From the IMG/VR virus record IMGVR_UViG_2698536317_000003: 56,811 bases of DNA; one strand, 5' to 3'. The notes below the pieces were generated by a model. The model was not told where the DNA came from, made no database searches, and worked only from the letters and a program-made list of their open reading frames with translations. Of the stretch, positions 1 to 56,811 are shown one piece after another (positions within the stretch are counted from its first letter, which is position 1; every line of letters begins with the position of its first letter). This DNA is from a virus. Taxonomy: Duplodnaviria > Heunggongvirae > Uroviricota > Caudoviricetes. The position numbers and the translations under genes were made by a program.

Positions 1-1446
1 ATGAGTATGTCATCCATACCGTCGTCCTCCCAATCCGGGAAGCTCTATGGCTGGGTCGAAAGAATTGGTAACAAGGTTCCCCATCCTTTTTTGCTCTTTA
101 TCTATTTGATAATCGTACTCATGGTGACGACGGCAATTTTGTCAGCCTTTGGCGTCAGTGCGAAAAACCCGACCGATGGTACGCCGGTGGTGGTGAAAAA
201 CCTGCTCAGTGTGGAAGGATTACACTGGTTTTTACCCAATGTGATTAAAAACTTTAGCGGTTTTGCTCCACTTGGAGCGATCCTGGCGCTGGTTTTAGGT
301 GCCGGTCTGGCGGAGCGCGTCGGCTTACTGCCAGCGCTAATGGTTAAAATGGCATCGCATGTTAATGCCCGCTACGCCAGTTATATGGTGCTGTTTATTG
401 CTTTTTTCAGCCACATTTCTTCCGATGCGGCGTTAGTGATCATGCCACCGATGGGTGCGCTGATTTTTCTGGCGGTGGGCAGGCATCCAGTTGCAGGTTT
501 ACTGGCTGCCATTGCAGGCGTAGGTTGCGGCTTTACGGCTAATTTACTGATTGTCACAACCGACGTGTTGCTGTCGGGGATCAGCACGGAAGCGGCGGCT
601 GCGTTCAATCCGCAAATGCACGTCAGTGTAATTGATAACTGGTATTTTATGGCCAGCTCCGTAGTCGTACTGACGATTGTTGGCGGCCTGATAACCGACA
701 AAATCATCGAGCCACGATTAGGTCAATGGCAGGGAAACAGCGATGAGAAACTGCAGACATTGACCGAAAGTCAGCGTTTTGGTTTACGCATAGCAGGTGT
801 CGTATCGCTACTTTTTATTGCTGCGATCGCGCTGATGGTGATCCCGGAAAACGGGATATTGCGCGATCCGATTAATCACACCGTGATGCCATCACCCTTT
901 ATTAAAGGTATCGTGCCACTGATCATTCTTTTTTTCTTTGTTGTCTCGCTGGCTTATGGCATCGCTACCCGCACAATTCGACGTCAGGCGGATTTACCGC
1001 ATTTAATGATTGAACCGATGAAAGAGATGGCGGGATTTATCGTGATGGTTTTTCCCCTCGCCCAATTTGTCGCCATGTTTAACTGGAGCAACATGGGGAA
1101 ATTCATCGCCGTGGGGCTGACCGATATACTGGAAAGTTCAGGGCTTAGCGGCATACCGGCGTTTGTCGGTCTGGCGTTGCTTTCCTCTTTCTTATGCATG
1201 TTTATTGCCAGCGGTTCCGCAATCTGGTCGATTCTGGCCCCCATTTTCGTACCAATGTTTATGCTACTTGGCTTTCACCCGGCATTTGCGCAAATCCTCT
1301 TTCGTATTGCCGACTCATCCGTATTGCCTTTAGCGCCGGTATCTCCTTTTGTCCCACTGTTTCTTGGATTCCTGCAACGCTACAAACCAGACGCGAAACT
1401 GGGTACTTACTATTCGTTAGTCTTGCCCTATCCGCTTATCTTTTGA
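1..1446 (+). CDS. abgT: AbgT-family transporter (p-aminobenzoyl-glutamate transporter-like); host gene flanking the prophage, C-terminus possibly altered
   Basis: 481-aa polytopic membrane ORF starting at window position 1; sequence recalled as AbgT-like; ORF ends about 150 bp before phage tail-fibre gene. Confidence 0.7.
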   Translation: MSMSSIPSSSQSGKLYGWVERIGNKVPHPFLLFIYLIIVLMVTTAILSAFGVSAKNPTDGTPVVVKNLLSVEGLHWFLPNVIKNFSGFAPLGAILALVLGAGLAERVGLLPALMVKMASHVNARYASYMVLFIAFFSHISSDAALVIMPPMGALIFLAVGRHPVAGLLAAIAGVGCGFTANLLIVTTDVLLSGISTEAAAAFNPQMHVSVIDNWYFMASSVVVLTIVGGLITDKIIEPRLGQWQGNSDEKLQTLTESQRFGLRIAGVVSLLFIAAIALMVIPENGILRDPINHTVMPSPFIKGIVPLIILFFFVVSLAYGIATRTIRRQADLPHLMIEPMKEMAGFIVMVFPLAQFVAMFNWSNMGKFIAVGLTDILESSGLSGIPAFVGLALLSSFLCMFIASGSAIWSILAPIFVPMFMLLGFHPAFAQILFRIADSSVLPLAPVSPFVPLFLGFLQRYKPDAKLGTYYSLVLPYPLIF

Positions 1447-1529
1447 ATGGGTGGGCTGGCGAAAAACTAATTTGTATTCAACATTTTATGTTTTGTTTTG
1501 TTTTTGATTTATCAATTTGGTCACTATTT

Positions 1530-1563
1530 GGTACACAAAAAGAAACGAGGCGTTAGCCTCGTT
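1530..1563 (-). terminator. Rho-independent terminator downstream of tail-fibre gene
   Basis: Hairpin AACGAGGC-GTTA-GCCTCGTT; on the minus strand it is followed by TTTCTTTTTGTGT. Confidence 0.6.
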
Positions 1564-1594
1564 TCGCGCGGCGATGTTCTGCGCACATCACCTC

Positions 1595-4264
1595 TTATTT
1601 TTCGCTTCCAGTCAACTTACTGACAAGCGCTTCAAGTTTTGCGATACGCTCATCCATTGCGGCAATGTTGGCGCGTAGGCTGGCGTTTTCTTCTTCCAGT
1701 TCGGTTACGCGGTTATCCGTTTCGCGTGCCACCTGGACAAGTAAACCAGTCACTGCGGCGTAGTCAACATTGAGGTAACGCGTTTCCTCGCGTAACTCGT
1801 TGCCGTCAGTGGTCGGGCCTTGTAACGCTTCACCGTAATGAGTAAACGATCCCACAGCTTCCGGCAGCGCCTCCATTACCTCCTGAGCGATAACGCCAGC
1901 GTAAGGCAGGCCGTTTTCCTTGAGGGTGTAGGTGTACCCGTTCATTTTACGGATGGCTTCAGTTGCATCACCTATAACCTGAATGTTGTCTTTTAAGTCC
2001 CTGTCTGATGATTGGGTAACTGAAGTGCATGTGATAGTGCCTTCAACCGCAAGCGAAGCAGAACCATCGGAAAGGTATTTAGCCACAAACAGCGTTTTTA
2101 ATGATGTTTGTGCGCCGTTTGTATCAACAGCTTTAACCTCATAATTCAGCGGGGATGATGAACCGCCCCATGTCATCACCTGTACGTTTGCCGAGGTTGT
2201 TGCGTAAGCAATATGCCTTATGAAACGTGTGTGCGTGCTATCAAAGATATAATGACCACTAAAATGATTGTCTGCTGTCCATACGTTTGCTGTATTAAGC
2301 GTTGCAAGTTGACACCAATCCTTGATCGTTCCATTTTCAATACTTCTTGCATAGAATGATGAGTTGCGCCCGGCGAACTGGGTAGCATAGTTACCGCTAA
2401 AGGTGACATGAAAACCACCCGCAACGCCAATACCCAAAGGACCATTGTCACTGCCTGCGATTGGCTTAAACTTCTCTACAGCATCCGTATGCTGATCGTT
2501 CCAGTTTTGCCCAGCATTTATGGCGTAACCTTTAGATGATCCTATCAGGCCATTTATGGTTAGTTTGGGCATCGTCATTGATATGTCTTCACCAACGGTA
2601 ATTCCGTTAAACAGACCTACGCGAGCACCACTACAAATATAATGGAGTCCTTCAGTTGTTGCAGAATAAAAACCACAACGCCCCATTCTGAAATCAAACA
2701 TAACCTGTAGGTTTTTATATGAACCTAAGGGGTCTGATACACCCCACGGTATGATCGTTTCTGTATCTTTACCACTATTATATACAACCTGGGCGGTTGG
2801 TACTTGTACTGTTACGCCCACAGGCAAGCGCATTTTAATAGGGAATGCCCTTGCTTCAACAAAAACAAAGAGCAGGTTATCTTTGTCTTTGCTGGAACTA
2901 CAGATAGAATGTAAAGCGATTTCTTTGTCGGTATAACGATTGTAAAAACCGTAACCTGCATCCTTTCTGTCACTCCACCCGCCAGTCCTTACATACCCGG
3001 AAAAGGTGTTACAGTTCATTGGGTAATTACCAGCGCCAGACACTGTAACAATATCGATCTGATAGCCAGTCAGGTAAGCGTTGTAATAATTGGCGTTTAT
3101 AATTATAGGGTAATACTTACCATCCTCAACGCCTTCCGGGGCTTCGATTGTTATTATCTCGCCACCGCCTATGGTTGGGATATTGATGTTTCTCCTTGTC
3201 TGTTCAGCGTTTTTAGGTTTGAAAGAGTCGGCTATAAATTCGCCGTTTATGTTGAGGCTTGCGTATTTGCTCACGCCGCCAGATCTTAAATGCATTGTTA
3301 ACTGGTCTGGCGAAGAAAGGTTTGTCTCAGGGTATAGTGCACCATAAATACGCTCCGATCCTGATGTACCAACCAAAACGCTGGAAAGAATACCTCCCGC
3401 AACCCATCCGGTAGTCACGTCAGTAGCTCTTTTTAGCGATACATTAGCAAACTGAGGACTATTTGAAGACCCAACGCCCAGGTTTGTTCTTGCTGTGTCT
3501 GCATCTCCTGCACCAGTGCCGCCAGCAGAAATTGAAAGCGGTAGATATTTACTAGCCTCTGAGTCGAAACAACCCCACGTTCCTGAATCATAGACGGTAA
3601 GGAATTTATTTGCGTTTTGAGAGCATACGCGTGTTTCTCCTGTTCTTTGAATAAGCCTGTTTACTTCATCCTTGCGTGCGTGACGTGTCCAGTTCGGTCC
3701 TGATGTTGCGACCCATGTGTAAGTATAAAGTGATCGCGTAGACCAACCGACAAAGACGCCTGCATACGAAGGCGATGTATCCTGCTGACAGATAAATCCA
3801 CTCAAAAATGATTCACCAGCCGCTACGGAAGGAAAACCCTTAGTCGTTTCCTTTATGCGCAAAAAGCCAACGTAAGAAGACGGATTGCCTGATATATCGA
3901 CGCAATCTCGCGGCTCTGGACCCAAGCCAATATTGCTGCCATCTATTGCGCTTGATATTTCATCTTCCTTTTCCTGATAAAAACGAAGCGTTTCTGCTAC
4001 ATCCTGGGCAAGTCCATCAACTGAGATCGAGTCAGAAAGCAGAATGCTAAATTTTGTCCCGGCGGCGATTGCGGGGTTAGCCGCTGGCGTTACTGACAGT
4101 TCAGTACCGCTCTTGATTTCTGTGATGGTAAAGATCTGAATGGGGTTGCTAATAGCAATAAGCGTGCAACCTACACGAATGAGAGAAAGCGGCGCGGAGA
4201 AGTTTGTGCCCGTGCCTTTAACAGTATTGCCGTTGATGGCAATTGTTCCAGTTGTGTAAATCAT
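1595..4264 (-). CDS. Phage tail fibre protein with C-terminal intramolecular-chaperone (peptidase S74-like) domain and terminal coiled coil
   Basis: 889-aa ORF; C-terminal region contains SSDRDLKDNI-type Ser/Lys motif and heptad-rich tail (ELEEENASLRANIAAMDERIAKLEALV) typical of auto-cleaving tail fibre/endosialidase chaperone domains. Confidence 0.65.
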   Translation of the reverse strand: MIYTTGTIAINGNTVKGTGTNFSAPLSLIRVGCTLIAISNPIQIFTITEIKSGTELSVTPAANPAIAAGTKFSILLSDSISVDGLAQDVAETLRFYQEKEDEISSAIDGSNIGLGPEPRDCVDISGNPSSYVGFLRIKETTKGFPSVAAGESFLSGFICQQDTSPSYAGVFVGWSTRSLYTYTWVATSGPNWTRHARKDEVNRLIQRTGETRVCSQNANKFLTVYDSGTWGCFDSEASKYLPLSISAGGTGAGDADTARTNLGVGSSNSPQFANVSLKRATDVTTGWVAGGILSSVLVGTSGSERIYGALYPETNLSSPDQLTMHLRSGGVSKYASLNINGEFIADSFKPKNAEQTRRNINIPTIGGGEIITIEAPEGVEDGKYYPIIINANYYNAYLTGYQIDIVTVSGAGNYPMNCNTFSGYVRTGGWSDRKDAGYGFYNRYTDKEIALHSICSSSKDKDNLLFVFVEARAFPIKMRLPVGVTVQVPTAQVVYNSGKDTETIIPWGVSDPLGSYKNLQVMFDFRMGRCGFYSATTEGLHYICSGARVGLFNGITVGEDISMTMPKLTINGLIGSSKGYAINAGQNWNDQHTDAVEKFKPIAGSDNGPLGIGVAGGFHVTFSGNYATQFAGRNSSFYARSIENGTIKDWCQLATLNTANVWTADNHFSGHYIFDSTHTRFIRHIAYATTSANVQVMTWGGSSSPLNYEVKAVDTNGAQTSLKTLFVAKYLSDGSASLAVEGTITCTSVTQSSDRDLKDNIQVIGDATEAIRKMNGYTYTLKENGLPYAGVIAQEVMEALPEAVGSFTHYGEALQGPTTDGNELREETRYLNVDYAAVTGLLVQVARETDNRVTELEEENASLRANIAAMDERIAKLEALVSKLTGSEK

Positions 4265-4423
4265 CGCAATGACTCCATTATGTTAATTAACGGAATAATT
4301 CTACCATTTTGTGATCTTTGTTGCATTTTCTGCTTACACAAAATGTATTTGTTGATTTATGTCAATGTTGCGTAAATGCGGTTTATGGATACTACAAACA
4401 ACGAAACAACGGAGGGTAAGACA

Positions 4424-4663
4424 ATGAAAGGCTTTAAAAATATAGCTATCGCTGCAATGGTTGCTGGTCTGGTTGGTTGTGCTGATATGCCGAAACGTGA
4501 ATGCACGGCAACTTACCAAACTGGCGGTAATGAGTATGCGGTTGCAGTCTTCGGTGTCGCGGATGTTGGCGGTCATAAAATGGTTAAGGCCGGGTATCCG
4601 TTTAACTTCCAATGGGTAAGCGTTGACAACTTCAATAAAACGGATTGCCCGGAACTAAATTAA
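4424..4663 (+). CDS. Small lipoprotein (signal peptide plus lipobox LVGC), opposite strand to tail genes; candidate Cor/Llp-like superinfection-exclusion protein
   Basis: GGAGGG RBS 8 nt before ATG at 4424; MKGFKNIAIAAMVAGLVGC signal/lipobox. Confidence 0.55.
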   Translation: MKGFKNIAIAAMVAGLVGCADMPKRECTATYQTGGNEYAVAVFGVADVGGHKMVKAGYPFNFQWVSVDNFNKTDCPELN

Positions 4664-5292
4664 TCATAGGCATCGGTTTTGATGGCGGTTATGGCGTTAC
4701 CGTGGTTTATATAGCCAGTAGGATTATATACGCCACCAGCCGTAACGCCATAGATTCTTGTTTTGCTGCCGTTATAGTATGCGGCAGCATAAATAGACGC
4801 TGAACCTTGCCCAACAACCGCGCCCAACAATTGCGGGCAAATTGCGTATGATCCTGAAAGTGTCTGATCTATATTTATACCCCCACTATTACCTGGTGAA
4901 CCGACTGTAACAATGTCCGTTAATATTCTTGATTCATTAGTTAGCACCAGTTCCCCCGAAGCGTTCCAGATAGCCATGCCCCACTTAGGGAGCGAAGGTG
5001 GGAAAATAGAAAACACATATACAGTAGCAGTATAGGTATTCTTAGTGTCCCTACCAAAAGCGCAAAGTATCTGCCCAGAGTTGGCCCTGCTAACGCTTGC
5101 TGTGACACCGCCTATACTTGTTTTTACGAATACCATTACAGGCTTGTTTGTTGGGACTGCAATGTATCTTGATGTGTTTTGCGTTGGTGGGCAAGAAATA
5201 TCTTGCCTTGTGTATAGACATATGGGCGTCGCTTCCGGTGTAACGAAAATATTCCCGTTACTTAATCTTAAATAAGCTCCGAATGTTGCCAT
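4660..5292 (-). CDS. Hypothetical tail-associated protein (MATFG paralogue, 210 aa)
   Basis: ORF between J and tail fibre; shares N-terminal MATFG motif with upstream neighbour. Confidence 0.4.
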   Translation of the reverse strand: MATFGAYLRLSNGNIFVTPEATPICLYTRQDISCPPTQNTSRYIAVPTNKPVMVFVKTSIGGVTASVSRANSGQILCAFGRDTKNTYTATVYVFSIFPPSLPKWGMAIWNASGELVLTNESRILTDIVTVGSPGNSGGINIDQTLSGSYAICPQLLGAVVGQGSASIYAAAYYNGSKTRIYGVTAGGVYNPTGYINHGNAITAIKTDAYD

Positions 5293-5603
5293 TAAGCCGC
5301 CTCCGCAAATATAACAATTTCACACTGTGATGCGGGCCATATATTGGCTCCTACTGTATTACCTGCCGATGAAATTGATACGGTTCCGCCAGAAATTGTA
5401 ATCCTTCTACGCGTCGTTGATAACGTACCATGATCAAGCGTCATGCCGTATGATAATTTGCATCCGGTAGGAACGGTAAAGCTATATGTGCCTGATACTT
5501 GTCCTGAGGATAGCGAAATATAACCAACAACTACTGAAGGTTTGATTCCGTAGTTATTTGGATTTCCGTTGGCATCCCAGGTGGCTATGCCGAAAGTAGC
5601 CAT
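5292..5603 (-). CDS. Hypothetical tail-associated protein (MATFG paralogue, 103 aa)
   Basis: ORF immediately downstream of J; N-terminus MATFGIATWDANGN. Confidence 0.4.
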   Translation of the reverse strand: MATFGIATWDANGNPNNYGIKPSVVVGYISLSSGQVSGTYSFTVPTGCKLSYGMTLDHGTLSTTRRRITISGGTVSISSAGNTVGANIWPASQCEIVIFAEAA

Positions 5604-5654
5604 AATTGCACCTCCTTAATAAAACTGAGGCCGAACAAATTCGGCCCCTTAATT

Positions 5655-8600
5655 TTACCATGATCCGGTAATTCGTCCAATTTGGACGCGCAACCTACCG
5701 TTTCCATCCCTAACGGAAATGGTTGTATTTGTTAGTTTCATCGCGCCCTCACCACTTACAGAACCGTAGTTTTCAAATGTGCCTGATTTATCCAGCTTCC
5801 AGCCTGTGCTATTGGAAACATAGTTGTTTGATTGAATGTATGAACCAATTTTTGCATTAGTGATTGACGCGTCTTTAATAAACGCCTCGCGCACATACAT
5901 TGCACCGTTAGACACATAGAAAGGCGTTGTATATGTGCCGTTTGCTGCGGTCATCAATACGAAGCGGTCAACAAGGAAGATACACTGCGATTGAACGTTA
6001 GTACCGTTTCCAGTCAGCCCAAGCGACATACCTGTTGCATACTTCATGCCGTTGTTGTCGGTTGCCAGCTTGATGGAATACGTCGCATCGACATTACCTT
6101 TGAAGTCGGTTAACGCTTTTGACGTCGTTTCTATCGCTGTTGTGTTCCCGTTAACGGTCACTGTTAGCTGATCGATTTTGCTTGATAATGCCTCGTCAGC
6201 CGTTGCCATAGACTGTGACCATTCTGTAATACTTGAGTTTACGGAATCGAAAGACGCTGAGATCTGGACGAATTTTTCAGCGCTTGATGCTTCATGCGTA
6301 GAAAGCGCCGTTGATACCTCAGACACCTTCGAGTTAATCGTACTGGTAAGCGATGAGTTAAGGCTACTTATCGCGTCAGTGCGTGCCTTCGTTTCGTCTG
6401 CAATTGCCTTGTCAATACGGGTCACGTTGCTTGTAACTTTGCCATCAAGGGTTGAAATTGACGCATTCACGCCACTGATGGCTTGTGCTCTGGCGCTGGC
6501 CTCATCAGCAATCGCCTGGTCCAGTCTGCTAACTTCGGATTCAGTGTTGCTTTCGAGGGTGTTAATGCTCGCATTCACTCCACTGATAGCTTCGGTTCTT
6601 GCGCTGGTTTCGTTGGCAATAGCCTGATCCAAACGTTTAACGCTGGCGTCGGTTTTCTTGTCGAGCGCTGAAATGCTTGCGTTAACGTCGCTCACTGCCT
6701 GGCTGCGTGCGCTGGTTTCGTCGGCGATGGCCTGATCAAGGCGGGAAACACTCGCTTCGGTTTTCTTATCAAGATCCGTGATCGATGCTTTTACCACGCT
6801 AACCGCTTCCGCTGTAGCCTTTTTCTCTTCAGCGATAACATTGTCAATACGGTCAATTTGCGCGTTGGTTTCTTTGCGTCCTTTCTTGTATTGGGCAGTA
6901 AGAGTAACACGCGTGTTGGTTTGAGCGATTGAGTTGTTAATCAGAGCAATCGAGGCGTTTTGCAGGCTTGCTTTGGTCTGGCTTATTTCGTCGCTGTTCT
7001 TGTCAACGTTGTTTTCAACCTTACCCAGTTCGGCGCTGATTCCAGATATAGCCTGCGCACGGGCGCTTGACTCGTCAGCAATAGCCTGGTCCAAGCGTTT
7101 GACGCTGGCGTTTGTGTTACTTTCGAGCGTTGTTAAATCAGCTTTGACCTCTGTTATTGCGTCGCTTCTTGCCTGAGTTTCGTCAGATATTGCCTTATCG
7201 AGTCTGCTCACGCTGGCGTCGGTTTTGCTTTCAAGATTGCTTATTGAGGCATTAACGCCGCTGATTGCCTGCGCACGGGCGCTTGATTCGTCGGCAATTG
7301 CTTGATCAAGACGGTTCACGCTGGCGTCAGTTTTCTTGTCAAGATCAGCGATCGATGCGTTCACGTTATTAATTGCTTCTGCGCGGGCGCTTGATTCGTC
7401 TGCCACTGCGCGTTCCACGCTGGAGATCTGACCCTTAAGGTTGGAATCCATCGTGTTCATTTCTGCCGTGATGGTTTTCAGCGATTCAGCCGTGGCCCGC
7501 TTCTCTTCGGCAATAACGTTGTCGATGCTGTCAATCTGCGCGTTTGTTTCTGATTGCCATTTCTTGTACTGTGCAGTGAGCGTAACCCGCGTGTTGGTCT
7601 GCGCGAGAGAGTTATTAATCAGCGCCAAAGATGCGTTTTGCAGGCTTGCTTTTGCTTGCGCCAGTTCGCTGTCGATTCTTTCGCTGGATACCTCTAGCGA
7701 GTCAATCCTTACCTCATGTTGCCCAATACCATCGGTGTTTTCACCAACCTTTTTATAAAGATCTTCCGTCTCTTTTTTCAGCGTGTCAGTGTCAGCTTTT
7801 ATTTCACCTGTTTCTGTGATTAAGCTGTCAGTGTCAGTCCTCAATTCGTCAGTGATGTTTGTCAGGTTGTCAGTTGCAGTTTTTAGGTTGTCAGTAGCGT
7901 TTTTAAGGTCATTTGTGGCGCTTTCGATAAGGTCGGCACGGTCGCCAAGATCTTTAATGTCGCCAATCATGTCCTTGAACTGTTCTGACTCCATGACATC
8001 CTTCATCACGTAGTCGCTGATTTCGTCGAAGTTTTCAGTCGGTTTTCCTGATGCCTCAACGAAGTCTGACACACCGAAAGCGTTACGCGTGCGCACATAA
8101 ACGTAATATTTATGGCCCGTGTTCATGCCGCCAAAAGTCCATTGGTAGCCTCGCCCGGTGAATTGCGCCAAAGTTGTTACTTTTGACGGGTCAGTGATCT
8201 GATTTTCACCTGAGTAGTAAAACTCATATGCTGTATCAGTTGTCAGGGTTGTTTTGCTGATCGGATACACTGTTGCCTGGAAAACGCCAGGAACCCAATT
8301 AACACCAATCGGGGCGGCTGGCGCACCAATGACCAGATCCACAATACTTTCCGCACCCTTCATGCCAGTGTCATTACGCCCGCGAATACCAAGCGTGTAG
8401 CTGCCAGCGTCGAGGCCATAAAAATCATAGCGGTAGTTCGTGGTTTCATAAGTTGCCACTACACGCCCATCGGCGTTATATACGCGAATTTCAAAGGTCA
8501 GGCGATGCGTTGTTGTCTGTGTTTCCCACGTTGCGCGACATTGAACAGTTTCAGAACCAACATTTAACACCTTCAGGTTTTCGATGTTCGGCACGCGGAA

Positions 8601-10439
8601 GTGATTAAGCGTGTCGTTGTTTACCTCAAAGATTGCGCCTTCATCGACTACAGCCTGTTTGTGAGGATCGTGCTGTGCAGCCTCAATGGTGTACACGCTG
8701 TTGTTTTCGGTTTCCGCTACGCTGGTAATTCGACACAGAACGGGTTTTGCAGATTCAGTCGATACGGCAAATACGGTTCCGTTACGAATCCATGCGGGCG
8801 CTGCCGCAAGGGTAATATTGTTTCCGTTAACTCCAGTGATCTGATGTTTTTTAAACTTGCCGTCGCTGTCCAGTAAGCTGATAGTGTCACCAGTCGCCAC
8901 CAGGTCAGAATCAACCTTGTCTACAGTTATCACCTTCCCGTTATTCGCCACGACGCGACCGCCTAAACGAGCGCCAGCGCGGTTATTGTCGAGTATCTCG
9001 ATAATATCCCCTGGCGTAAAGTGAATCGCGTCACGCGCCATTTTAAACGTGAATTTTGACGGCTCGCGTTTTGCTGTTTCTATCAGCCACTTGCCCGCGC
9101 GGTATGCTTGCCCGCGTGATGTGCACCCGAACGCCTCTAACGTGGTTTCGTTGTAACCATCACGGGCGATCAGTTCATCGTCTGCTACATACTCTTTTGA
9201 TTGCTCCCATCCGTTTTCCGGGTCAGTCCATGATACGATCACGGCGTTGTAGCATTCTGCGCGGGCGATACTTGAACGAGTAAACGCGCCATCAACGACA
9301 TTTGCATTTGTAATGGTGGCGATCGGGTCTAGTGGTGCATCAATCATCACGGTAAGGCGTTGCCCGTCCCATAACGCGATACCCCTGAACATCCCGGCGA
9401 TATTGTCCAGTAAGTCGCGGGCGCTCATTTGCTCTGTGATGTAAGCGTTAAGCGTCATGCGAGGCTCAAGGCCGCCGTAGCCATCATCAACCAACTGGTC
9501 GCAGTATTGAGAAAGCGTATATAATGCGCCGTCGTCAACGTCAATATAACCAGCGTGACGAGCAAGGCCGAAACGCTCGTTTTTAACCAGATAGCGGAAG
9601 ATCCATGCTGGGTTATTGGTGTACGCCTGTTTGAAGCCGCCAAGCCACAAACCGGAATAAGTGCGCTTTTCCGGGTCGTAGTTATCAGGAATATCAACAA
9701 TCAGCCCGCGAAGGTGATAGGTGCGGGTAGGCGTGTCAGCGTACTGATCATGGTCAATTACCGCGCCAGCTACAGCGGTGTGAGGATAAGACAAATTATC
9801 GTCGATTATTTCGCTGTAGCTACTCCATCGCGTATCATTCTGCAACAGATCGCTTGTGCTATCAGCGGTTACACGGCGAACGCGAATATCAAACGGTTTT
9901 TCATCTGGTGCATTGATAATATGCGCTTCAAGATATTCTCCGCTGATCTTACCTGGGCCTATAGTAACGTCTTTAACAAGCGTCCACGTAGAAGAAGACG
10001 AAGGCTTCACGTCAATCATCATCATAACCGATGTGTTATGTTGATTGCTTTGCTCGTCAGATTGTACAAGTGAATCGACGCCGATATTCAGGCGAACGCG
10101 GTTTACGTTAGGATCGGAAACGGTCCTGATTATTGGTGTATCGTGTTTAACCTGTGCGTTAACAATAACGGTTGATTCAATGGCGTTAAAACCGTTAATC
10201 GGTGATTGATCTATCGTACCATTGCGCCACGCTACGCTAATACCGGGGATGCTGGTATTGCCGTTCGCGTCAGTTACAGGGGTGTCATTAAGCATTACGC
10301 TGTTTAATGGCGCATTGGTATTAACAGGACCATAAATCGGACCTTCTGAAATAATGTCGAGTACACGATAAAACTGTTTGTGATATAGATTATCGTTAAT
10401 TAAAGTTGGTGTTTTTGCTTTGCCGCCGCCACTACTCAT
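5655..10439 (-). CDS. J: Host specificity / central tail fibre protein, lambda J-like, with long internal coiled-coil repeat region
   Basis: 1594-aa ORF downstream of I/K/L homologues; N-terminal region J-like; central tandem peptide repeats (RLDQAIADESSARAQAISGVNASI...). Confidence 0.85.
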   Translation of the reverse strand: MSSGGGKAKTPTLINDNLYHKQFYRVLDIISEGPIYGPVNTNAPLNSVMLNDTPVTDANGNTSIPGISVAWRNGTIDQSPINGFNAIESTVIVNAQVKHDTPIIRTVSDPNVNRVRLNIGVDSLVQSDEQSNQHNTSVMMMIDVKPSSSSTWTLVKDVTIGPGKISGEYLEAHIINAPDEKPFDIRVRRVTADSTSDLLQNDTRWSSYSEIIDDNLSYPHTAVAGAVIDHDQYADTPTRTYHLRGLIVDIPDNYDPEKRTYSGLWLGGFKQAYTNNPAWIFRYLVKNERFGLARHAGYIDVDDGALYTLSQYCDQLVDDGYGGLEPRMTLNAYITEQMSARDLLDNIAGMFRGIALWDGQRLTVMIDAPLDPIATITNANVVDGAFTRSSIARAECYNAVIVSWTDPENGWEQSKEYVADDELIARDGYNETTLEAFGCTSRGQAYRAGKWLIETAKREPSKFTFKMARDAIHFTPGDIIEILDNNRAGARLGGRVVANNGKVITVDKVDSDLVATGDTISLLDSDGKFKKHQITGVNGNNITLAAAPAWIRNGTVFAVSTESAKPVLCRITSVAETENNSVYTIEAAQHDPHKQAVVDEGAIFEVNNDTLNHFRVPNIENLKVLNVGSETVQCRATWETQTTTHRLTFEIRVYNADGRVVATYETTNYRYDFYGLDAGSYTLGIRGRNDTGMKGAESIVDLVIGAPAAPIGVNWVPGVFQATVYPISKTTLTTDTAYEFYYSGENQITDPSKVTTLAQFTGRGYQWTFGGMNTGHKYYVYVRTRNAFGVSDFVEASGKPTENFDEISDYVMKDVMESEQFKDMIGDIKDLGDRADLIESATNDLKNATDNLKTATDNLTNITDELRTDTDSLITETGEIKADTDTLKKETEDLYKKVGENTDGIGQHEVRIDSLEVSSERIDSELAQAKASLQNASLALINNSLAQTNTRVTLTAQYKKWQSETNAQIDSIDNVIAEEKRATAESLKTITAEMNTMDSNLKGQISSVERAVADESSARAEAINNVNASIADLDKKTDASVNRLDQAIADESSARAQAISGVNASISNLESKTDASVSRLDKAISDETQARSDAITEVKADLTTLESNTNASVKRLDQAIADESSARAQAISGISAELGKVENNVDKNSDEISQTKASLQNASIALINNSIAQTNTRVTLTAQYKKGRKETNAQIDRIDNVIAEEKKATAEAVSVVKASITDLDKKTEASVSRLDQAIADETSARSQAVSDVNASISALDKKTDASVKRLDQAIANETSARTEAISGVNASINTLESNTESEVSRLDQAIADEASARAQAISGVNASISTLDGKVTSNVTRIDKAIADETKARTDAISSLNSSLTSTINSKVSEVSTALSTHEASSAEKFVQISASFDSVNSSITEWSQSMATADEALSSKIDQLTVTVNGNTTAIETTSKALTDFKGNVDATYSIKLATDNNGMKYATGMSLGLTGNGTNVQSQCIFLVDRFVLMTAANGTYTTPFYVSNGAMYVREAFIKDASITNAKIGSYIQSNNYVSNSTGWKLDKSGTFENYGSVSGEGAMKLTNTTISVRDGNGRLRVQIGRITGSW
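6290..7700. repeat. Tandem in-frame coding repeats inside J-like gene (short units nested in a longer duplication)
   Basis: Repeated DNA blocks such as gcgcttgattcgtcggcaattgc...; protein blocks ASLQNAS(L/I)ALINNS(L/I)AQTNTRVTLTAQYKK occur twice. Confidence 0.7.
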
Positions 10440-10453
10440 GGTTATTTCTCCTG

Positions 10454-10984
10454 TTAACTTACAACGTCTAAGGCGTCTTTATTGTTTGTTGTGTCTATGC
10501 CTAACGATCCGACGTTTGAACCTACTTTCATTTCACCCAATAAAATTGGCACTGGTCTACCCTGGCCCACCCTGTTTTCTATGCTGGTGTATGTGTTGTT
10601 AGATATGGTGTTATCTTGTGCGCTTTCTGCTGATGTTTTTATCTTCATGTTGCGAGACATAAAGATCGAGAACGCAACGCTAACAACCGAAACACCGATC
10701 AAGATCCAGCCTACAACGCCAATCCCTGCAATACCGCCTTCCACCACTGGCGCAACAATGACGGTAGTCCCTTCATGGTATTTACTGTTAACCGCTGCGG
10801 GAGCGGTCTTTTCGTCATAATCTTTTCCGGCAATTCGCAAGCACAATGGGGTGCTTAAAAAAGCCTTCTTGAACTCCTGATTCTGTGCGGTTAATAAGCG
10901 AAGTCCTTGCGCTGGCGTATCAACGTTTAAACACACCTTGCCGTAATATCTTCGAAGATTGCCCGTAAATCTAAATTTGAGCAT
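10454..10984 (-). CDS. I: Tail assembly protein I
   Basis: Matches recalled lambda gpI motifs (RIAGKD, LLGEMKVGSNV); overlaps K as in lambda. Confidence 0.85.
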   Translation of the reverse strand: MLKFRFTGNLRRYYGKVCLNVDTPAQGLRLLTAQNQEFKKAFLSTPLCLRIAGKDYDEKTAPAAVNSKYHEGTTVIVAPVVEGGIAGIGVVGWILIGVSVVSVAFSIFMSRNMKIKTSAESAQDNTISNNTYTSIENRVGQGRPVPILLGEMKVGSNVGSLGIDTTNNKDALDVVS

Positions 10985-11658
10985 TTGTCAGATCTCCATA
11001 TTGAATGAGTTTGCCTAACATAAGCGGGCCGCATTTGCTCGCGGCGGCTTAACAGTCCGGCATTGTCATGATGCAAAACGGTGTTATCGCCCAGGTAAAT
11101 CATCGCGTGGCATGGGTCAGCGCCTTTGAACGGCTGCCTGATTATTACGTCACCTGGCTGGATGCTTTGCGCGTCAACCTGATAAAACCCGTTTAGCGGC
11201 AAGTTTTTTAAATACAGGTTTTCCCCACGCATCCACCACCCATCAAGGCGCTCGAAGTCAGGCAGATCCACGCCGCAAAGGTGATATGCGTCACGGAAAA
11301 GCGAGTAACAGTCTGTTTTCCCGTGTTCAAATTTACGGCCCAACAGGTGCGCCACAGGGCGGAATTTTCTAACCCTGCCACCGGAACACAAATACCACGG
11401 CAGGCCGGAAATAACCTGCTGTTGTCGATCCCGCGCTGACAGTACCAACGAATTGTCAGTATGGGAGTGAAAAACAGCAGTTATAACGCCTAATTCGTCA
11501 GCTTTGATATAATCGTCAGGCGATATTTTAAAGCTGTTGTGCGGCGTTTCAGACACGTTATCGCACGGGTAAAAATAATCGTTATCTATCACCAGCCCGC
11601 AAACTTCCTCGCGAGGGTGAGCGGCGGCATAACGAACCATTTTGTCTTCAAGTGCCAT
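10927..11658 (-). CDS. K: Tail assembly protein K (JAMM/NlpC-P60-like)
   Basis: 243-aa ORF with HSHTD and Cys/His motifs; position between L and I. Confidence 0.8.
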   Translation of the reverse strand: MALEDKMVRYAAAHPREEVCGLVIDNDYFYPCDNVSETPHNSFKISPDDYIKADELGVITAVFHSHTDNSLVLSARDRQQQVISGLPWYLCSGGRVRKFRPVAHLLGRKFEHGKTDCYSLFRDAYHLCGVDLPDFERLDGWWMRGENLYLKNLPLNGFYQVDAQSIQPGDVIIRQPFKGADPCHAMIYLGDNTVLHHDNAGLLSRREQMRPAYVRQTHSIWRSDKCSNLDLRAIFEDITARCV

Positions 11659-11660
11659 AA

Positions 11661-12365
11661 TCAGCCAACCTTACTTGATCCGGGGAAACATGAAATTGGT
11701 AACGAATTAGGGCGCGGGAAACGCAAACGGCAACCGCTGAGGCGGTGACTGCATTTATCTAACGTTGGATCGCTGGTCGGCGCGTCTTTATCAGTCGCTA
11801 CCGGACCGCCACTATATCCGCAACCGTCTCCGCGATATTGCCACTGGCAAACGTCAGCAAGGATGGTGCGCCCAGGGATAACAGCCTTATCTGCGTCTAC
11901 TGGCGTGGATAGTTCGTACTGTACTTGCTCCGCCGTTTCTTCACTCATTGCCTCGACAACGTAAACAGATACCGCCTCAATAGAAGGATCAGCATCTGGA
12001 TTGCCGTTAGGGAAGTTAACGGCGTCCAGGTATTTCACCTCCACCTGGTGGCGGGTTACTTTCATGCCGCGCAGGTCGTTAAAGTCGTTGTTCATTCCGG
12101 TAATAAGCCCGCCAATATTGGCTACTGCCATTTGAGGCCGCGCGTATACCCCCTCGTTTTTCATTTCGAAGCCGCTAACTTCGATCGGGTAGCTGTTGTA
12201 AGCGATACCCTTCCAGATAACATTCCCGTAATAGCCATTAGCGCCGGAATGGAAGCGGACAACATCGCCACCCAGGGGCGTGAGATCTAACTCAAACAAA
12301 TCAATGACCGCGCCGACTCCGGCATCAACGGAATCAATAATCATCTCTCTCGGAATATTGCGCAT
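11661..12365 (-). CDS. L: Minor tail protein L
   Basis: 234-aa ORF with C-terminal Cys cluster; position upstream of K. Confidence 0.8.
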   Translation of the reverse strand: MRNIPREMIIDSVDAGVGAVIDLFELDLTPLGGDVVRFHSGANGYYGNVIWKGIAYNSYPIEVSGFEMKNEGVYARPQMAVANIGGLITGMNNDFNDLRGMKVTRHQVEVKYLDAVNFPNGNPDADPSIEAVSVYVVEAMSEETAEQVQYELSTPVDADKAVIPGRTILADVCQWQYRGDGCGYSGGPVATDKDAPTSDPTLDKCSHRLSGCRLRFPRPNSLPISCFPGSSKVG

Positions 12366-12384
12366 TTTCTCACCTTGTCATTTT

Positions 12385-12400
12385 GTGATCTGTGTCACGC
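12385..12400 (+). promoter_or_regulatory. CRP-like palindrome TGTGA-N6-TCACG upstream of the L/M moron
   Basis: tgtgatctgtgtcacg read directly; TATACAAT -10-like hexamer about 35 bp downstream. Confidence 0.4.
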
Positions 12401-12494
12401 TAAATCATACCAAAATGGATTGATCGCGGTTTATACAATATGTATATTTTACTCAAACGGAAGCACAGTTAACAAAATGGCGCGGAGGTGTGAG

Positions 12495-12650
12495 ATGGCT
12501 GATAAGGTGTGGAGGTTGAAGGTATTCCTGTCAGGTGGCAGGGAAATGACTGTAGCTCTGTATAAAGACGAAGGCGAGGCACTGACTGACGCGCTATTAC
12601 TCGCTGAAGACGAACGCGTTTTGGGGTACAGAATCGAACCTGTCAAATGA
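12495..12650 (+). CDS. Small moron protein A (51 aa), paralogous to N-terminus of next ORF
   Basis: GGAGG RBS 6 nt before ATG 12495; motif VFLSGGREM...DEGEAL resembles VWLSGCKEC...SEEAAL in the next ORF. Confidence 0.45.
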   Translation: MADKVWRLKVFLSGGREMTVALYKDEGEALTDALLLAEDERVLGYRIEPVK

Positions 12651-12662
12651 GAGGTTAACGAA

Positions 12663-13010
12663 ATGCAAAAATATAGTCTTGATGTGTGGTTAAGTGGTTG
12701 CAAGGAGTGTTTCGGATTATTTGATAGCGAAGAGGCAGCTTTGGAAGAAGGAAGGATTCTTGAATGTAGTTTAGGCCATCCAGTGAAATATGCCGCTAAT
12801 CCGGTGCAGATAATTGATGAGGTGGAAAACATGAATCCGAAAGATATTAACTTTAACGTCAATGTTGAATTTGCTGATTCTATGGATCAGTCTTGCCCTG
12901 GTGAAATACACGCAAAAGGTTTCCCGGCAGACGATCCGCAAGCAAAACGCGAATACGAAAAAGCTGCGAAAGACTTCTGCATAGATAACCTGGGCGCATT
13001 CTATAAATAA
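12663..13010 (+). CDS. Moron protein B (115 aa), unknown function
   Basis: GAGG RBS; opposite strand to tail operon; followed by co-directional ORFs and a terminator. Confidence 0.55.
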   Translation: MQKYSLDVWLSGCKECFGLFDSEEAALEEGRILECSLGHPVKYAANPVQIIDEVENMNPKDINFNVNVEFADSMDQSCPGEIHAKGFPADDPQAKREYEKAAKDFCIDNLGAFYK

Positions 13011-13019
13011 GGCGGCAAC

Positions 13020-13268
13020 ATGGGGCGGCGCAATCACGGCGATTATGTGTACACGTTGAAACAAGCCGCCCGCCTCGTCGGTTATCATGAGCACGAATTT
13101 ATTGATTTGCTGATTGAGCGCGGGATACTGTACCAGGTCTGTTTAACGCTGTACCCAAAAGCGAAATACCTACAGGAAAAGTCATTCATCATCATGACGG
13201 ATGAAAACCAGGTCAATCATTCATTCGTTACTGATAAAGGTGTCAATTATCTGCGTGATAACTTATAG
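13020..13268 (+). CDS. Moron protein C (82 aa), probable HTH DNA-binding protein
   Basis: Segment YTLKQAARLVGYHEHEFIDLLIERGIL is HTH-like. Confidence 0.45.
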   Translation: MGRRNHGDYVYTLKQAARLVGYHEHEFIDLLIERGILYQVCLTLYPKAKYLQEKSFIIMTDENQVNHSFVTDKGVNYLRDNL

Positions 13269-13278
13269 GTGGCAGATT

Positions 13279-13416
13279 ATGAAAATAGAAGTTTTGGCGC
13301 TAATAATAATGGGCTTGATCGTATTTGGTGTTCACGCTGCTGGTTGGGACTGGGCGGCAATAGCAAACAACATGGCGCACGCTCACCCAATGAGTTTGAT
13401 GCACATTAACTACTGA
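13279..13416 (+). CDS. Moron micro-protein D (45 aa), predicted membrane peptide
   Basis: MKIEVLALIIMGLIVFGVHAAGW hydrophobic helix; ATG 13279. Confidence 0.35.
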   Translation: MKIEVLALIIMGLIVFGVHAAGWDWAAIANNMAHAHPMSLMHINY

Positions 13417-13421
13417 TAAGA

Positions 13422-13450
13422 AAACCCCGCGCGAAGCGGGGTTGTTATTA
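13422..13450 (+). terminator. Rho-independent terminator ending the L/M moron
   Basis: CCCCGC-GCGAA-GCGGGG hairpin followed by TTGTTATTA. Confidence 0.6.
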
Positions 13451-13645
13451 TACGCCATCAACCAAAAATAAAACCTCCTTGCCTTCCCTGGATCTGCATC
13501 CCACATAACCATCACCAACATCATGAAGATACCATGTATCGCCATTGTCAGCCTTTACAGTAAGGTCGTTGATCTCATAGTCTTCAAATAATGTAAATGC
13601 GTCAGTTTTGTCAACTACACAAGTCCCGTACATATTAACCCCCAC
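13448..13645 (-). CDS. Hypothetical small protein (65 aa) downstream of M
   Basis: ORF co-oriented with tail operon; no recognisable motif. Confidence 0.3.
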   Translation of the reverse strand: MGVNMYGTCVVDKTDAFTLFEDYEINDLTVKADNGDTWYLHDVGDGYVGCRSREGKEVLFLVDGV

Positions 13646-13998
13646 TAGCTGACAACTTGCTCAAATGTTGCGTTTAGCGTGTATACAGGCCCGTCTTTTG
13701 TCATACTCCAGCTACGACAAACAAAAAGCCTTTGCACTCCATCCATCGACGGCGTCCAGTAGAAAGCCTCGACAGCGCCGCGCGCCCTCAAAAATGCTTC
13801 AGCCTGGATCGCCACGTTTCCACCATCACCGCATCCCGCGCTACTGCCTTTAAAAACCAGGGTATAGCTATCAAGCAACGTGTTAATCCCTTTCGCCTGG
13901 CGCTGTTCATAACCATCACCAAGTTTAACGACCGACACATTTGGTTCCCTGGTCACGCTGTAGCTTCTTTGCGGCGTCCATTTGAAAACTTCTGGCAT
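13645..13998 (-). CDS. M: Minor tail protein M
   Basis: 117-aa ORF between tape measure and L, size and position as lambda gpM. Confidence 0.75.
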   Translation of the reverse strand: MPEVFKWTPQRSYSVTREPNVSVVKLGDGYEQRQAKGINTLLDSYTLVFKGSSAGCGDGGNVAIQAEAFLRARGAVEAFYWTPSMDGVQRLFVCRSWSMTKDGPVYTLNATFEQVVS

Positions 13999-14023
13999 GA
14001 TTCCCCCTATAAGTTACATATTG

Positions 14024-14055
14024 TATACATCTTTACGCGTTGCTACGCGAAAAAT
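14024..14055. promoter_or_regulatory. Conserved 31-bp element ATACATnTTTACGCGTTGCTACGCGAAAAAT, copy 1 (upstream of M / moron E)
   Basis: Near-identical copy at 26650-26680 upstream of portal; contains inverted repeat CGCGT-AGCA-ACGCG on the minus strand. Confidence 0.4.
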
Positions 14056-14167
14056 GATAAATTCGTCACAAGAATTATACCCAGTTTACGAAATGGCTTC
14101 ACACAGGACGCAACAAGATGTATATAGAAAGCAAGAAGAGAAAGCAGTACCAACAAAGGGGGCCAAT

Positions 14168-14323
14168 ATGGAACGCTATGTAGTGGTAATGCTGAACAAA
14201 GCATTCGAACAGGTGGAAGTTGCGATTGTGAAGGGTTTTGATGATGCATTCAAATACGGTCAATTCATGATGAATGCAAAAGAAGATGAATACCGTGATT
14301 TCTTCCTGAAAGTGGTCAACTGA
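14168..14323 (+). CDS. Moron protein E (51 aa), unknown
   Basis: AAGGGGG RBS before ATG 14168; opposite strand to tail genes. Confidence 0.4.
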   Translation: MERYVVVMLNKAFEQVEVAIVKGFDDAFKYGQFMMNAKEDEYRDFFLKVVN

Positions 14324-14343
14324 TTGATTGCGTGGGGTGAGTT

Positions 14344-14598
14344 ATGAAATTGGTGGCGATTGGCAAAAACCTGAAAGCACAGAAAAACGCACAGGACCGG
14401 ATCATCAAAAAGGGCAAGGCTTTATTAAATGCTTTCCTGAGAAAAGAGGCCACCCCCAAAAAATTACGCGATGGCTACGGTTATAAATTTGATATTAACC
14501 CCGACTGGCGGTTATTCAGCGAAGATTTAAAGGCGTGGTTAATTATCGACCATCTGGAATATAACAGACACTGTGGGGTTAAAGGGGCGCATAAGTAA
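14344..14598 (+). CDS. Moron protein F (84 aa), basic, unknown
   Basis: ORF co-directional with E between M and tape-measure genes. Confidence 0.45.
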   Translation: MKLVAIGKNLKAQKNAQDRIIKKGKALLNAFLRKEATPKKLRDGYGYKFDINPDWRLFSEDLKAWLIIDHLEYNRHCGVKGAHK

Positions 14599-14732
14599 GG
14601 CGGGCATGAAGGGCGATAAATTCACCCGGCGGGGAACTGGAATGTTTGACAGGTAATTTTGGATAGGGTGTATCGCGCGGAATGGTTGTTTATAAATACG
14701 AAAATAGCCCCGGCATTGTACCGGGGTTTGGT

Positions 14733-17700
14733 TTATTTGCGGCGAGGTTGCAACATTCCTCCCGGTCTGGATGATTCGCGGTGTATCAGGCCCATACAGA
14801 TCTTTTCCATATCCTGCTGTAGTTTTTTGGCGTCCTCATCACTCCATCCATTTTGTGGGTAAACACTAATCGGTGCGTTTATACTAACGTTACCGCCGCC
14901 CGCACCACCAATGTCGCGATTTGATATTATCCTGCCGTTGTCACCCGGAATCATGTACTGCTCGCCGTTTCGAGATTGGAAGATCTCTGGCTTGCCGTGC
15001 TCGCCAACCCTATAAAGATTGCCGCCATTAACCGCGCCGCCGTTATAGCGAGCACCCGCCAGGCCAAGCGCTTTTGCCCCAGCTAATCCGGTAGCCATCG
15101 CCGCTGACCCCGCCGTCGCTGCGCCGCCCATTGTTGCCACGCTTGCCAGGTATGCCGGGGTGGACCATGCAGAACTTAACGCCACCGCCTCGCCCATTGC
15201 CTTTGCTGTTGCGGCGGCACTGGCAGCCTCCCCTATTAATTGCTGCTTGACCCATTCAGCGCCCATCTGAACAAGCGTACCGATCACGGATGACAGAATT
15301 GTATTGCCAATGTTAGCAAGCGCCTGTTGCCAACTCTGAGTGCCGTTAACCAGTCCGACAAGCGCGTTTGTTGCGGAACCACTCATTGCATCAACAGTAT
15401 CACCTAACAATTGGTTGCTCATTGACTGCGCTTTATATCGTTCCCATTCAAGGGAAAGCATTTCCTGTGCGTGCGCTTTTTCTTGCTCCCTCATATATTG
15501 CTCGGTAGCGCCTAAATCGGTAAGCATTTGTTTGCGAACAGCCCATTCGTTTTGCGCCTGCTGGATTGGGTCTACCTGCCCGCGCACTTGTAGCTCTTTG
15601 TTTACCAGATTATCCCAGCTAGCCTGACGTTTGCGTTGTTCCTCGGTTCCAATTAATTCTTTCCATGCCTTATTGTATTGTTCCGCGCTTATTTTCCCGC
15701 TTTTAAGTGCGGCGTTTAGCGCCTCCTGATCCTCTTTTAATTTCCGTTGTGCTGCAGCTTCTACGTTGTATTTGTCTGCAACATTCTGGCCCCGCTTCTC
15801 AAGCTCTTTGCGCAGGCGTTCAGCCTCTTTTAGACGTTTTTTCTCCTCGCTTTCGCCAGTTTTTTTCCCATGACTGGCCTTTCTTTCAGCTTCGGCGCGT
15901 TTCTGCTCGGTGTCGTATGCTTTGGTCATTGTAGCCATGTATTTTTCATACGCTTCCCCGGTCAGGTTTGCTTTCTCAGCCTCACGCTTAAACCCATCAA
16001 TCGCCTTTTCCCTGCTGGCTGTTTTGGAGTCGAGTTTTGCCAGTTCCAGGCGGCGGTTTGCCAGATCCATTAGCTCTTGCTGATCTGCGTTAAGTGCGGC
16101 TGAAGCGTGTTGCGTTGCTGCTGCTGCGCGTTCTGCTTCTGTGGTGATTCTTCCGTATGCGTCTGCCACCAACCCTAATGAAGTGGCAAGGGTCTTCATT
16201 AGCGGATCTGTATCCTGCATAAGCAAAATATATTTGCGCTGCATTTGATTAAGGCGGTCGAGAATATCCTCACGCTGCGCCTCTTCCCTGGTCAGGCGGG
16301 CTGTGATTTCCTGATTAGCTTTCGATAGGTTGGCGTAAGCGCGTGACCCCTCCTCTGCTTTCTCCAGTGCCTGTTTATTCAGCTCTAGCGCCTGCGTGTC
16401 CTGGTCAATCTGTTTGTTGAGACTGGCAACGTCTTCCTCTAACTGACCCATTGATATTTGTAGTTTATCTGCGCCAGCCAGTTTAGCCGCCTTGCTCATT
16501 CGCTCCAGTGATTCGGTACTAACATCCACTGAATCAGCAAGGTTGCGGTTTGCCTCTGCCGTTTGATCTACGTGATCTACATATGCTGTCAACCCGTAAA
16601 CAGCAAGCATTAACGCGCCAGGGATACCACCAATCGCGCCCAGAGTAGCGCTAAATGCTGTTTTTAGTAGTCCCGCATTAGTCGCCGCCGCAGTGTGGGC
16701 CGCAGCAAGGCGCTGCTCTGCCGCAGTAAGGGCGTTTGATGCCGCCGTGTTCTGTGCTTTGGCTACAGCCAATTCTTTCAGCGTCTGAACTTCGAATTTT
16801 GTTCCGGCGTTTGCCGCAGCATAAGCCTGCGCCTCTCTCAGCCTTGCCGCCGCCGCCGCTGCTGATTGCCGTGCTGATACCACCTGAGCGTTAGCTAGCG
16901 CCAATTCACTCTGAGCGGCCTGCCGTGCCGCTGCCGTTTGTGCCCTGGTTGCCTGAGCGTTAGTTAATGCCTCTGCTGTTGCAGCTACGAATTTATTTAC
17001 CACTCTGCCACCCATCACAGTGGCAAGGCCAATAAATGCAGTAGCTATTTCGTTAAGGTTTTCTGACAGGGTTACAACTGCCGAATTAAAAGCACCAATC
17101 CCGCCCATAATTGACGAATTGCTGCCGAAAAATTTAGCTGCGTTGTTGCCTGCAACAGTGAAAGCCTCCTGCATAGTTGGGGTGAGTTTAGAAAACTCAG
17201 CATCAACCTCCGCTTTCATTTCCTTAAGGGCTTTAATGATAGCTTCACGGGTGATCTTCCCTTCTGCTGCCATCTTGCGCATTTCTGCCGACGATACGCC
17301 CAATGATTTAGCCAAACCCTCTGACAGCCTGGTAGCGTTTTCTGTAACGGAGTTAAATTCATCGCCATTCAAAACACCTTTGGCGAGGGATTGACCCAAC
17401 TGACGGATCCCGCCTTCTGCTTCAGCGGCAGAAGCGCCAGAAATGCGGAATGTTTTGTTAATGGTTTCAACCATATCACCAAGTGCTTGCGTCGATAAAC
17501 CAGCGTCGCGCGTCGAGCGCTCTAATTTACCGTAAAGATCTGCCGTAGCATCAAGATCGCTTCGTGAATTTTGCGCGATCTGAAATACACGCTGATTAAC
17601 GTCTGCCAGTGATTCACCAGCACGAACGCTATTGATTAGCCTGTTATTCACCTCCTGCCAGGCGTTTGCATACTCAATGATTTTTTTTGCTGCCATTGCA

Positions 17701-17888
17701 GCACCCAGGGCACTGGCAATCGAGGATAGCTTTGACAGTGACTTACTTGCCTGAGTGGCGGCACTATCCACGCGCTCCAAATCCTTTTCCATTTTGCCAG
17801 TTGCGCGATCTACCTCGCGCTGAACAGTCAGAAGCTGACCCGTTTTTGCATCAACCTCGTAATAAATTGTGCCTAAATTTGTTGACAT
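14733..17888 (-). CDS. H: Tail tape measure protein
   Basis: 1051-aa Ala/Gln-rich coiled-coil ORF upstream of M-L-K-I-J. Confidence 0.9.
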   Translation of the reverse strand: MSTNLGTIYYEVDAKTGQLLTVQREVDRATGKMEKDLERVDSAATQASKSLSKLSSIASALGAAMAAKKIIEYANAWQEVNNRLINSVRAGESLADVNQRVFQIAQNSRSDLDATADLYGKLERSTRDAGLSTQALGDMVETINKTFRISGASAAEAEGGIRQLGQSLAKGVLNGDEFNSVTENATRLSEGLAKSLGVSSAEMRKMAAEGKITREAIIKALKEMKAEVDAEFSKLTPTMQEAFTVAGNNAAKFFGSNSSIMGGIGAFNSAVVTLSENLNEIATAFIGLATVMGGRVVNKFVAATAEALTNAQATRAQTAAARQAAQSELALANAQVVSARQSAAAAAARLREAQAYAAANAGTKFEVQTLKELAVAKAQNTAASNALTAAEQRLAAAHTAAATNAGLLKTAFSATLGAIGGIPGALMLAVYGLTAYVDHVDQTAEANRNLADSVDVSTESLERMSKAAKLAGADKLQISMGQLEEDVASLNKQIDQDTQALELNKQALEKAEEGSRAYANLSKANQEITARLTREEAQREDILDRLNQMQRKYILLMQDTDPLMKTLATSLGLVADAYGRITTEAERAAAATQHASAALNADQQELMDLANRRLELAKLDSKTASREKAIDGFKREAEKANLTGEAYEKYMATMTKAYDTEQKRAEAERKASHGKKTGESEEKKRLKEAERLRKELEKRGQNVADKYNVEAAAQRKLKEDQEALNAALKSGKISAEQYNKAWKELIGTEEQRKRQASWDNLVNKELQVRGQVDPIQQAQNEWAVRKQMLTDLGATEQYMREQEKAHAQEMLSLEWERYKAQSMSNQLLGDTVDAMSGSATNALVGLVNGTQSWQQALANIGNTILSSVIGTLVQMGAEWVKQQLIGEAASAAATAKAMGEAVALSSAWSTPAYLASVATMGGAATAGSAAMATGLAGAKALGLAGARYNGGAVNGGNLYRVGEHGKPEIFQSRNGEQYMIPGDNGRIISNRDIGGAGGGNVSINAPISVYPQNGWSDEDAKKLQQDMEKICMGLIHRESSRPGGMLQPRRK

Positions 17889-18147
17889 GATTTAACCTCA
17901 TACAAAATATGATCTATGCCTCTATTTTATACAAAATGGATTTACCTCAGTGAACACATTTTGTATAAAGAAGCCAAAGGAAAGGGATAGAGCGAAGGGA
18001 CTTAAAAGGCCGGATTGACCGGAGGAAGCAAAAGAGGATAAGAAAATGAAAAACGTAAACTACCACCCCAACGAACATGAGCGCTATGCTGACTTTATCG
18101 AGCAAATGTTAAAAGCGCTGAAAAACAAAAACTAAGCGGGGTGAAAT

Positions 18148-18507
18148 ATGAAAAGTCTGGCAAAAATCTTAATCGTGGCGGTACTTGCAGGAGTTGCGCT
18201 TAATGCTAATGCTGAGCACTCTCCGTCCGCAAAATACATACTTCGTGAATGTGCGCATAATGCTCAGTTGTACGATATAAAGCATGGTGACGGTAATGGT
18301 GATCTGGAAATGCCATTTAACGTTGGCTGTATTCATTACGCAATGAAGCCAGTATTAGAAAAAACCGCTGAATGGAAAGATCTTAATAGCAAGTACAATG
18401 AATTAAAAGAGGCGGCAAAAAACAATAAAGCGTCACTAAATGCGTTTAAGGATGGCGAGTCTTATGGTGTAAACGTGGCCCACAGAGTTGATGCGTATTT
18501 CAACTAA
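18148..18507 (+). CDS. Secreted (signal-peptide) moron protein, 119 aa
   Basis: MKSLAKILIVAVLAGVALNANA signal peptide; opposite strand to tail operon; own terminator. Confidence 0.55.
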   Translation: MKSLAKILIVAVLAGVALNANAEHSPSAKYILRECAHNAQLYDIKHGDGNGDLEMPFNVGCIHYAMKPVLEKTAEWKDLNSKYNELKEAAKNNKASLNAFKDGESYGVNVAHRVDAYFN

Positions 18508-18522
18508 CACAGAATTTTAGAG

Positions 18523-18548
18523 GCCCGGCTAATCCCGGGCTTTTTCTT
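18523..18548 (+). terminator. Rho-independent terminator after secreted-protein moron
   Basis: GCCCGG-CTAATC-CCGGGC hairpin followed by TTTTTCTT. Confidence 0.6.
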
Positions 18549-19218
18549 GCTCGCTATTTTCCATTCTTTTTAGTATCTCCATAGCCTCCCTCATTCCATC
18601 GTCATAAGCCTTTTTATCCAGTAATACATCTGGTCGTTTTTGTTTGTTTCTTGCTTCTGGTGGCGTTTTAGCACGCACAGCGGCCCTATATCCGGTCATT
18701 GTCATATTCCACGCTTCTGATTCTGATAACCCCAGGTGAGCAACGGCAGAATAAACAAACTCCAGTATGTCGAACGTTGGTTTGTATTCACCTTCCTGTC
18801 TATCGCTTGCGACCTCTTCAGGGCCATCACCAATTAAGCCGTGGTACATGCAGTGTTGCGCCAGCGTAATAACATCATCAACCGGCATTATTCCCGGTTT
18901 TAATCTCAATTTACCCGAAGGAGTGAACCAGCATTCGCCTAACAACGGGCCTGTTTCGTCGTCTGAGCAACATTTCAGGATGTGTATAGACGTTTGCACT
19001 ATCTCACCATAACACCGCGCCATAATGCGATTGCGGAGGTCTGGATCTGTAGGTAATCGTGAAGGGTATTCGCTACCGTGGATGGTTGCGAAACATTCCA
19101 CAAGCTCCCTGTCATTGCCGATTTTAGCCATCGCAGCAAAGCAAGGATTAAACTTATAGCGCTTACCGTTCACCACAGCCGCAAATTGTCCTGTACGAAC
19201 ATGGATCATAGTATTCAC
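18529..19218 (-). CDS. Putative tail assembly chaperone
   Basis: 229-aa ORF between major tail and tape measure genes; call is positional only. Confidence 0.35.
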   Translation of the reverse strand: MNTMIHVRTGQFAAVVNGKRYKFNPCFAAMAKIGNDRELVECFATIHGSEYPSRLPTDPDLRNRIMARCYGEIVQTSIHILKCCSDDETGPLLGECWFTPSGKLRLKPGIMPVDDVITLAQHCMYHGLIGDGPEEVASDRQEGEYKPTFDILEFVYSAVAHLGLSESEAWNMTMTGYRAAVRAKTPPEARNKQKRPDVLLDKKAYDDGMREAMEILKRMENSEQEKARD

Positions 19219-19253
19219 CCTAAAAGGAAGGGGCTAAATAGCCCCTTTATTGT

Positions 19254-19730
19254 TTATGCGGCAACCGGATCGGTTACAGTTACCTGGCCCGCGCTTTCGC
19301 ACTCAATGGACCAGGTTGTCACATCATCGTGCGGCGCCTCTTCTTCGAAAGATGTGCAAAGGAATGGACCCTCAGTCACATCGGTGGGAGTGACGATTTT
19401 TAGCCACACGTATGGCTGATTTCCGGTAGCAGTGCCCGGTGACATTACATGACGCTTTAGTTCTTTCTGGTTGTGTAGAGCATCACTACGTGATACGCCG
19501 TCGCCGGAGAAAGAAACAGATTTGTAAGTGACCAGGGATTCTTTGGTATAGTCGGCGGATTTATCAGCGGTGGCGTCTGCGGTTTCCCATTCTACGGAAA
19601 GTGTTTTACCGCGCATCATGCCTAACGCCTTGTACGCTCCAGTTTCCGGTTTGGCATTAGGGCAAGCGATAGCAAAGAATACAGCAACGTCACGGCCTGT
19701 AAATGAGCCATTTTCGCAAGTCTGAGACAT
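19254..19730 (-). CDS. Major tail protein
   Basis: 158-aa ORF at canonical position upstream of chaperone/tape measure. Confidence 0.7.
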   Translation of the reverse strand: MSQTCENGSFTGRDVAVFFAIACPNAKPETGAYKALGMMRGKTLSVEWETADATADKSADYTKESLVTYKSVSFSGDGVSRSDALHNQKELKRHVMSPGTATGNQPYVWLKIVTPTDVTEGPFLCTSFEEEAPHDDVTTWSIECESAGQVTVTDPVAA

Positions 19731-19743
19731 GTTTTGTTACCTC

Positions 19744-20130
19744 TTATCTAGATATGATGGTTTGAAAAGCTACGGTAAAAATAAAGCGCCCTTCTTTTGT
19801 CTGCATTGCAGGAATAGCGCCTACTGGCTTCATGTGTGTAATTTTATCAGTTTTATACTCTGTTATCATACTTTGCCGTATTGCGTCGGCGAGGTCTTCC
19901 ACTTCACTAATATTTGCGTCATTACGCGCTGAAATAATCAGGATGCGAAAATAGTCACGGGTTATCGCCTCTTCTCCCGCCGCGCCGCCGTTTTGCTGTA
20001 TGACAATATATCTGCTGTTATTCGAATTGGATCGCTCATTCCAGAAACGGGCCTGCAAAATATAACCTTCGTCGTACCCGTGGGATTTAATCCAATCCCT
20101 TATTTCGTCGTATACTTCGCTGCGTTTCAT
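19744..20130 (-). CDS. Putative tail terminator / tail completion protein
   Basis: 128-aa ORF between head-tail joining genes and major tail gene. Confidence 0.4.
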   Translation of the reverse strand: MKRSEVYDEIRDWIKSHGYDEGYILQARFWNERSNSNNSRYIVIQQNGGAAGEEAITRDYFRILIISARNDANISEVEDLADAIRQSMITEYKTDKITHMKPVGAIPAMQTKEGRFIFTVAFQTIISR

Positions 20131-20567
20131 GTTTTGTAACCTTCTACAATCGTTTTATAAATATCGTCGGCGTTATCTGGTTCTTCGAATGCCTTGCGCA
20201 AAAATTCCGGTTCCGCGTTTGGATCCCAGTAATCACCCTTACCAGTACCGCCGCCAAATTCGACGCCTTCTCTTGTTTTGCCGAAATGTTCGCGCGGCTG
20301 GCCTTTTAATGTGCCTGGCATATTGTGTACCCATTCAGCGTAACGGGCCGTATATCCCAGCCGTAACTGCATACCCTCAGCCGTGCTACCTATGTACTGG
20401 AATTGACTGTTAATTAAAAAACCAGTATCGATCGGTGTCATGTTCGCAGCGAATCCACCAGCAACAAGCCCCACTCGCCATAATACATCGTGCGTTTTTC
20501 TGTCTGTAATTTCCTTTATTTCCTGCTTCAATCGCTCCCTGACGCGTTTAACACCCTTAATAGGCAT
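20127..20567 (-). CDS. HK97 gp10-like head-tail joining protein
   Basis: 146-aa ORF with gp10-family-like sequence, synteny. Confidence 0.55.
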   Translation of the reverse strand: MPIKGVKRVRERLKQEIKEITDRKTHDVLWRVGLVAGGFAANMTPIDTGFLINSQFQYIGSTAEGMQLRLGYTARYAEWVHNMPGTLKGQPREHFGKTREGVEFGGGTGKGDYWDPNAEPEFLRKAFEEPDNADDIYKTIVEGYKT

Positions 20568-20569
20568 GA

Positions 20570-20944
20570 TTAACCCCCTGTCACGATCTTATAATCCGGC
20601 GCGTCATTAAACATGCTCATGTCCCATTCAACGATCCCGGTTATAAAGTTGGCCCCAGCCGCCAGCGGGTCGGCAATAGCAGTAGTGTCACCAGTGGCAA
20701 GCATCCATCCTTTTTCCGGGCGCTGTACTGGCTGCATCTTGTGAAGCAGTTCGGTATATACGGTTATCGCGTTGCTAACCTCATTACCGTTTGCGTCTGT
20801 TGCGGTTCCGTCAGTGCGTTCCCATGCACAATCAATCAGGTATGGCGTTCCGTATACATCTGAGTTTGTCCAGTCGTCACGCGTTACGGGGTAAATGGTG
20901 GCTAATGCCTTGTAGCTGAATCTCGCGATCTTACTCATAGCCAT
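20570..20944 (-). CDS. Putative head-tail adaptor / head closure protein
   Basis: 124-aa ORF by synteny. Confidence 0.45.
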   Translation of the reverse strand: MAMSKIARFSYKALATIYPVTRDDWTNSDVYGTPYLIDCAWERTDGTATDANGNEVSNAITVYTELLHKMQPVQRPEKGWMLATGDTTAIADPLAAGANFITGIVEWDMSMFNDAPDYKIVTGG

Positions 20945-21116
20945 AGCTCCATTTAACGATTTTCGGATGGGTTTTCGCCACGCGCGGGCACAGAATTACC
21001 CATTCACCAGCATCATTAAGATAGGCCGCCACCTGTCGCCCGGTGTCAGTTTTCACCCACACGCGGGTAAACAGTTTCGGCAATAGCGGATCCGGTAATG
21101 TCAGGTCGTTCCACAT
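20931..21116 (-). CDS. Hypothetical small protein (61 aa)
   Basis: ORF in head-tail joining block. Confidence 0.3.
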   Translation of the reverse strand: MWNDLTLPDPLLPKLFTRVWVKTDTGRQVAAYLNDAGEWVILCPRVAKTHPKIVKWSYGYE

Positions 21117-21118
21117 TG

Positions 21119-21505
21119 TTACATCCTCCCGCTTTTACCTATCCAAAGCCCAGCGTGTGCGGTGTTTTCTGGATCTGGTGGAATCAGTTCGGCTGTACAG
21201 TGATGTTTATCAAGGGAGTAAAGCAACGAGCAGGCTGCCTTCCATTTTTTATTAAAATCGACATAGCGGTATGACTGGCCTGCACCGTTCGGACCAGTTT
21301 GCGAGGAAACGTACTTGTTAGCCTGGGTGAGTCCTAACAGGCCAATCAGGTAAAGTTGAATTAATGTTGCAGTGGAGGCCGGATAGTTGGCATCAAGGCA
21401 TTCGTTAACGCTGTTTGCCTGCTCCACCAGCAAAGATAAGATAACGTCTGGCAGGTCAATACCCTGGCTTTCAAGATATTCCCGCGCCTGTTCTGTAGTG
21501 ACCAT
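21119..21505 (-). CDS. gp6-like head-tail connector protein
   Basis: ORF directly downstream of major capsid gene; probable start MVTTEQAREYLESQGI. Confidence 0.55.
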   Translation of the reverse strand: MVTTEQAREYLESQGIDLPDVILSLLVEQANSVNECLDANYPASTATLIQLYLIGLLGLTQANKYVSSQTGPNGAGQSYRYVDFNKKWKAACSLLYSLDKHHCTAELIPPDPENTAHAGLWIGKSGRM

Positions 21506-21570
21506 TTTGTTTTCTCCACATACAAAAAAAATCCCCGGCATCGCGCCGGGGAGTTACAGGAAATAAGAAA

Positions 21571-22620
21571 TTATTTGTGACCGTAAACTACACCGGAACG
21601 GCCCAGCATGTCGCAGGTGATTTGTAAGCCTTCGGCAGACATGATTTTGAAGTTGTAGTTATCAGTAGGCATCATGCGCGGAACAGGAACTACACCAGTA
21701 GTCATACCGATCAGCGGGGTGATGACATCACGGCGGCGCTGATAAGCAATGATTTCGTTGCCTTTCAGTGCAAAGGTCTGACGGATATCACCAACAGGGG
21801 CGAACGGCATAACCGTGTTGAGTACGCTACCAACGACAGCACCGTTAACGATGTGCGGACGTGCCAGGTTAGCCATGATTTCAGGTGATACCCACATCAC
21901 ATCATATTTTGCAACGAAGTTATTGCGGGCCAGAACACCAAATTCACCAACGGTGAAGAAGTCGATCAGTGCGTCAAATTTTGCAGTGGTAAGGTCAGTG
22001 GTCAGAGTCAGTTGCTGGGTGTTTTTATGTTTTTTAATACCCATAGCTTTATGACCATCAACCACGATGTTTTCGTTACCTTCAAGGTAGAATTTAACGC
22101 GTGCTTTGTTGAATTTTTTCAGTTTCAGGCGCTGACTGTCCAGGGCAAGGTCGATGCCTACAGTATTTAAGCCCTGGGCTAAACGCCAGTTAACACCGTA
22201 ACCCGCTGCGAACATCGGGATCGGGTCGCCATCGCTGCCGTATTCGGTGTGATCATAGCCGTGCGGCGCCTGACCATCCATAGACATTACGACTTCATCG
22301 TTGATGTCGCCGGATACGCTGTACATTTTCAGTGTTTTACCGATAGGCAGTACGGTTTGTACACCCATCAGGTCATTTACGATTTCAATGCCGATTTCTT
22401 CGGTGTTCAGTTCGATGATCTGGTTATCGATTTCTTTCCAGAACTCTTTTGCAAAGCCACCAACGGCGTTACAGGCAATCATTTCAGCGGTCATGTTTGC
22501 TTTATTTGCTGCAATCATGGCGTCATGCTGATCGTTGAAGATGTTGCGTTGCGCCCACAGTTCTTTCCAATGGCCCTGCATACGGGCATTGGTGGCGAGG
22601 TTTTCTTTAGTAAAGTACAT
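21571..22620 (-). CDS. Major capsid protein
   Basis: 349-aa ORF downstream of decoration gene; size and position. Confidence 0.8.
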   Translation of the reverse strand: MYFTKENLATNARMQGHWKELWAQRNIFNDQHDAMIAANKANMTAEMIACNAVGGFAKEFWKEIDNQIIELNTEEIGIEIVNDLMGVQTVLPIGKTLKMYSVSGDINDEVVMSMDGQAPHGYDHTEYGSDGDPIPMFAAGYGVNWRLAQGLNTVGIDLALDSQRLKLKKFNKARVKFYLEGNENIVVDGHKAMGIKKHKNTQQLTLTTDLTTAKFDALIDFFTVGEFGVLARNNFVAKYDVMWVSPEIMANLARPHIVNGAVVGSVLNTVMPFAPVGDIRQTFALKGNEIIAYQRRRDVITPLIGMTTGVVPVPRMMPTDNYNFKIMSAEGLQITCDMLGRSGVVYGHK

Positions 22621-22637
22621 GTTTTTCCCCTTTTAAA

Positions 22638-23066
22638 TTAAGCTACGCGAACGCGAATGAAGTCTTCCGCTTCCAGGGTTACGTCTTCCTGGCAGTATGC
22701 GATGATTGGGTCCGCAGTACCCTCATCACTCGGCGCGGTAAACAGCTTGACGCCAGTAGCAGAAAGAGCGATAGCCGCGCCTTTGGTGTAAGTGGCAGCG
22801 GGAACACGAAGAGCAAACTCACGGCCCTGTTCTACATAATCAGCAACAGCCGTAGCATTAGCTGCAATTGCATCAGCAATGGTTTTACCTTCATGGAATG
22901 CCGGGTTAACGACAAACAGTTGAGTTGCGCCCACATCAGTTGGGGTGGCTTTAGCAAATTTACCGCTAGCCAGTTTAACCAGTTCACCCGGTTTTAATTC
23001 AGCACCAGCAAGGCGGGTTTCGGTGATGGACTTACCATCAATATTTACACGACGAAAACGAAACAT
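22638..23066 (-). CDS. Head decoration protein (gpD-like)
   Basis: 142-aa Ala-rich ORF immediately upstream of capsid gene. Confidence 0.6.
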   Translation of the reverse strand: MFRFRRVNIDGKSITETRLAGAELKPGELVKLASGKFAKATPTDVGATQLFVVNPAFHEGKTIADAIAANATAVADYVEQGREFALRVPAATYTKGAAIALSATGVKLFTAPSDEGTADPIIAYCQEDVTLEAEDFIRVRVA

Positions 23067-23082
23067 TGTGATCCCCTTTTAA

Positions 23083-24387
23083 TTAGAAATAAGTGTTAAA
23101 GTCTGGTACTTCGCCTTTTTTACCTTCGCTTGCTGCATTGGTTGCCATCGGCGCGGGTTTGCCCAGGGATTTAAACATCGCTTCTAACGCTTCACCGCTT
23201 AATGCGTTAGCAACAATTTCGCCGTGTACTTTTGCTACTGCGGCGCGTTTTTCTGCTACTTCTTTATTTGCGTTTGCTGCGATCTCTTCTTTGATCGCTT
23301 TCTGGTTGGTCTGCAATTCTTTTTGGTTGGTCTGTAATTCTTCAACGCTTGCCTGTACTGGTTTTAATGCCTCTGCTACTGCATTAGCGATATTAGCGGC
23401 TAAACCTTCGTTAATTTCTTTTACCAGTTCGGCGCGTTCTTCTTTGGTCAAAGGCATGGGATCGTCCTCCGATTTATTGGCCTTAATTTTTTCATTCAGG
23501 GAGAAAAGATTAGAAAGGTGTTCGGCGAACTGAGCGAACCATGATTTACTTTCCTCATTGGTTGCAAGCTCGCCATTATTGAGAATAATTTTATCAGCCT
23601 GTTTCTGGTAGTTGTATTTTTCCGCGTAATTTTTGTTGGTTGCAATTGTCACTTCTTTATCAGTGAAGTCCACAACATAGACATAATCGGCATCAGGAAG
23701 TAATTCACGCGCCGCTTCCGTCAGTTGTCTTTCAAGCGTGCGATAGCTGTTTTCTTTCATTGCCACAGCCATTAAAGGCTTCGCCTGGTCAGTGTTAACC
23801 ATCAGGCCAACGCCCTGCTCTGGCGATGCGGCTGGCGGTTCATGCAGTAAGATAGCGTCATGGTCGATCGACATGATTTTAACAACGCTATCAGCACCCT
23901 GGGCCTTCATCTCTTCAGTAGCTGGCATACGCTGACGATATACGGCTACGGATGACCAGATAGGATCTTTGCTTTCGCCTTTTTCCAGTGCTTCGAGTCG
24001 GCTTAGCAATTCGCGCCCCTGTTCTGAATGGCTGGCGGTTTCAACATCCACCCATTTTTCCACATAAACACGGTTGCCACGTAATTCAACATTTCTGTTC
24101 CATGCACCACAAAAGCCAATATTCAGACCTTCCGGGCTAAATGCGGAAACAAATTCACCGTCAACCGTAGGATGTCCCAGCGGTGCGAGCGTGCCTTCCA
24201 GAGATTGATAATTAGCAATGATTTCAGCTTCCGGGTAATATTCCCGATTCATAACGATATTGAAGGGCAATGTATATGACGGAACAACAATATGCTCACG
24301 CCCGTTATACGTTTCCCGGCGTATGGTGTTAGCGGTTAATTTGGTATTAACCTGAATCAATTCTTTATTCACGATTTTTACTCCCAA
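23083..24387 (-). CDS. Putative prohead protease / scaffolding protein
   Basis: 434-aa ORF between head-morphogenesis and decoration genes; C-terminal coiled coil with in-frame 7-aa duplication ELQTNQK. Confidence 0.45.
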   Translation of the reverse strand: MGVKIVNKELIQVNTKLTANTIRRETYNGREHIVVPSYTLPFNIVMNREYYPEAEIIANYQSLEGTLAPLGHPTVDGEFVSAFSPEGLNIGFCGAWNRNVELRGNRVYVEKWVDVETASHSEQGRELLSRLEALEKGESKDPIWSSVAVYRQRMPATEEMKAQGADSVVKIMSIDHDAILLHEPPAASPEQGVGLMVNTDQAKPLMAVAMKENSYRTLERQLTEAARELLPDADYVYVVDFTDKEVTIATNKNYAEKYNYQKQADKIILNNGELATNEESKSWFAQFAEHLSNLFSLNEKIKANKSEDDPMPLTKEERAELVKEINEGLAANIANAVAEALKPVQASVEELQTNQKELQTNQKAIKEEIAANANKEVAEKRAAVAKVHGEIVANALSGEALEAMFKSLGKPAPMATNAASEGKKGEVPDFNTYF

Positions 24388-25322
24388 TCTTCGCCATATT
24401 TAGCGTGCGCAACCTTATAGTTTTCTTGCGCCCGTTCTAATATTCGTTTGTTTAATATATTACCGTCTTCGTCAACTAATACGGTAATAGTGCTGCATTT
24501 GCAGTTAATTGAATTAGGGGATCTACTCCACCATTCGCGCTGCTCTTCTATGGTGTATGTTTTCCCGTGTCGCTGTGCGTGTGATAGCCTGGTAGTCGGT
24601 GACAATGCCGAAATGTGCATTTGCATAGTGCGCAAGTTAAGCTCATCCGATGCGGCTTCTGCCTCATCCATACGCGCTGTGCGTAACGCTGTGCATATTT
24701 CAGTACGGGCAATACGTTTGCACCTGTATAGCGGTAATTGCGTTTCCTGCTGCAATGTGCGCGCTATTTCTAGTGGGTTTAGGCCACGGGCCATGCCTTC
24801 GGTTAATCGGCGGGCCATATCCTTCTTGATCTGTGCGGTAAGCCCGCGCATCTCTTCAAATACACGGGTACGAACCAGGGCAAGGCGTGTGCGATATGTC
24901 TGACTGGTTAATACCGCAGACACTTCAGGGTAAGCCCTGGAATATGTGACTGACTGGTTAGCGAGGTTGGCATATTCCTGAGAAGTGCCGCGCTGATATG
25001 CCACCTTCACGTATTCCTGCCAGAACCAGAAGTTTTCCGGGTCTGTTAACTCGAATATTTCATCAATCATGTCGCTGGCGTCTTCCAGCAAATCATGTAA
25101 TTCGTCGATGTAGATCTGGAAGGTGTATTTTTTATTAACAGCCAGGGTATATTGTATTCTGTCCAGTATGGCGATATATGGATCGGCTACTTTCTTCAGG
25201 CAGGCTTTAAAACGCTTGATAGCACCAGACCTTAACTTCCCTGTCATGGTCGGGTCTTCGGTGTTAGATGGCATTATCGCGGCTGGAGGTATTCGCCTGA
25301 TTATCTTCTTCACCCTCATCAT
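24378..25322 (-). CDS. Head morphogenesis protein (SPP1 gp7 / Mu F-like)
   Basis: 314-aa ORF downstream of portal. Confidence 0.65.
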   Translation of the reverse strand: MMRVKKIIRRIPPAAIMPSNTEDPTMTGKLRSGAIKRFKACLKKVADPYIAILDRIQYTLAVNKKYTFQIYIDELHDLLEDASDMIDEIFELTDPENFWFWQEYVKVAYQRGTSQEYANLANQSVTYSRAYPEVSAVLTSQTYRTRLALVRTRVFEEMRGLTAQIKKDMARRLTEGMARGLNPLEIARTLQQETQLPLYRCKRIARTEICTALRTARMDEAEAASDELNLRTMQMHISALSPTTRLSHAQRHGKTYTIEEQREWWSRSPNSINCKCSTITVLVDEDGNILNKRILERAQENYKVAHAKYGEDWE

Positions 25323-26655
25323 CGTCCTCCTCTTCCGTTTCTACTTCACTGGCTGGGCCATCGTATCCGGCAGCCTCGCGGATCTCGTCACCGCTAAATA
25401 TTTCTTCACCAGTAGCCAGACAAGCCTGATTGATTTGTGCCATTTTGTCTGCGGCTTCCAGTAGCTCTGCTTTGGTCATGGCGTTAAGGTCGTCCCATAG
25501 CACTGATACATCTACTGGCATACTGATAAGGCGTAGATCTGCCATCTTGCGGAACAGATCTTCAATCTCGCCACCGATTTCCTCCCTGCGGGTCATGCAG
25601 CGGCTGTTGAAGTAACGCAGGTCTTCGGTTGATGCACGCTCTCCCTGTTGGTTCCCAACCAGGATGCGGGTTGGAATATCAACACCAGCGGCGGCGGTTT
25701 GCAGGTTTACATCATAGGTTGATGACGGGTCAGACACGGCAGTAACCAGCGGGCTTACTGTCGCACCCTGTAACGCCATCATTACGTCATTACCCTTATT
25801 CATTTCAGCCGTAGCCTCATTGAATCTTTCGCGTAACTCTGTAACGTCGCAATCGTATGTTGCAGCCAGGGAACGGAAGTCAATCTCTTTATCGAACGAA
25901 ATAGCAAGCTGACGCGCTGCGTTTTTCAGGAATGATTCACCACTACCGCCTTCCACTTTTTCCAGTGATACGAATGCGTTGTAGGAAGGTTCAAGGAAAG
26001 CGATGACATCATCAGAATAGTCGCCAAAGATGAATATGCGGTCAGGGTGGATCTTTCTGGCAATGGTCTTACTGTTAATGCGTTCTTTGTATTCCCACCA
26101 TGTCGGCAGGCCATAATTTTCACTGTCCGGGTCTTCTTCGAACTCCTTCGGTGTAAGAGCGCCAGCCCACACAGGGGTAAATTTGGCAATACCTACGCCT
26201 TTTGTCACTGGCTGATCCCACGGCTGGTTATCTCTGACATGAATCAACAGACCAGCATAACGACCAATGAGGCGGCGGCGATCACATTCAGCAACAGTGC
26301 GCCAAAATCTGTTGTTAAATTTCTTCTTGATTTCTCTTTCCCACGGTGTTTCCTTTTTCGCTTTCTCGTCTTCAGTTCCCTCAATCATCTTTGGCTTGGT
26401 GCGCCAGCAAGTCGTAACAATCTTTTCTACAGCACCGTGAGCGATGCCGCCGCGTCTGTACAGTTTGTATAGATCGTGGTACGTGATCTCTTCTTTGAAT
26501 CCGTATTCACTCCACGCAGCATCACGTTTGGCATCTATCCCCATAGTGAATGGGTTGGCTGCGGCATAGCGGGCGTAGGCCGCCTGGCGTTGTGACAAGG
26601 CAGCATTAACCGCCAATTCTAAATTGGATGGCATAATGTTTACTCCTGAATACAT
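25264..26655 (-). CDS. Portal protein
   Basis: 463-aa ORF after large terminase, acidic C-terminus; likely true start at internal ATG 26634 after AGGAG. Confidence 0.8.
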   Translation of the reverse strand: MYSGVNIMPSNLELAVNAALSQRQAAYARYAAANPFTMGIDAKRDAAWSEYGFKEEITYHDLYKLYRRGGIAHGAVEKIVTTCWRTKPKMIEGTEDEKAKKETPWEREIKKKFNNRFWRTVAECDRRRLIGRYAGLLIHVRDNQPWDQPVTKGVGIAKFTPVWAGALTPKEFEEDPDSENYGLPTWWEYKERINSKTIARKIHPDRIFIFGDYSDDVIAFLEPSYNAFVSLEKVEGGSGESFLKNAARQLAISFDKEIDFRSLAATYDCDVTELRERFNEATAEMNKGNDVMMALQGATVSPLVTAVSDPSSTYDVNLQTAAAGVDIPTRILVGNQQGERASTEDLRYFNSRCMTRREEIGGEIEDLFRKMADLRLISMPVDVSVLWDDLNAMTKAELLEAADKMAQINQACLATGEEIFSGDEIREAAGYDGPASEVETEEEDDDEGEEDNQANTSSRDNAI

Positions 26656-26680
26656 GTTTACGCGTTGCTACGCGAAAAAT
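26650..26680. promoter_or_regulatory. Conserved 31-bp element, copy 2 (upstream of portal start)
   Basis: tacatgtttacgcgttgctacgcgaaaaat matches 14024-14055 with one mismatch. Confidence 0.4.
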
Positions 26681-26712
26681 AGAAAAACTTGTGGGGGATT
26701 GTGGGATGGTTT

Positions 26713-28197
26713 TTAAAATCCGCGCAGGCGCTTCGGTAACATGAGGCCTATCGCCTGTGGCTGGCTTAGTTCGGTAATACCCCATACCATTGCGTCCATA
26801 CGGTCAGGGGATTTTTTAGCGGTGGCTGGCACATATTCCATCATTTGATTTTCCAGCGTGTACAGGCTGCCAGTGTGGGCCACCCTTCCCTGCGCATATA
26901 GTGCCGATATTGGCTCTGCACGGGCGAATTTACCTTTGCTTGCGTGCACCTTAACAATGCGGCCTTTGAATCCGGCATTGCGTAGCGTGGCCTCTGCCAT
27001 GTCACCGCCCTGGTTGGTTTCGATAACCATCGCGTCAGCTTCATGGATGTCATATGCTTTCATGGATGCTTGCGCCCAGTCGTTAGGCGACATGCGGCCT
27101 GAATAGTCACCATCAACAGAATACTGAGCATTCTTACCGCCACCATATGCGGAACACGCCACGATCCCCGTTTCGTCAGATTCATCAGATGACGTTGTCG
27201 CCGGGTCGATGGCTATTACCGTGCGGATCTTGTCCTGCGTTATCTGCATCCGGTGCGCTGCGGTTATCATCGCTTCAGTCCACAATGCACCCTCTTCGTC
27301 GAATTTACGCGGGCGCTGCATGTACTGGGCCTCAAATGACCGCCTGTGTGCTTTCAGTCCAGCTTCATGGGCGTCATTGTGCTTTTTAGGCCATAGCCAG
27401 CCGTCTGGCAGGTTGTGAGGAATAGGGATAGCGAACTCGTTTTCAGGATACAAATCCCGGTAGTCAACGCTGTTGTCGATCTTCACTGGCAGGTTCAGGT
27501 GATACCATTTCTCCCCGCTTCCACCACGTAGCAGGTAGCCGGACAAATCATCGTAGTGGATGCGCTGCATGATGACGATAACAGGCGTCGTTTGCACTGC
27601 CAGACGTGAAGCAAGCGTGTCGTTATAGTTAGTGTTTACCTGCTTTCTCACCACGTCAGAGTAAGCGTCGGCGGGCTTTAATGGGTCGTCGATGATTAAC
27701 GCGCCGTTAAATCCTGGTTCCATATACCCCGCACGGAACCCAGTAACCTGGCCAAGCGATGAAGTTGCATACACGCCGCCACCGTATTCAGTCCACCACA
27801 TCGATTTTGAGTTTGCATCGTTGCGGATCTTCATGGGCCACATTGCCTGATACTCAGGCGTACAGATCATGTTTCTTACAGTTGAGGAGTTGAGTAGCGC
27901 CAGGTTGTTGGAATAGGAAACGTGAAGGAATCGTGTGCGGGGATTTATTGCGAGGGACCGCGCCATCATATTGATAGTAGCGATCATGGTTTTGCCGTAC
28001 CCTGGGGGGATGTTGATGATGAGTCGGGTTATCTCACCATTGACAACGCGTTGTAGTGCGTCGCGGATAGCTAAATGATGGCCTGAGATTAACATCTTCG
28101 TTCCGTTCGCTTGCTTGTAAAAGTAGCGATTGAAAAACAGGCCATCGTTTTCACATTTGGACTGAATAACTCGTTCTTTGATTGTCAGCATAATCAC
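26713..28197 (-). CDS. Terminase large subunit
   Basis: 494-aa ORF with Walker A PPGYGKT and C-terminal nuclease-like region. Confidence 0.9.
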   Translation of the reverse strand: MIMLTIKERVIQSKCENDGLFFNRYFYKQANGTKMLISGHHLAIRDALQRVVNGEITRLIINIPPGYGKTMIATINMMARSLAINPRTRFLHVSYSNNLALLNSSTVRNMICTPEYQAMWPMKIRNDANSKSMWWTEYGGGVYATSSLGQVTGFRAGYMEPGFNGALIIDDPLKPADAYSDVVRKQVNTNYNDTLASRLAVQTTPVIVIMQRIHYDDLSGYLLRGGSGEKWYHLNLPVKIDNSVDYRDLYPENEFAIPIPHNLPDGWLWPKKHNDAHEAGLKAHRRSFEAQYMQRPRKFDEEGALWTEAMITAAHRMQITQDKIRTVIAIDPATTSSDESDETGIVACSAYGGGKNAQYSVDGDYSGRMSPNDWAQASMKAYDIHEADAMVIETNQGGDMAEATLRNAGFKGRIVKVHASKGKFARAEPISALYAQGRVAHTGSLYTLENQMMEYVPATAKKSPDRMDAMVWGITELSQPQAIGLMLPKRLRGF

Positions 28198-28679
28198 ACC
28201 TCATCTTCTACTTCCTGAACGATGCGGGCGATTTCTTCTTTCGTTACTTCCACCTGGACGGGTGCTTCTTCCTTGTTACCTACAATCTCCTGTGTAACGC
28301 GTTCACCATATTTGCGCGGTTGCAGTTTTGCCAATAGCCATTTACGGGTTTCAATCATCAGTTGATGTCTGCGGCATTGGTCTTTATCGGTGTTCTCCGC
28401 TGCGTCGGCTATATCGATAATCTCATCAGCCAACACCTCAAATCCGATCTCCTTCGCGCGCGCGTACATGGTGGAAAACTCGGGCACATCACGGAACCAT
28501 TTGAGGATTGTTGAACGGTTCGGCATGTCAGGCATCTTCGAGATTTTGTTAATACTCTGACCGTCCGCCACCAGCTCACAGATCTCTAATGCCTTTTCTT
28601 CGGTATAGCCATGCGGACGGCCCGTCTTTTTGGCTGCTGGCTTTTTATCGTCAGCCTTTGCCTTTTTCGTGCGGGCCAT
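28194..28679 (-). CDS. Terminase small subunit
   Basis: 161-aa ORF with N-terminal basic/HTH region, overlapping large terminase start. Confidence 0.7.
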   Translation of the reverse strand: MARTKKAKADDKKPAAKKTGRPHGYTEEKALEICELVADGQSINKISKMPDMPNRSTILKWFRDVPEFSTMYARAKEIGFEVLADEIIDIADAAENTDKDQCRRHQLMIETRKWLLAKLQPRKYGERVTQEIVGNKEEAPVQVEVTKEEIARIVQEVEDEV

Positions 28680-28689
28680 AATTCACCTC

Positions 28690-28773
28690 TTAAAATTTAT
28701 TCACTATATATAAACACTCAATTAATGTTGCGAAGTATATTGATACACCCAACAAGCTGGATAGATCTTTCAT
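28690..28773 (-). CDS. Micro-ORF a (27 aa), MKDLSSLLGVSIYFATLIECLYIVNKF
   Basis: AAGGAAA RBS; last member of array before small terminase. Confidence 0.35.
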   Translation of the reverse strand: MKDLSSLLGVSIYFATLIECLYIVNKF

Positions 28774-28783
28774 TTTTTCCTTA

Positions 28784-28849
28784 TTACGATAAAGCCACCA
28801 TAGTGATAACAATCGCAACAACCAGGAAAAAGAAATCAAGCCATTTCAT
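28784..28849 (-). CDS. Micro-ORF b (21 aa) single-TM peptide MKWLDFFFLVVAIVITMVALS
   Basis: AGGAG RBS 7 nt upstream. Confidence 0.4.
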   Translation of the reverse strand: MKWLDFFFLVVAIVITMVALS

Positions 28850-28866
28850 TTTTTAACTCCTGCGAT

Positions 28867-28938
28867 TCAGTTAACACTTAAAAGCACCGCAACGATGACG
28901 ATCACTATAATCATGCAAAAGAAGTCTGCCTCTCTCAT
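28867..28938 (-). CDS. Micro-ORF c (23 aa) single-TM peptide MREADFFCMIIVIVIVAVLLSVN
   Basis: ATGA start/stop overlap with ORF d. Confidence 0.4.
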   Translation of the reverse strand: MREADFFCMIIVIVIVAVLLSVN

Positions 28939-29015
28939 CTTTTTAACCCTCGATAAAAATCAACGGCAATAACCGCAATAACAGCCACCAGCAATAGCAT
29001 TTCGTATGCGTTCAT
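28935..29015 (-). CDS. Micro-ORF d (26 aa) single-TM peptide MNAYEMLLLVAVIAVIAVDFYRGLKR
   Basis: ATGA overlap with ORF e. Confidence 0.4.
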   Translation of the reverse strand: MNAYEMLLLVAVIAVIAVDFYRGLKR

Positions 29016-29110
29016 TTGATGCTACCCATAACAAGGCCGATGATGATAATTATGGCGATAATGCCCAACATCATCCCGCACATAATCGCCAGTAATTCGA
29101 ATATATCCAT
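29012..29110 (-). CDS. Micro-ORF e (32 aa) single-TM peptide MDIFELLAIMCGMMLGIIAIIIIIGLVMGSIK
   Basis: AGGTGA RBS; internal ATG of 67-aa track ORF. Confidence 0.4.
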   Translation of the reverse strand: MDIFELLAIMCGMMLGIIAIIIIIGLVMGSIK

Positions 29111-29118
29111 GCCGTCAC

Positions 29119-29193
29119 CTATACAACATTCTTCCACCAGAAATAGATAATGACGGCGACCAACGACCACCAGATGAGATCGTAAATACCCAT
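29119..29193 (-). CDS. Micro-ORF f2 (24 aa) Trp-rich single-TM peptide MGIYDLIWWSLVAVIIYFWWKNVV
   Basis: GAAGG RBS. Confidence 0.4.
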   Translation of the reverse strand: MGIYDLIWWSLVAVIIYFWWKNVV

Positions 29194-29204
29194 TGCGAAT
29201 ACCT

Positions 29205-29279
29205 TCAGCTTTCAATGAATATCATGATCGCCAGCCATACAGCGACGCAGGCAGAAAGTATAATTAGCGGGTCAATCAT
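29205..29279 (-). CDS. Micro-ORF f1 (24 aa) single-TM peptide MIDPLIILSACVAVWLAIMIFIES
   Basis: GGGGTGA RBS. Confidence 0.4.
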   Translation of the reverse strand: MIDPLIILSACVAVWLAIMIFIES

Positions 29280-29292
29280 ATTGTCACCCCAT

Positions 29293-29394
29293 TTAATACT
29301 TGCTCATTACGGTTATCAGTACGGCTATAATAAAACCCACCAGAAATGCAGAAATACCGATTAATCCGGCAATGATGTAAGCGTCCATAATCAT
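29293..29394 (-). CDS. Micro-ORF h (33 aa) single-TM peptide MIMDAYIIAGLIGISAFLVGFIIAVLITVMSKY
   Basis: Start shares one nucleotide with stop of ORF i (TAATG). Confidence 0.4.
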   Translation of the reverse strand: MIMDAYIIAGLIGISAFLVGFIIAVLITVMSKY

Positions 29395-29456
29395 TACTTC
29401 CACAACAAAAACAATATTACAGCCGCCGCCATTCCGATAAATAAATAAGCGTCCAT
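29394..29456 (-). CDS. Micro-ORF i (20 aa) single-TM peptide MDAYLFIGMAAAVILFLLWK
   Basis: GAGGGTG RBS inside the 3-prime end of the HExxH gene. Confidence 0.4.
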   Translation of the reverse strand: MDAYLFIGMAAAVILFLLWK

Positions 29457-29458
29457 AA

Positions 29459-30010
29459 TCACCCTCGTTTAAAGCTCATCACACGCGGTACAAGCGCTTC
29501 TTTTGCTTTAGGCTTACGTTTGCCTTTCTTAGTGGGTTTTTCTTCTTCCTTCGGGTGTTCTGCCTGTTCTAACTGATCAAGTGTCTTCTCCACTACTTCA
29601 GCCGCCTGCATTGCTGCAACCTCCGCTTCGTTTGATTCAGCCAAGATCGGGAAGAATGCATCAAACATGCGCCCAATCAGGTAAGCATAAGTCTCGTTTG
29701 CGGGGTGGCTGTCATCAGTGGTAGCCAGCACACCGACATCACTTAAACAGTGAAAGGTAGCGTGGGCCACTTCATGGACCAGCGTGCCTAATTCATGGTC
29801 AAATACAGCAACAACATAGAAGTTACCGCCGCCTTCACCAGTACAGGTTAACGTTAATCCACCAGCAAGCTCGAAGCCGGGATCGATTGGAATTCCTGCC
29901 TTTTCGCAAAACTCGTAGAACATGTCGCGGGTCGGGCAGAAGAAAACTGTTGTATGCTCAAAAAGCGGAATCTTGAATTGAGGCAACTTAATGCCTTTAG
30001 CCTTAGCCAT
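29459..30010 (-). CDS. HExxH-motif protein (putative zinc metallopeptidase-like), 183 aa, basic C-terminal tail
   Basis: Motif LVHEVAHATFH; located directly downstream of Rz/Rz1. Confidence 0.5.
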   Translation of the reverse strand: MAKAKGIKLPQFKIPLFEHTTVFFCPTRDMFYEFCEKAGIPIDPGFELAGGLTLTCTGEGGGNFYVVAVFDHELGTLVHEVAHATFHCLSDVGVLATTDDSHPANETYAYLIGRMFDAFFPILAESNEAEVAAMQAAEVVEKTLDQLEQAEHPKEEEKPTKKGKRKPKAKEALVPRVMSFKRG

Positions 30011-30346
30011 CAGAATATTCCTCTATCCTGAAAAATATAACCCCCGCAAAACTGGACACCGCAGGGAGTGAAAACAGCTATAAAACACTGAAAACGGCGC
30101 TGCGTGAGTACCGTTTCCAGAATTTTATAAAACTGGACCTGCTCAACATCTCTGGTAAACAGATCCGAACGCTCTTCCTACGCTTGGCAGGTGAGTAATG
30201 GCGCTTTCTTCTACCCAGGTAGCGCCTGACCTGTTAATGGGACTGTTGATCCGGTATTACGTGTTTTTGAATTTCCGCCGTCGCTCGCGGGAAGGATTGG
30301 CCCGGTTATGGCTGGCTAGCAGAAACGGCGACACGTCCACGCGCTG

Positions 30347-30817
30347 TTATTCTTTGCGTAAGCACTGCGTTTTGATGTAGCCCTGAAGCGCGGTTATCTT
30401 CGCGTCTTTCTCTTTTAGTTGTTCTCTGAGGGATAAATAAGATTGTCGAGCAGAGGCATCAAGTTCGCAGGTGGCTCCATCAATGCGGCTGGCGGTTCCG
30501 GCGGGGTCGGACACTCGCACGGGTATTGCGTTGACGCGCAACCGGATAGTACCGTTATCAATGCCAGTGCGCAGATCGGCAATGTCAGATCTGATAGCTT
30601 TAATCTCATCGTGATACCTCTTATCAAGTTTTGACAGTTCGGCGTTTCGCTCCTTCATCTGCTGAATAGTGTTACTTGCCGTTTTCAGTGCGCCTTTCGT
30701 TACCGTGACTTCTTCCTGCAACCTTGCCGCCTCACCCTGGTAATAACATGTTACGGCGGTCAGTCCGGCAATAATGCAAACAACAACGGCGATGATTAAC
30801 GTCTTCACCTTGTCCAT
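30347..30817 (-). CDS. i-spanin (Rz)
   Basis: N-terminal TM plus periplasmic coiled coil; resembles recalled lambda Rz; contains embedded Rz1. Confidence 0.8.
30415..30609 (-). CDS. o-spanin (Rz1), lipoprotein embedded in Rz in another frame
   Basis: MRLKL...VLSGCAS lipobox and proline-rich [23 protein letters not shown] resembling lambda Rz1. Confidence 0.75.
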   Translation of the reverse strand: MRLKLSDLTLPICALALITVLSGCASTQYPCECPTPPEPPAALMEPPANLMPLLDNLIYPSENN

Positions 30818-31296
30818 TTCTCACCCCATTCGCAAACGGCATATTCAACCTCGCGGCGGTTTACCAGGCCTTGCCACTTCTTACCGCCAGCGTATACCCA
30901 GCGTTTAAGCTGTGCGCACGCTTCTGATTTCTTGCCGTCATTGAGTAGCTTTAATAAGGTTGATGTTTTGAAGTTGGTTGCGCCTACGTTATAGGCGAAT
31001 GAATAAAGTGCTGCGCGGGTAAAATCTGATATTTCGACTTTAATATAGGGATCGATAGCTTTTGCGGTTTTATGCAGATCTTTGTTTAACAAAGCATCGC
31101 ATTCTGATTGCGTGTAAGTTTTACCAAGCATGATGTCTTTTCCGGTGTGACCATGACAAACAGTCCACACACCAACAACATCACGATAAGGATCGTACTC
31201 CACGCCCTCTAATGGCTTAATCATCACCGCCGCAATTGCTATCGCCCCACCAGCCGCCGCCGCAACAATCTTGTTTTTCAGCGATTGGCTAATCAT
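30805..31296 (-). CDS. SAR endolysin (phage lysozyme with N-terminal signal-anchor-release domain)
   Basis: N-terminal Gly/Ala-rich TM followed by E...D...T lysozyme catalytic motif. Confidence 0.85.
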
Positions 31297-31497
31297 TTAC
31301 TTGTTCCCCATTCGCGCGTCGTGTTCCTCTTGCGCTCGCTTGTTCTCCTGTGATTTAAAGTAATAATTAACGGCAAATGTGCCTACGGTTGATAAAATAC
31401 CCACAAAGACGGCAATGTCATTGATGGTTATCGCGCCGAAAAAAGCAGTTACGGCCCCAGTCACATACGCGCACGCCTCCCGTATTCTGTCGAACAT
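31297..31497 (-). CDS. Holin (small two-TM, pinholin-like)
   Basis: 66-aa ORF with two hydrophobic helices and charged C-terminus, immediately upstream of endolysin. Confidence 0.75.
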   Translation of the reverse strand: MFDRIREACAYVTGAVTAFFGAITINDIAVFVGILSTVGTFAVNYYFKSQENKRAQEEHDARMGNK

Positions 31498-31504
31498 AGA
31501 TTTT

Positions 31505-31540
31505 CCTCCAACAAAGCAAAAACCCGGCGCGGGGCCGGGT
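31505..31540 (-). terminator. Intrinsic terminator immediately upstream of holin RBS (tR-prime-like position)
   Basis: ACCCGGC-GCGGG-GCCGGGT hairpin followed on the minus strand by TTTTTGCTTTGTT. Confidence 0.55.
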
Positions 31541-31604
31541 AATTACAATTTCGCATTGTTAGGAAATATTTTAATCTGTTTGTTTGCGCTCTACAAATAC
31601 GGCG

Positions 31605-31832
31605 TTAACGATAAGGTCCAAGCAAACGAACAAGCCATTCTTTGTATTTGACGGCAACGTGTTTTGGTGCAAAATATCCTTGCACTTCCTTACCGCCTCG
31701 CCACTCCCTTCTAAATTCGCACTCGTTTTGATACTCCTTTCCGCTTTTACTATCCAGCCAGCAAGCAGGTGAGTAACCTTTTTCACTTCCGAACCGATGC
31801 CATATTGATGACAGTAAAACCCTTTCTTCCAT
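31605..31832 (-). CDS. Hypothetical protein (75 aa, Trp-rich, basic)
   Basis: ATG-initiated ORF upstream of holin terminator; overlaps alternative-frame ORF 31571-31786. Confidence 0.3.
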   Translation of the reverse strand: MEERVLLSSIWHRFGSEKGYSPACWLDSKSGKEYQNECEFRREWRGGKEVQGYFAPKHVAVKYKEWLVRLLGPYR

Positions 31833-32204
31833 ATTGCCCCCCCAACAAATACGGCTTTACGCTGTTCTGTATATCAGTCCGTTATCAAGCAATGTTTGCA
31901 TGTGTTCGCGATCCATGTCGCTTAATTCCCAATAAGGAACATCTTCATTCCTTATCATCACCTCTTCGCCTCTTACCAAATAGGCGATGTCAAATACCTT
32001 ATGCAAATAGATGCCATCTTCGATCTCGTTCATAGGTCGCTAGCCTTTACCAGTTCACCAGCATCAAGAAATATTTTAATTGTTTCTCGCGTCGTCTTAA
32101 TGATTGGCGCTACCCACTCGCCACCGCCAACGCGGATACGAATATCATCGCCTTCTACGCGGTAAAACAGCCTGTCGACTACTGTTGCTGCGTACACGCC
32201 ATCT

Positions 32205-32405
32205 TCAATCATTTTTGCGCTCCTTAATGGCTCGCATGATGTTAATACGCATAGCGTCACTGAATGCGTATATCGTAATGAAAGGCCAGAAGACTAGCTC
32301 GAACCAAATAATGCCGTCACTATCAACAGCTTTCTGAAAAGCGCCCATTAAAATGACACCAGCCAGGTAAATTATAACTACCGCAACAATAATGCATTCA
32401 ATCAT
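32205..32405 (-). CDS. Small membrane protein (MIECIIVAVVIIYLAGVILMGAF...), full-length copy
   Basis: Starts inside 227-bp duplication copy 1 and extends into unique sequence. Confidence 0.4.
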   Translation of the reverse strand: MIECIIVAVVIIYLAGVILMGAFQKAVDSDGIIWFELVFWPFITIYAFSDAMRINIMRAIKERKND

Positions 32406-32529
32406 CTTCACCCCCAAGATCATGATAAATATCGTTAGGGTCTTCACCATGTTCCTCGCAAAAACGCTCAAATAGCGCCCAATTTTCAGAAAGAAACATG
32501 ATTAATAAATTTTTATACCACTCTTCCAT
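32398..32529 (-). CDS. Acidic small protein MEEWYKN...GGEDD (43 aa), copy 1
   Basis: GAGGA RBS; identical copy at 32625-32756. Confidence 0.4.
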   Translation of the reverse strand: MEEWYKNLLIMFLSENWALFERFCEEHGEDPNDIYHDLGGEDD

Positions 32530-32539
32530 TTAATCATCC

Positions 32540-32632
32540 TCAGTCACTATCAACAGCTTTCTGAAAAGCGCCCATTAAAATGACACCAGCCAGGTAAATT
32601 ATAACTACCGCAACAATAATGCATTCAATCAT
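32540..32632 (-). CDS. Truncated small membrane peptide (30 aa) created by the duplication junction
   Basis: Same N-terminus as 32205-32405 ORF, stop created at repeat junction. Confidence 0.3.
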   Translation of the reverse strand: MIECIIVAVVIIYLAGVILMGAFQKAVDSD

Positions 32633-32756
32633 CTTCACCCCCAAGATCATGATAAATATCGTTAGGGTCTTCACCATGTTCCTCGCAAAAACGCTCAAAT
32701 AGCGCCCAATTTTCAGAAAGAAACATGATTAATAAATTTTTATACCACTCTTCCAT
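32625..32756 (-). CDS. Acidic small protein MEEWYKN...GGEDD (43 aa), copy 2
   Basis: Identical to copy 1; start abuts stop of upstream ORF. Confidence 0.4.
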   Translation of the reverse strand: MEEWYKNLLIMFLSENWALFERFCEEHGEDPNDIYHDLGGEDD

Positions 32757-33011
32757 TTAATCATCCTCATCGTCTTCATGTTCAGCCAGGAACTCATCAA
32801 CCACGCGGCAAGTCACTGGCGGGATGTATTCGAAATCATCAGAATCAAGATCAAGCGTCCGGCTGTCGCCGTCATCGTCCAGCGTATTCATCCCTAACTC
32901 ACCGAAAGGGCCATACCCAATATGGCCCAGGTATTCGCATCCAGTAGTAAAGCCAGGGTATTCGCCTTTGCACCAGATCTTGTATAGCTTACTTGATGCG
33001 CTCAATTTCAA
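32757..33011 (-). CDS. Hypothetical protein (84 aa, acidic C-terminus)
   Basis: ORF in small-gene block. Confidence 0.35.
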   Translation of the reverse strand: MKLSASSKLYKIWCKGEYPGFTTGCEYLGHIGYGPFGELGMNTLDDDGDSRTLDLDSDDFEYIPPVTCRVVDEFLAEHEDDEDD

Positions 33012-33312
33012 TTCCCCCTTCTACCCCTTCAGTCATTTTGTATTCCGCAAACAGTTCAGCGCCAAGTAATTCGACATCAGTATCACCAATACCAGGGAAC
33101 GCCAGATAAGCAAAAATAAGGCTTTTAATTCTATTCAGGTCTTCAAGATGGTCTGCATTAAAAGGCGGTTCAGTTACATGGAAGCATTTAACGTGCGCGT
33201 CGTCTTCAGTGGCTACACGGAAACATGCGCCAGGTTGTCCGGCGAATTGCCCTAATGTTTCCTTGCTCGGTAAAGTGCCACGAAAAACTTTAACGCTAAT
33301 AAATTTAGACAT
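32989..33312 (-). CDS. Hypothetical protein (107 aa)
   Basis: ORF in small-gene block. Confidence 0.35.
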   Translation of the reverse strand: MSKFISVKVFRGTLPSKETLGQFAGQPGACFRVATEDDAHVKCFHVTEPPFNADHLEDLNRIKSLIFAYLAFPGIGDTDVELLGAELFAEYKMTEGVEGGIEIERIK

Positions 33313-33315
33313 TTA

Positions 33316-33573
33316 TTATTCTCCTTCATAAAGAATTGCCACCAGTTCGGCATCTGTTAGCGTGTTGTGATCTTTATAAGTACCGTAGCGGGCAACGAAA
33401 GCTATTTCGCCAGCTATTTTCCGCCACATAGGGATAGACTCATTAAAATAGGTATTCTCCATTGCCTCCCTGTACGCCAGTTCATAAAAACGCCCGCTAT
33501 TTACATCTTCAATAACGCGGCTGTATGTGCCATCAACGCTACTAACGCCGCGCCACAGCCTGAACACAACCAT
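33316..33573 (-). CDS. Hypothetical protein (85 aa)
   Basis: ORF in small-gene block. Confidence 0.35.
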   Translation of the reverse strand: MVVFRLWRGVSSVDGTYSRVIEDVNSGRFYELAYREAMENTYFNESIPMWRKIAGEIAFVARYGTYKDHNTLTDAELVAILYEGE

Positions 33574-33575
33574 AA

Positions 33576-33875
33576 TTAAAACTCCGCACCAGGTAAGCTA
33601 CGCGCTTTATTTACAACATCTTGTTTTAACAATAATAGTGAGTGATAATGCATGTTAAACATTCTGCAAAGTGGTGTTTCACTATTTTCTGACTTAATTT
33701 TGAATAACTGGTTTGCAGTAAAAATCATGTCGTCGTCTGTTATGTATAACCAGTCGCCGCGCTTACCAACAACAATATGAGATTTTCCCCAGCTATCTTT
33801 AAATTCATAATTGCAGAAAACATCACCTTTAGGCACTTCAACAAAACAGCACGCTATGAATTTATCGCTTTTCAT
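33576..33875 (-). CDS. Hypothetical protein (99 aa)
   Basis: ORF in small-gene block. Confidence 0.35.
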   Translation of the reverse strand: MKSDKFIACCFVEVPKGDVFCNYEFKDSWGKSHIVVGKRGDWLYITDDDMIFTANQLFKIKSENSETPLCRMFNMHYHSLLLLKQDVVNKARSLPGAEF

Positions 33876-33917
33876 GATTCAACCCTTCTGGTTTGATGGG
33901 CCATCCGACCCCGTGCT

Positions 33918-34127
33918 TTATCCTTCTTTGCCTCCCTTGAACCCCAAACACTCCGCGTATTCGTCAATGCTTAATGCTTCTTCACCTGGTGCCAGTAGTT
34001 CGAAGTATCTGGCATATAACTCAAACACCCAGGCAGGATATTTTGCGTTTGCGTTCATCTTCTTGCCCCCCCATCCGTCTTTCTGTGGCTTATATATAAC
34101 AAAATGGCACTGCCGAAACAATGCCAT
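33918..34127 (-). CDS. Hypothetical protein (69 aa)
   Basis: Start ATG lies inside a CCATTTTGTATAC motif. Confidence 0.3.
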   Translation of the reverse strand: MALFRQCHFVIYKPQKDGWGGKKMNANAKYPAWVFELYARYFELLAPGEEALSIDEYAECLGFKGGKEG

Positions 34128-34174
34128 TTTGTATACATTGTGATACGAGTCACATTTTGCGCAATTAACTTTTA

Positions 34175-34441
34175 TCAGAAAGCCCCTTTATAATCGACCG
34201 TGTATTTTGCCACCAATTTCCATTCACAATAATTTTCCATGTCGCGCGGTTGCCAGCCTTTCATCCCGACAGCACTCCGCGCAGCGTGACGGCGACAATT
34301 GTCGTTAAGATCTACAACACACCACGGCTGAAGGATAAACATGTATTGCGCCTCGTTAACAAGGATCGCCATCTGCTTTCCTGTTGCCTTATCTTTCGCC
34401 CGGAAATAACTTACCCCGATTTTCATTTTTAATAACCTCAA
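34175..34441 (-). CDS. Hypothetical protein (88 aa)
   Basis: ORF in small-gene block. Confidence 0.35.
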   Translation of the reverse strand: MRLLKMKIGVSYFRAKDKATGKQMAILVNEAQYMFILQPWCVVDLNDNCRRHAARSAVGMKGWQPRDMENYCEWKLVAKYTVDYKGAF

Positions 34442-34637
34442 TCAACATTTCTTCTTCCAGGTTAGCCGGACGTTTACGAAATATCCCGGCAAAAACCAGA
34501 TCGTCGAGTAGGTCTTTACGCTTAAATAACCACTCCTTCATTATTACCCCGTCGTCGCTGCGATATACGACGCCGTTTTTCAGAAAATAAAAAGTACGGG
34601 TGTTTGTCTGGAGGTATAGATCTTCGTAAACGTCCAT
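34389..34637 (-). CDS. Hypothetical protein (82 aa)
   Basis: ORF in small-gene block. Confidence 0.3.
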   Translation of the reverse strand: MDVYEDLYLQTNTRTFYFLKNGVVYRSDDGVIMKEWLFKRKDLLDDLVFAGIFRKRPANLEEEMLIEVIKNENRGKLFPGER

Positions 34638-34641
34638 GATG

Positions 34642-34869
34642 TTAACCCTCGACTACTTCCAGCCCGCGACCCTTGTCGCCTACGAACTCTGCCAGGCTGA
34701 ATGTATACGACCACGCCGGATTTATGTGATGGTCATCAGCGCCAGCGGCAATTAGGTCAGCACCGTTAATCATGCAAGTGACACCATCGCTATGAACGAC
34801 GTTAACCACCTTACCAACAACCTGTTTCAGTGACGGATAACCGTGATCATGCAAGAATTTGACTTTCAT
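34642..34869 (-). CDS. Hypothetical protein (75 aa)
   Basis: ORF in small-gene block. Confidence 0.35.
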   Translation of the reverse strand: MKVKFLHDHGYPSLKQVVGKVVNVVHSDGVTCMINGADLIAAGADDHHINPAWSYTFSLAEFVGDKGRGLEVVEG

Positions 34870-34871
34870 CT

Positions 34872-35150
34872 TTACCTCTTATAAGTAACAGCATCAGAGA
34901 TCAATAACACCGCCAACATCTCACCGTTATGTAACGGATCTGGAATACCAAAAAATATATCGCTTTTACTGTCAGGCACTACTACGCACATATTGCCTTG
35001 TTTATCTTCATGTACAAACCACGGCTTTTCGTGTGGCTCAAACATTCCAAAAAGCAATTTAAGATCTATCTCTTCACCCTTCGTGAATAACGATACATCC
35101 GTTGTAGCGATAACTAACGCTTTCTGATCTGCTGTTTTCTTTGTTCTCAT
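34872..35150 (-). CDS. Hypothetical protein (92 aa)
   Basis: ORF in small-gene block. Confidence 0.35.
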   Translation of the reverse strand: MRTKKTADQKALVIATTDVSLFTKGEEIDLKLLFGMFEPHEKPWFVHEDKQGNMCVVVPDSKSDIFFGIPDPLHNGEMLAVLLISDAVTYKR

Positions 35151-35425
35151 TACTCTGTACCCCAGCGGTCTATGCTGATTAAAAAGTCACGGATAGCGCG
35201 GCGTTCGTCGCGCGTTGGCTTGCGCTTCCGGTAAATCTTGAAATCAAACCATTCTTTTTCTTGTTCGAAATCCAGGTCGTAAGCAAGTGCCTCAATGTAT
35301 CCGCACTCGTGATACTGGTACGCCACGCCAGCACGAACAAAAAAGCGGGTTTTATCCCGCTTGTGTTCATAGATACGCATATTCACCCCGTTAAGCAGTT
35401 GTGTAGCTGTCCACCAGCTTTTCAT
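35150..35425 (-). CDS. Hypothetical protein (91 aa)
   Basis: ORF in small-gene block. Confidence 0.35.
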   Translation of the reverse strand: MKSWWTATQLLNGVNMRIYEHKRDKTRFFVRAGVAYQYHECGYIEALAYDLDFEQEKEWFDFKIYRKRKPTRDERRAIRDFLISIDRWGTE

Positions 35426-35621
35426 CTTTCATTCTGGCAAGCTGGGCGATGTTCATCGTGTAGCCGCCATCGGAGAAAAGCCACTCTGCCGTCTTGCGAC
35501 GAAAAGAAATATCATCATAGTTGCGCGTCCATGTAGTGATCGCTACGCGTTTCCCATCAGTGGCGAACATAGATAACGCGTTATCAACTACGTCGATAGC
35601 CTGCCAGATTTTTAGATCCAT
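35391..35621 (-). CDS. Hypothetical protein (76 aa)
   Basis: ORF in small-gene block. Confidence 0.3.
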   Translation of the reverse strand: MDLKIWQAIDVVDNALSMFATDGKRVAITTWTRNYDDISFRRKTAEWLFSDGGYTMNIAQLARMKDEKLVDSYTTA

Positions 35622-35977
35622 GATTTATCCCCGTAAATTTTGAATAATTCCCGCGCTTCCTGATCTTCGAATAGCTTTATATGCAGATCATGCAGGCGGC
35701 GCATAGTGCGGAAGCGCGGTCTGAATTCCTGGTTTCTTTTAATGTACTTACCACCAATTGAATAAATATGACCGTATGCATACCATCTATTACCCACCCA
35801 AATTAGATATTCTTCACCCTCATAATTAAATCTGATTGTAAGCTCGTCAACCTCCATTATTAATCCTTTGTCGAGGATGTCGTTTAGCATATCATCCCAT
35901 TCTTTGAGAAACGGTCGTTGATACATACCGAAAATTGTATTTGCAGCGTGGCAAAGGTAATCAATGATTATCTGCAT
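35612..35977 (-). CDS. Hypothetical protein (121 aa)
   Basis: ORF in small-gene block. Confidence 0.35.
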   Translation of the reverse strand: MQIIIDYLCHAANTIFGMYQRPFLKEWDDMLNDILDKGLIMEVDELTIRFNYEGEEYLIWVGNRWYAYGHIYSIGGKYIKRNQEFRPRFRTMRRLHDLHIKLFEDQEARELFKIYGDKSWI

Positions 35978-35981
35978 ATTA

Positions 35982-36197
35982 TCACCACATCATATAGTAA
36001 ACGTTATCGTAAGCTAATTGATCCGCGTCTTCTTGCGTCATGTGCCGCGCTTCCAGAAAGAAATCTTCGTTATGCCATTCACTAACAAGCATTCGCGCCC
36101 ATTTGCGGCGCTGGCGCTTATTGCGTCGCAGATCATCAAAAGCCTTTAATGCTTTGTCGTATGCCCTTACAAGGCGTTTGCGGTTACTTTTCATCAT
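35982..36197 (-). CDS. Hypothetical protein (71 aa)
   Basis: ORF in small-gene block. Confidence 0.35.
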   Translation of the reverse strand: MMKSNRKRLVRAYDKALKAFDDLRRNKRQRRKWARMLVSEWHNEDFFLEARHMTQEDADQLAYDNVYYMMW

Positions 36198-36462
36198 TGT
36201 GATCCTTTAAACAGTCGTTATAGCCTTCAATGTATCCGGTTAATCCAGTGTTACTAACCGACCAGTCAGCCGAACGGCGCTTGATGGCCTTGTCCATAGT
36301 CATAGCATCAACCGGATCTGTTAAGTCTATATATTTCCGCAATTCCGTAACTATTACCGCCCTTAATTGTTGTGCATTTGAGTACGTCCTTGCTTTGTCA
36401 GTTATTCCGTTTACAAGCTCTCTAAATTCATGATCCTTTAATTTAGGCTTCATTATCGTCAC
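36184..36462 (-). CDS. Hypothetical protein (92 aa)
   Basis: ORF in small-gene block. Confidence 0.35.
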   Translation of the reverse strand: MTIMKPKLKDHEFRELVNGITDKARTYSNAQQLRAVIVTELRKYIDLTDPVDAMTMDKAIKRRSADWSVSNTGLTGYIEGYNDCLKDHNDEK

Positions 36463-36646
36463 CCCGCTTGTAAATTTTGACAGGCTTAATAGGTATGGCA
36501 GGTAATTCTCCCTCGTTTAATGCGCTTGCCATGCCCAATATTAAACGCGCTTCTGCACCAGTTACTTTTTTACACCATGCACCGCCCGTTTTATCTTCGA
36601 ACAAGATAACAGCAAACTGATCGTTTATTTCCAGCTTATCCATCAT
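36443..36646 (-). CDS. Hypothetical protein (67 aa)
   Basis: Overlaps stop of upstream Q-like gene. Confidence 0.35.
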   Translation of the reverse strand: MMDKLEINDQFAVILFEDKTGGAWCKKVTGAEARLILGMASALNEGELPAIPIKPVKIYKRGDDNEA

Positions 36647-37365
36647 TCACCCCGTGTAACTCGTTTAATTTCGTTATCAGCACGCGCCTCTTCTTTGAAC
36701 AATTCGGCAATGGCGTCTTCATAGAAAGCACGGTATTTCTTCCACCACGTTGATCGGCTTACCGGGAAAACAAGCTGATTAACCGCCTGCCGTACAAGAT
36801 CTACAGGGAAACGCGAGTACCCGCGCCCGCCGCAATGCTGGCACGTTTTGAACACTGGCATTTCCGCCGCTTCACTGGCTGCTTTATCCGGTACTTCGCC
36901 ACGGCCCTTGCATTGTTTACAATGATTGCGAACTGTCCCATGCCCCTTGCATTTTTTGCAAAGGTGTTTTTCTCCGTATTCGTCAAACGTAAATTTATAT
37001 CCGCCGCACTCCATACAAGTTTTTTCCGTCGCGGCGCTTTGGCAATAATCCCGAAACGCGAAAACGGCAACAAGAATAATGAGATCATTGCGTTTGGCCT
37101 CGTCCAGTTCCATAACGTATTCATAATCTTTTGCCATAGCCCTTAAACGCTCTGTAAGCAAAACTACGGCCTTATGTTTTTCGGCTTGTGATAGCTCCAT
37201 CTTTCCCAAAAAAGCGCTATAGCCAAGCTCTACGCGCGATTGCGCCATACCCGCAGCGGTTAGCGCATCCGTCGTATTAAGAGCTTCCGGGGACGTGCCC
37301 CGGCTTTCGTCAGATAATCGCGGTGATTTAGGAAAGTGGAATTTTAGAATGGATTCTAAATTCAT
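36643..37365 (-). CDS. Putative antitermination protein Q-like with four DnaJ-type CxxCxGxG zinc-finger repeats
   Basis: 240-aa ORF downstream of rusA; repeats CMECGGY, CKKCKGHG, CKQCKGRG, CQHCGGRG; assignment tentative. Confidence 0.4.
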   Translation of the reverse strand: MNLESILKFHFPKSPRLSDESRGTSPEALNTTDALTAAGMAQSRVELGYSAFLGKMELSQAEKHKAVVLLTERLRAMAKDYEYVMELDEAKRNDLIILVAVFAFRDYCQSAATEKTCMECGGYKFTFDEYGEKHLCKKCKGHGTVRNHCKQCKGRGEVPDKAASEAAEMPVFKTCQHCGGRGYSRFPVDLVRQAVNQLVFPVSRSTWWKKYRAFYEDAIAELFKEEARADNEIKRVTRGE

Positions 37366-37547
37366 TATTTGCCCTCATAACGTGCCGCCAGCCGTTTACG
37401 ATCAGAAATGGATTGCACCAGCTTTCTTTCGAACTCTTTCAGCGCAAGTAATTCGCGCATGTGGAAAGCCTGGATTTGTCGGACCGTCTCTAAATCACGC
37501 TCGTCGCGCTGAATATCTATTTGCAGATCTTTAACTTCGTTTTTCAT
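37365..37547 (-). CDS. Hypothetical coiled-coil protein (60 aa)
   Basis: ORF between rusA and Q-like gene. Confidence 0.3.
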   Translation of the reverse strand: MKNEVKDLQIDIQRDERDLETVRQIQAFHMRELLALKEFERKLVQSISDRKRLAARYEGK

Positions 37548-37951
37548 TGCTCACCCCACATATTAGTCGCGTATTCGTCAATATCCGGTAGTAGGTCGCC
37601 GCGTTCGCGGATCTTAATAAACAAGCGTCCGCCTTTTACCTTCCGGCAGCGAACAATTTTTATTGAGTCGATTTGCCCGTCATCCTTCCAGAATCCGGCA
37701 TAAGTAAGGCTGTCAAAAAGGCATTTAGGGATATTGTCCAGATCTCTGATCCGGTTATCCGGCGGCGCGGCGTAAATGGCAATTGCCAGTCGGCAAGGTA
37801 GGTTAATATTTAAATTTAATAGCTCGATGATGTCTCTTACCTGCTCCCTGTATTCTTTTCCAACCTTGCTGATATAGTGAAAACCTCGTGAATGTCGGTA
37901 ATAGCGGTTATTCGATGGCGGGTAAGGCAGGCTAAATGTATACTCGTTCAT
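37544..37951 (-). CDS. rusA: Holliday-junction resolvase RusA
   Basis: N-terminus MNEYTFSLPYPPSNNRYYRH and LDNIPK motif match recalled RusA. Confidence 0.85.
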   Translation of the reverse strand: MNEYTFSLPYPPSNNRYYRHSRGFHYISKVGKEYREQVRDIIELLNLNINLPCRLAIAIYAAPPDNRIRDLDNIPKCLFDSLTYAGFWKDDGQIDSIKIVRCRKVKGGRLFIKIRERGDLLPDIDEYATNMWGEQ

Positions 37952-37964
37952 GCCGCCTTTCTCC

Positions 37965-38441
37965 TTATTTTCCGTGATTTGGATGAAAACCATATTTAAT
38001 TTCAGCTTCTTGTCTCGCTTTGATTGCGTCCTCCATTCTGTCGAATCTGCCTAAAGTAATACATTTATAATTTACCCAAATTTGCGAATACCATTTCTTG
38101 CGCTCTTTATCCCAATAAACACCAATATAACCACTGGTATTGTTTTTGTTTTTTGGTCTATTCTTCGCGTTCTCCTTGCCTAACACCAATCTAAAATTAT
38201 TAAGCCTGTTATTGCTAGGGTCATGATCCAAATGATCTATCTCGTACCCTTCCGGGATTGGGCCGTTGTGCATTTCCCATATAATACGGTGCGCTTTATA
38301 CCATCTACCAAAAAGCCTAACGCGTATGCGACCAGTATCATTTGGACACCCAGCAATACTCCCGGCTTTCATTCTACCGCGTGACTTTTTCCATATCAGG
38401 TTAATACCATCGTAACAAAACCATTCGTGCCAGTTCATCAT
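37965..38441 (-). CDS. HNH homing-type endonuclease
   Basis: Motif HRIIWEMHNGPIPEGYEIDHLDHDPSNNRLNN plus AP2-like C-terminus; AT-richer than neighbours. Confidence 0.7.
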   Translation of the reverse strand: MMNWHEWFCYDGINLIWKKSRGRMKAGSIAGCPNDTGRIRVRLFGRWYKAHRIIWEMHNGPIPEGYEIDHLDHDPSNNRLNNFRLVLGKENAKNRPKNKNNTSGYIGVYWDKERKKWYSQIWVNYKCITLGRFDRMEDAIKARQEAEIKYGFHPNHGK

Positions 38442-38456
38442 GCAATACACTCCCAA

Positions 38457-39071
38457 TCATGCGCATTGCGCTCTCTCCTTCCTTAATGTGTCTAATTTAC
38501 GCTGATATATATTTATTATTTCTTTGCATTCTTCGATTGTCCATTTGTGAGTCTCGTTATTATTTTCTAATGCCTCCACCCTTTCTAATCCTATTTTTTT
38601 TATTAAATTTATTCTGTATAACTCAACATTGCCGTCCAATACCTGATTGCAATGTCGGCATTGTAGGTTTACGTTATCCTCGTTAAAGCGAAGGTGTCCG
38701 GCTGCCGCTACTGTGCGCCAGTGTCCAGCATCAGCGCCGCATTGTTCGTAATAATAAGTCCCGCACGATATACACGGCTGACCCGCGTCACGTTCGCGGA
38801 TATAGGCATTAAATACAGCTTGTGCCTGCTTTAACCAATAACTACGCGGATTTAACTGCTTCCGCTTCCGGTTGCGCTCTTCCCGCTGGCTATCACGGCG
38901 TCTCTTCCGCTCCATAGCCTTCATAGCCTTCTCACGGTCGCGGCATAGCTGATCAAACTTCAGCTCTTCCAGACATTCATCGCTGCACCATGTTTGATTG
39001 TGATATTTAGGCTCAAAAAAAACGCCGCAGCATTTGCAACGGCGTCTTATGGGTTTTTTAGGGTTCTGCAT
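38457..39071 (-). CDS. ninG: Recombination protein NinG
   Basis: Cys-rich motifs and C-terminal HKWTIEECK resemble recalled lambda NinG. Confidence 0.8.
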   Translation of the reverse strand: MQNPKKPIRRRCKCCGVFFEPKYHNQTWCSDECLEELKFDQLCRDREKAMKAMERKRRRDSQREERNRKRKQLNPRSYWLKQAQAVFNAYIRERDAGQPCISCGTYYYEQCGADAGHWRTVAAAGHLRFNEDNVNLQCRHCNQVLDGNVELYRINLIKKIGLERVEALENNNETHKWTIEECKEIINIYQRKLDTLRKERAQCA

Positions 39072-39085
39072 AAAAACCACCCCGA

Positions 39086-39262
39086 TTATTTTTGATTCTC
39101 TGTTTCGTTCAGCCTTTCGGCGTGTCCGGCCCTTAGCCAATGTTCTAAGCATTCGTTGCACTCGTTACAGCCTCCTTTCTTCGTGCTGCATACATTGCAC
39201 ATTGCACGCATGACGCTCTCTCGTTCATAGTCGTCATGCCATTGGTAATTATCAAAAGGCAT
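39086..39262 (-). CDS. NinF-like zinc-ribbon protein
   Basis: 58-aa ORF with CNVCS...CNECNEC Cys cluster. Confidence 0.4.
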   Translation of the reverse strand: MPFDNYQWHDDYERESVMRAMCNVCSTKKGGCNECNECLEHWLRAGHAERLNETENQK

Positions 39263-39383
39263 AATGCTCTCTCCTTTTAAGGTGATTTCTACGCATTTCA
39301 GCGCTGCCGGATTTTTAAAGAGCATTTTGCTTGCTTGAAGTATACAAAATGGATACGTGTAAACAAGACGAATAGCGCCATTA

Positions 39384-39399
39384 TGTGATCCACATCACG
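39384..39399. promoter_or_regulatory. CRP-like palindrome TGTGA-N6-TCACG nested in a 29-bp palindrome
   Basis: ccattatgtgatccacatcacgcaatgg read directly (39378-39406). Confidence 0.4.
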
Positions 39400-39421
39400 C
39401 AATGGCGCCATTTTGTAAATT

Positions 39422-40210
39422 TCAGTCCGGCAAAACGCGGTTGAGCGTAGTACGATTGATGGCCCTGTCGTTAGCCAGGAACACAGCACGGGCAAAGCCG
39501 CGCGGCGTTAGTGAGCGGATCATCTTAGTGCGTTTCGACTTTCCTCCCAACTTCGCGTGCTGCTTACTGTCTTCCCATTCGTCCGGCATTGGCACAGGCC
39601 GGAACAGCGGCTGTTTAAATCCGTTGCCGCACCAAATACAAGTTTTCTTCGTGTATGCGTCGCGGGCCGCTATGTATTCAGGGAAGGCAGGATGTTTGTC
39701 ATCTTCCGGCAGGTAGCCACCGTAAGCGCACGGGTTGAAAATAAAATCAGGTTTACGCCATAGCGTTGACAGTGCGCCCACCGGATTTTCCACCATCCAC
39801 GGCACGTTATACATATTCGCCAGTTTTTCTACCAATTTTGCGTTATACGCCGCCTTTACCTGGAAAGCAGGATCTTTTTTTCGCTTATCAGCGAACCAGC
39901 GAGCACCAGACACAGCGAGATCGTCGCACGGCGGAAAGCCCAATATAATGTCAGGTGCTGGATAAGAAGATAATTCAGGTGAGAACATTGCCAGGAAATG
40001 GCTGTCAATCCATACGTTAACGTATTCAATATTCGGATGAATGATTTTAACGCCTTCATAATCGCCGTGGTTTGCGCCGTCATAGTTGAAGCAATAGCAC
40101 TTATACCCAGCTTCCGCCCAGTCTTTAACGGCGTACCCGCTGCCGTCGTACAGCGACCACACAACCCAACTTCTAAGCCAATTATTTAACCAGTGTTTAG
40201 CCTTGCTCAT
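39422..40210 (-). CDS. Divergent DNA cytosine-C5 methyltransferase-like protein
   Basis: Motif I-like LYDGSGY, motif IV-like GFPPCDDLAVSG, motif VI-like ENPVG. Confidence 0.45.
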   Translation of the reverse strand: MSKAKHWLNNWLRSWVVWSLYDGSGYAVKDWAEAGYKCYCFNYDGANHGDYEGVKIIHPNIEYVNVWIDSHFLAMFSPELSSYPAPDIILGFPPCDDLAVSGARWFADKRKKDPAFQVKAAYNAKLVEKLANMYNVPWMVENPVGALSTLWRKPDFIFNPCAYGGYLPEDDKHPAFPEYIAARDAYTKKTCIWCGNGFKQPLFRPVPMPDEWEDSKQHAKLGGKSKRTKMIRSLTPRGFARAVFLANDRAINRTTLNRVLPD

Positions 40211-40710
40211 TTTCTGCCCTCAAACGTGAAATAGCGGCGCATGATGATAGTGATCACCGTTACCGCTGCCATTTTTGAGATGAATTGCATCGCTGATATT
40301 TCCGGCATAAACGCCATAAACGATAGCGTCGGGAAAATTAACGCATCCCCGATGGCTGAAGCTATATTTGCAGGCCAGCGTTTCGAATCAAAATCACCAG
40401 GCAAAACCCGGTAAACGCCGCCAGAAATAAGCGCACCGGAAACAACAGCAACGAATGACGCGATCGCCACCATTCCGGCGTCGTAATTTATCAGCACAGT
40501 GATTGCGCCAGCGGCGGCGCATGTTGTAGCCGACCATTTCAGGCCGCCGTCATATAACAGAAAGTCGCGGATCATCATATTTACACACACTGCGGCTACC
40601 GTAGTGACCGGAATCACCCACGGGCCGCAATGGTTAACAATAAGGTTGATGATCACGAAAACGGCGACATAAACGCAGGCCAGTAACCTGTCAATTGCCA
40701 CCTTTTCCAT
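40207..40710 (-). CDS. Polytopic inner-membrane protein, unknown function
   Basis: Four or more hydrophobic helices; between the two methyltransferase genes. Confidence 0.5.
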   Translation of the reverse strand: MEKVAIDRLLACVYVAVFVIINLIVNHCGPWVIPVTTVAAVCVNMMIRDFLLYDGGLKWSATTCAAAGAITVLINYDAGMVAIASFVAVVSGALISGGVYRVLPGDFDSKRWPANIASAIGDALIFPTLSFMAFMPEISAMQFISKMAAVTVITIIMRRYFTFEGRK

Positions 40711-40714
40711 TTTG

Positions 40715-41176
40715 CTATCCCTCTTCTGACTGATACCCAAAATTCAAATCAAGCAAATCAGTAGCGCAACGACATTGAGGGTTAATCTCTGAAGGAGATA
40801 AGCCATTACAGGATATTATAACTCCATCATTTACCATCCCATCATTAATATTGGCGGCAGTGAACTGATTTTTCTTTTGCTCATTCTCCCGATCATTTAA
40901 TATTTGCTCCGCTTTTAGTGCGCTGTAGCTGATTAAGTCAACCAAAGTATCAGTAGGGTCAGAACCATTAGCCAAAATTGCCTCTAAACGCGCCTCCTTA
41001 AGACAAATCAACAGATCCCATACATCAAGTGGGGTTAAATTTGCGCCCTTCTTAGCGTTGTAAATGGTGGCTATTTTTGGCGCTGATTTTTCTTCTTTTC
41101 TGTCGTAGCCGTTTTGTTTACCTCTTTGCTCTATTGTTTCTGCTGCAAGTCGTAATAAATCTGCTGCACTAGTCAT
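40715..41176 (-). CDS. Hypothetical protein (about 153 aa)
   Basis: ORF between Dam-like gene and membrane protein gene. Confidence 0.35.
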   Translation of the reverse strand: MTSAADLLRLAAETIEQRGKQNGYDRKEEKSAPKIATIYNAKKGANLTPLDVWDLLICLKEARLEAILANGSDPTDTLVDLISYSALKAEQILNDRENEQKKNQFTAANINDGMVNDGVIISCNGLSPSEINPQCRCATDLLDLNFGYQSEEG

Positions 41177-41717
41177 TTTCTGCACCTCTTGCATATAGCT
41201 CTTTACGTGTTATCTGCGTGAAAATACATTCATGTCTGCACCGTGGATGCCAGATCAAAAACAAGCTCCCTTTGTTGTTTCCGCTCACTGGCTTACCAGT
41301 CGCAGCATTTATAAAAGCCAGCCGCCCGCGCGTTATTAATCTGCATTCGTTTGCCGTCTCAACGCCGTTCATAAACCAGCTAACAGAAATGTCAGCGGGC
41401 AATAACATTACGCAACCGATGTGGTTTCGGCTGTGTTCAAGCGCCGCTTTATCAACGAATGGCCCCGGGTTCGAATATGGTGGATTCATCCAGACATACT
41501 CACCAGGCATTGCCACCGCTCCCCACGGATAATGCAGCGTGTCCATTTCTTCGGTTATATATCGCGGGATTAATGCGTTTGCCTTGTTTGCCGCCACGTC
41601 AGCGACAAATTCAAACTCACGATCCATTCCTCTAAAAACTGGTTTAGGTGTCTGCCACAGGTCTTTAATTTCCTTCGGCGTACTGCTGCCTCCAAAATCA
41701 TTTTTCATTATGACCAC
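41169..41717 (-). CDS. Phage DNA N6-adenine methyltransferase (Dam-like)
   Basis: Catalytic NPPY motif in VWMNPPYSNP; size typical of phage Dam family. Confidence 0.8.
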   Translation of the reverse strand: MVIMKNDFGGSSTPKEIKDLWQTPKPVFRGMDREFEFVADVAANKANALIPRYITEEMDTLHYPWGAVAMPGEYVWMNPPYSNPGPFVDKAALEHSRNHIGCVMLLPADISVSWFMNGVETANECRLITRGRLAFINAATGKPVSGNNKGSLFLIWHPRCRHECIFTQITRKELYARGAEND

Positions 41718-41720
41718 CCA

Positions 41721-41972
41721 CTAGAAATAGTCCTGTTCCGTTCCCCAACGGTTGTTCAAATATCCCACCAACCAGATAAAACGCTCAATACTGATTAGTG
41801 GGGCGACCTTGCGATAATGCTTTTCTAATATCAGCCGCGTAGCTTTATCGCTGTAGCCGTTTCTTTCTACCTCCGCTTTGCAGGCAGAAAGCGCTGCGCG
41901 GGCGGCAGCTTTTACGGCATTAAATTGCAGTTCTGACATATTGAACAAAGCCATAGGATCACCATTCATCAC
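41721..41972 (-). CDS. Hypothetical protein (83 aa)
   Basis: ORF in early-left small-gene block. Confidence 0.35.
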   Translation of the reverse strand: MMNGDPMALFNMSELQFNAVKAAARAALSACKAEVERNGYSDKATRLILEKHYRKVAPLISIERFIWLVGYLNNRWGTEQDYF

Positions 41973-42195
41973 CCCAATCAGGCGCTACAGTCCAGCAAAA
42001 ACCAATGAATGCGCTAACAGCCAATAAAGCGCGGGCTGCAAAAAGAATATTCCCAATGTCGTTAAATTCAGGCAGCGACCACGTAATAAACATATCCCCC
42101 AGCATGATAACACCGATAACAGTCAGGGCCGCCAGGAAAACAAAAAGCGTAGCCAAAAGCCACACCCCCAACCAGTTAAAAAAGCTCTTAACCAT
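41959..42195 (-). CDS. Small two-TM membrane protein (78 aa)
   Basis: Two hydrophobic helices. Confidence 0.4.
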   Translation of the reverse strand: MVKSFFNWLGVWLLATLFVFLAALTVIGVIMLGDMFITWSLPEFNDIGNILFAARALLAVSAFIGFCWTVAPDWGDEW

Positions 42196-42196
42196 T

Positions 42197-42400
42197 TTAA
42201 ACCTCGTCTATTACACCGCCTTGCACGCGTTCCTTAATATCCCACACGTGAGGCAAGCATATTTCTTGATAATAGTGATCCGGCCTGCTGCCGAAATACC
42301 ATTTACCATCCATATAAAAATAAACGCCAGAAAAATCTCCCGGCGCTGCTTTTGTTGCTGCTTCTGGAATTTTCCATTCTTTATAGCGTTTATACTTCAT
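42197..42400 (-). CDS. Hypothetical protein (67 aa)
   Basis: ORF in early-left block. Confidence 0.3.
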   Translation of the reverse strand: MKYKRYKEWKIPEAATKAAPGDFSGVYFYMDGKWYFGSRPDHYYQEICLPHVWDIKERVQGGVIDEV

Positions 42401-42581
42401 ACATTTTTACCGTCTGTTTTAGATCTTTTAATGTGCAAGGCATCAAGCGAAAATGCTGAACGCCTTTAATGATGCAGATTAGGTAAATGTCACCGATTGA
42501 GTTGTAGTAATAACATCCGCAATAACCGACACCAGCTAATTTGGCGTTGTCCGGTAACTTATATTCTCCAACGCACTTCAT
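42390..42581 (-). CDS. Hypothetical Cys-rich protein (63 aa)
   Basis: ORF in early-left block. Confidence 0.3.
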   Translation of the reverse strand: MKCVGEYKLPDNAKLAGVGYCGCYYYNSIGDIYLICIIKGVQHFRLMPCTLKDLKQTVKMYEV

Positions 42582-42679
42582 AAATCACCTCATATGGTAT
42601 TCAATAAACCACCTGATAAACAGGCATAAGGCAATAAAACCCCAGCAACAGCACATATAAAACAATGTGTCGTCCATAA

Positions 42680-42898
42680 TTAAGCCTCAATAACACCGTA
42701 ATCAAACGTGCCTAAATACCGTTCGATGCTTACAACCTCAATACCATCAATGCACCGTTTCCACACAGACACCCGGCTTTCATTTTCCCGGAAGTGCATA
42801 TTAGAAAGCACTTCATCGGCTGGATAGCCTTTCCCGGCGACGTAGGCATCGTGACCTACTCCACCCTCAACACAATAAAGCATTAATTCGCGGGCCAT
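42680..42898 (-). CDS. Hypothetical protein (72 aa)
   Basis: Preceded by CRP-like site at 42980-42995. Confidence 0.35.
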   Translation of the reverse strand: MARELMLYCVEGGVGHDAYVAGKGYPADEVLSNMHFRENESRVSVWKRCIDGIEVVSIERYLGTFDYGVIEA

Positions 42899-42998
42899 CT
42901 TGTTTTTCCTCCGCGCCGTAAACCTTTTGATTTCAGTTCACAAAACGGATTTACGATCACAACACAAAATGTATTTCTATGTGATCGCCATCACTATG

Positions 42999-43619
42999 TT
43001 AATGAAGTACGCGTTTTTCAGGTTCTGGCATTAGCTGTGCGTCTTTCCGCGCGTCATTAAGCACAGCTATAGCTACCTGTACACCTAAATCATTTGCGCG
43101 CATATTATTGCCAACCATTTCGCTGTAAAATAATGGCATGATCGCCTTTACTTCTTCCTCTGTGTGACCTTCATCAATACACTTCTGTAACGCTTTAGCC
43201 TCGAATACTTTTTTCATTACGCCGCGCACAGAATACAGCGCAACGCTACCCATATGATTTTCATCTAACGGGAAAATAACAGCACTTCCGAACGCCAGCG
43301 GGTCAATCTCTTCCGGTACTGGTACTCGCCCAAATTCTTCTTCCATTCGTTTTACGAAAGTGAGGCAGAAGACATAACGAGCTACGGCAGTTTTTTCTTC
43401 AGCGTTTAAAGACACATAATCGCGGATCGACGCGTCCATCACAATATCAACAATCTGTAACGCCAGATTCAAATCAGCGTCATACGCACCAGCTTCCATA
43501 TCTTTTAATACTTCGTGATAATCCTTCGTTTCCACTTCATGAAAACTTGCATCTTCAGCATAACGAGTGATTAACATGCCATCGCTGCCGAGTGAATAAG
43601 CTGTTTTGATGTCGTTCAT
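42999..43619 (-). CDS. Hypothetical protein (206 aa)
   Basis: ORF in early-left block. Confidence 0.45.
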   Translation of the reverse strand: MNDIKTAYSLGSDGMLITRYAEDASFHEVETKDYHEVLKDMEAGAYDADLNLALQIVDIVMDASIRDYVSLNAEEKTAVARYVFCLTFVKRMEEEFGRVPVPEEIDPLAFGSAVIFPLDENHMGSVALYSVRGVMKKVFEAKALQKCIDEGHTEEEVKAIMPLFYSEMVGNNMRANDLGVQVAIAVLNDARKDAQLMPEPEKRVLH

Positions 43620-43631
43620 GATATTTATCCT

Positions 43632-43964
43632 TTATAGTGGGTGATGCCATTTCATTTCAGTTTCTGGATTGAACGGGTTTCCTTCACTTGAAAGGAATAA
43701 ATCACGCTCCCGTTTTAGCTCTTCCTGGCTTATTTCTATTTCATCAATCTGACCGAACGATCCAGGCATCATCCGTTTTAAATCAGATAGCGGGCGCATA
43801 AGGCCGCAACCACGTAACAACATGTCTAACGCGAACTGTCTCCGCCCTGCCGCATCATTAAAGCGCCGAGAATAAGGAACAACCACGATCCTGCGCTCGA
43901 ACTCAATAAATAGCGATAGCTTGTTAGTAGCTGAATCATAGCCTTTATGGAATTTAATTTTCAT
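43632..43964 (-). CDS. Hypothetical protein (110 aa)
   Basis: ORF in early-left block. Confidence 0.35.
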   Translation of the reverse strand: MKIKFHKGYDSATNKLSLFIEFERRIVVVPYSRRFNDAAGRRQFALDMLLRGCGLMRPLSDLKRMMPGSFGQIDEIEISQEELKRERDLFLSSEGNPFNPETEMKWHHPL

Positions 43965-44145
43965 TTAACACCTCGACGTATTGCTCAAGATGCCATTTAC
44001 CAACCTCGTCATCTTCCTCATCAAATAATGTTACCTGACCACCTGGCCCAAAAGAAAAGGCAGCTATAATAAATTTATACCCATACCACGTGCGGATCTT
44101 TTCGCCGCCTTTTAAATCTTTAACTTTCACTAATTTTATAGCCAT
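43954..44145 (-). CDS. Hypothetical protein (63 aa)
   Basis: ORF in early-left block. Confidence 0.3.
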   Translation of the reverse strand: MAIKLVKVKDLKGGEKIRTWYGYKFIIAAFSFGPGGQVTLFDEEDDEVGKWHLEQYVEVLNEN

Positions 44146-44411
44146 ACACCGAACATCCCATTCAGTCCGGCGAACAATTTCCGCCAGTGGTTTTCAGCAT
44201 AAGCCCGGAACGGCTTAACGCGAACATTGCGGGCCTTCAGTTCAATATCATCAAAGTAGCGCGGTTCGATGATTGTTCCGTCCAGGTATTTAACCACTAG
44301 CGGGCGCTCTAGATCGTCATACATCTTATTCAGTACAACCAGGCCAGGGTCATCACGATATTCAGGCAACACAACAAGATCACCAGCCTTTGCATCCCAT
44401 GTTTTCATCAC
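44136..44411 (-). CDS. Hypothetical protein (91 aa)
   Basis: ORF in early-left block. Confidence 0.35.
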   Translation of the reverse strand: MMKTWDAKAGDLVVLPEYRDDPGLVVLNKMYDDLERPLVVKYLDGTIIEPRYFDDIELKARNVRVKPFRAYAENHWRKLFAGLNGMFGVWL

Positions 44412-44645
44412 AGCAATCCTCTGAAAATAAAGCTAACCAGCGCAGCAAATGCGCCACAAGAAACAACCACAAACAGGAAGCAAATAATGCAAAACGCGAC
44501 AGTCACAATATCCTTACCGACTTTCATGATTGGCCTCACATGTTAGTAATGAGTTTAATGATCGCTACCGTGATATAAAGAGATACGCTGAGATACAGCA
44601 CGGCGATAGATAAAGCCGCAAGCAATGCGGCAATTTTTGCAAAGC

Positions 44646-44885
44646 TCATTTGCCACCCTCCGCAATTAACTTATCAAGCCATTTGTTATTAGCCAGCCGT
44701 TCTTTGTCACTACCAAAACTGTTTCTGCTTAGAAGCTCCTCTTTTGTTAATTGCGGCCACTTATCCGTCCACCCAGCCGACGTATCGAACTCATACAGAC
44801 CGCCGTCAAAAGTAACAAAGTCATCAGCCGTGTCAGGCACTTCTTTATCAACTTCTTTTTCTTCGATCATGATTTGATACCTCAT
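44646..44885 (-). CDS. Hypothetical acidic protein (79 aa)
   Basis: ORF in early-left block. Confidence 0.35.
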   Translation of the reverse strand: MRYQIMIEEKEVDKEVPDTADDFVTFDGGLYEFDTSAGWTDKWPQLTKEELLSRNSFGSDKERLANNKWLDKLIAEGGK

Positions 44886-45163
44886 TAATCGTTAATGACC
44901 TGGCCCATACGCCCGCGATATTTGCGCATACGTGGATCGACATATTCAGGCCAGTGCATATCCGGTTTTCTTTGCAGTGGGTAAAAACTTGCCTGCCAGT
45001 TGTCGAACCATATTTGTTTTGCGTACAGGTCACTAAATCTTTTTGCCATCCGTTCCGCTGCCGTGCCGCATAAAAAAAGCCCGCGATCGATTTGATCACG
45101 GGCTTCTTTTAATACTTGCTCTTTTGTTCGTGGTTGCGGTGGCGGTTTTAGATAATCACTCAT
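44885..45163 (-). CDS. Hypothetical protein (about 92 aa; start MSDYLKPP)
   Basis: ORF downstream of ssb. Confidence 0.35.
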   Translation of the reverse strand: MSDYLKPPPQPRTKEQVLKEARDQIDRGLFLCGTAAERMAKRFSDLYAKQIWFDNWQASFYPLQRKPDMHWPEYVDPRMRKYRGRMGQVIND

Positions 45164-45179
45164 CGCTAACACATTGATT

Positions 45180-45599
45180 CTAAAAAGGAATATCGTCGTC
45201 AAAGTCCATCGAAGGCGGATTATTCCCGTTATTATTCTGCTGCTGCGGCGGCGCTTTCTGCTGCTGTCCTTGCTGCTGGCCTTGTTGGTTAACATTCATG
45301 AATTCAAATTCGTTAACCGCCACTTCTACCGCAGTCCCCTTCGTGCCGTCGTTCCGGTCATATTGCCGAACATCCAGGCGACCGCTTACCACTATTTTTC
45401 CACCCTTACGGATATGTGGCGCTAATTTTTCCGCACGCTCGCCAAATATCAGGCAAGTGATCCACATTACCCGCTTATTATCACCGTAGCCATTCGTTAC
45501 AGCTAACGGAAAACTACCAATCGCTTTTCCGTTTTGCGTGTAGCGAACTTCCATATCATTCCCGATATTACCGCCCAGTGTGATTGAATTTAAGCTCAT
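45180..45599 (-). CDS. ssb: Single-stranded DNA-binding protein
   Basis: OB-fold-like N-terminus, Gln/Gly-rich linker, C-terminal DDDIPF tail. Confidence 0.9.
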   Translation of the reverse strand: MSLNSITLGGNIGNDMEVRYTQNGKAIGSFPLAVTNGYGDNKRVMWITCLIFGERAEKLAPHIRKGGKIVVSGRLDVRQYDRNDGTKGTAVEVAVNEFEFMNVNQQGQQQGQQQKAPPQQQNNNGNNPPSMDFDDDIPF

Positions 45600-46252
45600 T
45601 AACCGATCTCCCCGTTAAGCTCTTTTAAGCGAATGTCATAAACGTCTTTCGCTTTCTGTTGCTGTTCTGAATCTTTAGGCAGTAGTTTCCAGCACTTCCC
45701 GAAGATCTCGCGTAACTTGTTAGCGTCCTGCGCTTTCGCTGCCGCATCACAGAAACGCGCTAACACCTCATCAGGATTTGGCGGCGCTTTCTGCTGCTGT
45801 GGTTTCTGATTAGGTTGTTGTTTTGGTGGGGTTTTCTGCTGGCGAGGCTGCTGCCCTGTCTGCTTAGCGTATGCGTCAGTATCAGGATCTCGCGCATCGT
45901 CAATACAGAACAATCCGTTCAAAGCATATTTACGCGCGTAACTTGATGTTGCTCCTGTTAACTGGCTTGCGTCCATTCCCTTCTTGCTTTCTTCCTCCCT
46001 GGCGTAAGCCGTTACCGCTATCTCATTCTCACCGTCGCTTAGTGTCGCAGTGGCTTTCACATAATAGCGATTGCCGATCAGGATAATTTCATCACTTACA
46101 GTCAGCGTAATACTTTGAAGCAGTGGTTTGACCGCTTCTAAAATATCCTCCGCCGACCTGTAATTGTATCCGCCGAAATTATTACGCTGATTTTTCGGCG
46201 CGTTCAGCGTTTGCTGAATCGTCCACAGTTTTTTATGTAACTCTGTTTTCAC
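45599..46252 (-). CDS. Erf-family single-strand annealing recombinase
   Basis: GYNYRSAEDILEAV-type N-terminal region; adjacent to ssb. Confidence 0.75.
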   Translation of the reverse strand: MKTELHKKLWTIQQTLNAPKNQRNNFGGYNYRSAEDILEAVKPLLQSITLTVSDEIILIGNRYYVKATATLSDGENEIAVTAYAREEESKKGMDASQLTGATSSYARKYALNGLFCIDDARDPDTDAYAKQTGQQPRQQKTPPKQQPNQKPQQQKAPPNPDEVLARFCDAAAKAQDANKLREIFGKCWKLLPKDSEQQQKAKDVYDIRLKELNGEIG

Positions 46253-46401
46253 TCTTTAATCTCCTTCGCTGTTAACACTATGTATAAGGCTTTATTCGCG
46301 GCGCTCCACATTTCGGCATCGTGAAGCATTTCCGCTACCGCAAGTTTGAATTGAAGCGCCTCGATAACCATAATGTAACCTCCGAATGTTTACATTTTGT
46401 A

Positions 46402-46692
46402 TTAATGGTAACGGACTTTATCCAGGGGTTTCCCCCCTAAATGGCGTGGTTGCGTTGCGTGGTAGTAGCTGCCGCTTTCATTTTCCGTATACCATTTTAC
46501 TGATCCTTTGCGACGTTCTTTAATGCTATTTGGTTTGCACCTTTCCTCGTTTGCAAATCGAATAGCTTTATCCACATTGTCTGTTTTATTAATTGCAGGT
46601 GATGATTTTCTTTCGTTTTCTCTTTTTATCCTTCTGCGTTCCCTGGCGTTCATTTTGCTATCACATTTTCCATACATAATTGTAACGCTCAT
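46402..46692 (-). CDS. Arginine-rich N-like putative antitermination protein
   Basis: First gene of leftward operon; N-terminal ARM-like NARERRRIKRENERK; GGAG RBS; downstream of nut-like site. Confidence 0.4.
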   Translation of the reverse strand: MSVTIMYGKCDSKMNARERRRIKRENERKSSPAINKTDNVDKAIRFANEERCKPNSIKERRKGSVKWYTENESGSYYHATQPRHLGGKPLDKVRYH

Positions 46693-46748
46693 AATCTGAT
46701 CTCCGTATATCCTTGATGAAACTTAATAAAAAATCATCTTCGTTAATT

Positions 46749-46786
46749 GCCGCACTTCCAGCGGCTGACCAGATTTTTAATGAGCG
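46749..46786 (-). promoter_or_regulatory. nutL-like site (boxA CGCTCATTAAAAAT plus boxB-like hairpin)
   Basis: Minus-strand reading CGCTCATTAAAAATCTGGTCA-GCCGC-TGGAAGT-GCGGC. Confidence 0.4.
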
Positions 46787-47041
46787 GCTTAACATCTTTC
46801 AACTAATCCCGCAATCATCGCCGTTCCCGGCGTGACCTTGCTCACTCCAAGCAAGCTGACTCGTCGCCTTGCGTGCGGTTTCGTGGGGGATGTAACGCTT
46901 TAAACACCCCATGCGCCTTGTTATCAGTGCCGCTTTCGGTCCCCCCATTGGGGAGTTACTCCACGGTTGACAAGGTGTTAAGCCTGATTTTTAAAGTGCC
47001 AGGAAGCCGCTTTTGTTACCTGCGCCCTTCCTTTGACTCGC

Positions 47042-47070
47042 AATATACGCCCCGTAAAACACCGAGTCAA
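47042..47070 (-). promoter_or_regulatory. Sigma70-like leftward early promoter (pL-like)
   Basis: Minus strand TTGACT-17 nt-TATATT; flanked by 9-bp inverted repeat TTGACTCG/CGAGTCAA and a CCATTTTGTATAC motif. Confidence 0.5.
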
Positions 47071-47160
47071 TCCATTTTGTATACTTTTTTAAAACATTTT
47101 ATATGTTATTGATATTTAAACAATAAATAACGTTTTCTGTTTACGTTTTGGTGCTTTCAT

Positions 47161-47188
47161 GGCAAAGAAAAGCCGCCATCCGGCGGCT
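47161..47188 (-). terminator. Rho-independent terminator downstream of repressor gene
   Basis: AGCCGCC-GGAT-GGCGGCT hairpin followed by TTTCTTTGCC on minus strand. Confidence 0.55.
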
Positions 47189-47193
47189 AATGT

Positions 47194-47841
47194 TTATGGC
47201 AGGTTTACGATCTTCGCATCAACTACCACGCCTATGATTTTTGATTCTGGATTCATAGGGATTGGCGGATACAGCGGATTGAGCGAACGTAAAAGCCTTT
47301 GACCTCCATCAATAATCAACTGTTTAAACGTCGGTATCTGCCCTTCCTCAAGCTGGGCTATAACCAGTTTGCCGTCAATAGCTGGCGCGTGCGGGTCCAC
47401 GAGTATCATCGTCCCCGCCGGGATGCTCAACCCCTGCGGCGCGTTCATTGATTCACCTTTGGCAACCAGCCAGTAACTATCATCTGAACAAATAACGCTA
47501 GTCGTAACGTGTGGTAATGCTGATCGCCTTGTGTCATCCATATTGTTTACTGTATCCTTCCAGTCAATAACCGGGTAACTACCTAAATCACGCGGCGGTG
47601 CGGCCTGAAGTGTATTAGAAACAGAATCATCAATGACCATACCATCATGTGTAACAGTGAACTGCCGACGACCAAGCGCCCGCATAATCCGCGCAATATC
47701 TTCAAGATTTGGCTCGCGGCGACCGTTCAGCCAGTGTGACAGGCCGCCTTTAGTTATCCCCATGAGATCTGCGAGTGAATCCTGACTCATGCCCTGCGCC
47801 CGCATGAGCTGCTTTGCTAAGTCATACCATTTTGTTTTCAT
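47194..47841 (-). CDS. CI-like repressor (HTH_XRE N-terminus, LexA/S24 peptidase-like C-terminus)
   Basis: N-terminal HTH (SQDSLADLMGITKGGLSHWLNG) and C-terminal GESM...K autocleavage-type domain. Confidence 0.85.
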   Translation of the reverse strand: MKTKWYDLAKQLMRAQGMSQDSLADLMGITKGGLSHWLNGRREPNLEDIARIMRALGRRQFTVTHDGMVIDDSVSNTLQAAPPRDLGSYPVIDWKDTVNNMDDTRRSALPHVTTSVICSDDSYWLVAKGESMNAPQGLSIPAGTMILVDPHAPAIDGKLVIAQLEEGQIPTFKQLIIDGGQRLLRSLNPLYPPIPMNPESKIIGVVVDAKIVNLP

Positions 47842-48146
47842 GTCGCTACCCTATAACCTCAAAAAGTTTGATGCAAGTCACAAAACGTGTATTTTAAGCC
47901 TTGATCTTAAAATTCCATTTTGTAAACTTGCAGACAAGGTAAGGCCATACTTGCAAAGACGCAAGGAAAAAGATAACGGAAGGCACAAAAAGGCACATAC
48001 CTTAAGCTCTTTAAAAATCCGGTGTCGCTGCGAAGCGAAAAACAAATATCACGCAACGGCGGGATCTGTTGAGCGGTCAGTCACTGCTATCTAATGCTAA
48101 TGGGATGCCCGCCCGCGCGTTCATTTTAACCATAGGAGAAAATACA
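47842..48146. promoter_or_regulatory. Divergent immunity control region (OR-like) with nutR-like element
   Basis: CTTGCA-type palindromes, CCATTTTGTAAAC motif (47915-47927), boxA-like GCTCTTTAAAAAT with GNRA hairpin TCGCT-GCGA-AGCGA (48001-48029). Confidence 0.4.
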
Positions 48147-48401
48147 ATGAGCATGAACATGATTAGCGAAGTATGGAAAGTAAAACTTAACAGCCCGATT
48201 CAAAAACTGGTCTTAATGGCTCTGGCTGAAAAGGCAGATAACCGCCGTCACGTCATGGTATCACGACAAGAAATTGCAAAAATGTGTGAACTTCCTGTTC
48301 ATACGGTACATGATGCCTTCGCCGCGTTAATGCATAAAGGGTTTGTTTGTCGTCTTGATGCGTTCAGTGATGTCTATGTAGTGATGTTACCGGAGGAATG
48401 A
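48147..48401 (+). CDS. First rightward early gene; small HTH regulator (Cro/CII-position)
   Basis: AGGAG RBS; 84 aa; stop 3 nt before replication gene start. Confidence 0.4.
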   Translation: MSMNMISEVWKVKLNSPIQKLVLMALAEKADNRRHVMVSRQEIAKMCELPVHTVHDAFAALMHKGFVCRLDAFSDVYVVMLPEE

Positions 48402-48404
48402 TCT

Positions 48405-49451
48405 ATGAAGTGGTTTAAGCATGATAGCGATGCGAACCGCGATGAAAAACTTCAAAACGTCTTGCTTGATTATGGCCTGGAAGGGTACGGGCTTTATTGG
48501 TATTGCCTCGAACTAATAACTTATGACGTAGATCAGCACAATCTAACTTTTGACCTACGACATGACGCGAGAATCATTGCGCGAAACGTCGGATCGACTG
48601 AAAAACGTATAGAAGAAATGATGAAATACTTCATCGAAATTGGTTTGTTTGAATGTTCTCAAGGCCACATAACTTGTTTAAAGTTATTGAAAAGGCTGGA
48701 CCAATCAATGACTTCTAAAAGCGCATACAGGGCAGCCATAAACACAGCGAAGGAGCAATTAAAATTAGAAAAGTTAATCAATCCAACACAAAAAGGTCAT
48801 GATAGGGTCATGACCGGGTCAGGAAAGGGTCATGAATTAGAATTAGAAGTAGAAGAAGAAAGAGAAGAAGAAAAGAAAAATATAAAAAGAAAAGAAGTCA
48901 ATCAGGACGGTGATTTCCAGGTAAGCGAGGCGGCTTATCGTTGCTTAGCCTTCTACAACGACAAGGCTGGATGCAAATGTCGTGATGCTAAGCCATTCAT
49001 CGAACTACTGACAGAAACAAAAACACGTAAAGCGTATACGGAGGATGAGATCACATTAGTGATTGAGTGGGCTTTAACGCAATGGCGTAGCCGTGGCGGA
49101 ACACCTAAACCTATCAACATTTGCCGGGTAACTAAATTTGACGGGTATCTTGCTGATGCTGAACAATGGCGCAATCTGTCAGTTACTGTAAACGCTGCCG
49201 ATGTGGTAAATGAGTTTAACATCACGTTTGATGGCCTGTTGCCACCTGCTGAACTGGATCGGGATCTTGAACGTAAAATATATGCGTTCACTGACTACCT
49301 GAAAGACAAAAGCATTAACGGATTTATCGCCTACTTTGAAGCATTCAAGAGCAAGGCTTCAGACTTTTACTTCGGCGATGGCTTCACAGCGACACTTGAT
49401 TTCCTGCTTAAACCAAAAACGCTACGCGATACACGCGCAGGCGCTCTTTGA
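48405..49451 (+). CDS. Phage replisome organiser / replication initiation protein (DUF4373-like N-terminus)
   Basis: N-terminal MKWFKHDSDANRDEKL...GLEGYGLYWYCLE signature; acidic linker. Confidence 0.6.
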   Translation: MKWFKHDSDANRDEKLQNVLLDYGLEGYGLYWYCLELITYDVDQHNLTFDLRHDARIIARNVGSTEKRIEEMMKYFIEIGLFECSQGHITCLKLLKRLDQSMTSKSAYRAAINTAKEQLKLEKLINPTQKGHDRVMTGSGKGHELELEVEEEREEEKKNIKRKEVNQDGDFQVSEAAYRCLAFYNDKAGCKCRDAKPFIELLTETKTRKAYTEDEITLVIEWALTQWRSRGGTPKPINICRVTKFDGYLADAEQWRNLSVTVNAADVVNEFNITFDGLLPPAELDRDLERKIYAFTDYLKDKSINGFIAYFEAFKSKASDFYFGDGFTATLDFLLKPKTLRDTRAGAL

Positions 49452-49818
49452 CCAACCACGATCCACAAAAACCCAAAATAACCCGCAAAACAAGCTCGCC
49501 AGCGAGATAAATCGCATGTGGTGCTACACTTGCTTACCTTTTTGCGATTAGCTCGTTATAGAGCGTTACAGAGAGGATTTCAAAAATGGACGGTAAACAC
49601 GTTTTTGCCCTGGTCTTTGCCATCGCTGCGGCAATCGCTGTTAACGTCGCTTTGTTCGGCGGTTTGTTCCTTCTAGTCAATCCATAACCTACCCACCATT
49701 CTGTAAATCAAAAATTAGCCACCTGAGAGCGTCTATAACGCAATAAGACACTGCAACCTGTGCAAACGGGTTACGCGGTGGAATTTTGCGTTGTAGAGCG
49801 TTTTACGGAGAAAATACA

Positions 49819-50559
49819 ATGTCTGATTTAATGGTTTTTGATGTCGATAGCGAAGTATTAATGATTTCATCGCGTGAAATAGCAGAAGCAACAGGCAAGG
49901 ATCATTCTTCTGTGGTTGTGCGTGATATTAAAAACATGCTGATCGATTTAGGGTTTACTGAGCATGATTTTTATCCTGCAAAAATGCAGGATTATGAATT
50001 TATAGGGTTTTTGTTTAAGTACAAGCACTACAACGGTCGCAACGTCATTGATGAGGTTTTGCTAAATAAAGAGCTAACAATGTGCTTGATCACTGGCTAT
50101 GACGTTAAGCAACGCATGAAGGTAATTAAACGCGTTAAAGAGTTGGAGGAGGCGCAACACAAACTAGCTTTGCCGGATTTCACTGATCCGGTTGCGGCAG
50201 CCCGCGCATGGGCGGATGAGGTAGAGCAAAAATTATTAGTTAAGCAAGAAAATGAACGGCTTACACTGGTTAACAAACAGCTTGCGCCAAAAGCTGCTGT
50301 ATGTGACGCGATAGTCAAAAACGATATGCACCGCACGGCTTCAGAGGTAGCTAAACCGCTGGGAATGTCAGCCGTAAAATTAAACAGAAAACTTTCGGCG
50401 GTTGGTGTTTATGATCTTCGCTGTCGCCGCCGTGTATTCAGTCAGTGGTTTATTGATGAGGGCTACGGTGAAATGAGGGTAACTCACGATGGATATGAGC
50501 AGGCTGTATTCACTGCTAAAGGACAAGTATGGATTACTGAGCTTTTAACTTGTAACTAA
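49819..50559 (+). CDS. Antirepressor (Rha-like N-terminus, KilAC-like C-terminus)
   Basis: About 246-aa ORF with recalled Rha/KilAC-type sequence features. Confidence 0.6.
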   Translation: MSDLMVFDVDSEVLMISSREIAEATGKDHSSVVVRDIKNMLIDLGFTEHDFYPAKMQDYEFIGFLFKYKHYNGRNVIDEVLLNKELTMCLITGYDVKQRMKVIKRVKELEEAQHKLALPDFTDPVAAARAWADEVEQKLLVKQENERLTLVNKQLAPKAAVCDAIVKNDMHRTASEVAKPLGMSAVKLNRKLSAVGVYDLRCRRRVFSQWFIDEGYGEMRVTHDGYEQAVFTAKGQVWITELLTCN

Positions 50560-50593
50560 GTATACAATTTGTTATTCGTGAGGAAATGACACT

Positions 50594-51712
50594 ATGTCAC
50601 AAAGAAAAATCAGCGATGAGCAATTGATCGCTGAATATAACAACGGTTTAACGTACAAGCAGATCGCTGAAAAATATGGCATGTCAAAACGCAACGTCGA
50701 GCGGCTAGGCGCAAAACTGGCGAAACGCGGTTTAATATCCACGCGTCGCGCACCGGGTTTTGGCGTCAATGCTGAGTCATTGCTCGTCGATAAGGATGGC
50801 AATGTGATCATGCGCTGGATTAAAACAGCCCGTGACCGCGACGAAATGGAACAGTTAATGGAAGCGGCCCGCGACGCTTTCACGGATGAAATACCACGCG
50901 CGGAGGCTGTGCCAGTGCCTGAAATTGATTTTCAAAAAAGCCTAGCCCTTTATCCGGTGTTTGATCTGCATATCGGGGCGCTTGCTCATAAAGCTGAATG
51001 CGGCGAGAGCTACGACACTGGGATCGCTGAGCGCGTGTTGAATGACTTCTTTGACTACGCTGTTGGCGCTGCTCCGATGTCTGAAAAAGCCGTACTGCTC
51101 CTCGGTGGCGATCTGCTTCATTCTGACGGTATGGTCCCGGTGACGCCAATAAGTGGGCACATTCTTGATCAAGATAGTCGCTACGCAAAACTTGTTTATG
51201 TGGCGATCCGGTCTGTCCGGCGGGCGGTAGGTAAAATGTTGTTAAATCATAAGGATGTTGAAATCCAGGTGTTATCAGGCAATCACGATCAGTCTGGTAT
51301 GATTTGGCTACGTGCGGCGCTGGCGGCTTTTTACGAAGATGAACCGCGCGTGACGGTTGATGTGTCACCTGCTATCGTCCACCACACGCAGTACGGTAAA
51401 ACATTTCTTGCTTACCACCACGGGCACACTATCAAAAAGCCAGAGAATTTATTGGCTGCTTGCATCTCTGACTGGCGGGATGATTTCGGGAAGTCAGTTG
51501 CTGTTTACGCCCACTGCGGGCACTGGCATCATCAACGGCTGATTGAATCATCGTTGGGCGTTGTTGAGTATCACGGCACGTTAGCCGGTAAAGACGCTTA
51601 CTCAACTAATGGCGGCTGGCGGTCACGTCGTATGGCGGCGGTGATTATTTACAGCCAGGATCATGGGGAGATCGGGCGCTTTGTTTATTACCCTGAATAC
51701 TCCATTTTGTAA
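50594..51712 (+). CDS. HTH-domain protein fused to calcineurin-like metallophosphoesterase domain
   Basis: N-terminal HTH (LTYKQIAEKYGMSKRNVERL); phosphoesterase motifs DLHIG, GGDLLHSDG, GNHDQ, GHWHH. Confidence 0.55.
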   Translation: MSQRKISDEQLIAEYNNGLTYKQIAEKYGMSKRNVERLGAKLAKRGLISTRRAPGFGVNAESLLVDKDGNVIMRWIKTARDRDEMEQLMEAARDAFTDEIPRAEAVPVPEIDFQKSLALYPVFDLHIGALAHKAECGESYDTGIAERVLNDFFDYAVGAAPMSEKAVLLLGGDLLHSDGMVPVTPISGHILDQDSRYAKLVYVAIRSVRRAVGKMLLNHKDVEIQVLSGNHDQSGMIWLRAALAAFYEDEPRVTVDVSPAIVHHTQYGKTFLAYHHGHTIKKPENLLAACISDWRDDFGKSVAVYAHCGHWHHQRLIESSLGVVEYHGTLAGKDAYSTNGGWRSRRMAAVIIYSQDHGEIGRFVYYPEYSIL

Positions 51713-51730
51713 ACCGGAGGTAATGACATA

Positions 51731-53146
51731 ATGGTAACTGAGCAAATGAACTCACTACGGCAGGAACGTGAAGCGTCAGTTATCGGCGGGCTGCTGTTAG
51801 GCGGCCTAACTCCTAACGCACAAGATGTTCTCGCCACTCTTGATCCTGAAGTGTTCACGATTCCGCTGTATAAACGTGCGTTTGAAGTTATCCGGGCGCA
51901 AGCCAGAAACAGAAATCTTATCGACGCGTTATTGGTTGGCGATGAGATTGGCAATGAAAACTTTGTACCGCTAATGCAAACGGCGCGATCGTGCCCGTCT
52001 GCTGCCAACCTGAAGGGATACGCACAGCTACTACGTGAAGAGCACCAGCGGCGGCAGATGTTGGAACTCATCGACGATATGCGCTACAAACTGGAAACGG
52101 GGACGCTTGAGGTCGTCAAAGAGACGATGAAAGACTTTGATTCCCGGTATTCAAAATTGAAGGTAACGAAAGACAAGATCATTCCGGTGTTGTTGCGCGA
52201 TGCGGTACAGGAATACACGGAGGTGTTAAGCAAACGCATGGAATGCGGTGTCAATTCTGACAACATCAAAACAGGGATAGAACCACTCGACGAAATGTTA
52301 GGCGGCATTAACGCTACTGATCTGGTGCTTCTCGCCGGGCGCCCTGGGTCTGGTAAATCTGCGTTGGCGCTGGCAATTGCCCGCGCTGCTGCTGAACGCC
52401 CTTACCCTGGCAGCAAGGATCAGCGGGTTGGCGTTTTGTTCTTCACGCTTGAAATGTCACTCGATCAGATGACTGAACGCGCTATAGCTGGCGCTGGTAA
52501 TTTATCAACCGACTGTCTGCGTAATCCGGTAAAACTTGATGATGAGGGGTGGGCGCATGTTGGTCAGGGTATGAGCGCACTTGCTAATCTTGACGTGTGG
52601 ATCGTTGACGCATCGCAGTTAACGGTTGAGGAAATACGCGCCACAACGGAACGGATGAAACAGGAGCATCCCAACCTGGGTATGGTAATGATTGACTACA
52701 TCGGGTTGATGAAGCTGGCTAAGGCTGAACGTCATGATCTCGCCGTAGGGCAATTATCATGGTCGTTGAAGATGATGGCGAAAGAATTGCGCGTACCGGT
52801 GTTGGCGCTGGCGCAATTATCCCGCCGCGTTGAGGAACGACCGAACAAGCGTCCTAACAATTCTGATCTGCGCGATTCCGGTAATCTTGAGCAGGACGCT
52901 GACAGGATAATCATGGTATACCGCGATGGCTACTACGATGAGCAGTCTGTAGCCCGCGAATATATGGAAATCATTGTATCTAAAAACCGTCACGGCAAAT
53001 CTGGCACTGTTTACCAGCGGTTTGATGACAACGGCAATATCTTACCATGCGACCAGGCCCGCGCGGCTGCGGCGTGTATTCAGTCTATGAATCATCGTAC
53101 AAGCAGATTTAACCAACGAAACAACCAGAATAACGCATCCTTTTAA
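51731..53146 (+). CDS. Replicative DNA helicase (DnaB-like)
   Basis: Walker A GRPGSGKS, SDLRDSG and RecA-fold motifs; 471 aa. Confidence 0.9.
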   Translation: MVTEQMNSLRQEREASVIGGLLLGGLTPNAQDVLATLDPEVFTIPLYKRAFEVIRAQARNRNLIDALLVGDEIGNENFVPLMQTARSCPSAANLKGYAQLLREEHQRRQMLELIDDMRYKLETGTLEVVKETMKDFDSRYSKLKVTKDKIIPVLLRDAVQEYTEVLSKRMECGVNSDNIKTGIEPLDEMLGGINATDLVLLAGRPGSGKSALALAIARAAAERPYPGSKDQRVGVLFFTLEMSLDQMTERAIAGAGNLSTDCLRNPVKLDDEGWAHVGQGMSALANLDVWIVDASQLTVEEIRATTERMKQEHPNLGMVMIDYIGLMKLAKAERHDLAVGQLSWSLKMMAKELRVPVLALAQLSRRVEERPNKRPNNSDLRDSGNLEQDADRIIMVYRDGYYDEQSVAREYMEIIVSKNRHGKSGTVYQRFDDNGNILPCDQARAAAACIQSMNHRTSRFNQRNNQNNASF

Positions 53147-53222
53147 TCAATATGAGCAAACGGCTTACCAGAAAGTTTACCGCTTTCTGGTGGCTGTTAT
53201 CGCGTTTAAAGCGAGGCTGAAA

Positions 53223-53750
53223 ATGAAAACTTCATACCAACAACAAATAATTGATTTTTTAAATGACGCTGTTATTTCAGGTGAGGGAACGATAGTTAAA
53301 TCTATTCCTGGGCCGGAAGGTGAAATAATTTGCGCTTTGGATGCTTTAGTTTCTGATGGCGTTATTATCAAAGTAGATCTAAATAGTAAAAGATTATCAT
53401 ATTGCTTGAAGTCAGTAAGAGAAATGGCGATAAGGGATATAATCCCTTTGTTTTCAAATAGTAGCGGGTATTTTTCAGCGGAAGATGTTAAAAATGAATT
53501 GAATATTAATATAAACAAAGGAAAGGTCGGGAGAATATTGCGGATGTTAGGAAGTGAGAACCTATTAACTGTTAATAAGTTTGACGGTAAATATTTTTTC
53601 AGAAACGCGCGTTTTTATGGTTATTCAAATGTTATCGCATTTAATTTTAGTAACTTATTAAACGAATACCGTAAAAATAACGGCCTGCTACCGGATAAAC
53701 CAATATTTGAGATCGAAAAACTTAACGGCGAAACGGGGTTGGAATTATGA
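53223..53750 (+). CDS. AT-rich hypothetical protein (about 175 aa), possible winged-helix; candidate moron
   Basis: Visibly AT-rich relative to flanks; ORF begins MKTSYQQQIIDFLN. Confidence 0.5.
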   Translation: MKTSYQQQIIDFLNDAVISGEGTIVKSIPGPEGEIICALDALVSDGVIIKVDLNSKRLSYCLKSVREMAIRDIIPLFSNSSGYFSAEDVKNELNININKGKVGRILRMLGSENLLTVNKFDGKYFFRNARFYGYSNVIAFNFSNLLNEYRKNNGLLPDKPIFEIEKLNGETGLEL

Positions 53751-53953
53751 GACGGGTAATTTTTTATTCAGTTGAAACGTTTGTCGACGATACGCGCGTT
53801 TATTATCCGTGGGAAGTATACGACGCAAAGGTGTATACACCGCCACTGATGCGGAAATATAAACACGTAAAATTTAACCGGGTTTTCGTGCCAATGCGCG
53901 ATGCATTACGGGCGCTGCGTGGGGAATTAAGAAACACAATGCGGATTGTGTAA
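53747..53953 (+). CDS. Hypothetical protein (68 aa)
   Basis: ORF overlapping stop of previous gene. Confidence 0.35.
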   Translation: MRRVIFYSVETFVDDTRVYYPWEVYDAKVYTPPLMRKYKHVKFNRVFVPMRDALRALRGELRNTMRIV

Positions 53954-53962
53954 GGGGGAATC

Positions 53963-54190
53963 ATGAACAAGGATTTAGAATTGACCGTGGAGGATTTAAG
54001 CACGATCGCGGAATACAAGCGCGGCGGTGATCCTGATAAACCTGTTACGGTTGATATGAAATATTTAAAAGGCGCTTTTATGACTTCTTCAAGATTGATA
54101 AGTCTTAAAGCAATTATAAAGGCGCGCTGGGAAAGTTGGCAGGAATACAAAGCGAAAAATAAGGTGAAAAGAAATAATGCGGCAAATTAG
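53963..54190 (+). CDS. Hypothetical protein (75 aa)
   Basis: GGGGGAATC RBS; upstream of ninB. Confidence 0.4.
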   Translation: MNKDLELTVEDLSTIAEYKRGGDPDKPVTVDMKYLKGAFMTSSRLISLKAIIKARWESWQEYKAKNKVKRNNAAN

Positions 54191-54605
54191 ATTTGAGATA
54201 GTCAACGACGCCGTGAAAGAAAACGCTATCAGGCAGATAAGAGAGATCCAGCCTGATAGCAAAAGCCCGCTGATAATTACCATCCAGGAGAAAACCCGCT
54301 CGCTAAGCCAAAACGCGTTGCTTTGGGCGCTGTTAACCGACATTAGCGATCAGGTTAATTGGTACGGTAAGAAGCTGTCGCCGGAAGACTGGAAAGCGGT
54401 ATTTACTGCCGGGCTTAAGAAATATGGCGTCGTCCCTAACCTGGATAAATCCGGCTTTGTTGTATTGGGGACATCAACCAGCCGGATGAGTAAATCAGAA
54501 TTCAGTGAACTAATCGAGCTGATCTACTCGTTCGGCGCTGAACATGATGTTCAATGGTCTGGCGATACGAAATTAAACGAGGAATTCATAAAACGCTGGG
54601 GGTAA
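54177..54605 (+). CDS. ninB: Recombination protein NinB
   Basis: Strong similarity to recalled lambda NinB (ITIQEKTRSLSQNALLWALLTDIS...VVPNLDKSGFVVLGTSTSRMSKSEF). Confidence 0.85.
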   Translation: MRQIRFEIVNDAVKENAIRQIREIQPDSKSPLIITIQEKTRSLSQNALLWALLTDISDQVNWYGKKLSPEDWKAVFTAGLKKYGVVPNLDKSGFVVLGTSTSRMSKSEFSELIELIYSFGAEHDVQWSGDTKLNEEFIKRWG

Positions 54606-54607
54606 TA

Positions 54608-54784
54608 ATGGCGCGTTATTACATGGCTAAACCTACAGGAATTTTGTATAAGGTTGATGGCGAATATGTTTATTACTTCCACAACCAGGCGCGGGAGTGG
54701 CGATTGTGTCACGCGCACTTCAAGCACGAAATAGAAAATCACCCTGAATACTTTATCAAAGTTGACAATGTAACGGTGGCGTAA
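54608..54784 (+). CDS. Hypothetical protein (58 aa)
   Basis: ATG 54608 immediately after ninB stop. Confidence 0.4.
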   Translation: MARYYMAKPTGILYKVDGEYVYYFHNQAREWRLCHAHFKHEIENHPEYFIKVDNVTVA

Positions 54785-54785
54785 T

Positions 54786-55436
54786 ATGGCAAATAAAACA
54801 CCTCGTGCAATAGGCACAATGTTCCACCGCTTCCGTGGTGATATTCAGCCTTTTGAAGTAACCACGTTTTCAAGTTATTACGATTTTGGGACGGAGTATT
54901 ACGCCGGATCTAAGGTAGGCGGTGAATCTTATACGCTGATGGCTAATACGTGGCGCTTTGTGCGTTACTCTGAAAAGGATGGTGACGGTATGAATAAAGA
55001 AAGTGAAATCATTGATGAATTAATCGAAGATGAGCGCCATGATTGCGATGCGCCGGAAGTTACGGAATGGAAACCAGGAGAAAAGCCGCCGTGCGGCGTG
55101 TGGCTTGATTGTATTGGATTAGCAAGTGATAGAGTGATTGATGTCGTTAAGTTTTTCTACCTGGGCGATAAGTGGTCTATTGCTCACAGTAAGTTAGAAA
55201 CGGGTATAGAAACACCGATTGCATGGAAACAATACTCATACCGCATTCACATTGACCCGAAAGAAAAAGCAATGACACGAATTGCGTTTGCGCTGGCTGT
55301 TGAGGTTATTGGTGGAGATGCGGCAAAAGAGATTAACTTTAACCGCGACAACGAATTTTCGCGCGATTGGCGCAATATGGCAAAAGCCATTATTAATGGC
55401 GATATTCCTTTTACTAATTACAATGGTGATGAGTAA
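54786..55436 (+). CDS. Hypothetical protein (216 aa)
   Basis: ORF tightly coupled to flanking genes. Confidence 0.5.
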   Translation: MANKTPRAIGTMFHRFRGDIQPFEVTTFSSYYDFGTEYYAGSKVGGESYTLMANTWRFVRYSEKDGDGMNKESEIIDELIEDERHDCDAPEVTEWKPGEKPPCGVWLDCIGLASDRVIDVVKFFYLGDKWSIAHSKLETGIETPIAWKQYSYRIHIDPKEKAMTRIAFALAVEVIGGDAAKEINFNRDNEFSRDWRNMAKAIINGDIPFTNYNGDE

Positions 55437-55654
55437 TGGATAAGATCGGGACAATACTTATTAACCGTGAGCAAGTGCAAAAAATGTTAGGCGGGCTTAG
55501 CAAGTCCGCCTTTTTTAAGCTCGTTAAAAAATGGAAAGAAGCGGGAACTCCTTTCCCTGAACCTGTAAAGGGGATGCCAGCATTAAAGCGCGGGGGATCT
55601 CTTTACCGTTATCAGGACGTTATTTCATTTTGTAAATCGATGGGCTTCATGTAG
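55436..55654 (+). CDS. Excisionase-like / small DNA-binding protein
   Basis: 72-aa ORF adjacent to and converging on the integrase gene. Confidence 0.45.
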   Translation: MDKIGTILINREQVQKMLGGLSKSAFFKLVKKWKEAGTPFPEPVKGMPALKRGGSLYRYQDVISFCKSMGFM

Positions 55655-56811
55655 TAATCAGCCAGTTTATTCATCGCCTCGATTTGTTCCCTCACGTAAT
55701 CATATTGATCATAGATAGCCATCATCCCCGCCAGTTTATGACCCAAAACCTTTTCGGCTACGTGCGGCGCAACGCCAAGCGCTGAAAGGTTTGTCCTTAC
55801 AGTGCGGCGTAGATCGTGACACGACCACGGCTCGCCGCCCATCCTTAGCATCAAATCCCTTGCGGCTGTTTTCGGCACGCTCCTGTCTACCGCTTCATCC
55901 CTTCCAGAAAGCACGGGAACGAAGATAAAATTAAAGCCGTGCAAATCCATAGCCTCACGCAATAAATCAACGCTAACGGCAGATAAACCGCGTTTAAACT
56001 CATTTCTGTTCTTACTCAATGCACCCGGCACGGTCCACACACAATTATCAAGATCAAAATGCTCGCGTTTTGCGTTTGTTAGCTCGCTTGTTCTGCATCC
56101 GGTGAATATAATCAGCTTCATCAATATCTGATTTAGCCGCGCCATTTTTGAGCTATCTATAATGCTGATCAGATGGTGAATCTCTTGTATTGATAAAACG
56201 CGCTTCCTTTGCGCCGGGTTTTTGCCAACGTCTTTCACGCGTAGCAATGATATGTCGTCACGCTCCACGCGGCGGCGGCGCATGGCATATTTTATAACCG
56301 CCTTCATCCTGTTTAAGACTATCCCGGCCTGAACGGGCGCGCCACCATTAGCTACCTTTCTAAAAATTCCCTCCCACATTATGGCGTCCATATCATCAAC
56401 AATATAGCTACCGCATGGTTTGACAATATGCTTGCTTAACATCGCTTCGACTTGCTTATGGTTGACCATGTTTCTTGCCTGCGGTGATTCCATATATTCC
56501 CTGACAATATCTTCAACGGTCGCCCGTGTCGTAACGCGGGAAAGGTGCATTCTTTTTACGATCGATGGATCTCGCCCTGAGTTTAATATTTCCTTATGTT
56601 CCGCCACCGCCGCGCGGGCTTCTTTGAGCGTTATTTCTCCGTAAGTGCCAATCTTCATCCGTCGCGGCTTGCCGTTGAATCGGTAGCGATACTGGAAAGA
56701 TATAACGCCGTGCGGGCTTATCCTGGCAGACAATCCGCCCGCGTCCGGGACTTCTTCCGGGCCGTCATATGGCTTGCCGTGGATGTTTCGTAATTTGGTA
56801 TCTGTAAGCAT
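55612..56811 (-). CDS. Tyrosine integrase, P4-type
   Basis: 399-aa ORF with arm-binding N-terminus (MLTDTKLRN...ISFQYRYRFNGK) and C-terminal catalytic domain; 5-prime end at window edge. Confidence 0.9.
   Translation of the reverse strand: MLTDTKLRNIHGKPYDGPEEVPDAGGLSARISPHGVISFQYRYRFNGKPRRMKIGTYGEITLKEARAAVAEHKEILNSGRDPSIVKRMHLSRVTTRATVEDIVREYMESPQARNMVNHKQVEAMLSKHIVKPCGSYIVDDMDAIMWEGIFRKVANGGAPVQAGIVLNRMKAVIKYAMRRRRVERDDISLLRVKDVGKNPAQRKRVLSIQEIHHLISIIDSSKMARLNQILMKLIIFTGCRTSELTNAKREHFDLDNCVWTVPGALSKNRNEFKRGLSAVSVDLLREAMDLHGFNFIFVPVLSGRDEAVDRSVPKTAARDLMLRMGGEPWSCHDLRRTVRTNLSALGVAPHVAEKVLGHKLAGMMAIYDQYDYVREQIEAMNKLADYYMKPIDLQNEITS

Follow-up and report, generated by a model that had tools for sequence, protein, structure and literature searches.

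Organization of the left prophage boundary

The window analysed here is a stretch of 56,811 nucleotides that begins in a host transporter gene and ends at the start codon of a phage integrase gene. Its features near the left boundary, and the integrase, are as follows.

1 to 1446, + strand: abgT, the p-aminobenzoyl-glutamate transporter gene, of whose 508 codons 481 remain; host DNA extends through base 1444
1429 to 1444, unstranded: att core TATCCGCTTATCTTTT, 16 bp, identical in attL, attR, attB and attP; the last bases of the abgT ORF
1435 to 1444, unstranded: putative strand-exchange segment CTTATCTTTT, the right-hand 10 bp of the core
1444 to 1446, + strand: stop codon TGA made by the junction; T1444 belongs to the core and GA to the phage, where the intact gene reads TTT TTG GTG
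1445 to 1541, unstranded: P' arm of attL, A+T-rich phage DNA collinear with attP of MagusPhagus, L013, L016 and mEp010
1514 to 1537, + strand: 24-bp element AATTTGGTCACTATTTGGTACACA, in which the unit TTTGGT(A)CAC occurs twice in tandem; candidate arm-type sites for integrase binding
1534 to 1565, - strand: tail-fibre rho-independent terminator, formed by the hairpin 1542-1565 and a T tract; the mEp010 annotation names it T19
1595 to 4264, - strand: side tail-fibre gene, 889 aa, with a C-terminal Peptidase_S74 chaperone domain and matches to PHROG tail-fibre families
55612 to 56811, - strand: tyrosine integrase of 399 aa, reading away from attR, with its ATG in the final three bases of the window

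The abgT ORF ends at 1446 and the stop codon of the fibre gene lies at 1595, leaving a spacer of 148 bp. A first-pass annotation had described about 150 bp between the two genes, occupied only by the fibre terminator. The distance and the terminator are both borne out, but the spacer is more than a terminator, and 1445-1541 is the P' arm of attL. The terminator hairpin (1542-1565, - strand) has a 10-bp stem with six G-C pairs followed by TTTTTGTGT, and the 3' end of the fibre gene folds with -30.4 kcal/mol (z = -4.3; none of 200 shuffles folds as well). Positions 1401-1600 are 39.5% G+C. The tail-fibre gene is the last phage gene before attL, and the same fibre protein adjoins a 481-aa AbgT in nine public contigs. 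Because Rfam and tRNA scans around the junction returned nothing relevant, the integration target is not a tRNA or other RNA gene. Elsewhere, the prophage contains a 227-bp perfect tandem duplication.

The att core and the four att sites

The abgT bases of the window are 99-99.9% identical to those of thousands of E. coli genomes, and the match always ends at base 1444. Alignment with unoccupied chromosomes gives the same exact end point, at which the identity of attB and attL stops. The junction 1444/1445 corresponds to base 1444 of the 1527 in abgT, which places the insertion in the 3'-terminal part of the gene, and the proposal that the left boundary falls inside that end is correct.

The core TATCCGCTTATCTTTT comprises abgT codons 477-481 plus one base and occurs a single time in the window. 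It is present at attL (the window), attB (L001), attR (L012, L014, L015, L017, L005 and L006) and attP (L007, L013 and L016), with MagusPhagus among the phages that carry it. It had been expected at 1447-1594; the att-site alignments instead place it at 1429-1444, inside the ORF. When direct repeats of the core or of 1447-1594 were sought within the window, the core and the 24-mer were found once each.

The attR site lies outside the window and was read from the near-identical Logan assembly L012, which matches at 4199 of the last 4200 window positions, and from relatives. In L012 the int ATG is followed by a P arm of 146 bp, then by the core, the last 83 bp of abgT and finally ogt. The attR core is thus found about 147-162 bp beyond the integrase ATG, equivalent to window positions 56958-56973, and a matching repeat does exist on the far side of the integrase as had been predicted. 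The repeat is the core, however; from 1447-1594, the segment that was thought to be duplicated past 56811, only the 24-mer recurs. An attR-type arrangement is likewise seen in RM9245, 09-00049 and strain 127, and the repeat beyond the integrase occurs in 13 of the 5426 complete genomes of E. coli that were searched. The window's own genome is not one of these, the best attL match among them being 95.8%. In the source of the window, the DNA beyond 56811 would be expected to read CAT-A-AATTTGGTCACTATTTGGTACACA, about 120 bp, TATCCGCTTATCTTTT-TGGTGGTATGGCTG, the abgT stop codon and ogt.

Free or circular phages with the same integrase (MagusPhagus, L013 and L016) show the attP order fibre, terminator, P', core, P, int. 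Between them, attL and attR contain every one of the 1527 bp of abgT; the arms are reciprocally recombined and no host DNA is lost. Positions 1429-1594 are very probably where attL joins the host to a 55.5-kb temperate mEpimmI siphovirus that looks intact and was inserted by conservative site-specific recombination, catalysed by its own arm-binding tyrosine integrase. Phage attP and host attB have the 16-bp core in common, and their recombination gives attL and attR. This event divides abgT into a 1444-bp 5' part at attL and a 16+83-bp 3' part that adjoins ogt past 56811.

Strand exchange most likely takes place within the right-hand 10 bp of the core, CTTATCTTTT, with a predicted overlap of 6-8 bp. 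The attR of RM9245 and the attP of mEp010 carry TACCTACTTATCTTTT, and the RM9245 attL retains the host bases TATCCG. Core position 6 (G/A) was considered as a crossover marker that would place the exchange to its right. It is unusable for mapping because the difference is a natural host polymorphism.

Integrase and candidate arm-type sites

The integrase has the domains of a heterobivalent enzyme, with Pfam matches to Arm-DNA-bind_3 (PF13356, 70.6 bits), Phage_int_M (PF22022, 29.5 bits) and Phage_integrase (PF00589, 63 bits), all above their cut-offs, and a match to the PHROG 1 integrase family (E = 2e-65). Motif inspection, rather than structural alignment, assigns its catalytic signature to R240 (TGCR), H332 and R335 (HDLRR), H358 (LGH) and Y367, nine residues after H358. 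The protein is 97.5% identical to that of MagusPhagus, and in tblastn matches that span 100% of its length it is 92.7%, 92.0% and 92.0% identical to those of mEp010, mEp013 and mEp044. Identity to the type I integrases of mEp021, mEp515 and mEp554 is 49-50% (tblastn).

The 24-mer AATTTGGTCACTATTTGGTACACA occurs once in the window, where no occurrence is expected by chance. In attR and attP the same 24-mer abuts the integrase ATG; this candidate double arm-type element is carried by P' and recurs in P directly upstream of the int start codon. In attP it is part of a 27-nt direct repeat whose copies are 231 bp apart, and the attR copy sits on the phage side of the core, 121 bp away. These placements make the 24-mer a candidate site for Int binding.

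Phage mEp021 has the same attP layout of fibre or tail terminator, arm element, core, arm element and int. Its element, GTGTACCAAATnGnGACCAAA, is nearly identical in both arms and is kept there despite a different core, which matches an attB in ydaM/dgcM, a target gene about 7 kb away. Relative to the mEp021 integrase, the N-terminal 90 aa are 63% identical and the rest 45%. As judged from these sequence comparisons, a conserved arm element would fit a conserved arm-binding domain.

The arrangement resembles lambda- and P4-type systems, whose heterobivalent integrases share the N-terminal arm-binding, core-binding and catalytic domains and the R-HxxR-H-Y signature. A short identical core between arms with repeated elements is also common to them, although integrase binding to the arms is a prediction here. 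The position of attP upstream of int, which is transcribed away from it, is shared with P4-like elements. In contrast to these systems, the target is a protein-coding gene and a promoter rather than a tRNA gene or an intergenic site, and no substitute gene end is supplied. A further difference is that a search of attP for the IHF consensus WATCAANNNNTTR gave no match.

The junction might no longer reflect an active att site if the prophage were a decayed, fixed remnant, and the 227-bp duplication could then be a sign of damage. Such decay is unlikely. The distance between the attL and attR cores is 55,529 bp, close to the 53-54.7 kb of free phages. The core is intact, as are the two arms and the catalytic residues of the integrase, and contigs of 53-55 kb with an identical integrase exist in attP configuration, as circular or free phage.

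Truncation of abgT

Intact abgT is 1527 bp long and encodes 508 aa in SRY149, K-12-type and other genomes. The suspicion that the native protein exceeds 481 aa is thereby confirmed, and the window's C-terminus is not common to intact orthologues. The 481-aa ORF matches profile positions 1-476 of the 502 in Pfam ABG_transport, and so stops short of the last 26. For lysogen RM9245, the NCBI PGAP annotation lists abgT as a pseudogene, 'incomplete; missing C-terminus'.

AbgT stops at 481 because of the prophage insertion. Its last residue is F481 because the first two phage bases complete a TGA codon, and no phage-encoded residue is added. In alignments with the solved AbgT-family structures 4R1I and 4R0C, the lost residues 482-508 fall on the C-terminal helix. 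The 27 missing residues are the second half of the last transmembrane helix, and nothing is supplied in their place. For this reason the transporter is probably inactive until the prophage excises, when AbgT function would be regained, although the truncated protein could keep some activity. The gene is best annotated as a prophage-interrupted pseudogene and not as a short allele.

Many integrases that target the 3' ends of genes restore the gene they enter, as P4-like elements do for tRNA genes. Phages 21 and e14 carry an alternative icd 3' end, and the enzyme stays active. The abgT site is similar to icd in that the att core falls within the last codons of a host ORF, and a replacement end that keeps AbgT functional could be seen in a weak positional similarity after the core (10 of 18 bases). 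Restoration is nevertheless highly improbable, and the first-pass wording that the insertion 'replaced' the C-terminus does not hold. An in-frame TGA follows directly on the core, the Pfam match lacks the end of the profile, and when the P' arm is aligned locally with the 83 bp that abgT loses, the score is 7 against a shuffle mean of 8.2, with no detectable homology. A second P' subtype, GAATGGATAACTT, shares even less. Unlike icd, the ORF is simply cut short.

A natural end of abgT at or near 481 aa, with the prophage in an intergenic spacer and the core somewhere in 1447-1594, would suit an A+T-rich spacer between host and phage genes. This scenario is already refuted by the attB, attL, attR and attP alignments and retains scarcely any probability. 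The full-length gene is found in thousands of genomes, host homology ends at 1444, and 1445-1594 is wholly collinear with free phage genomes. Target-site duplication by a Mu-like transposing phage or another transposable element, which would also leave flanking direct repeats, has virtually no chance of being correct: the 16 bp already lie between fibre and int in free phage DNA (MagusPhagus, mEp010, L013 and L016), a tyrosine integrase is encoded with no transposase seen beside either end, and independent lysogens with different tail-fibre modules use the same site.

Some genomes contain 66-bp abgT matches that were considered as att remnants. They proved to be what remains of the gene's 3' end after a common abgR-abgT deletion.

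Relationship to mEpimmI phages

Two window segments of about 24.7 kb align over 62-88% of their length, at 87-91% nucleotide identity, to mEp515, mEp044, mEp010, mEp554, mEp021, mEp013 and MagusPhagus; phage groups other than mEp021-like ones gave no more than local matches to these segments. The early region also has nucleotide similarity to mEpimmI phages. The phage belongs to the mEpimmI (mEp021-like) group and has a 'type II' integrase.

Integration of such prophages at the abgT 3' end is already known: type II integrase phages were reported to insert there (Front Microbiol 2025, PMC11893012). Members are mEp010, mEp013 and mEp044 and the prophages of 09-00049, UMNK88, RM9245, GN05505 and GN04592, with further prophages in E. 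coli E21845, 190, 127 and MLI107 (PMC11893012). In that work the abgT site is a bioinformatic inference, and only the ydaM site of mEp021 was verified by PCR. The mEp021 integrase is given as type Ia, and the Discussion and Table 2 put its att motif and group as Ib. The 'motif II' sequence appears in a figure only and was not found by text search of the supplement.

The window prophage shares integrase type, genome architecture and the abgT 3'-terminal insertion with the type II phages, and published lysogen strains were recovered independently here. It differs in being a further lysogen with its own tail-fibre allele. As a prophage boundary the locus is routine, since the site is published. 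What is gained is exact coordinates: the core occupies 1429-1444, phage DNA begins at 1445, and attR follows about 150 bp after the window ends. The text of PMC11893012 is silent on the AbgT truncation, on arm repeats and on the ogt promoter, and has no occurrence of ogt, NarL, arm-type or excisionase. The candidate 24-bp arm-type repeat at 1514-1537 appears to be new.

Insertion within the ogt promoter

The 3' end of abgT contains the ogt promoter, and the insertion cut falls inside this promoter. Two of its elements are left at attL.

1404 to 1419, + strand: NarL I site TACTTACTATTCGTTA, centre -77.5
1437 to 1444, unstranded: left half-site and spacer of NarL II, TATCTTT-T, inside the putative strand-exchange segment

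This promoter is NarL-dependent; its 7-2-7 NarL sites have their centres at -77.5 and -44.5, and its -10 element is of the extended type, TGGTATCTT (Squire 2009; Ruanto et al. 2020). The NarL I sequence is marked in supplementary Fig. S3 and in primer ogt101 (Ruanto et al. 2020). Published ogt promoter sequences match attB exactly. The two best matches in a 7-2-7 scan of attB fall exactly at -77.5 and -44.5, of which attR retains only the one at -44.5.

Because the promoter is embedded in abgT, NarL I stays at attL while NarL II, the core promoter and ogt go to attR, and the insertion strands NarL I about 55 kb from ogt. Nitrate/NarL induction of ogt should be abolished by integration, since phage P-arm DNA replaces NarL I, and the predicted loss would resemble that of the ogt102 promoter (NarL I-). 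Expression of ogt could still come from an undetected promoter in the phage arm. One 16-bp target serves at once as coding sequence and as part of a well-dissected promoter, and the overlap of the core with NarL II appears to be new. A single integration is predicted to knock out a transporter and to uncouple a DNA-repair gene from its nitrate signal.

Lysogeny by abgT-site phages may, tentatively, be a reversible regulatory lesion of DNA repair in addition to an AbgT truncation. Ogt is an O6-alkylguanine alkyltransferase. If the proposal is true, nitrate respiration in the gut would leave lysogens more open to mutagenesis through nitrosation-derived alkylation, and the wild type would return on excision. 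In strains whose abg operon is deleted, a 146-bp abgT remnant is conserved, which is consistent with selection on the embedded ogt promoter.

Left boundary within abgT

The left end of the window is an ordinary prophage attL, correctly recognized as such in the first-pass annotation. That annotation described an abgT-family ORF, a tail-fibre gene and a terminator in the 148-bp spacer between them, and all three are present:

1-1446, plus strand: abgT ORF, 481 codons, opening the window (Pfam ABG_transport)
1542-1565, minus strand: 10-bp G+C-rich hairpin followed by a T run
ending at 1595, minus strand: tail-fibre gene, 889 aa (Peptidase_S74 chaperone domain and PHROG tail-fibre families)

The hairpin region has a folding energy of -30.4 kcal/mol (z = -4.3). 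The ORF covers the ABG_transport profile to position 476 of 502. Of the 5426 complete E. coli genomes searched by megablast with window 1-2200, 4926 have abgT and, among the matches listed, the match ends at base 1444 in all unoccupied genomes, so the boundary does lie inside the 3' end of the gene. In SRY149, an unoccupied strain, abgT is 1527 bp long (508 aa) and is followed after 10 bp by ogt, then fnr and uspE. The RM9245 lysogen has the same junction as the window, and PGAP labels its abgT 'incomplete; missing C-terminus'. A three-way alignment is identical through ...CCGCTTATCTTTT and diverges at the next base, which indicates that native AbgT is 27 residues longer than the window ORF.

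The insertion does not, as had been proposed, replace the AbgT C-terminus. The TGA stop codon of the ORF consists of T1444, from the host and core, plus GA from the phage; thus, zero foreign residues are added. When aligned locally, the phage arm and the 83 displaced bp of abgT score 7, not above shuffled sequences (mean 8.2); the phage therefore brings no substitute for the gene end. In an alignment with the two solved AbgT-family transporters, MtrF (4R1I) and YdaH (4R0C), the lost residues, LVVWLLMLLAWYLVGLPIGPGIYPRLS, fall on the hydrophobic segment at the C-terminus. We infer that truncation would halve the last transmembrane helix.

Attachment core and strand exchange

The right edge of the window is occupied by the integrase gene:

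55612-56811, minus strand: integrase, 399 aa, with its ATG at the window end

In the E. coli lysogens RM9245, 09-00049 and strain 127, an orthologous integrase is followed by ~145 bp, an abgT 3' fragment and ogt-fnr-uspE. An exact-protein look-up with the window's integrase yields two kinds of contigs. Those from lysogens carry attR (L012, L014, L015 and L017), and over the final 4200 bases of the window L012 agrees at 4199. The others (L013 and L016), of 53-55 kb, have the tail-fibre gene directly beside the integrase gene, the attP arrangement of circular or free phage. Comparison of the four sites reveals a single block common to attL (the window), attB (SRY149), attR and attP:

1429-1444, and window-equivalent 56958-56973 at attR: att core, TATCCGCTTATCTTTT

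The core therefore lies inside the ORF, and its earlier placement in 1447-1594 was off by 3-18 bp; the matching repeat anticipated beyond the integrase, outside the window, is the attR copy. The two cores are 55,529 bp apart, close to the size of free phage genomes (53-54.7 kb), and in the isolated phage MagusPhagus this core separates the fibre terminator from int.

A variant core, TACCTACTTATCTTTT, occurs in RM9245 attR and mEp010 attP, whereas RM9245 attL keeps the host TATCCG. This difference argues that both exchanges fall within the invariant CTTATCTTTT, which would place strand exchange at 1435-1444. Some attL sites differ at core position 6 (G/A); this polymorphism occurs naturally in the host and does not help to map the crossover.

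Relation to known phages

Two ~24.7-kb segments of the window match mEp515, mEp044, mEp010, mEp554, mEp021, mEp013 and MagusPhagus at 87-91%, and have no other substantial matches. Integrase identity is 97.5% to MagusPhagus, 92-92.7% to mEp010/013/044 and 49-50% to mEp021/515/554. In the mEp021-like group (mEpimmI), phages that have a type II integrase use the 3'-terminal region of abgT as their integration site, which was deduced bioinformatically; PCR verification was for mEp021/ydaM only (2025, PMC11893012). The lysogens given there are 09-0049, UMNK88, RM9245, GN05505, GN04592, E21845, 190, 127 and MLI107. Our searches recovered the same strains independently. The integration described here is already known in kind.

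Division of the ogt promoter

The ogt promoter resides entirely within the abgT 3' end. It has two NarL sites, NarL I (TACTTACTATTCGTTA, centred at -77.5) and NarL II (TATCTTTTTGGTGGTA, centred at -44.5), and an extended -10 element, TGGTATCTT; mutating either NarL site abolishes nitrate induction of ogt (Ruanto et al. 2020, PMC7419079). Their positions are:

1404-1419: NarL I
starting at 1437: NarL II, its centre exactly on the 1444/1445 junction

The left half-site of NarL II shares bases with the att core, and the prophage puts ~55 kb between NarL I and the unit of NarL II, core promoter and ogt. The promoter region continues at attR in L012 2831-2846. In a 7-2-7 scan, the two best matches in attB are exactly at -77.5 and -44.5. 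Only the -44.5 match remains in attR, where no match of at least 9/14 occurs from -50 to -110. Because NarL I is displaced and loss of either site abolishes induction, integration should uncouple ogt from NarL. Neither ogt nor NarL appears in the mEpimmI paper (PMC11893012), and no publication in the literature searched combines ogt, abgT and integrase or describes this splitting of the promoter. Regulation of ogt is a small, testable extension of a published attachment site.

Distribution in E. coli

The site is uninterrupted in 4209 of 5426 complete genomes, and 13 contain the attR junction. Seven genomes share the window's attL with the same fibre type. A large assembly collection lists the exact 481-aa protein in 458 blocks, and everywhere in the places read the truncated AbgT adjoins phage tail genes of various types.

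The attB probe is matched only partly in up to ~1190 of the 5426 genomes. Most sampled partial matches reflect an abgR-abgA-abgB-abgT deletion with its right endpoint at window-equivalent 1379-1382, leaving a 146-bp abgT stump. This stump (L003 4001-4149, from E. coli 2013C-4830; ~window 1379-1444) still contains the complete ogt promoter as well as the attB core, so such strains should remain integration-competent.

Integrase and arm elements

The integrase has Arm-DNA-bind_3, Phage_int_M and Phage_integrase domains, and residues R240, H332-x-x-R335, H358 and Y367 are all present. Its gene has attP on the upstream side, an arrangement shared with P4-like elements. The phage side of attL contains:

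1445-1541: P' arm, A+T-rich, ending in AATTTGGTCACTATTTGGTACACA
1514-1537: the 24-mer AATTTGGTCACTATTTGGTACACA, one window occurrence versus 0 expected

A further copy of the 24-mer immediately precedes the integrase ATG in attR and attP; in attP the two copies lie 231 bp apart as a 27-nt direct repeat. Although the core of mEp021 differs and resides in ydaM, nearly the same element is found in both of its arms, as here. Its integrase is 49% identical to the window's overall, with 63% identity over the N-terminal 90 residues and 45% over the remainder. This pattern fits the 24-mers as candidate arm-type sites, with the arm-binding domain that would read them conserved while core specificity diverged.

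The P arm, outside the window (L012 2855-3000 / L013 2862-2953), contains a family of 29-nt repeats with many CACGAT(A/G) sequences; about five motifs of this type separate the core from the start of the integrase gene. An excision or directionality factor may bind to these repeats. The mEpimmI group has no described excisionase, and a search of attP for the IHF consensus gave no match.

Among phages sharing this integrase type, the first ~35 bp of the P' arm fall into two unrelated subtypes (window 1445-1480 compared with L002, L013, L016, L018 and L023). GAATGGGTrGrCTGrCGAAAAACT is found in the window, mEp010, L019, L021 and L022. GAATrGATAACTTAATGAAAAATTC is found in MagusPhagus, RM9245, L013, L016, L018 and L023, and here GTTATCC/GGATAAC form a 7-bp inverted repeat around the core.

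With the 24-bp element directly before the integrase ATG (window 56800-56811; L012 2976-3003), no Shine-Dalgarno is recognisable in this interval, whereas mEp021 has AGGTG. PHANOTATE starts the gene 36 nt further upstream in mEp010 and MagusPhagus. The true start codon may thus be another than this ATG, and Int could possibly regulate its own gene.

Other features of the window

The central J-like tail-fibre protein (5655-10439) is unusually long at 1594 aa, and has an internal array of ~30-residue coiled-coil-like repeats (RLDQAIADESSARAQAISGVNASI...) before its C-terminal receptor-binding part. At 32316-32769, a 227-bp unit is perfectly (100%) duplicated in tandem, so that the minus strand has two copies of a 43-aa ORF and of a portion of an 88-aa membrane-like ORF. 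In mEp010 the unit is single, and the interval is 672 bp rather than the 901 bp of the window; the duplication could be recent or an assembly artefact.

Follow-up and report, generated by a model that had tools for sequence, protein, structure and literature searches.

A cor gene for a predicted FhuA-inactivating exclusion lipoprotein in an mEp021-like prophage

In the mEp021-like prophage analysed here, the small plus-strand gene at 4424-4663 is, judging by homology, cor, and it very probably makes an outer-membrane lipoprotein that faces the periplasm and inactivates the ferrichrome transporter FhuA. Positions refer to the window, i.e., the whole stretch of DNA that was analysed (56,811 nucleotides). 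Proteins of the Cor family serve prophages to close FhuA, their own receptor, to phages that arrive later. FhuA as the target, an allosteric mechanism acting from the periplasm and expression from the prophage are presumed here, the mechanism by analogy with the lipoprotein Llp of phage T5. The find is an ordinary one, since the gene is a member of the Cor family that is already catalogued. What is modestly new is the location: on the sequence comparisons, the classic cor cassette of the FhuA type occurs in some mEp021-like phages, at the slot that OmpA- or LamB-matched lipoproteins fill in the characterised members of this group.

Gene coordinates and translation start

An intact open reading frame extends from 4376 to 4663 on the plus strand and gives a 95-aa translation from its longest start (ORF list of the window). 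It is flanked by two minus-strand tail genes, the side tail-fibre gene (1595-4264) and a gene for a 210-aa protein (4660-5292). The first-pass annotation had described a small lipoprotein gene of these limits, opposite in strand to the adjoining tail-fibre gene. The frame and this arrangement are found as described; the start has to be moved downstream, most likely to the ATG at 4424. The features of the gene are as follows.

4424-4663, plus strand: cor, phage exclusion lipoprotein Cor, a 79-aa prolipoprotein with a mature part of 61 aa (NF047972, PHROG 1119, NCBI name, orthologue in Escherichia coli UMNK88)
4376-4423, plus strand: 5' extension of the longest cor frame, probably an untranslated leader (the ATG at 4376 is unconserved in UMNK88; homologues start at MK)
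4411-4416, plus strand: Shine-Dalgarno sequence GGAGGG for the ATG at 4424 (taken from the sequence itself; also in UMNK88)
4424-4480, plus strand: type II signal peptide with the lipobox L16-V17-G18-C19 at its end (lipobox regular expression, layout of the n- and h-regions, family alignments)

The true start of cor is almost certainly the ATG at 4424, 48 nt inside the longest frame, because the GGAGGG lies 8 nt 5' of it, all homologues begin at the equivalent MK residues and in E. coli UMNK88, whose locus is 94.6% identical, PGAP likewise calls a product of 79 aa. Furthermore, the ATG at 4376 is absent as a conserved codon in UMNK88, and the 5' extension straddles a recombination junction at about 4384.

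The stop codon of cor overlaps the convergent 210-aa gene by 4 nt (4660-4663, TTAA), and a terminator scan found no terminator between the two genes. Late minus-strand transcription toward the tail-fibre gene must therefore cross cor in antisense. Neither a sigma-70 promoter scan nor a relaxed search for hexamers gave a convincing promoter 5' of cor (4265-4423); that the lysogen expresses cor is for this reason only assumed, after the moron behaviour of HK022-type cor. The overlapping stops, the missing terminator and the lack of a consensus promoter would all suit a silent or decaying remnant that accompanies the receptor-binding cassette and stays unexpressed in the lysogen. Such a remnant is extremely unlikely, given an undamaged reading frame, ribosome site and lipobox and the full set of conserved cysteines. 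The exact 79-aa protein recurs on many independent E. coli contigs, and the gene differs from its UMNK88 orthologue by five synonymous and two non-synonymous codon changes, which argues both against decay and against a chance reading frame.

Directly 5' of cor, a candidate frame for a cysteine-rich hydrophobic peptide of 31 aa, MLINGIILPFCDLCCIFCLHKMYLLIYVNVA, lies at 4280-4375 on the plus strand. The DNA at this site is conserved with mEp010 and MagusPhagus, in which small hypothetical proteins are annotated there (mEp010_117, CDS0020).

Lipoprotein features

The signal peptide of Cor is MKGFKNIAIAAMVAGLVG. It consists of the n-region MKGFK, followed by a hydrophobic core and the lipobox LVGC (residues 16-19) with Cys19. 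Thus the lipoprotein nature proposed in the first-pass annotation is borne out by the type II signal peptide, and the lipobox prediction that it had asked for gave a match to LVGC with a cysteine invariant in the family. The mature protein of 61 aa begins with CAD. Its +2 residue is Ala, not Asp, and under the sorting rule applied to the sequence Cor is therefore expected to be sorted to the outer membrane. C27 is, like the lipobox cysteine, invariant across the Cor family alignments, and C75 is nearly so; a disulfide between C27 and C75 (precursor numbering) probably stabilises the mature fold. The AGYPF core, common to most family members, is present as KAGYPFNFQWVS.

Family identity

The gene had been thought not recognisably Cor, a view that the profile searches contradict. 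The NCBIfam equivalog model NF047972, "phage exclusion lipoprotein Cor", matches with 57.9 bits (curated cutoff, 31 bits) and E=7e-16 over model positions 8-76 of 78, and PHROG 1119, "Cor superinfection exclusion protein", matches at E=2e-23. A tblastn search of 50,697 phage records gave a match in 206 of them, for many of which the annotation reads Cor or superinfection exclusion protein. By blastp, the identity of Cor is 63% with PeterMerian, 48% with T1, 40% with N15 gene 24, 38% with HK022 and 35% with phi80. NCBI and UniRef already list the exact 79-aa sequence as "phage exclusion lipoprotein Cor [Escherichia coli]". Four complete RefSeq E. coli genomes have the locus with a cor annotation by PGAP, and the 79-aa orthologue of UMNK88 is likewise annotated cor. 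The proposal that the lipoprotein is a receptor-blocking superinfection-exclusion factor of the cor/llp kind, which had been drawn from position and lipoprotein nature, is hence confirmed by homology, because the gene is evidently a cor orthologue; its function is predicted from the family.

Neither Pfam nor PADLOC gave a match for the lipoprotein or for its 103-aa and 210-aa neighbours, and for the lipoprotein no family other than Cor was matched in Pfam, NCBIfam, PHROGs or PADLOC. A word-indexed protein search returned six near-identical clusters only. An exhaustive phmmer search of protein representatives with the 79-aa sequence returned 28 matches only. Some of these are giant repeat proteins of 2,200-3,800 aa with up to eight matched stretches each, which fall mostly in Cor residues 16-76; in one of the proteins, Pfam recognises Calx-beta and Ig-like repeats. 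These proteins were set aside as relatives of Cor, the matches being probably compositional noise.

Small phage lipoproteins are known in several roles. The position of cor within the tail gene cluster and the lack of an identifiable promoter for its independent expression could be read as signs of a structural tail-tip component, a Bor-like serum-resistance moron or an Rz1-like spanin subunit. A non-exclusion role of this kind is nevertheless very unlikely. The Cor models match specifically and the four collections named above offer no other family; cor lies on the strand opposite to the late tail operon, and holin, endolysin and i-spanin genes are not adjacent to it. In the comparison with Rz1-like o-spanins, cor was found among tail genes and matched no spanin family. 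Moreover, the lipoproteins that occupy the same slot in mEp021 and mEp010 exclude phages experimentally (PMC11893012). Cor is thus preferably read as an exclusion lipoprotein.

The cor cassette and its neighbours

The four neighbouring genes listed here are located on the minus strand.

4660-5292, minus strand: 210-aa cassette protein, homologue of N15 gp23, phi80 gp23 and T1 orf31 (PHROG 425, E=8e-57)
5292-5603, minus strand: 103-aa cassette protein, homologue of N15 gp22, phi80 gp22 and T1 orf32 (PHROG 557, E=5e-30)
5655-10439, minus strand: J-like central tail fibre or host-specificity protein, 1594 aa (ORF list, blastn, tblastn of the C-terminus)
1595-4264, minus strand: side tail-fibre gene, 889 aa, with a C-terminal S74 intramolecular chaperone domain (Pfam PF13884, E=3.6e-14; PHROG tail-fibre families)

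In the window, the order J, 103-aa gene, 210-aa gene and cor corresponds to the three-gene "cor cassette" after J. The same order (J, a gene for about 100 aa, a gene for about 210-230 aa, cor) is annotated in T1, PeterMerian, HK022, N15 and phi80. In T1 and PeterMerian, cor is inverted as it is in the window; in HK022, N15 and phi80, cor is on the same strand and the side tail-fibre gene comes next, which is also its place in the window. The suggestion that a position beside the receptor-binding genes follows the logic of cor agrees with this shared order of J, gp22, gp23, cor and tail fibre. The 210-aa protein is a putative receptor-binding or tail-tip accessory protein. It is 58% identical to that of PeterMerian and 44-47% identical to those of HK022, phi80, N15 and T1; for the 103-aa protein, the values are 60% with PeterMerian and 45-53% with N15, HK022, phi80 and T1.

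The J-like protein is unusually long (1594 aa), with numerous imperfect repeats of coiled-coil-like character (RLDQAIADESSARAQAISGVNASI... and variants) in its central region. Repeats that vary in length are noted there in the published J alignment of the mEp021-like phages, called mEpimmI, too.

The side tail-fibre gene is a mosaic. Its DNA matches the fibres of mEp010, MagusPhagus and UMNK88 only at 3965-4264 and 1595-2032, which are the 5' end (about 300 nt) and the 3' end (about 440 nt) of the gene, and the middle differs. The difference of the middle between two matching ends suggests a separate exchange of the glycan-binding part.

Receptor of the cassette phages

The cor cassette has been described in T1, HK022, N15, ES18 and phi80, all FhuA-dependent (Wietzorrek et al. 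2006, as cited in PMC13164509). The full three-gene cassette is present in ten phages of the BASEL collection, and all ten use FhuA (PMC13164509). The BASEL table gives FhuA as the terminal receptor of PeterMerian, JulesPiccard, LeonhardEuler, PaulFeyerabend and GeorgBuechner, these five being every BASEL phage checked among the Cor matches. In the BASEL paper, the genes after J are read as dedicated receptor-binding proteins together with their cognate exclusion proteins. All three cassette proteins of the window (Cor, 210 aa and 103 aa) are closest to the versions of FhuA phages, at 63, 58 and 60% identity with PeterMerian and 35-53% with T1, phi80, N15 and HK022.

The target cannot be read from the family alone, because Cor/Llp-like lipoproteins also occur in BtuB-dependent phages. 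They are found in the BtuB-using Markadamsvirinae and in one Tempevirinae lineage (PMC13164509). Together with the moderate identity to characterised Cor proteins (35-48%) and with the change of the slot lipoprotein according to the receptor in the mEpimmI phages (type A with OmpA, type C with LamB), this could point to a Cor-family exclusion lipoprotein aimed at a receptor other than FhuA, e.g., BtuB, to match the 103-aa and 210-aa proteins. Such a target is improbable: the complete three-gene cassette is so far known only with FhuA use (PMC13164509), and the nearest relatives of all three proteins belong to phages with an experimentally determined FhuA receptor. The BtuB-type cassette, represented by FritzSarasin, was considered and rejected, its gene order being different and its lipoprotein alike in the signal peptide only. 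FhuA is accordingly kept as the presumable receptor and target of the cassette.

Prophage backbone and exchange of the module

The window starts exactly at the start codon of abgT, the frame of which (1-1446, 481 aa) has its 3' end replaced; the prophage has therefore inserted into the 3' end of this gene. A single complete prophage, with genes for tail, tape measure, capsid, terminase, repressor and integrase, makes up the remainder of the window and finishes with the integrase gene (55612-56811). The prophage is 83-89% identical to the mEpimmI phages over J and the adjacent tail genes. One integrase type of this group integrates at the 3' end of abgT (PMC11893012), and the insertion found here matches the prophages with integrase type II.

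The mEpimmI phages have four sequence types of lipoprotein within the structural gene cluster (PMC11893012). The type A lipoprotein of mEp021 excludes the OmpA-dependent mEp021 and mEp515, and the type C lipoprotein of mEp010 excludes the LamB-dependent mEp010, mEp044 and mEp554 as well as lambda (PMC11893012). The exclusion tests in that paper covered types A and C of the four, and the word Cor is present there in the reference list only. The prophages of UMNK88 and Ecol_244 belong to the genome set of PMC11893012; both carry the Cor type found in the window.

The boundaries of the exchanged segment were taken from blastn.

4385-5844, strand not assigned: exchangeable FhuA-type host-recognition and exclusion cassette, comprising cor, the 210-aa gene, the 103-aa gene and the C-terminal tip of J (blastn)

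Homology to mEp010 and MagusPhagus covers 3965-4384 and restarts at 5845 or 5863, so that the swapped stretch between the flanks is 1.46 kb long and includes the last 63 or so codons of J (5655-5844). Among the loci compared by blastn, the FhuA-type locus of PeterMerian is the sole detectable relative of the swapped stretch, with 66-67% identity over 4465-5867. Since the backbone homology stops at 4384 and resumes at 5845/5863 with PeterMerian-like sequence between, the cassette and the J tip have, by all indications of the alignments, been exchanged as a unit into the mEp021-like backbone. Bounded by conserved DNA, the slot is a fixed site at which receptor and exclusion modules recombine.

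In other members of the group, the same slot is occupied by the type A lipoprotein and a 311-aa protein (mEp021) or by the type C lipoprotein and a longer C-terminus of J (mEp010, MagusPhagus). The type A and type C lipoproteins were also considered as divergent Cor proteins; this was rejected, as the signal peptides alone align.

Structure and mechanism

Mature Cor was modelled with AlphaFold2 from an alignment of 16 sequences. The model is all-beta, with a mean pLDDT of 84.6. In the Foldseek comparison with the PDB, the match of best coverage both ways is T5 Llp as seen in its crystal structure with FhuA (8a60_B; TM 0.59/0.58, rmsd 3.6 A over 59 columns, 27% identity); its E value (0.05) falls short of significance, and small barrels of the Tudor type rank next to it. 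In BFVD, the model is matched best by a superinfection exclusion protein of a Dhillonvirus (TM 0.90, E=8e-8), and lipoproteins of T5-like phages rank second and fourth. A profile of 17 Cor sequences searched against the PDB sequences also places Llp (8a60_B) on top, with E=9e-4 and 22.5 bits, to which the signal peptide contributes a part. With Cor as a single sequence, phmmer found nothing among the PDB sequences.

According to published work, Llp attaches to FhuA at the periplasmic face and causes an allosteric refolding of the extracellular loops 7 and 8. Cor inactivates the functions of FhuA and is predicted to act like Llp (PMC9586334; preprint 10.64898/2026.03.26.714494). The two proteins are predicted to form one structural family, the mechanism of Cor itself being not yet elucidated (preprint 10.64898/2026.03.26.714494). 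An AlphaFold3 model places T1-type Cor on the periplasmic side of FhuA (PMC13164509). Interactions of Cor with other outer-membrane proteins have been reported as well (Arguijo-Hernandez 2018, as cited in PMC9311878).

The events in the lysogen can be pictured as follows. Translation of cor from the ATG at 4424 would give the 79-aa prolipoprotein, and its mature part of 61 aa would fold into a small beta-barrel with a probable C27-C75 disulfide. Mature Cor would then most likely bind FhuA, the ferrichrome transporter, on its periplasmic side. On the model of T5 Llp, the plug and the extracellular loops of FhuA would be locked and FhuA-dependent phages could neither adsorb nor inject. The phages excluded would include those of the prophage's own kind, T1, phi80 and T5, and the inactivation of FhuA would incidentally abolish ferrichrome uptake. 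As the last member of a module of three genes after J (the 103-aa gene, the 210-aa gene and cor), cor travels with the J tip. This module has recombined into the mEp021-like prophage in abgT, at the slot that its relatives fill with LamB- or OmpA-matched lipoproteins.

Significance

Beyond the correct annotation, the find of cor matters little. The receptors determined in the mEpimmI group are OmpA and LamB only (PMC11893012). The presence of cor predicts FhuA as the receptor of the prophage in the window, which is relevant to host-range prediction for phage therapy. The Cor type went unrecognised in the paper by which the group was defined (PMC11893012). One of the lipoprotein types outside A and C in this founding paper is Cor.

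It is conceivable, if doubtful, that the Cor variant and its two partners have a specificity so far undescribed, for a divergent FhuA allele or another TonB-dependent transporter, and that the mEp021-like phages represent a natural, near-isogenic series with recognition and exclusion modules of the OmpA, LamB and FhuA types exchanged at a single fixed slot. If so, the series would allow for a direct comparison of how small lipoproteins block widely differing outer-membrane proteins.

Comparison with known systems

The Cor proteins of phi80, N15, HK022/mEp167 and T1 belong to the same curated HMM family as the protein of the window and have a precursor of 75-79 aa, a lipobox and a conserved pair of cysteines. 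The AGYPF core is as in most members of the characterised Cor family. In phi80, N15, HK022 and T1, cor follows J and the gp22/gp23 homologues, as it does in the window. Unlike these genes, the cor of the window sits in a non-lambdoid, mEp021-like prophage backbone. Its product is only 35-48% identical to the characterised Cor of phi80, N15, HK022-type phages and T1, being nearer (about 60-63%) to the Cor of Drexlerviridae and Dhillonvirus phages.

As is predicted for Cor, T5 Llp is a small lipoprotein of the outer membrane; its gene, too, adjoins the receptor-binding genes. The Cor profile and Llp align at a cysteine that closely follows the lipobox, and an intramolecular disulfide is common to Cor and Llp (PMC9586334). 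The FhuA target and the periplasmic allosteric mechanism are presumably also the same. Llp is paired with a single receptor-binding protein, pb5, whereas Cor of the window is paired with gp22/gp23-type proteins and the J tip. Furthermore, Llp is expressed early by a virulent phage, and cor of the window resides in a prophage.

The lipoproteins gp81 of mEp021 (type A) and gp116 of mEp010 (type C) come from the same phage group and share with Cor of the window the slot between J and the tail fibre, the flanking DNA and the size. Their similarity to Cor is confined to the signal peptide (E=0.009 and E=3.3, respectively), and the mature parts are not alignable. In the mEpimmI phages, the lipoprotein is paired with a longer C-terminus of J (LamB phages) or with another protein (OmpA phages) rather than with a gp22/gp23 pair. 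Rtp45 of phage Rtp, directed at LptD (PDB 9RPS), differs from Cor in family and target, its match to the Cor profile being marginal and at the level of the signal peptide (E=1.4). Like Cor of the window, it is an exclusion lipoprotein from the receptor-binding locus downstream of J, in a small siphophage.

Follow-up and report, generated by a model that had tools for sequence, protein, structure and literature searches.

The window, the whole stretch of 56,811 nucleotides that was analysed, carries two adjacent open reading frames on the minus strand, between the gene for the central fibre protein J and that for a side tail fibre. The small ORF (5292..5603) encodes a protein of 103 amino acids (10.6 kDa) with the N-terminus MATFGIATWDANGN, and the large ORF (4660..5292) one of 210 amino acids (22.1 kDa) with the N-terminus MATFGAYLRLSNGN. 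The ORF list and the raw sequence both confirmed this arrangement, including the start with MATFG that the original prediction had reported for the two products. A TAATG stop/start overlap at 5292 joins the ORFs. The ATG of the small ORF is preceded at 6 nt by a strong Shine-Dalgarno sequence, AAGGAGGT, and that of the large ORF by a GGAGG lying within the 3' end of the small ORF.

The J homologue (5655..10439, minus strand; 1594 amino acids), in which five Pfam J domains were recognised, is located upstream of the pair, with 51 nt between its stop codon and the small ORF. No promoter belonging to the pair itself was found; the small ORF is coupled to the large one, and both are coupled to the late operon. 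A terminator-like scan pointed to a GC-rich hairpin between the J stop codon and the small ORF (5617..5648, minus strand; GGGGCCGAA-TTTG-TTCGGCCTC, followed by AGTTTTATTA), for which RNAfold gave −17.5 kcal/mol. Counterpart hairpins with unrelated sequences are present in 16 out of 76 loci; in the other 60, J and the small ORF abut. Possibly the hairpin acts as an attenuator or terminator and adjusts how strongly the pair is expressed compared with J.

Between the pair and the side tail fibre gene, a feature that the original prediction omitted, lies an ORF on the plus strand (4376..4663) that is convergent with the large ORF and runs 4 nt over its stop codon. Its product matched the NCBIfam equivalog lamb_exclu_cor (7.4e-16; 57.9 bits against a cutoff of 31) as well as PHROG 1119 (2e-23), and has a lipobox, LVGC, at residues 32–35. 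These matches identify it as a predicted Cor superinfection-exclusion lipoprotein of the FhuA type, whose true start is likely M17 at 4424. The side tail fibre (1595..4264, minus strand; 889 amino acids) matched PHROG tail fibre families and, at its C-terminus, PF13884 (Peptidase_S74; 3.6e-14), an intramolecular chaperone; it is context and stands outside the module described below. At 1..1446 follows abgT, recognised from its sequence, which we take to be a chromosomal flank of the E. coli type.

Relatives of the pair

The small protein matched PHROG 557 (5.4e-30) over residues 3–101 of its 103, and a profile search returned 356 homologues. The large protein matched PHROG 425 (8.4e-57) over residues 1–210 and was found by tblastn in 350 phage records at <60% identity. 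Among these are T1, phi80, mEp and HK phages, Dhillonvirus and Klebsiella Webervirus, with a query coverage of 100% in T1, phi80 and the mEp phages. The family of the large protein comprises 144 clusters at the 50%-identity level. Neither protein gave a match in Pfam or NCBIfam, nor in sequence and profile searches of the PDB.

The family, for which the original prediction had no name, exists in the literature, namely as PHROG 557/425, as N15 gp22/gp23 and as the locus after gpJ in BASEL (PMC8594841). In the annotation of phi80 the two genes appear as 'similar to N15 gp22' and 'similar to N15 gp23', followed by cor. A literature search for functional data on N15 gp22/gp23 gave nothing relevant. 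Judged by these matches, the pair is a divergent allele of the J-distal locus of T1, phi80 and N15 (gp22-gp23; PHROG 557 and PHROG 425). The module is already known, is not a new system, and has the window pair as a divergent member. Both protein families, the C-terminal domain of J, the motifs described below and the order J-small-large-cor are the same. In T1, the genes lie between J (gp33) and cor, and cor is on the opposite strand (convergent) as in the window, whereas cor of phi80 is co-directional. The large protein of the window is 43–48% identical to those of T1 and phi80, from which it differs by a 12-amino-acid deletion in the 160–180 region and by its own residues 28–91. The coiled-coil shaft of the window J is much longer than in the T1/phi80/N15 type.

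The closest complete E. coli genome shows 88% nucleotide identity at the locus, and the best protein identity of the window allele to any sequenced phage is 57%; the allele is uncommon. Given this distance from the sequenced phages, its receptor could differ.

Synteny and boundaries of the module

The locus was compared in T1, phi80 and 80 IMG/VR contigs (82 loci altogether), one of the contigs, L003, being 100% identical to the window here. In 79 of the 82 loci, the small ORF is immediately followed by the large ORF. A Cor homologue adjoins the pair in approximately 73, on either strand, and is absent in about 9; in Klebsiella Webervirus phages the pair is likewise found without cor.

The C-terminal ~180 amino acids of J (5655..6197, minus strand; residues ~1415–1594) contain the Pfam domain Phage_Tail_Tip (PF09327; residues 1435–1572, 1.7e-42). 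The last 150 residues are 45–59% identical to T1, phi80 and the other loci (57–59% to phi80 and T1), while the segment from −400 to −150, counted from the C-terminus, is unrelated among the compared loci. BLASTP of the window J against phi80 J gave 41% identity for the last 311 amino acids. The GC content of the J C-terminus is 44.9% and that of the pair 44.2–44.4%, as compared to 48.4% for the whole of J; cor also falls within 44–45%, like the J C-terminus and the pair. Distance matrices of the small protein correlated with those of the conserved part of the large protein (r = 0.88) and of Cor (r = 0.82), the range among small, large and Cor being 0.82–0.88; for the last 150 residues of J against the small protein r was 0.65. 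Because synteny, the break in J conservation, GC content and distance correlations agree, the J C-terminal domain (~150–180 amino acids), the small and large ORFs and cor form one unit of inheritance.

Predicted structures

AlphaFold2 (AF2) predictions based on the family alignments gave confident all-beta monomers, structure prediction having been proposed as a check; Foldseek yielded no match in the PDB at E<0.001 for either model. The small protein (pLDDT 83.1, pTM 0.71) consists of a hairpin motif at residues 1–22 (MATFGIATWDANGNPNNYGIKP) and a 7-strand beta-sandwich at residues 23–102, with pLDDT <65 in residues 1–20 only. Its best Foldseek matches in the PDB are the C-terminal sandwiches of the Sf6 and K64-1 tailspikes, which are weak (E 0.06–0.7, TM 0.36–0.41). 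A lambda J C-terminal (Ig-like) fold has been claimed for the small protein (PMC12309495). J chains were absent from the top 50 Foldseek PDB matches of our small model, although likeness among small beta-sandwiches can escape Foldseek.

The large protein (pLDDT 84.6, pTM 0.81) shows the succession of hairpin and beta-sandwich twice, at residues 1–27 and 28–95 and again at residues 100–120 and 127–205. Low pLDDT is confined to residues 1–20 and 100–120. The best E-value against the PDB was 0.066, and a Foldseek search of BFVD returned solely uncharacterised phage proteins, 19 of them of 205–280 amino acids from diverse phages. Conservation within the family is highest in the second hairpin motif (4933..4995, minus strand; residues 100–120, SLPKWGMAIWNASGELVLTNE), with P102, G105, W109, T118, N119 and E120 invariant. 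Its pLDDT is 57–61, and it aligns with the N-terminus of the small protein. The three hairpin motifs, one in the small and two in the large protein, are the most conserved sequence and at the same time the sole low-confidence AF2 parts of both proteins. Segments that are conserved yet poorly placed when the monomer is modelled often need a partner to fold.

No signal peptide, lipobox or transmembrane segment was detected in the small or the large protein. Maximum 19-residue hydropathy is 1.09 and 0.88 for the two proteins, there is no K or R in the first 8 residues, and neither matched Pfam Ail_Lom. The predicted folds are soluble beta-sandwiches, in contrast to the outer-membrane and membrane-associated labels given in PHROGs. 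[quoted passage not shown]

Three copies of one unit

With BLASTP, the match between the small and the large protein was limited to the first 14 residues; a third copy of the motif was found in the large protein at residues 101–114. Narrow family profiles of the two aligned through a 12-column motif alone. Broad profiles, built from 170 small-family and 156 large-family sequences, were compared using hhalign. Residues 1–80 of the small protein aligned with the N-terminal unit of the large protein (1–80) over 78 columns (94.6% probability, P 6e-8, score 40.1), and residues 3–52 with its C-terminal unit (103–151) over 48 columns (92.3%, P 6e-7, score 36.9). The two units of the large protein aligned with each other over 30 columns (91.4%, P 9e-7, score 33.7). 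With reversed and 30 column-shuffled profiles as controls, no score exceeded 16.9 for the N-terminal unit or 13.0 for the C-terminal one. The suggestion that the two proteins are paralogous holds, at the profile level only. Since the broad-profile scores far exceed the controls, the paralogy is real and the large protein itself is an internal duplication, the pair thus containing three copies of one unit of ~100 amino acids. The shared MATFG N-terminus is no coincidence: it belongs to a motif conserved family-wide in both protein families, which recurs at residues 103–114 of the large protein.

The predicted folds are in keeping with this. The strands of the N-terminal domain of the large protein (25–34, 40–45, 52–58, 65–71, 74–79 and 87–95) mirror those of the small protein (23–31, 38–41, 48–54, 65–71, 74–81 and 94–102).

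A distant relative of the large protein was found among the DUF6453 proteins, which have ~300 amino acids and are encoded directly after J. Neither window protein reaches the Pfam DUF6453 model, even at E≤1. P0312 (330 amino acids), which matches DUF6453 at 8.7e-19, aligned with the large protein in hhalign (96.7%, 158 columns), its residues 157–325 corresponding to residues 42–203. Like the window pair, it is encoded directly after a J with a Phage_Tail_Tip domain. It differs by an additional N-terminal part of ~120 amino acids that begins with the hairpin motif, and by the absence of a separate small ORF. P0312 is possibly a three-in-one fusion. A universal count of three units was rejected: P0320 (307 amino acids) is still preceded by a 94-amino-acid ORF, and for unit 1 of P0312 the motif is the only support. 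The central motif was matched ten times (E 6e-4) in P0318, a repeat protein of 1794 amino acids, and this looks like a chance low-complexity match.

Variation within the large protein

Comparison across related loci, likewise proposed with the original prediction, revealed variation, and this is concentrated in residues 28–91 of the large protein (5020..5211, minus strand), the core of the N-terminal beta-sandwich. In the alleles P0003–P0008 these residues are only 19–30% identical to the window, compared to 75–96% for residues 1–27 and 92–159. Entropy across the family is ~2.0 bits for residues 28–91, with a span of 1.3–2.35 bits for the variable parts 28–91 and 160–195, versus 0.55–1.3 bits for the conserved parts 1–27, 92–159 and 196–210; set against the cassette itself, the conserved parts have 0.6–0.8 bits. 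In the small protein, sequence entropy is low and uniform along its length. Hence a cassette varies inside otherwise near-identical large alleles while the small protein is uniformly conserved. This pattern fits a recombining specificity cassette. A diversity-generating retroelement was considered as its source and rejected, as no template-like repeat is present within the window.

Discussion

We consider it likely that the small and large proteins are the distal host-recognition proteins of a central fibre of the T1/phi80/N15 type and serve tail-tip receptor recognition. With somewhat less assurance, FhuA is probably the receptor; this prediction is based on the neighbouring gene for an FhuA-type Cor exclusion lipoprotein. 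The pair would be transcribed in the late tail operon directly after J, with translation of the small and large proteins coupled. The large protein is proposed as the receptor-binding protein (RBP), capping the trimeric J fibre at its outermost end, and the hypervariable sandwich at residues 28–91, perhaps together with residues 160–195, would contact the outer-membrane protein. The cassette 28–91 is our candidate for the specificity surface. For the small protein we propose the role of a conserved adaptor or partner of the RBP that would help to anchor it on the C-terminal ~180 amino acids of J. This end of J is the putative site on which the pair docks, and it belongs to the exchanged module. 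The three hairpin motifs may represent docking elements that fold upon binding only. The idea of receptor-binding accessory proteins, put forward when the ORFs were first noticed, comes close to this best-supported reading, except that the proteins belong with the central J fibre and not with the side fibre.

Published work on relatives points in the same direction. In BASEL, the allelic variants downstream of gpJ match the terminal receptor of small siphoviruses with no exception, the locus was termed a 'bona fide RBP locus', and dedicated RBPs bound non-covalently to J and encoded together with cognate exclusion proteins were proposed (PMC8594841). A 2026 preprint describes an FhuA-specific family in the locus, with AF3 support for its role as RBP and one or two accessory proteins (bioRxiv 10.64898/2026.04.02.716166). 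The KanT1 paper reports cor together with the two-gene cassette in 10/10 FhuA-dependent Drexlerviridae and Dhillonvirus phages of BASEL (PMC13164509). For the Dhillonvirus JLBYU60, Matusiak et al. [quoted passage not shown] In their AF2-Multimer model the ~23 kDa protein is a monomer capping all three J chains and docks on FhuA, and a size-matched virion band of ~21 kDa was seen by SDS-PAGE in one distant phage (PMC12309495). The JLBYU60 protein is a homologue of the large protein of the window (43.9% identity), with the same proposed role of an FhuA-binding J cap. In the cryo-EM structure of T1, J beyond residue 820, i.e. the distal tip, is without resolved density (PMC11945409). The family is not exclusive to FhuA, since Stx phage 24B, which depends on BamA, has a structurally similar pair (PMC12309495) and the Webervirus pair occurs without cor.

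An unlikely alternative is that the small protein, the large protein or both assist folding of the J tip or the side fibre as non-structural assembly chaperones, missing from the finished virion, and that the J C-terminal domain itself binds the receptor. Small genes just 3' of fibre genes often encode chaperones, such as lambda Tfa and T4 gp57A/gp38; the uniform conservation of the small protein would also suit a chaperone of the conserved J C-terminus, and J has been taken as the RBP of FhuA phages by some authors (PMC10373560). Neither protein, however, has a Tfa-type (Caudo_TAP) Pfam match, the side fibre comes with its own Peptidase_S74 chaperone, and the pair lies upstream of the side fibre gene, not after it; a function in fibre assembly, as was originally also considered, finds no support here. 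The cassette moreover varies in alleles whose J C-terminus is 87–91% identical to that of the window, so that specificity would vary through the large protein rather than through J. BASEL found a correlation between the locus of the pair and receptor specificity (PMC8594841).

The KanT1 paper, for its part, suggests a role in exclusion (PMC13164509). Accordingly read, the pair would be membrane-associated accessories of Cor superinfection exclusion, helping to block FhuA in the infected or lysogenic cell. The tight linkage to cor and the distance correlation of 0.82 with it are consistent with such a function, which we nevertheless hold to be quite improbable. The proteins are devoid of the membrane-targeting features listed above, and published estimates of membrane affinity are low (PMC12309495). 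The pair follows the orientation of the J operon and is abutting or coupled to J, whereas cor frequently lies on the other strand, as here; Webervirus and about 9 of the 82 loci have the pair but no cor beside it. A hypervariable cassette, finally, is expected of a virion protein in contact with a receptor rather than of the partner of a conserved lipoprotein. A role as lysogenic-conversion morons unrelated to the tail, like lambda lom, is suggested by the position between J and stf and by the category of PHROG 425 ('moron, auxiliary metabolic gene and host takeover'), but is highly improbable given the coupling to the late operon with no promoter of their own, the presence of the pair in the strictly virulent T1, Dhillonvirus and Webervirus, and the lack of a secretion signal and of an Ail/Lom Pfam match.

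Within the preferred reading, in which the pair caps J and recognises the receptor, the stoichiometry deserves consideration. The published JLBYU60 model contains 3 small and 1 large protein. The paralogy seen in the window raises a 1:1 alternative, because both halves of the large protein are paralogous to the small one. The three homologous units of the pair equal the chains of the J trimer in number, so that a 1:1 heterodimer is conceivable as a pseudo-trimer. Each hairpin would dock on one J chain, and the three-fold symmetry of the fibre end would give way to an asymmetric cap that presents one hypervariable sandwich to a monomeric receptor. We put this forward tentatively and regard it as rather improbable. 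P0312 lends it partial, weak support, there being no small ORF between P0312 and its J, whereas P0320 with its separate 94-amino-acid ORF speaks against that support. Were the pseudo-trimer true, the published model of 3 small and 1 large would be wrong, and duplication and fusion (1+2 here, possibly 3-in-1 in DUF6453) would solve the trimer-to-monomer mismatch at the siphophage tip. In any case, three copies of one unit provide a concrete, testable model of how a cap attaches to a trimeric fibre.

The pair, the end of J and cor appear to be an exchangeable cassette that sets the terminal receptor in T1-, phi80-, N15- and Dhillonvirus-type phages, and its right annotation would allow better prediction of the receptors that prophages and therapeutic phages use. 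The divergent window allele adds natural variation for mapping the specificity surface, notably the cassette 28–91.

The same logic is known from T5 pb5/Llp and from Oekolampad RBP/Rtp45, where a separate, dedicated monomeric RBP is bound non-covalently to a J-like or pb4-like trimer and a lipoprotein blocking the same receptor is encoded alongside (PMC9586334, PMC12685063). These systems differ in showing no sequence or fold likeness to the window proteins, and the window system is split into two paralogues; pb5 (PDB 8A8C and others) was absent from the PDB sequence and profile matches and from the top 50 Foldseek matches of the large model. In both the Oekolampad RBP and T5 pb5, the part nearest the tail is poorly ordered (PMC12685063), and the conserved motifs predicted here at low confidence parallel this.

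Gene neighbourhood of the pair in the window

The central tail-fibre gene J (5655–10439, minus strand), upstream of the small and large ORFs, encodes a product of 1594 aa, which is unusually long compared with the 1172–1192 aa found in phages T1 and phi80. Relative to phi80 J, the window protein aligns over the N-terminal ~810 aa and the last ~180 aa, and its middle is occupied by an expanded coiled-coil region containing many SRLDQAIADE-SAR-ISGVNASI-like protein repeats. At the DNA level, only a short 21-nt repeat was detected in the gene (7848–7909; TRF).

The spacer separating the J stop codon from the small ORF (5292–5603, minus strand) contains a GC-rich hairpin with a U-run (5617–5648, minus strand). 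J and the small ORF abut in 60 of the 76 related loci (gap of −1 to +2), and the remaining 16 have a spacer of 36–51 nt with a hairpin; these 16 hairpins represent at least four sequences that are unrelated to one another. The hairpin at 5617–5648 may act as an attenuator setting the expression ratio of J to the large protein, the proposed receptor-binding protein. Hairpin spacers were also seen at the related loci L055, L008, L026, L005 and L007.

The cor lipoprotein gene (4376–4663, plus strand) runs convergently to the late operon, with a 4-nt overlap at the stop codon of the large ORF (4660–5292, minus strand). Transcription of the late genes that continues towards the side tail fibre gene would therefore cross cor in the antisense direction. 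The true start of Cor is likely M17 at 4424, and its lipobox reads LVGC.

Window positions 1–1446 (plus strand) belong to an abgT-like transporter gene; the window begins inside this gene, which places one prophage end near 1.5 kb. At the pair locus, IMG/VR UViG_2695420423_000006 is 100% identical to the window, and no complete RefSeq E. coli genome was found to carry the window allele at more than 88% nucleotide identity.

The pair in other settings

Webervirus phages such as Klebsiella phage vB_KpnS_Alina (NC_049837.1) have the J-small-large order but lack cor, and a convergent tail fibre gene comes next. A strict link between the pair and Cor or FhuA, the predicted receptor, therefore does not hold. 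A distant pair (93 aa + 204 aa) occurs at 4711–5612 of locus L085 in the 108-kb circular record of Escherichia phage PhiR41_1 (PV340561.1), where the surrounding genes are hypothetical or of early type (RNase HI, ea22) and no annotated tail gene is nearby. Another (92 aa + 204 aa), preceded by a further 91-aa ORF, is found at 3720–4615 of locus L090, a T1-like metagenomic contig, where J and the pair converge rather than run in the same direction.

P0312, a distant relative of the large protein (330 aa, Pfam DUF6453), is encoded at 3396–4388 of locus L087 (Logan ERR14656792 contig). Its gene overlaps the J stop, the small ORF being absent between the two, and P0312 resembles a single-chain form of the pair with three motifs.

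Follow-up and report, generated by a model that had tools for sequence, protein, structure and literature searches.

Tandem repeats in the gene of a central tail fibre raise two questions: what do they build, and do they alter the length of the fibre from one phage to the next? We addressed both for the J-like gene carried by a 56,811-nucleotide stretch of Caudoviricetes DNA (IMG/VR record IMGVR_UViG_2698536317_000003), hereafter the window. The original prediction, made from the DNA letters, had described a coiled-coil segment of in-frame repeat units in the central third of this gene with a longer block duplicated about 690 bp apart, and had proposed that these repeats generate spurious plus-strand ORFs, are prone to recombination and represent an assembly hazard. 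Our analysis argues, with a probability of about 0.82, for a helical central-fibre shaft of 36-aa units whose length is changed by recombination between paralogous units. Phage fibres with modular repeats that recombine are a known theme, and this locus is a well-behaved case.

A lambda-type J gene in an mEpimmI-type prophage

The fibre gene and its distal domain were delineated as follows:

5655–10439, minus strand: J-like central tail fibre / tip attachment gene, 1594 aa (ORF, Pfam and PHROG matches)
5724–6137, minus strand: Phage_Tail_Tip (DUF1983) domain, aa 1435–1572 (Pfam E 1.7e-42), followed by a T1-gp33-like C-terminus

The predicted identity of the gene was borne out by matches to five Pfam families, all above their gathering thresholds (FNIII-A_GpJ, Phage-tail_3, Ig_J, Ig_J_second and Phage_Tail_Tip), by PHROG 31 'central tail fiber J' (E = 0) and by the solved lambda gpJ chain 8iyk_J, which aligned to the N-terminal ~850 aa (aa 1–851; E 4e-184). 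The domains follow the order of lambda-type J proteins, from the hub and the Ig_J pair to the distal Phage_Tail_Tip domain, and the shaft is positioned between the tail-tip-closing FNIII/Ig domains and this distal domain. The neighbourhood is that of a lambda-type tail tip, with Phage_min_tail, Phage_tail_L, NLPC_P60/JAB and tail assembly protein I (PHROG 32) genes directly upstream of J and a TMP_3 tape measure gene further upstream; a side-fibre gene of 889 aa and genes for proteins of 103 aa and 210 aa lie downstream. Sub-threshold Pfam matches to SF-assemblin, DUF4806 and DUF3584 and a precomputed 'FAM81B' match were set aside as generic coiled-coil noise.

An E. coli protein annotated as 'phage tail tip fiber protein' (P0016) is 100% identical to J, and the same gene is found in the mEpimmI coliphages mEp010, mEp013, mEp021, mEp044, mEp515 and mEp554 (PMC11893012) and in MagusPhagus. 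The J genes of these seven phages share 84–88% DNA identity with that of the window over 66–96% of the gene, and up to 93% identity in protein, together with the hub, the 36-aa units, the 72-aa elements termed A-blocks below and L/K/I/J neighbours that are annotated alike. On the basis of J gene identity and local gene order, we assign the window to an mEpimmI-type E. coli prophage. The J frame is under purifying selection, with 112 synonymous versus 26 non-synonymous codon differences against mEp010. Mass spectrometry has identified J among the proteins of mEp021 virions (PMC11893012), and by analogy the window protein would sit at the tail tip as a homotrimer.

Three nested levels of in-frame repeats

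J carries three nested in-frame repeat levels, namely 7-aa heptads, 36-aa units and 226-aa superblocks, followed by a degenerate distal segment:

7752–7919, minus strand: eight 7-aa (21-nt) heptads, aa 841–896, forming the acidic proximal stretch of the shaft
6987–7664, minus strand: superblock 1, aa 926–1151
7449–7664, minus strand: A-block 1, 72 aa, in superblock 1, aa 926–997
7017–7448, minus strand: four canonical 36-aa units of superblock 1, aa 998–1141
6987–7016, minus strand: 10-aa linker ENNVDKNSDE ending superblock 1
6339–6986, minus strand: superblock 2, aa 1152–1367
6771–6986, minus strand: A-block 2, in superblock 2, aa 1152–1223
6339–6770, minus strand: four canonical 36-aa units of superblock 2, aa 1224–1367
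6105–6338, minus strand: distal shaft segment, aa 1368–1445, degenerate repeats recurring every ~16 aa

The heptads read ATNDLKN, ATDNLKT, ATDNLTN, ITDELRT, DTDSLIT, ETGEIKA, DTDTLKK and ETEDLYK. The units recur every 36 aa (108 nt) and the superblocks every 226 aa (678 nt); since 21, 108 and 678 nt are all divisible by 3, every repeat remains in frame. Autocorrelation of the protein peaked at lags 36, 226, 72 and 190, and over aa 926–1367 identities reached 167 of 406 positions at lag 36 (36 ± 5 in shuffled sequences) and 130 of 216 at lag 226 (20 ± 4). The two superblocks aligned far beyond chance, both in DNA (blastn, 482 nt, 69% identity, E 3e-50) and in protein (blastp, 213 aa, 61% identity, E 6e-92), and the units of superblock 2 scored 56–70 bits with the unit HMM. 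The duplicated block is therefore real, at a true spacing of 678 nt that is also that of a 171-nt repeat pair (6804–6974 / 7482–7652, 79% identical). A repeat search of the DNA recovered families at the 108-nt spacing and its multiples, spread over 6351–7420. Tandem Repeats Finder detected only the 21-nt heptads (period found at 7848–7909), missing the 108-nt units because they are too diverged (44–72% nucleotide identity). The range first proposed, 6290–7700, does contain the 36-aa array (6339–7664) but leaves the heptads just outside, and the placement in the central third of J has to be corrected, as the repeats occupy aa 841–1367 of 1594, i.e. the third quarter. The units are probably old paralogues in which the protein was kept and synonymous sites diverged.

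This divergence bears on whether the repeat count could be an artefact, through collapse or expansion during assembly. Some draft assemblies of relatives do stop inside the array (P0004, P0005) and many 'partial' C-terminal fragments exist, and to that extent the predicted assembly hazard holds. However, the units are only 44–72% identical in DNA, and the array contains no exact repeat longer than 20 nt. Eleven contigs, drawn from NCBI and from independent Logan assemblies, encode the very same 1594-aa protein, whose repeat arrangement is also the commonest among relatives (see below). For this allele we regard the risk of misassembly as low and consider an artefactual count exceedingly improbable.

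Plus-strand ORFs within the array

Three plus-strand ORFs overlap the repeats:

6178–6627, plus strand: spurious antisense ORF, 149 aa, TTG start, internal stop in mEp010
6934–7176, plus strand: spurious antisense ORF, 80 aa, TTG start, internal stop in mEp010
7441–7758, plus strand: spurious antisense ORF, 105 aa, TTG start, start codon TTA in mEp010

Their lengths of 80–149 codons are what could recommend one or more of them as a real overlapping gene. All three, however, start with TTG and share a single antisense frame with just 7 stops in 6200–7800; the two remaining frames hold 17 and 36. Stops in this frame require a sense Gln, His or Tyr codon after a codon ending in T or C, and the array has hardly any His or Tyr. 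The frame is offset by one base from that of J with coinciding third positions, so codon-position counts cannot separate the two, and ORF integrity in mEp010 was used instead: two of the ORFs are interrupted there and the third has lost its start. Considering also that the product found in mEp021 virions is J itself, we give practically no credence to an overlapping gene, in agreement with the original view of these ORFs as spurious.

Shaft length polymorphism and recombination among relatives

Relatives were gathered with the full-length J as query, the repeat region alone returning 15 proteins, with low-complexity words saturating the candidates. The J proteins of the seven mEpimmI-type phages range from 1393 to 1828 aa and contain 5, 10 or 13 unit matches. 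Among 121–128 close relatives, the shaft spans 445–865 aa in 20 length classes, with steps that are mostly multiples of 36 and 7 aa, differences of 7, 14 and 28 aa fitting the heptads. Two A-blocks exactly were counted in 125 of 128 relatives, for a number of units varying from 4 to 13, and the A-blocks (A) and units (R) form 23 arrangements among the 128. The commonest of these, A-R4-A-R4 (32/128), is that of the window. When unit types are distinguished, more than 40 arrangements appear among 121–128 relatives, with a conserved order (h...ef, then A, then ...gd). J proteins of 1644–1813 aa are encoded on contigs of 4.8–4.9 Mb, the size of a whole chromosome. The comparison of J length in related prophages thus reveals a real polymorphism.

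One recombination event could be read exactly. J of mEp515 equals J of mEp021 minus an in-frame deletion of 1002 nt between two units. On either side of the deletion the genes are 100% identical, for 3.3 kb upstream and for 0.7 kb downstream, and the crossover lies inside two 78%-identical units, beside a 35-nt perfect match. Both phages are viable and OmpA-dependent (PMC11893012), and hence have one receptor in common despite a 334-aa difference in J. Together with the length classes, this deletion strongly supports the earlier suggestion that recombination alters fibre length between relatives. Size differences among these J proteins, with 'repeats of different length (positions 950-1475)', had already been mentioned as an ordinary feature of mEpimmI phages (Front Microbiol 2025, PMC11893012), in a description that stops short of defining the units, their periodicity and order, or a recombination event.

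We propose that paralogous units undergo homologous recombination, either inside one phage genome or across two, and that this deletes or duplicates whole units or superblocks in frame, leaving relatives with very different shaft lengths on one hub type and with interchangeable receptor-binding ends. As exact identity between units does not exceed 20 nt in the window allele, recombination within this genome should be rare, and most of the length variation may come from exchange between co-infecting relatives. Since unit types hold their positions across phages, we rejected concerted evolution, and no sign of diversity-generating or phase-variation mechanisms was detected within the locus.

Predicted helical build of the shaft

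The hydrophobic period was 3.52 over the heptad region (aa 830–925), the only part that fits the canonical heptad value of 3.5 (7/2), and 3.59–3.60 in the 36-aa array, corresponding to 10 core positions per 36 residues. This argues for a non-heptad helical bundle of the 18/5 type, as judged from its sequence. Two positions of the unit are nearly invariant, Glu18 (100%) and Arg22 (99% of 335 distinct units). AlphaFold2 (AF2) monomer runs, whose models cover the downstream units and the distal segment, returned a continuous helix over the modelled units (pLDDT 80–98). Residues 1225–1364 were helical both with and without an alignment (pLDDT up to 98), and with the alignment the canonical units of aa 1224–1367 stayed helical at pLDDT 95–98 (33–50 aligned rows). 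The array is predicted as one continuous helix, and together with the hydrophobic period the models support the coiled coil of in-frame units envisaged originally.

The distal segment behaved differently between the two runs. From the single sequence, the helix extended through aa 1444, a type of prediction that weighs little, whereas with 57 sequences aa 1368–1445 became five beta-strands (pLDDT about 86–95). In a Foldseek search of the PDB with this distal beta part, the open-state fibre of lambda gpJ topped the list (probability 1.0) and F-pyocin entries were not retrieved.

A unit period of 3.6 would produce a nearly straight three-helix bundle, each unit adding ~5.3 nm. If trimeric, straight and fully extended, as sequence and monomer models suggest, the shaft would measure ~65 nm over the 36-aa array and ~90 nm over its entire helical length, and could act as an adjustable spacer setting the reach of the tip beyond the tail. 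A published TEM description, which reports tails of ~130 nm and mentions no long fibre, counts against such an extended shaft. A helical hairpin pairing superblock 1 with superblock 2 was ruled out, as relatives carry 8+5, 5+5 or a single superblock.

Kinship with F-type pyocins, T1 and lambda

Like F-type pyocin fibres, J combines a hub, an FNIII pair ending near residue 815, a proximal region of ~100 aa, a shaft and a tip. The F-pyocin shaft is three-stranded and alpha-helical, as described for F7 (bioRxiv 2026, PMC12874032) and F2 (Adv Sci 2026, PMC13455828; PDB 25vf), and the homology between the pyocin fibre protein and J runs from FNIII-2 to the tip; the F2 fibre matched J with E 3e-34 (single sequence) and 4e-88 (profile). 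HMM alignments with F2 identified the far end of the pyocin shaft as the homologue of the distal segment of J (aa 1368–1445). Further parallels are a Glu/Arg i,i+4 pair with a small-residue motif in J and two small genes directly downstream of the fibre gene, comparable to PyoF11 and PyoF12. In contrast, the pyocin shaft is 163 aa long with no internal repeats reported, whereas the helical span of J comprises ~600 aa of nested repeats.

T1 gp33 matched J with E 9e-55 (single sequence) and 6e-133 (profile). Its solved chain (9l9p_S) matches the last ~195 aa of J (E 1e-47), with a nearly identical final ~60 aa, and an 'IADETQAR'-type helical segment lies upstream of its tip. The C-terminal 350 aa of the T1 protein are too flexible to be resolved and are predicted to form an alpha/beta fibre of ~37 nm (Viruses 2025, PMC11945409). 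At 1172 aa, however, gp33 has a far shorter shaft with its own ~34-aa duplication, without the 36-aa array or the A-block duplication of the window. The window J joins an mEp010-like shaft (A-R4-A-R4) to a short T1-like C-terminus, unlike the mEpimmI phages, and this terminus belongs neither to the LamB type nor clearly to the OmpA type of PMC11893012. Lambda gpJ (PDB 8iyk, 8xci; 1132 aa) shares the hub, the FNIII/Ig domains and the Phage_Tail_Tip fold but lacks a helical shaft: its fibre is straight, beta throughout, and bears its own LamB-binding domain. J therefore resembles the F-pyocin/T1 type, with a long predicted helix between FNIII-2 and the tip and homology to a solved example. This relationship, the heptad level and the link to mEpimmI phages were absent from the original prediction.

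A fold-switching shaft?

In the F7 pyocin, the whole 163-aa shaft switches from a coiled coil to a beta-prism, each strand carrying the motif SxSxxMxxLxS in alternating orientation, with Glu/Arg pairs, four residues apart, buried inside (PMC12874032); the pyocin is the one fibre for which such a switch is demonstrated. In our preferred reading the distal shaft of J (aa ~1368–1445, possibly more) may share it, as would fit the AF2 flip of this segment between helix and strands. A bolder version would make the whole 36-aa array a metastable spring: upon receptor binding each unit, 5.3 nm of coiled coil before adsorption, would turn into one beta-hairpin layer (~1 nm) of a beta-prism, so that the fibre shortens about five-fold and powers tail-tip opening, the number of units tuning stroke and stored energy instead of passive reach. 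Beyond the pyocin precedent, the motif, in our own regex encoding of the published text, matched 33 times in aa 926–1434 (shuffles 8.6 ± 2.8, maximum 20 in 2000), at position 21 of the unit in forward orientation (10/10 units) and at position 6 in reverse (9/10); the A-blocks too hold a forward/reverse pair, and Glu18 and Arg22 are conserved. The small (S) residues of the unit occupy positions 6, 14, 16, 21, 23 and 31. In addition, HMM alignments place aa ~1282–1450 of J on residues 917–1083 of the F2 shaft, a stretch that includes two canonical units and A-block-like columns.

Several points weigh against this extension to the array. The motif matches are non-independent, the units being paralogues, and the chance of one such coiled-coil unit fitting both motifs is roughly 0.07 by our estimate. 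The units of aa 1224–1367 remained helical in both monomer runs, at pLDDT 95–98 with the alignment, and a helix modelled by AF2 from one sequence counts for little. Moreover, lambda and T5 function without such a switch, and a switch of 440 aa would be roughly three times the size of any yet observed. We therefore hold a switch of the whole array upon receptor binding to be unlikely, and a spring that comprises the entire nested array and is sized by unit copy number to be slightly less likely again.

A role of the A-blocks in side-fibre docking?

Side-fibre trimers of the F2 and F7 pyocins dock where the shaft has a kink with negative charge (PMC13455828, PMC12874032), which invites the reading that the A-blocks, or the Gly/acidic kinks preceding them, are docking sites for side tail fibres, the superblock duplication creating two side-fibre tiers with the 36-aa units as spacers between them. 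The near-constancy of two A-blocks amid variable unit numbers is consistent with this idea, as are the A-block-like element conserved in distant Enterobacter homologues, the acidic and Gly-containing character of the linker GKVENNVDKNSDE and of the heptad region, and the side-fibre gene downstream of J. In the profile alignment, however, A-block-like columns fall on residues ~972–1027 of F2, downstream of the kink at 953–956, so the A-block was rejected as the equivalent of the pyocin kink, and mEp515 and MagusPhagus form plaques with one A-block. We judge docking at these sites improbable, more so than the spring.

Implications

The shaft of 36-aa units, lengthened and shortened by recombination, remains our preferred reading. 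Annotators can treat the plus-strand ORFs as artefacts and the variation in J length within the mEpimmI-type group as real, and the exact unit definition and order provide a basis for comparing many mEpimmI-type E. coli prophages. The J shaft gains interest from the discovery, made in 2026, that its pyocin homologue switches fold and stores energy for envelope penetration (PMC12874032). If the spring reading were true, gaining or losing units by recombination would adjust how far the fibre reaches as well as the stroke and energy with which the tail tip opens, and the near-isogenic pair mEp021/mEp515 would be a ready-made test of shaft length in a real phage. With this cultured pair and dozens of natural shaft lengths (445–865 aa) on one conserved hub, the group offers variants that could tell whether shaft length governs reach, stroke or neither in non-contractile tails.

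Nested repeats in the J-like central fibre gene

All the repeats lie within one long open reading frame on the minus strand, whose product matched PHROG 31 ('central tail fiber J') with E = 0 and, over aa 1-851, the solved lambda gpJ with E 4e-184. The repeats fall within aa 812-1434, a stretch where the Pfam search returned no curated domain.

The J-like gene, its Pfam domains (all above threshold) and its heptads
5655-10439, minus strand: J-like gene, one ORF of 1594 aa enclosing all repeats
J aa 88-214: FNIII-A_GpJ
J aa 335-491: Phage-tail_3
J aa 609-707: Ig_J
J aa 709-811: Ig_J_second
J aa 841-896: eight heptads (ATDNLKx), N-terminal to the superblocks
J aa 1435-1572: Phage_Tail_Tip

A DNA repeat search of the gene recovered families of direct repeats at intervals of 108 nt and its multiples, together with a 171-nt pair of 79% identity separated by 678 nt, and protein autocorrelation peaked at lags 36 and 226. 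In a 36-residue register, two superblocks emerge in J, aa 926-1151 and aa 1152-1367, with a 10-aa linker joining them. Each comprises one 72-aa A-block (ASLQNASLALINNSLAQTNTRVTLTAQYKK...IDNVIAEEKRATAE...), which is made up of two degenerate units, and four canonical units (DKKTDASVNRLDQAIADESSARAQAISGVNASISNL type). The heptads were the sole array picked up by Tandem Repeats Finder. Identities at lag 36 reached 167 of 406, against 36 ± 5 in shuffles, and the superblocks matched each other with E 3e-50 as DNA and E 6e-92 as protein, bearing out the nested in-frame tandem repeats of the original prediction, whose interpretation is essentially right. The longer duplicated block that it described also stands, with its copies 678 nt rather than about 690 bp apart; its range, 6290-7700, holds the array, but the third level, the heptads, falls just outside.

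The units share 44-72% identity in DNA but up to 81% in protein, and are therefore old paralogues kept by selection on the protein. Over J codons 900-1440, the window differs from mEp010, an E. coli temperate phage, by 112 synonymous and 26 non-synonymous substitutions.

A predicted, nearly straight helical shaft

Hydrophobicity repeats with a period of 3.52 residues over the heptads and of 3.59-3.60 over the array. In a set of 335 distinct units taken from relatives, core residues occupy positions 4, 8, 11, 15, 18, 22, 26, 29, 33 and 36 (ten of 36), with Glu18 in 100%, Arg22 in 99%, and Ala14, Ala21 and Ala25 in 98-99%. An undistorted helix has this same 36/10 period, which in coiled-coil geometry gives a nearly straight bundle and not a left-handed supercoil; judged from sequence periodicity, this implies that the array would form such a straight bundle. 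AF2 folded aa 1224-1367 (four units) as one continuous helix, with pLDDT 79-93 when no alignment was supplied and up to 98 when 57 sequences were, and this helix, along with the 3.59-3.60 period, supports the coiled-coil segment previously proposed. Computed at ~0.148 nm per residue, the extended length would be 5.3 nm for a unit, ~65 nm for the array and ~90 nm for the whole helical span.

Relatives and length variation

The J gene shares 84-88% DNA identity with seven phages, mEp010, mEp013, mEp021, mEp044, mEp515, mEp554 and MagusPhagus, the first six belonging to the mEpimmI group of ~54-kb temperate siphoviruses from human faeces described in 2025 (PMC11893012). The gene content of the window fits this description: host abgT and an integrase mark its left and right ends, and it also encodes a CI-like repressor, DnaB and NinB. 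The window is almost wholly one ~55-kb mEpimmI-type prophage, in which no tRNA genes were found.

Landmarks of the prophage
1-1446: host abgT, left edge
47194-47841: CI-like repressor
51731-53146: DnaB
54177-54605: NinB
55612-56811: integrase

J proteins of the group vary in size, with 'repeats of different length (positions 950-1475)' (PMC11893012), so that the existence of the repeats is already known from one sentence of that paper. A unit HMM matched 10 times in the window and mEp010, 13 times in mEp021, mEp044 and mEp554, and 5 times in mEp515, mEp013 and MagusPhagus. Among 128 close relatives, A-blocks and canonical units formed 23 arrangements, with 4 to 13 canonical units per J and two A-blocks kept in 125. 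Clustering the units into types raised this to more than 40 arrangements of conserved order, the first set starting with type h and ending e-f, the second ending g-d or i, and the variation falling on interior units.

The shaft, measured from the Ig_J_second end to the YSIKL motif, spans 445-865 aa in 20 length classes, so the expected difference in J length between relatives is real. Span differences from the window are mostly multiples of 36, or 36n plus 7, 14 or 28, indicating that the 36-aa and heptad levels both vary. A short-read artefact was ruled out as the source of this variation by J proteins of 1644-1813 aa whose contigs, at 4.8-4.9 Mb, are as large as whole chromosomes.

The proposed role of recombination in altering fibre length is captured by one exact event. 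The J genes of mEp515 and mEp021 are 100% identical over the first 3.3 kb and last 0.7 kb, mEp515 being shorter by exactly 1002 nt, and the deletion junction lies inside two units of 78% identity (DSKVTSNVTRIDKAIADETKARTDAIS...), with the crossover narrowed to 5 nt adjoining a 35-nt perfect match. Both phages form plaques and both require OmpA (PMC11893012); the shaft can therefore differ by 334 aa while the receptor stays the same.

In both, moreover, tail assembly gene I is separated from J by an inserted HNH endonuclease gene (942-1508 in each of the loci L002, from mEp021, and L003, from mEp515). This insertion is absent from the other relatives and from the window, whose I homologue runs to 10454 and whose J begins at 10439.

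Antisense reading frames and assembly

The long plus-strand ORFs over the repeats are spurious, as originally predicted: all three share one antisense frame with 7 stops in 6200-7800, against 17 and 36 in the other two frames, all start with TTG, and in mEp010 two are interrupted and the third lacks its start codon.

The suspected assembly hazard is low for the window allele, given the 44-72% DNA identity of its units, a longest exact repeat of 20 nt within 6200-7800, and the identical 1594-aa protein recorded from E. coli and present on 11 contigs, independent Logan assemblies among them. It may hold for some relatives, whose contigs break inside the array: the homologues P0004 and P0005 (cluster of 43 sequences) are C-terminal J fragments starting inside the array at a contig end, and many DUF1983 fragments are labelled 'partial'. 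Besides assembly, several J-bearing prophages in one genome could also cause such breaks.

Homology to pyocin shafts and a candidate fold switch

J aa ~1282-1557 matched the F2 pyocin fibre (E 3e-34) and phage T1 gp33 (E 9e-55), values that improved to E 4e-88 and E 6e-133 when the query was a profile built from diverse C-terminal homologues. Over its last ~60 aa (within 5655-5840), J is nearly identical to gp33. According to two papers of 2026, side fibres dock on a three-stranded alpha-helical shaft (residues 921-1083) in the central fibre of F-pyocins (PMC13455828, PMC12874032). The domain order of that fibre, even its residue numbering to about 920, is that of the window J; its shaft has 163 aa, whereas that of J has about 600, made of nested repeats. 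Target binding turns the entire 163-aa shaft of F7 pyocin into a beta-prism, ejecting the tape measure protein, and Gln substitutions at small positions abolish killing (PMC12874032).

AF2 was run on J aa 1224-1594. Without an alignment, the helix continued up to aa 1444; with 57 sequences, it ended at aa 1364, and aa 1368-1445 (6105-6338) became five strands (pLDDT about 86-95). This mirrors the shallow-versus-deep fold change reported for 21 of 24 phage fibres (PMC12874032). By homology, this segment corresponds to the distal pyocin shaft, which extends to a conserved 'AMYSVKL' motif and belongs to the shaft whose fold switch was demonstrated experimentally (PMC12874032). The canonical units stayed helical in both runs, despite 33-50 aligned rows, so the models make a distal switch segment just past the array plausible. 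Foldseek matched the beta part of the J model to the lambda gpJ fibre, with no pyocin entries among its matches.

Participation of the array itself in a fold switch seems unlikely. In its favour, the published SxSxxMxxLxS motif (PMC12874032) recurs forward at unit position 21 in 10 of 10 units and, reversed, at position 6 in all but one of the ten, giving 33 matches in aa 926-1434, where shuffles gave 8.6 ± 2.8; since the units are paralogues, this is effectively one observation, with an estimated chance probability of several per cent.

P0010, an unrelated-looking metagenomic protein of 891 aa, has its own 36-aa 'LNxAIxxExxARAxL' repeats, and the Glu/Arg helical unit may thus be a fibre module wider than mEpimmI J proteins. 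The side tail fibre of the window (1595-4264, minus strand, 889 aa) ends in a Peptidase_S74 intramolecular chaperone domain.

Genes around the fibre

The C-terminus of J (5655-5840) is unlike the LamB-type and OmpA-type ends of described mEpimmI phages.

Genes downstream of J, in order
5292-5603, minus strand: 103-aa ORF, PHROG 557, directly downstream of J
4660-5292, minus strand: 210-aa ORF, PHROG 425, homologues in T1-like, HK446 and mEpX1 phages
4376-4663, plus strand (opposite to J): Cor superinfection-exclusion homologue

This C-terminus and the small downstream genes resemble PyoF11/PyoF12-type add-on receptor binders. There are hints of a FhuA-type receptor, which we put forward as a guess. 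In locus L009, the tail gene cluster holds a ParE-like toxin gene with a small partner ORF, both on the opposite strand, between the tape measure and minor tail genes (5842-6096, corresponding to about 14330-14700 of the window). An ORF with an ANT domain separates the minor tail gene from the L homologue. These genes have the look of moron-type insertions.

Conclusions

The feature is a helical shaft in the central fibre, and recombination among its in-frame units drives the evolution of its length. Its interest would rise sharply if the array proved part of the switch. New here are a repeat anatomy at three levels, a period of 3.6 together with a Glu/Arg pair that is buried, a succession of unit types that is conserved between relatives, shaft lengths that fall into discrete steps, a single recombination event mapped exactly, and the homology to a fold-switching pyocin shaft.

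Follow-up and report, generated by a model that had tools for sequence, protein, structure and literature searches.

A four-gene opposite-strand cassette with a CRP-like site between the tail genes L and M of an mEp021-group Escherichia coli prophage

Anatomy of the cassette and its regulatory sequences

The stretch of DNA analysed here (56,811 nucleotides, referred to below as the window) represents an entire E. coli prophage belonging to the mEp021/mEpimmI coliphage group. Its tail genes L and M are read from the minus strand, and the region between them harbors four small plus-strand genes, designated p51, p115, p82 and p45 by the lengths of their products in amino acids, as had been described in the initial annotation. 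The region is composed of the following features:

11661-12365, minus strand: tail gene L (PF05100, E 4e-72)
12384-12399, no strand assigned: CRP-like palindrome TGTGATCTGTGTCACG, one mismatch to TGTGA-N6-TCACA
12420-12448, plus strand: sigma-70-type promoter TTGATC-17 nt-TATATT, predicted from the sequence
12495-12650, plus strand: p51, open reading frame of 51 aa
12663-13010, plus strand: p115, open reading frame of 115 aa
13020-13268, plus strand: p82, open reading frame of 82 aa
13279-13416, plus strand: p45, open reading frame of 45 aa
13423-13443, no single strand: hairpin of a bidirectional intrinsic terminator with an 8-bp G+C stem, detected on both strands
13448-13645, minus strand: orf65 (61-65 aa, phrog_3249), located between M and the cassette in the direction of the tail operon
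13645-13998, minus strand: tail gene M (PF05939, E 1e-29)

The location between L and M given initially is correct; the minus-strand orf65 between M and the cassette had not been mentioned. Each of p51, p115, p82 and p45 is preceded by a Shine-Dalgarno-like sequence at a distance of 5-8 nt. The GC content is 0.41-0.48 in the cassette against 0.52-0.54 in L, and the GC skew is inverted (becomes positive) over the cassette. The dN/dS ratios calculated for about 40 distinct alleles (0.23 for p51, 0.24 for p115, 0.12 for p82 and 0.20 for p45) demonstrate that these are real genes and, as judged from the allele sequences, purifying selection acts on all four of them. Two further opposite-strand islands are present in the same tail cluster, one with a ParE-like toxin domain and the other with a signal-peptide protein.

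The palindrome TGTGATCTGTGTCACG matches nine of the ten CRP core positions, including GATC of the ideal CRP site; six CRP-like sites are observed in the window versus 1.46 expected. Of 40 distinct relatives, 39 retain the half-sites TGTGA and TCAC, whose minor-allele frequencies are 0.005 and 0.000, respectively. Among the 40 distinct promoter sequences, the 6-nt spacer of the palindrome occurs in 13 variants (minor-allele frequency 0.225), the -10 hexamer does not vary, the -35 hexamer hardly varies and the spacing of 17 nt is maintained. The best-conserved intergenic columns of this phylogenetic footprint are formed by the CRP half-sites together with the -10 hexamer, and the most variable ones by the palindrome spacer. 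The CRP-like palindrome that had been noticed ahead of the genes is indeed present, with a single mismatch to the consensus and with conserved half-sites.

The distance from the palindrome centre to the -35 hexamer is 28.5 bp in the window and 27.5 bp in about half of the relatives. Taking the predicted start 7 nt after the -10 hexamer, the centre is located at about -63.5 (window) or -62.5, the canonical position being -61.5. The arrangement resembles class I CRP-dependent promoters such as lac P1 in its TGTGA-N6-TCAC core about 62 bp before the predicted start and in its weak -35 hexamer, but the centre of the candidate site is shifted 1-2 bp farther upstream than -61.5. Repressor operators were also sought at the cassette promoter; the trial motif was not enriched and the operator is poorly defined, and no claim is made on it. 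Short repeats near the promoter (copies of CAAAATGG as well as GGCGCGGAGG, which is shared with position 42908) are either not conserved or too short to be interpreted. The region 11500-15000 contains no Rfam matches at E <= 1.

The hairpin downstream of p45 has calculated energies of -17.6 and -15.7 kcal/mol on the two strands and is retained in about 50 of 54 loci; in some of them the loop is inverted, with the stem preserved. The terminator is annotated on both strands in the mEp021 record, and the convergent M-orf65 transcript shares it with the cassette. The initial description of a strong intrinsic terminator is correct as to the hairpin itself, but the terminator should be graded good and not strong because its U-tract is interrupted.

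Distribution among phages and prophages

The cassette corresponds to genes 71-74 of mEp021 and is also found in mEp013, mEp010, mEp515, mEp554, mEp044 and MagusPhagus, as well as in 35 of 5426 complete E. coli genomes. When members of the group are sampled via gene M alone, which is unbiased as to the cassette, it occupies the same place in 29 of the 30 informative members. The remaining member (L072) has lost precisely the cassette together with orf65: a gap of 131 bp replaces about 1.3 kb, and the CRP-like site and the promoter are left in place. It follows from this joint loss that orf65 belongs to the same inserted, dispensable block. None of the 48 informative relatives whose M is about 70% identical has the cassette. 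The distance between M and L is 44-45 bp in 12 of these, and the other 36 carry different M-L inserts of 178-1301 bp, some of them with opposite-strand ORFs. In the comparison with moron-free relatives that had been suggested as a check, M and L are adjacent in these 12 more distant relatives and the exact block is lost in L072.

The cassette is extra DNA between otherwise adjacent genes and has its own predicted promoter, its own terminator and a deviating base composition. Its designation as a moron therefore holds as far as an autonomous inserted unit is meant; it is not sporadic, being nearly universal in the mEpimmI group. Such retention under purifying selection means that the operon presumably adds to the fitness of the phage or the lysogen. 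The mEpimmI phages have been reported to be as frequent in human gut E. coli as lambdoid phages. Although the repressor of the group carries an S24 domain, most of its phages cannot be induced by UV (PMC11893012).

Proteins encoded by the cassette

The product of p82 matches PF03374 with E 2.3e-6 and 28.3 bits (the Pfam cut-off is 25.3) over profile positions 23-105 of 108, and the ANT/KilAC name is given to it also by PGAP and in the mEp021 record. On this profile evidence, p82 is a stand-alone ANT/KilAC-domain protein of HTH-like type, which confirms the HTH noticed previously in the third gene. The statement that none of the proteins is recognisable does not hold for p82. Most group members encode p82 with 89-100% identity, the figure falling to 73% at L055, the most divergent locus; the protein is neutral (pI 6.9). 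A KilAC-like protein is among the manually defined core proteins of the mEpimmI group (PMC11893012). For AriS of Listeria phage phi10403S, the KilAC C-terminal domain alone is sufficient for SOS inhibition (PMC9043618), and the C-terminal domain of Phi11 Gp07 inhibits the growth of E. coli and makes it filament (PMC5944126). AriS and other ANT/KilAC (PF03374) proteins belong to the same Pfam family as p82, but p82 is a bare 82-aa domain devoid of an AntA/Bro-N/pRha N-terminal domain, comes from a phage of a Gram-negative host and is similar to AriS at the profile level only. No direct BLAST match links the two proteins beyond the shared Pfam family, and tblastn of phage records finds KilAC relatives in Cronobacter and Hafnia phages only, with no Listeria record. 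Since p82 is neutral and distant from AriS, the transfer of the SOS-inhibition function to it is weak. The possibility that p82 is Ipe (the haemolysis-inducing ORF-4 of mEp021, whose starts give 83, 82, 77 and 72 aa) was rejected because its start pattern does not match; the Ipe homologue of the window, the only ORF with 83/82/77/72-aa starts, is located far from the cassette at 41721-41972 on the minus strand.

The protein p51 (phrog_29559, function unknown in PHROG) is acidic (pI 4.9) and soluble, with no hydrophobic segment, and its AlphaFold2 model is a beta-beta-alpha-beta fold (pLDDT 89). The name "transporter" assigned to it by PGAP is probably wrong, as it has neither a hydrophobic segment nor family support. 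The protein p115, also acidic (pI 4.4), consists of a variable beta-beta-alpha-beta domain (residues 1-50) and a highly conserved acidic C-terminal module of 59 aa (residues 57-115), in which Cys78 and Cys106 are invariant and His83 is nearly so; the dN/dS ratios of the N-terminal and C-terminal parts are 0.23 and 0.11, respectively. The motif that had been noticed at the N-termini of the first two gene products is supported by profile-profile comparison (hhalign), which gives P = 1.1e-4 over 45 columns for p51 and the N-terminal part of p115 (P = 0.003 in a first attempt), control pairs in the same comparison giving P of 0.06-0.44. The AlphaFold2 topology of both domains is the same. Judged from the profiles and the models, p51 and the N-terminal domain of p115 are paralogues. 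The 51-aa protein of the second island, orf65, the ParE-like protein and p82 were considered as further relatives and rejected (hhalign P 0.06-0.44). A natural fusion of p51 and p115 at the same locus forms one protein of 172 aa. Beside conserved neighbours, the alleles of p51 share 41-100% identity and those of the p115 N-domain 58-99%.

A full HMMER search for remote homologues of p115 (1.84 billion representatives) returned nothing beyond its own family except some long spurious proteins and a handful of C-modules that stand alone. One stand-alone C-module is encoded by an unrelated viral contig of 121 kb, where it has its own TTGACA promoter and is followed by a p45-like peptide; this contig has zero nucleotide matches among GenBank phages. 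The module is found in a 58-kb phage as well, and some of the contigs carrying it resemble arrays of individually promoted small genes. Fold searches with the cassette proteins give generic matches only, the fold of p51 being common to very many small uncharacterised phage proteins. Foldseek with the p115 model ranks T7 Gp2, an inhibitor of host RNA polymerase, third (TM 0.64 relative to the target). T7 Gp2 is like p51 and p115 a small acidic beta-beta-alpha-beta protein; no significant sequence or structure similarity places them in its family.

The tiny membrane peptide announced as the fourth gene product is borne out by the N-terminal hydrophobic segment MKIEVLALIIMGLIVFGVHA of p45 (Kyte-Doolittle maximum 2.35), which looks like a signal peptide or a membrane anchor by its sequence. 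This gene is facultative: it is found in 37 of 54 loci as alleles of 45 and 38 aa, its start codon is ATA instead of ATG in 6 copies, and it is absent or start-less in about 40% of loci.

No defence family of PADLOC-DB 2.0 is matched by any cassette protein at E <= 0.1. Toxin families of Pfam, NCBIfam and PADLOC are likewise not found among the four proteins, the ParE_like domain being confined to the neighbouring island. Homology to ordinary tail accessory proteins, which would have told against the initial view, was not detected either: the cassette proteins have no tail-structural annotation and no structural family match in Pfam, PHROG or NCBIfam.

Possible function and relation to known systems

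Beyond the anatomy, conservation and family assignments described above, we infer the expression state of the cassette, its CRP dependence and its function. The cassette is probably an autonomous accessory operon (a multi-gene "moron") that is read against the late operon and acts on the host or on prophage induction, not on tail assembly. Its sequence suggests that it is most likely a catabolite-responsive operon expressed in the prophage, and that its products are most likely not parts of the virion. According to this reading, the cassette would have entered a lambda-like tail gene cluster at the junction of M and L. Host sigma-70 RNA polymerase would initiate at about 12455 from the promoter with the weak -35 hexamer, aided by cAMP-CRP that would occupy the palindrome upstream, placed as in class I promoters of the lac type. 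The transcript would span p51, p115, p82 and, where present, p45 and would end at the hairpin 13423-13443. As no phage late function is required, lysogens should express the operon, above all when carbon is limiting. In the lytic cycle, it should meet interference from antiterminated late transcription arriving from the opposite direction. The KilAC protein p82 may be the conserved effector or regulator and, by analogy with AriS, might dampen the induction that depends on RecA/SOS; the poor inducibility of the mEpimmI group by UV would agree with this. The polymorphic pair of p51 and p115 might provide target binding or specificity, with p51 and the p115 N-domain as small binding-type domains and p45 as an optional membrane or secreted peptide.

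Several observations count against this reading. The near-universal presence of the cassette is unusual for a lysogenic-conversion moron. The palindrome centre is at about -62.5/-63.5 instead of the canonical -61.5, and the palindrome could serve some other dimeric regulator as operator. The arrays with the p115 C-module would suit a role in lytic host takeover no less well. The weak tie of p82 to AriS and the generic nature of the fold matches count against the reading too. A more specific form of the accessory-operon reading, which we regard as speculative and rather improbable, is that a bare KilAC domain, a hypervariable beta-beta-alpha-beta pair and the 59-aa acidic module together make up a catabolite-controlled module, undescribed before, that reprogrammes a host pathway, which could be RecA/SOS-dependent induction or the entry of competing phages. 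If true, the module would couple prophage stability or immunity to the cell's carbon status, and it could explain the poor UV-inducibility of mEpimmI phages despite their S24-domain repressor.

It is possible, albeit doubtful, that the cassette serves prophage defence or superinfection exclusion, with the N-domains of p51 and p115 recognising components of incoming phages, the p115 C-module or p82 as the effector and p45 at the inner membrane, for which HK97 gp15 is a precedent. An independently promoted unit inside a tail operon, the strong variation of the p51 and p115 N-domains beside conserved neighbours, the small membrane peptide predicted for p45 and the ParE-like toxin domain on the neighbouring island all speak for this role. 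However, none of the four proteins matches a PADLOC model or contains an enzymatic or toxin domain, and p45 is missing or start-less in many loci. The dN/dS ratio of 0.23 in the variable domain combined with saturated synonymous divergence points to old allelic diversity and not to detectable positive selection.

Alternatively, a dimeric regulator encoded by the phage, such as p82, could use the palindrome as its operator, which would make the operon autoregulated instead of CRP-dependent. Conserved half-sites around a free spacer would suit any protein that binds as a dimer, the domain of p82 is of HTH type, and similar TGTGATC-N4-NTCAC sites are located at 39384 and 42980 in two early intergenic regions. 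This is nevertheless unlikely: the CRP core is matched exactly in 9 of 10 positions, including GATC of the ideal site, the palindrome is in an activator position and does not overlap the -35/-10 hexamers as expected for a repressor, and no DNA specificity is known for KilAC domains.

Lytic host takeover or anti-defence, in which small acidic proteins would inhibit host factors early and the orientation of the cassette would give early expression independent of the late operon, seems still harder to accept as the main role. It would agree with the small size and low pI of p51 and p115, with the abundance of the p51 fold among small phage proteins, with the weak resemblance to the RNA-polymerase inhibitor T7 Gp2 and with the C-module found alone behind a TTGACA promoter in the 121-kb contig and again in the 58-kb phage. 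That the products are ordinary tail accessory or assembly proteins lying on the other strand by chance is extremely improbable, as nothing but the location between L and M favours it, while they have no structural annotation in Pfam, PHROG or NCBIfam, a sigma-70-type promoter and terminator of their own and a KilAC/HTH domain, and the cassette is missing in L072 and in all more distant relatives with homologous M and L.

As a probable accessory operon, the cassette is a compact, well-delimited test case for putative CRP-controlled prophage genes. It supplies a bare KilAC domain for study and two orphan modules: the beta-beta-alpha-beta fold seen in very many small phage proteins, and the conserved acidic module of 59 aa that unrelated phages also possess. 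Control of induction or exclusion by the operon would mean a nutritional input to the behaviour of gut prophages; otherwise the operon is another uncharacterised moron.

A regulatory cluster of the antirepressor family with its own promoters and terminator is also found among the late/tail genes of P22 (immI, mnt-arc-ant). The cassette has no Arc/Mnt ribbon-helix-helix homologues, its p51 and p115 folding as beta-beta-alpha-beta instead; no antisense RNA family of Rfam is present at the cassette, and p82 lacks the N-terminal part of Ant. The likeness between the two consists in an antirepressor-family gene embedded among tail genes.

The moron concept reportedly goes back to Juhala, Hendrix and colleagues, and lom and bor of lambda as well as gp15 of HK97 are morons of lambdoid tail/late operons. 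In contrast to these, the cassette comprises four genes (up to six when expanded) that form an operon on the opposite strand; almost all members of its phage group carry it, its CRP-type site is conserved, and its orphan proteins do not resemble Lom, Bor or gp15. In common with lambdoid morons, it is extra DNA of lower GC content between genes that are adjacent in relatives, and with its own promoter and terminator it could, judging by the sequence, be transcribed independently of the late operon.

Genes of the cassette and the prophage carrying it

The initial annotation described four plus-strand open reading frames of 51, 115, 82 and 45 amino acids, and these are confirmed, each with a Shine-Dalgarno-like sequence at its 5' side. 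Their products (p51, p115, p82 and p45) are encoded within a lambda-like tail cluster on the minus strand (tape measure, M, L, K, I, J), together with a minus-strand frame beside M, orf65, which that annotation lacked.

Features of the cassette and the prophage
11661-12365, minus strand, tail gene L
12420-12448, plus strand, promoter-like TTGATC-17-TATATT upstream of p51
12495-12650, plus strand, p51, 51 aa
12663-13010, plus strand, p115, 115 aa
13020-13268, plus strand, p82, 82 aa
13279-13416, plus strand, p45, 45 aa
13448-13645, minus strand, orf65, 61-65 aa, phrog_3249, between M and the hairpin
13645-13998, minus strand, tail gene M
14733-17888, minus strand, tape measure
47194-47841, repressor with CI-like HTH and S24 domain

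GC content is 0.41-0.48 in the cassette versus 0.52-0.54 in L; over exactly the cassette stretch the skew reverses its sign. The pairwise dN/dS (Nei-Gojobori) of the ORFs in 54 related loci comes to 0.23 (p51), 0.24 (p115), 0.12 (p82, the most conserved product) and 0.20 (p45), with 0.05-0.08 for L and M. As judged from sequence, all four are real genes. The proteins match PHROG families of unknown function, except for p45, which weakly matches a "membrane protein" PHROG; no NCBIfam, PADLOC or Rfam model was matched by the cassette.

The whole prophage fills the window, with host abgT (1-1446) at one end and a tyrosine integrase (55612-56811) at the other, in keeping with the report that mEp021 integrates in the ydaM region. 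It belongs to the mEp021-type (mEpimmI) phages, described as Nus-dependent, non-lambdoid coliphages from human faeces (PMC11893012). The cassette region shares 86-94% identity with Escherichia phages mEp021, mEp013, mEp010, mEp515, mEp554, mEp044 and MagusPhagus and is also matched in prophages of 35 of the 5426 complete E. coli genomes. The cassette sequences are already in public records (mEp021_74 to _71 and equivalents), where all genes are labelled "hypothetical" in GenBank except one "putative antirepressor"; the operon was previously uncharacterised.

An ORF at 41721-41972 (minus strand) has in-frame starts giving 83, 82, 77 and 72 aa. Since ORF-4 (Ipe) of mEp021, which induces HlyE-dependent haemolysis, was published with the same set of starts, the prophage probably carries an ipe homologue there, and identification of the cassette itself with Ipe was rejected.

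Insertion at the M/L junction

Relatives were sampled via gene M, so that the sample is independent of cassette presence. Among the 30 informative loci whose M is at least 84% identical, 29 have the p51-p115-p82 genes in the same position. In the mEpimmI-type locus L072 (IMGVR_UViG_3300045988_076424, 3849-3979) merely 131 bp separate M and L: the stretch from the p51 5' UTR through the end of orf65 is precisely lost, and the CRP-like site and promoter are retained, the latter now directed into the end of gene M. This locus is a natural cassette-free variant usable for comparison. The cassette is absent from all 48 informative loci with ~70% M and L identity; the M-L gap is 44-45 bp in 12 of them, and the remaining 36 have other DNA inserted there (178-1301 bp), in some cases with opposite-strand ORFs. 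Because of the 29/30 carriage, the L072 deletion and the empty or differently filled distant relatives, the M/L junction is, by locus comparison, an insertion hot spot and the cassette an insert fixed in the mEpimmI lineage, in agreement with the moron proposed initially.

The cassette is expandable within the group. Facultative plus-strand genes of 77-81, 67 and 58 aa, and once an HNH endonuclease, use the p115/p82, p82/p45 and post-p45 slots; the homing-endonuclease gene (locus L034, 4357-4842) lies between p115 and p82. Another HNH homing-endonuclease gene, mEp021_78 (locus L001, 75-641), lies between tail genes I and J, and the two are further evidence that tail-cluster junctions accept insertions. 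The cassette is a multi-gene operon of the moron type: autonomous, selected, group-wide and opposite in strand.

A second opposite-strand island (14168-14598, plus strand) separates M from the tape measure, is conserved in almost every relative and ends in a bidirectional hairpin (14706-14728); a weak CRP-like site, TGATAAATTCGTCACA, is located upstream (14055-14070). It encodes an acidic 51-aa protein (14168-14323), unrelated in sequence to p51, and after it a basic 84-aa protein in which a ParE_like toxin domain is recognised (PF24732, E 3.7e-11); the two resemble a toxin-antitoxin pair. A third opposite-strand gene (18148-18507, plus strand) is situated between a DUF6246 tail gene and the tape measure; its product of 119 aa has no Pfam match but bears a clear signal peptide, MKSLAKILIVAVLAGVALNANA. 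Opposite-strand islands are therefore found at three successive junctions of the tail operon.

Cassette proteins and their possible role

The p51 protein is acidic (pI 4.9) and soluble, with no hydrophobic segment, and its AlphaFold2 model is a confident beta-beta-alpha-beta fold (pLDDT 89). The PGAP name "transporter" given to its homologues (locus L003, 2694-2849, and other RefSeq E. coli prophages), which lack any family match, is for these reasons not credible and looks like a propagated misannotation. The N-terminal motif noticed in the first two genes reflects true paralogy: residues 1-50 of p115 are modelled in p51-like topology (pLDDT about 90), and hhalign places the whole of p51 onto p115 residues 4-49 with P = 1.1e-4 when divergent alleles are included (first attempt, P = 0.003; five control pairs, P 0.06-0.44 over 6-15 columns). 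A natural fusion of 172 aa (P0053), encoded at the same locus, joins a p51-like domain and a p115-like protein in one chain, and p51 and p115 are therefore functionally linked.

The N-domain of p115 varies strongly (58-99% identity), and its synonymous sites are saturated. The C-module (residues 57-115) is almost invariant, with Met57 nearly invariant and Cys78, His83 and Cys106 invariant or nearly so. The C-module is also encoded on its own, as a protein of 56-60 aa, by a 121-kb viral contig (locus L054, 3962-4292, IMGVR_UViG_3300045988_157310) that is unrelated and has no nucleotide match among GenBank phages; this 60-aa copy shares 83% identity with residues 69-115 of p115. Directly after it comes a 45-aa peptide resembling p45 (58% identity), and the two are flanked by a TTGACA-17-TAAGAT promoter and a terminator of their own, which points to a functional link of C-module and p45. 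A more distant copy is present in a 58-kb phage. Beyond its own family and a few stand-alone C-modules, p115 had no relatives among 1.84 billion representative proteins in a full HMMER search. Of the 54 loci, 37 contain the p45 gene, with alleles of 45 and 38 aa; the ATG has been lost from 6 copies. The hydrophobic segment at the N-terminus of p45 ends in VHA-A and may be either a membrane anchor or a signal peptide that is cleaved off.

The p82 protein matches the ANT/KilAC domain (PF03374) above the Pfam threshold over most of the profile, and is 89-100% identical in most group members (73% in L055, the most divergent locus). An "antirepressor KilAC-like" protein is among the manually defined core proteins of mEpimmI (PMC11893012). 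Function was inferred via p82, as it alone among the products has a characterised family. The ANT/KilAC domain of Listeria AriS by itself suppresses the SOS response, probably via RecA (PMC9043618), and the KilA-type C-terminal domain of Phi11 Gp07 by itself causes growth inhibition and filamentation in E. coli (PMC5944126). Taken with the report that mEpimmI phages are mostly not UV-inducible (PMC11893012), despite the S24 domain of the repressor, these activities favour a role directed at the host or at induction. By this analogy, which we put forward with low confidence, p82 might act as a conserved regulator or effector, with polymorphic p51 and p115 as subunits for binding or specificity.

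It is also possible that the cassette is a defence or exclusion module, as its polymorphism, membrane peptide and ParE-like neighbour would suggest, but PADLOC offers no match. Genes for lytic host takeover would be in line with the stand-alone C-module in other phages. Tail accessory proteins are improbable given the L072 deletion and the distant relatives without the cassette.

Predicted control of transcription

The CRP-like palindrome proposed upstream of the cassette is present at 12384-12399 (TGTGATCTGTGTCACG). Its TGTGA-N6-TCAC pattern is kept in 39 of 40 distinct L-p51 intergenic sequences, the 6-nt spacer taking 13 forms. Minor-allele frequency per column in this set is 0.005 and 0.000 in the half-sites, 0.225 in the palindrome spacer, 0.000 in the -10 hexamer, 0.037 in the -35 hexamer and 0.08-0.10 in the remaining region. 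This is the footprint expected of a dimeric DNA-binding protein and a sigma-70 promoter; alternatively, the palindrome may not be a CRP site but serve a phage regulator as its operator. The proposed terminator is likewise found, as a hairpin (13423-13443) with an 8-bp G+C stem scoring on both strands; it is retained in 50 of 54 loci, with the loop inverted in some and the stem preserved. The predicted control elements comprise a conserved sigma-70-type promoter, a conserved CRP-type palindrome in activator position and a bidirectional terminator.

Most likely, host RNA polymerase helped by cAMP-CRP would transcribe the cassette in the lysogen. The bidirectional hairpin stands within the tail operon, so late transcripts can extend into L, K, I and J only by readthrough of this hairpin. 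This would imply antiterminated late transcription colliding, and probably interfering, with that of the cassette during lytic growth.

The window holds 6 CRP-like palindromes with at most one mismatch (1.46 expected), others including 39384-39399, 42980-42995 and 34139-34154. Two of these, at 39384 and 42980, have the form TGTGATC-N4-NTCAC and fall between genes of the early region. A 10-mer, GGCGCGGAGG, is located just 5' of the p51 start codon (12479-12488, plus strand) and just 5' of a 72-aa early gene at 42680-42898 (42908-42917, minus strand), 2 matches versus 0.06 expected; this could reflect a translation-initiation context common to both genes, or be accidental.

Tail-operon morons are well known in general, but the clean CRP footprint, bare KilAC domain and paralogous hypervariable pair make this one a well-defined experimental target. 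From the palindrome centre to the -35 hexamer there are 28.5 bp in the window and 27.5 bp in about half of the relatives, which places the centre at about -63.5 or -62.5, assuming a start 7 nt past the -10 hexamer. The class I CRP position of lac is -61.5, and the predicted position in the cassette is near to it, though not identical.
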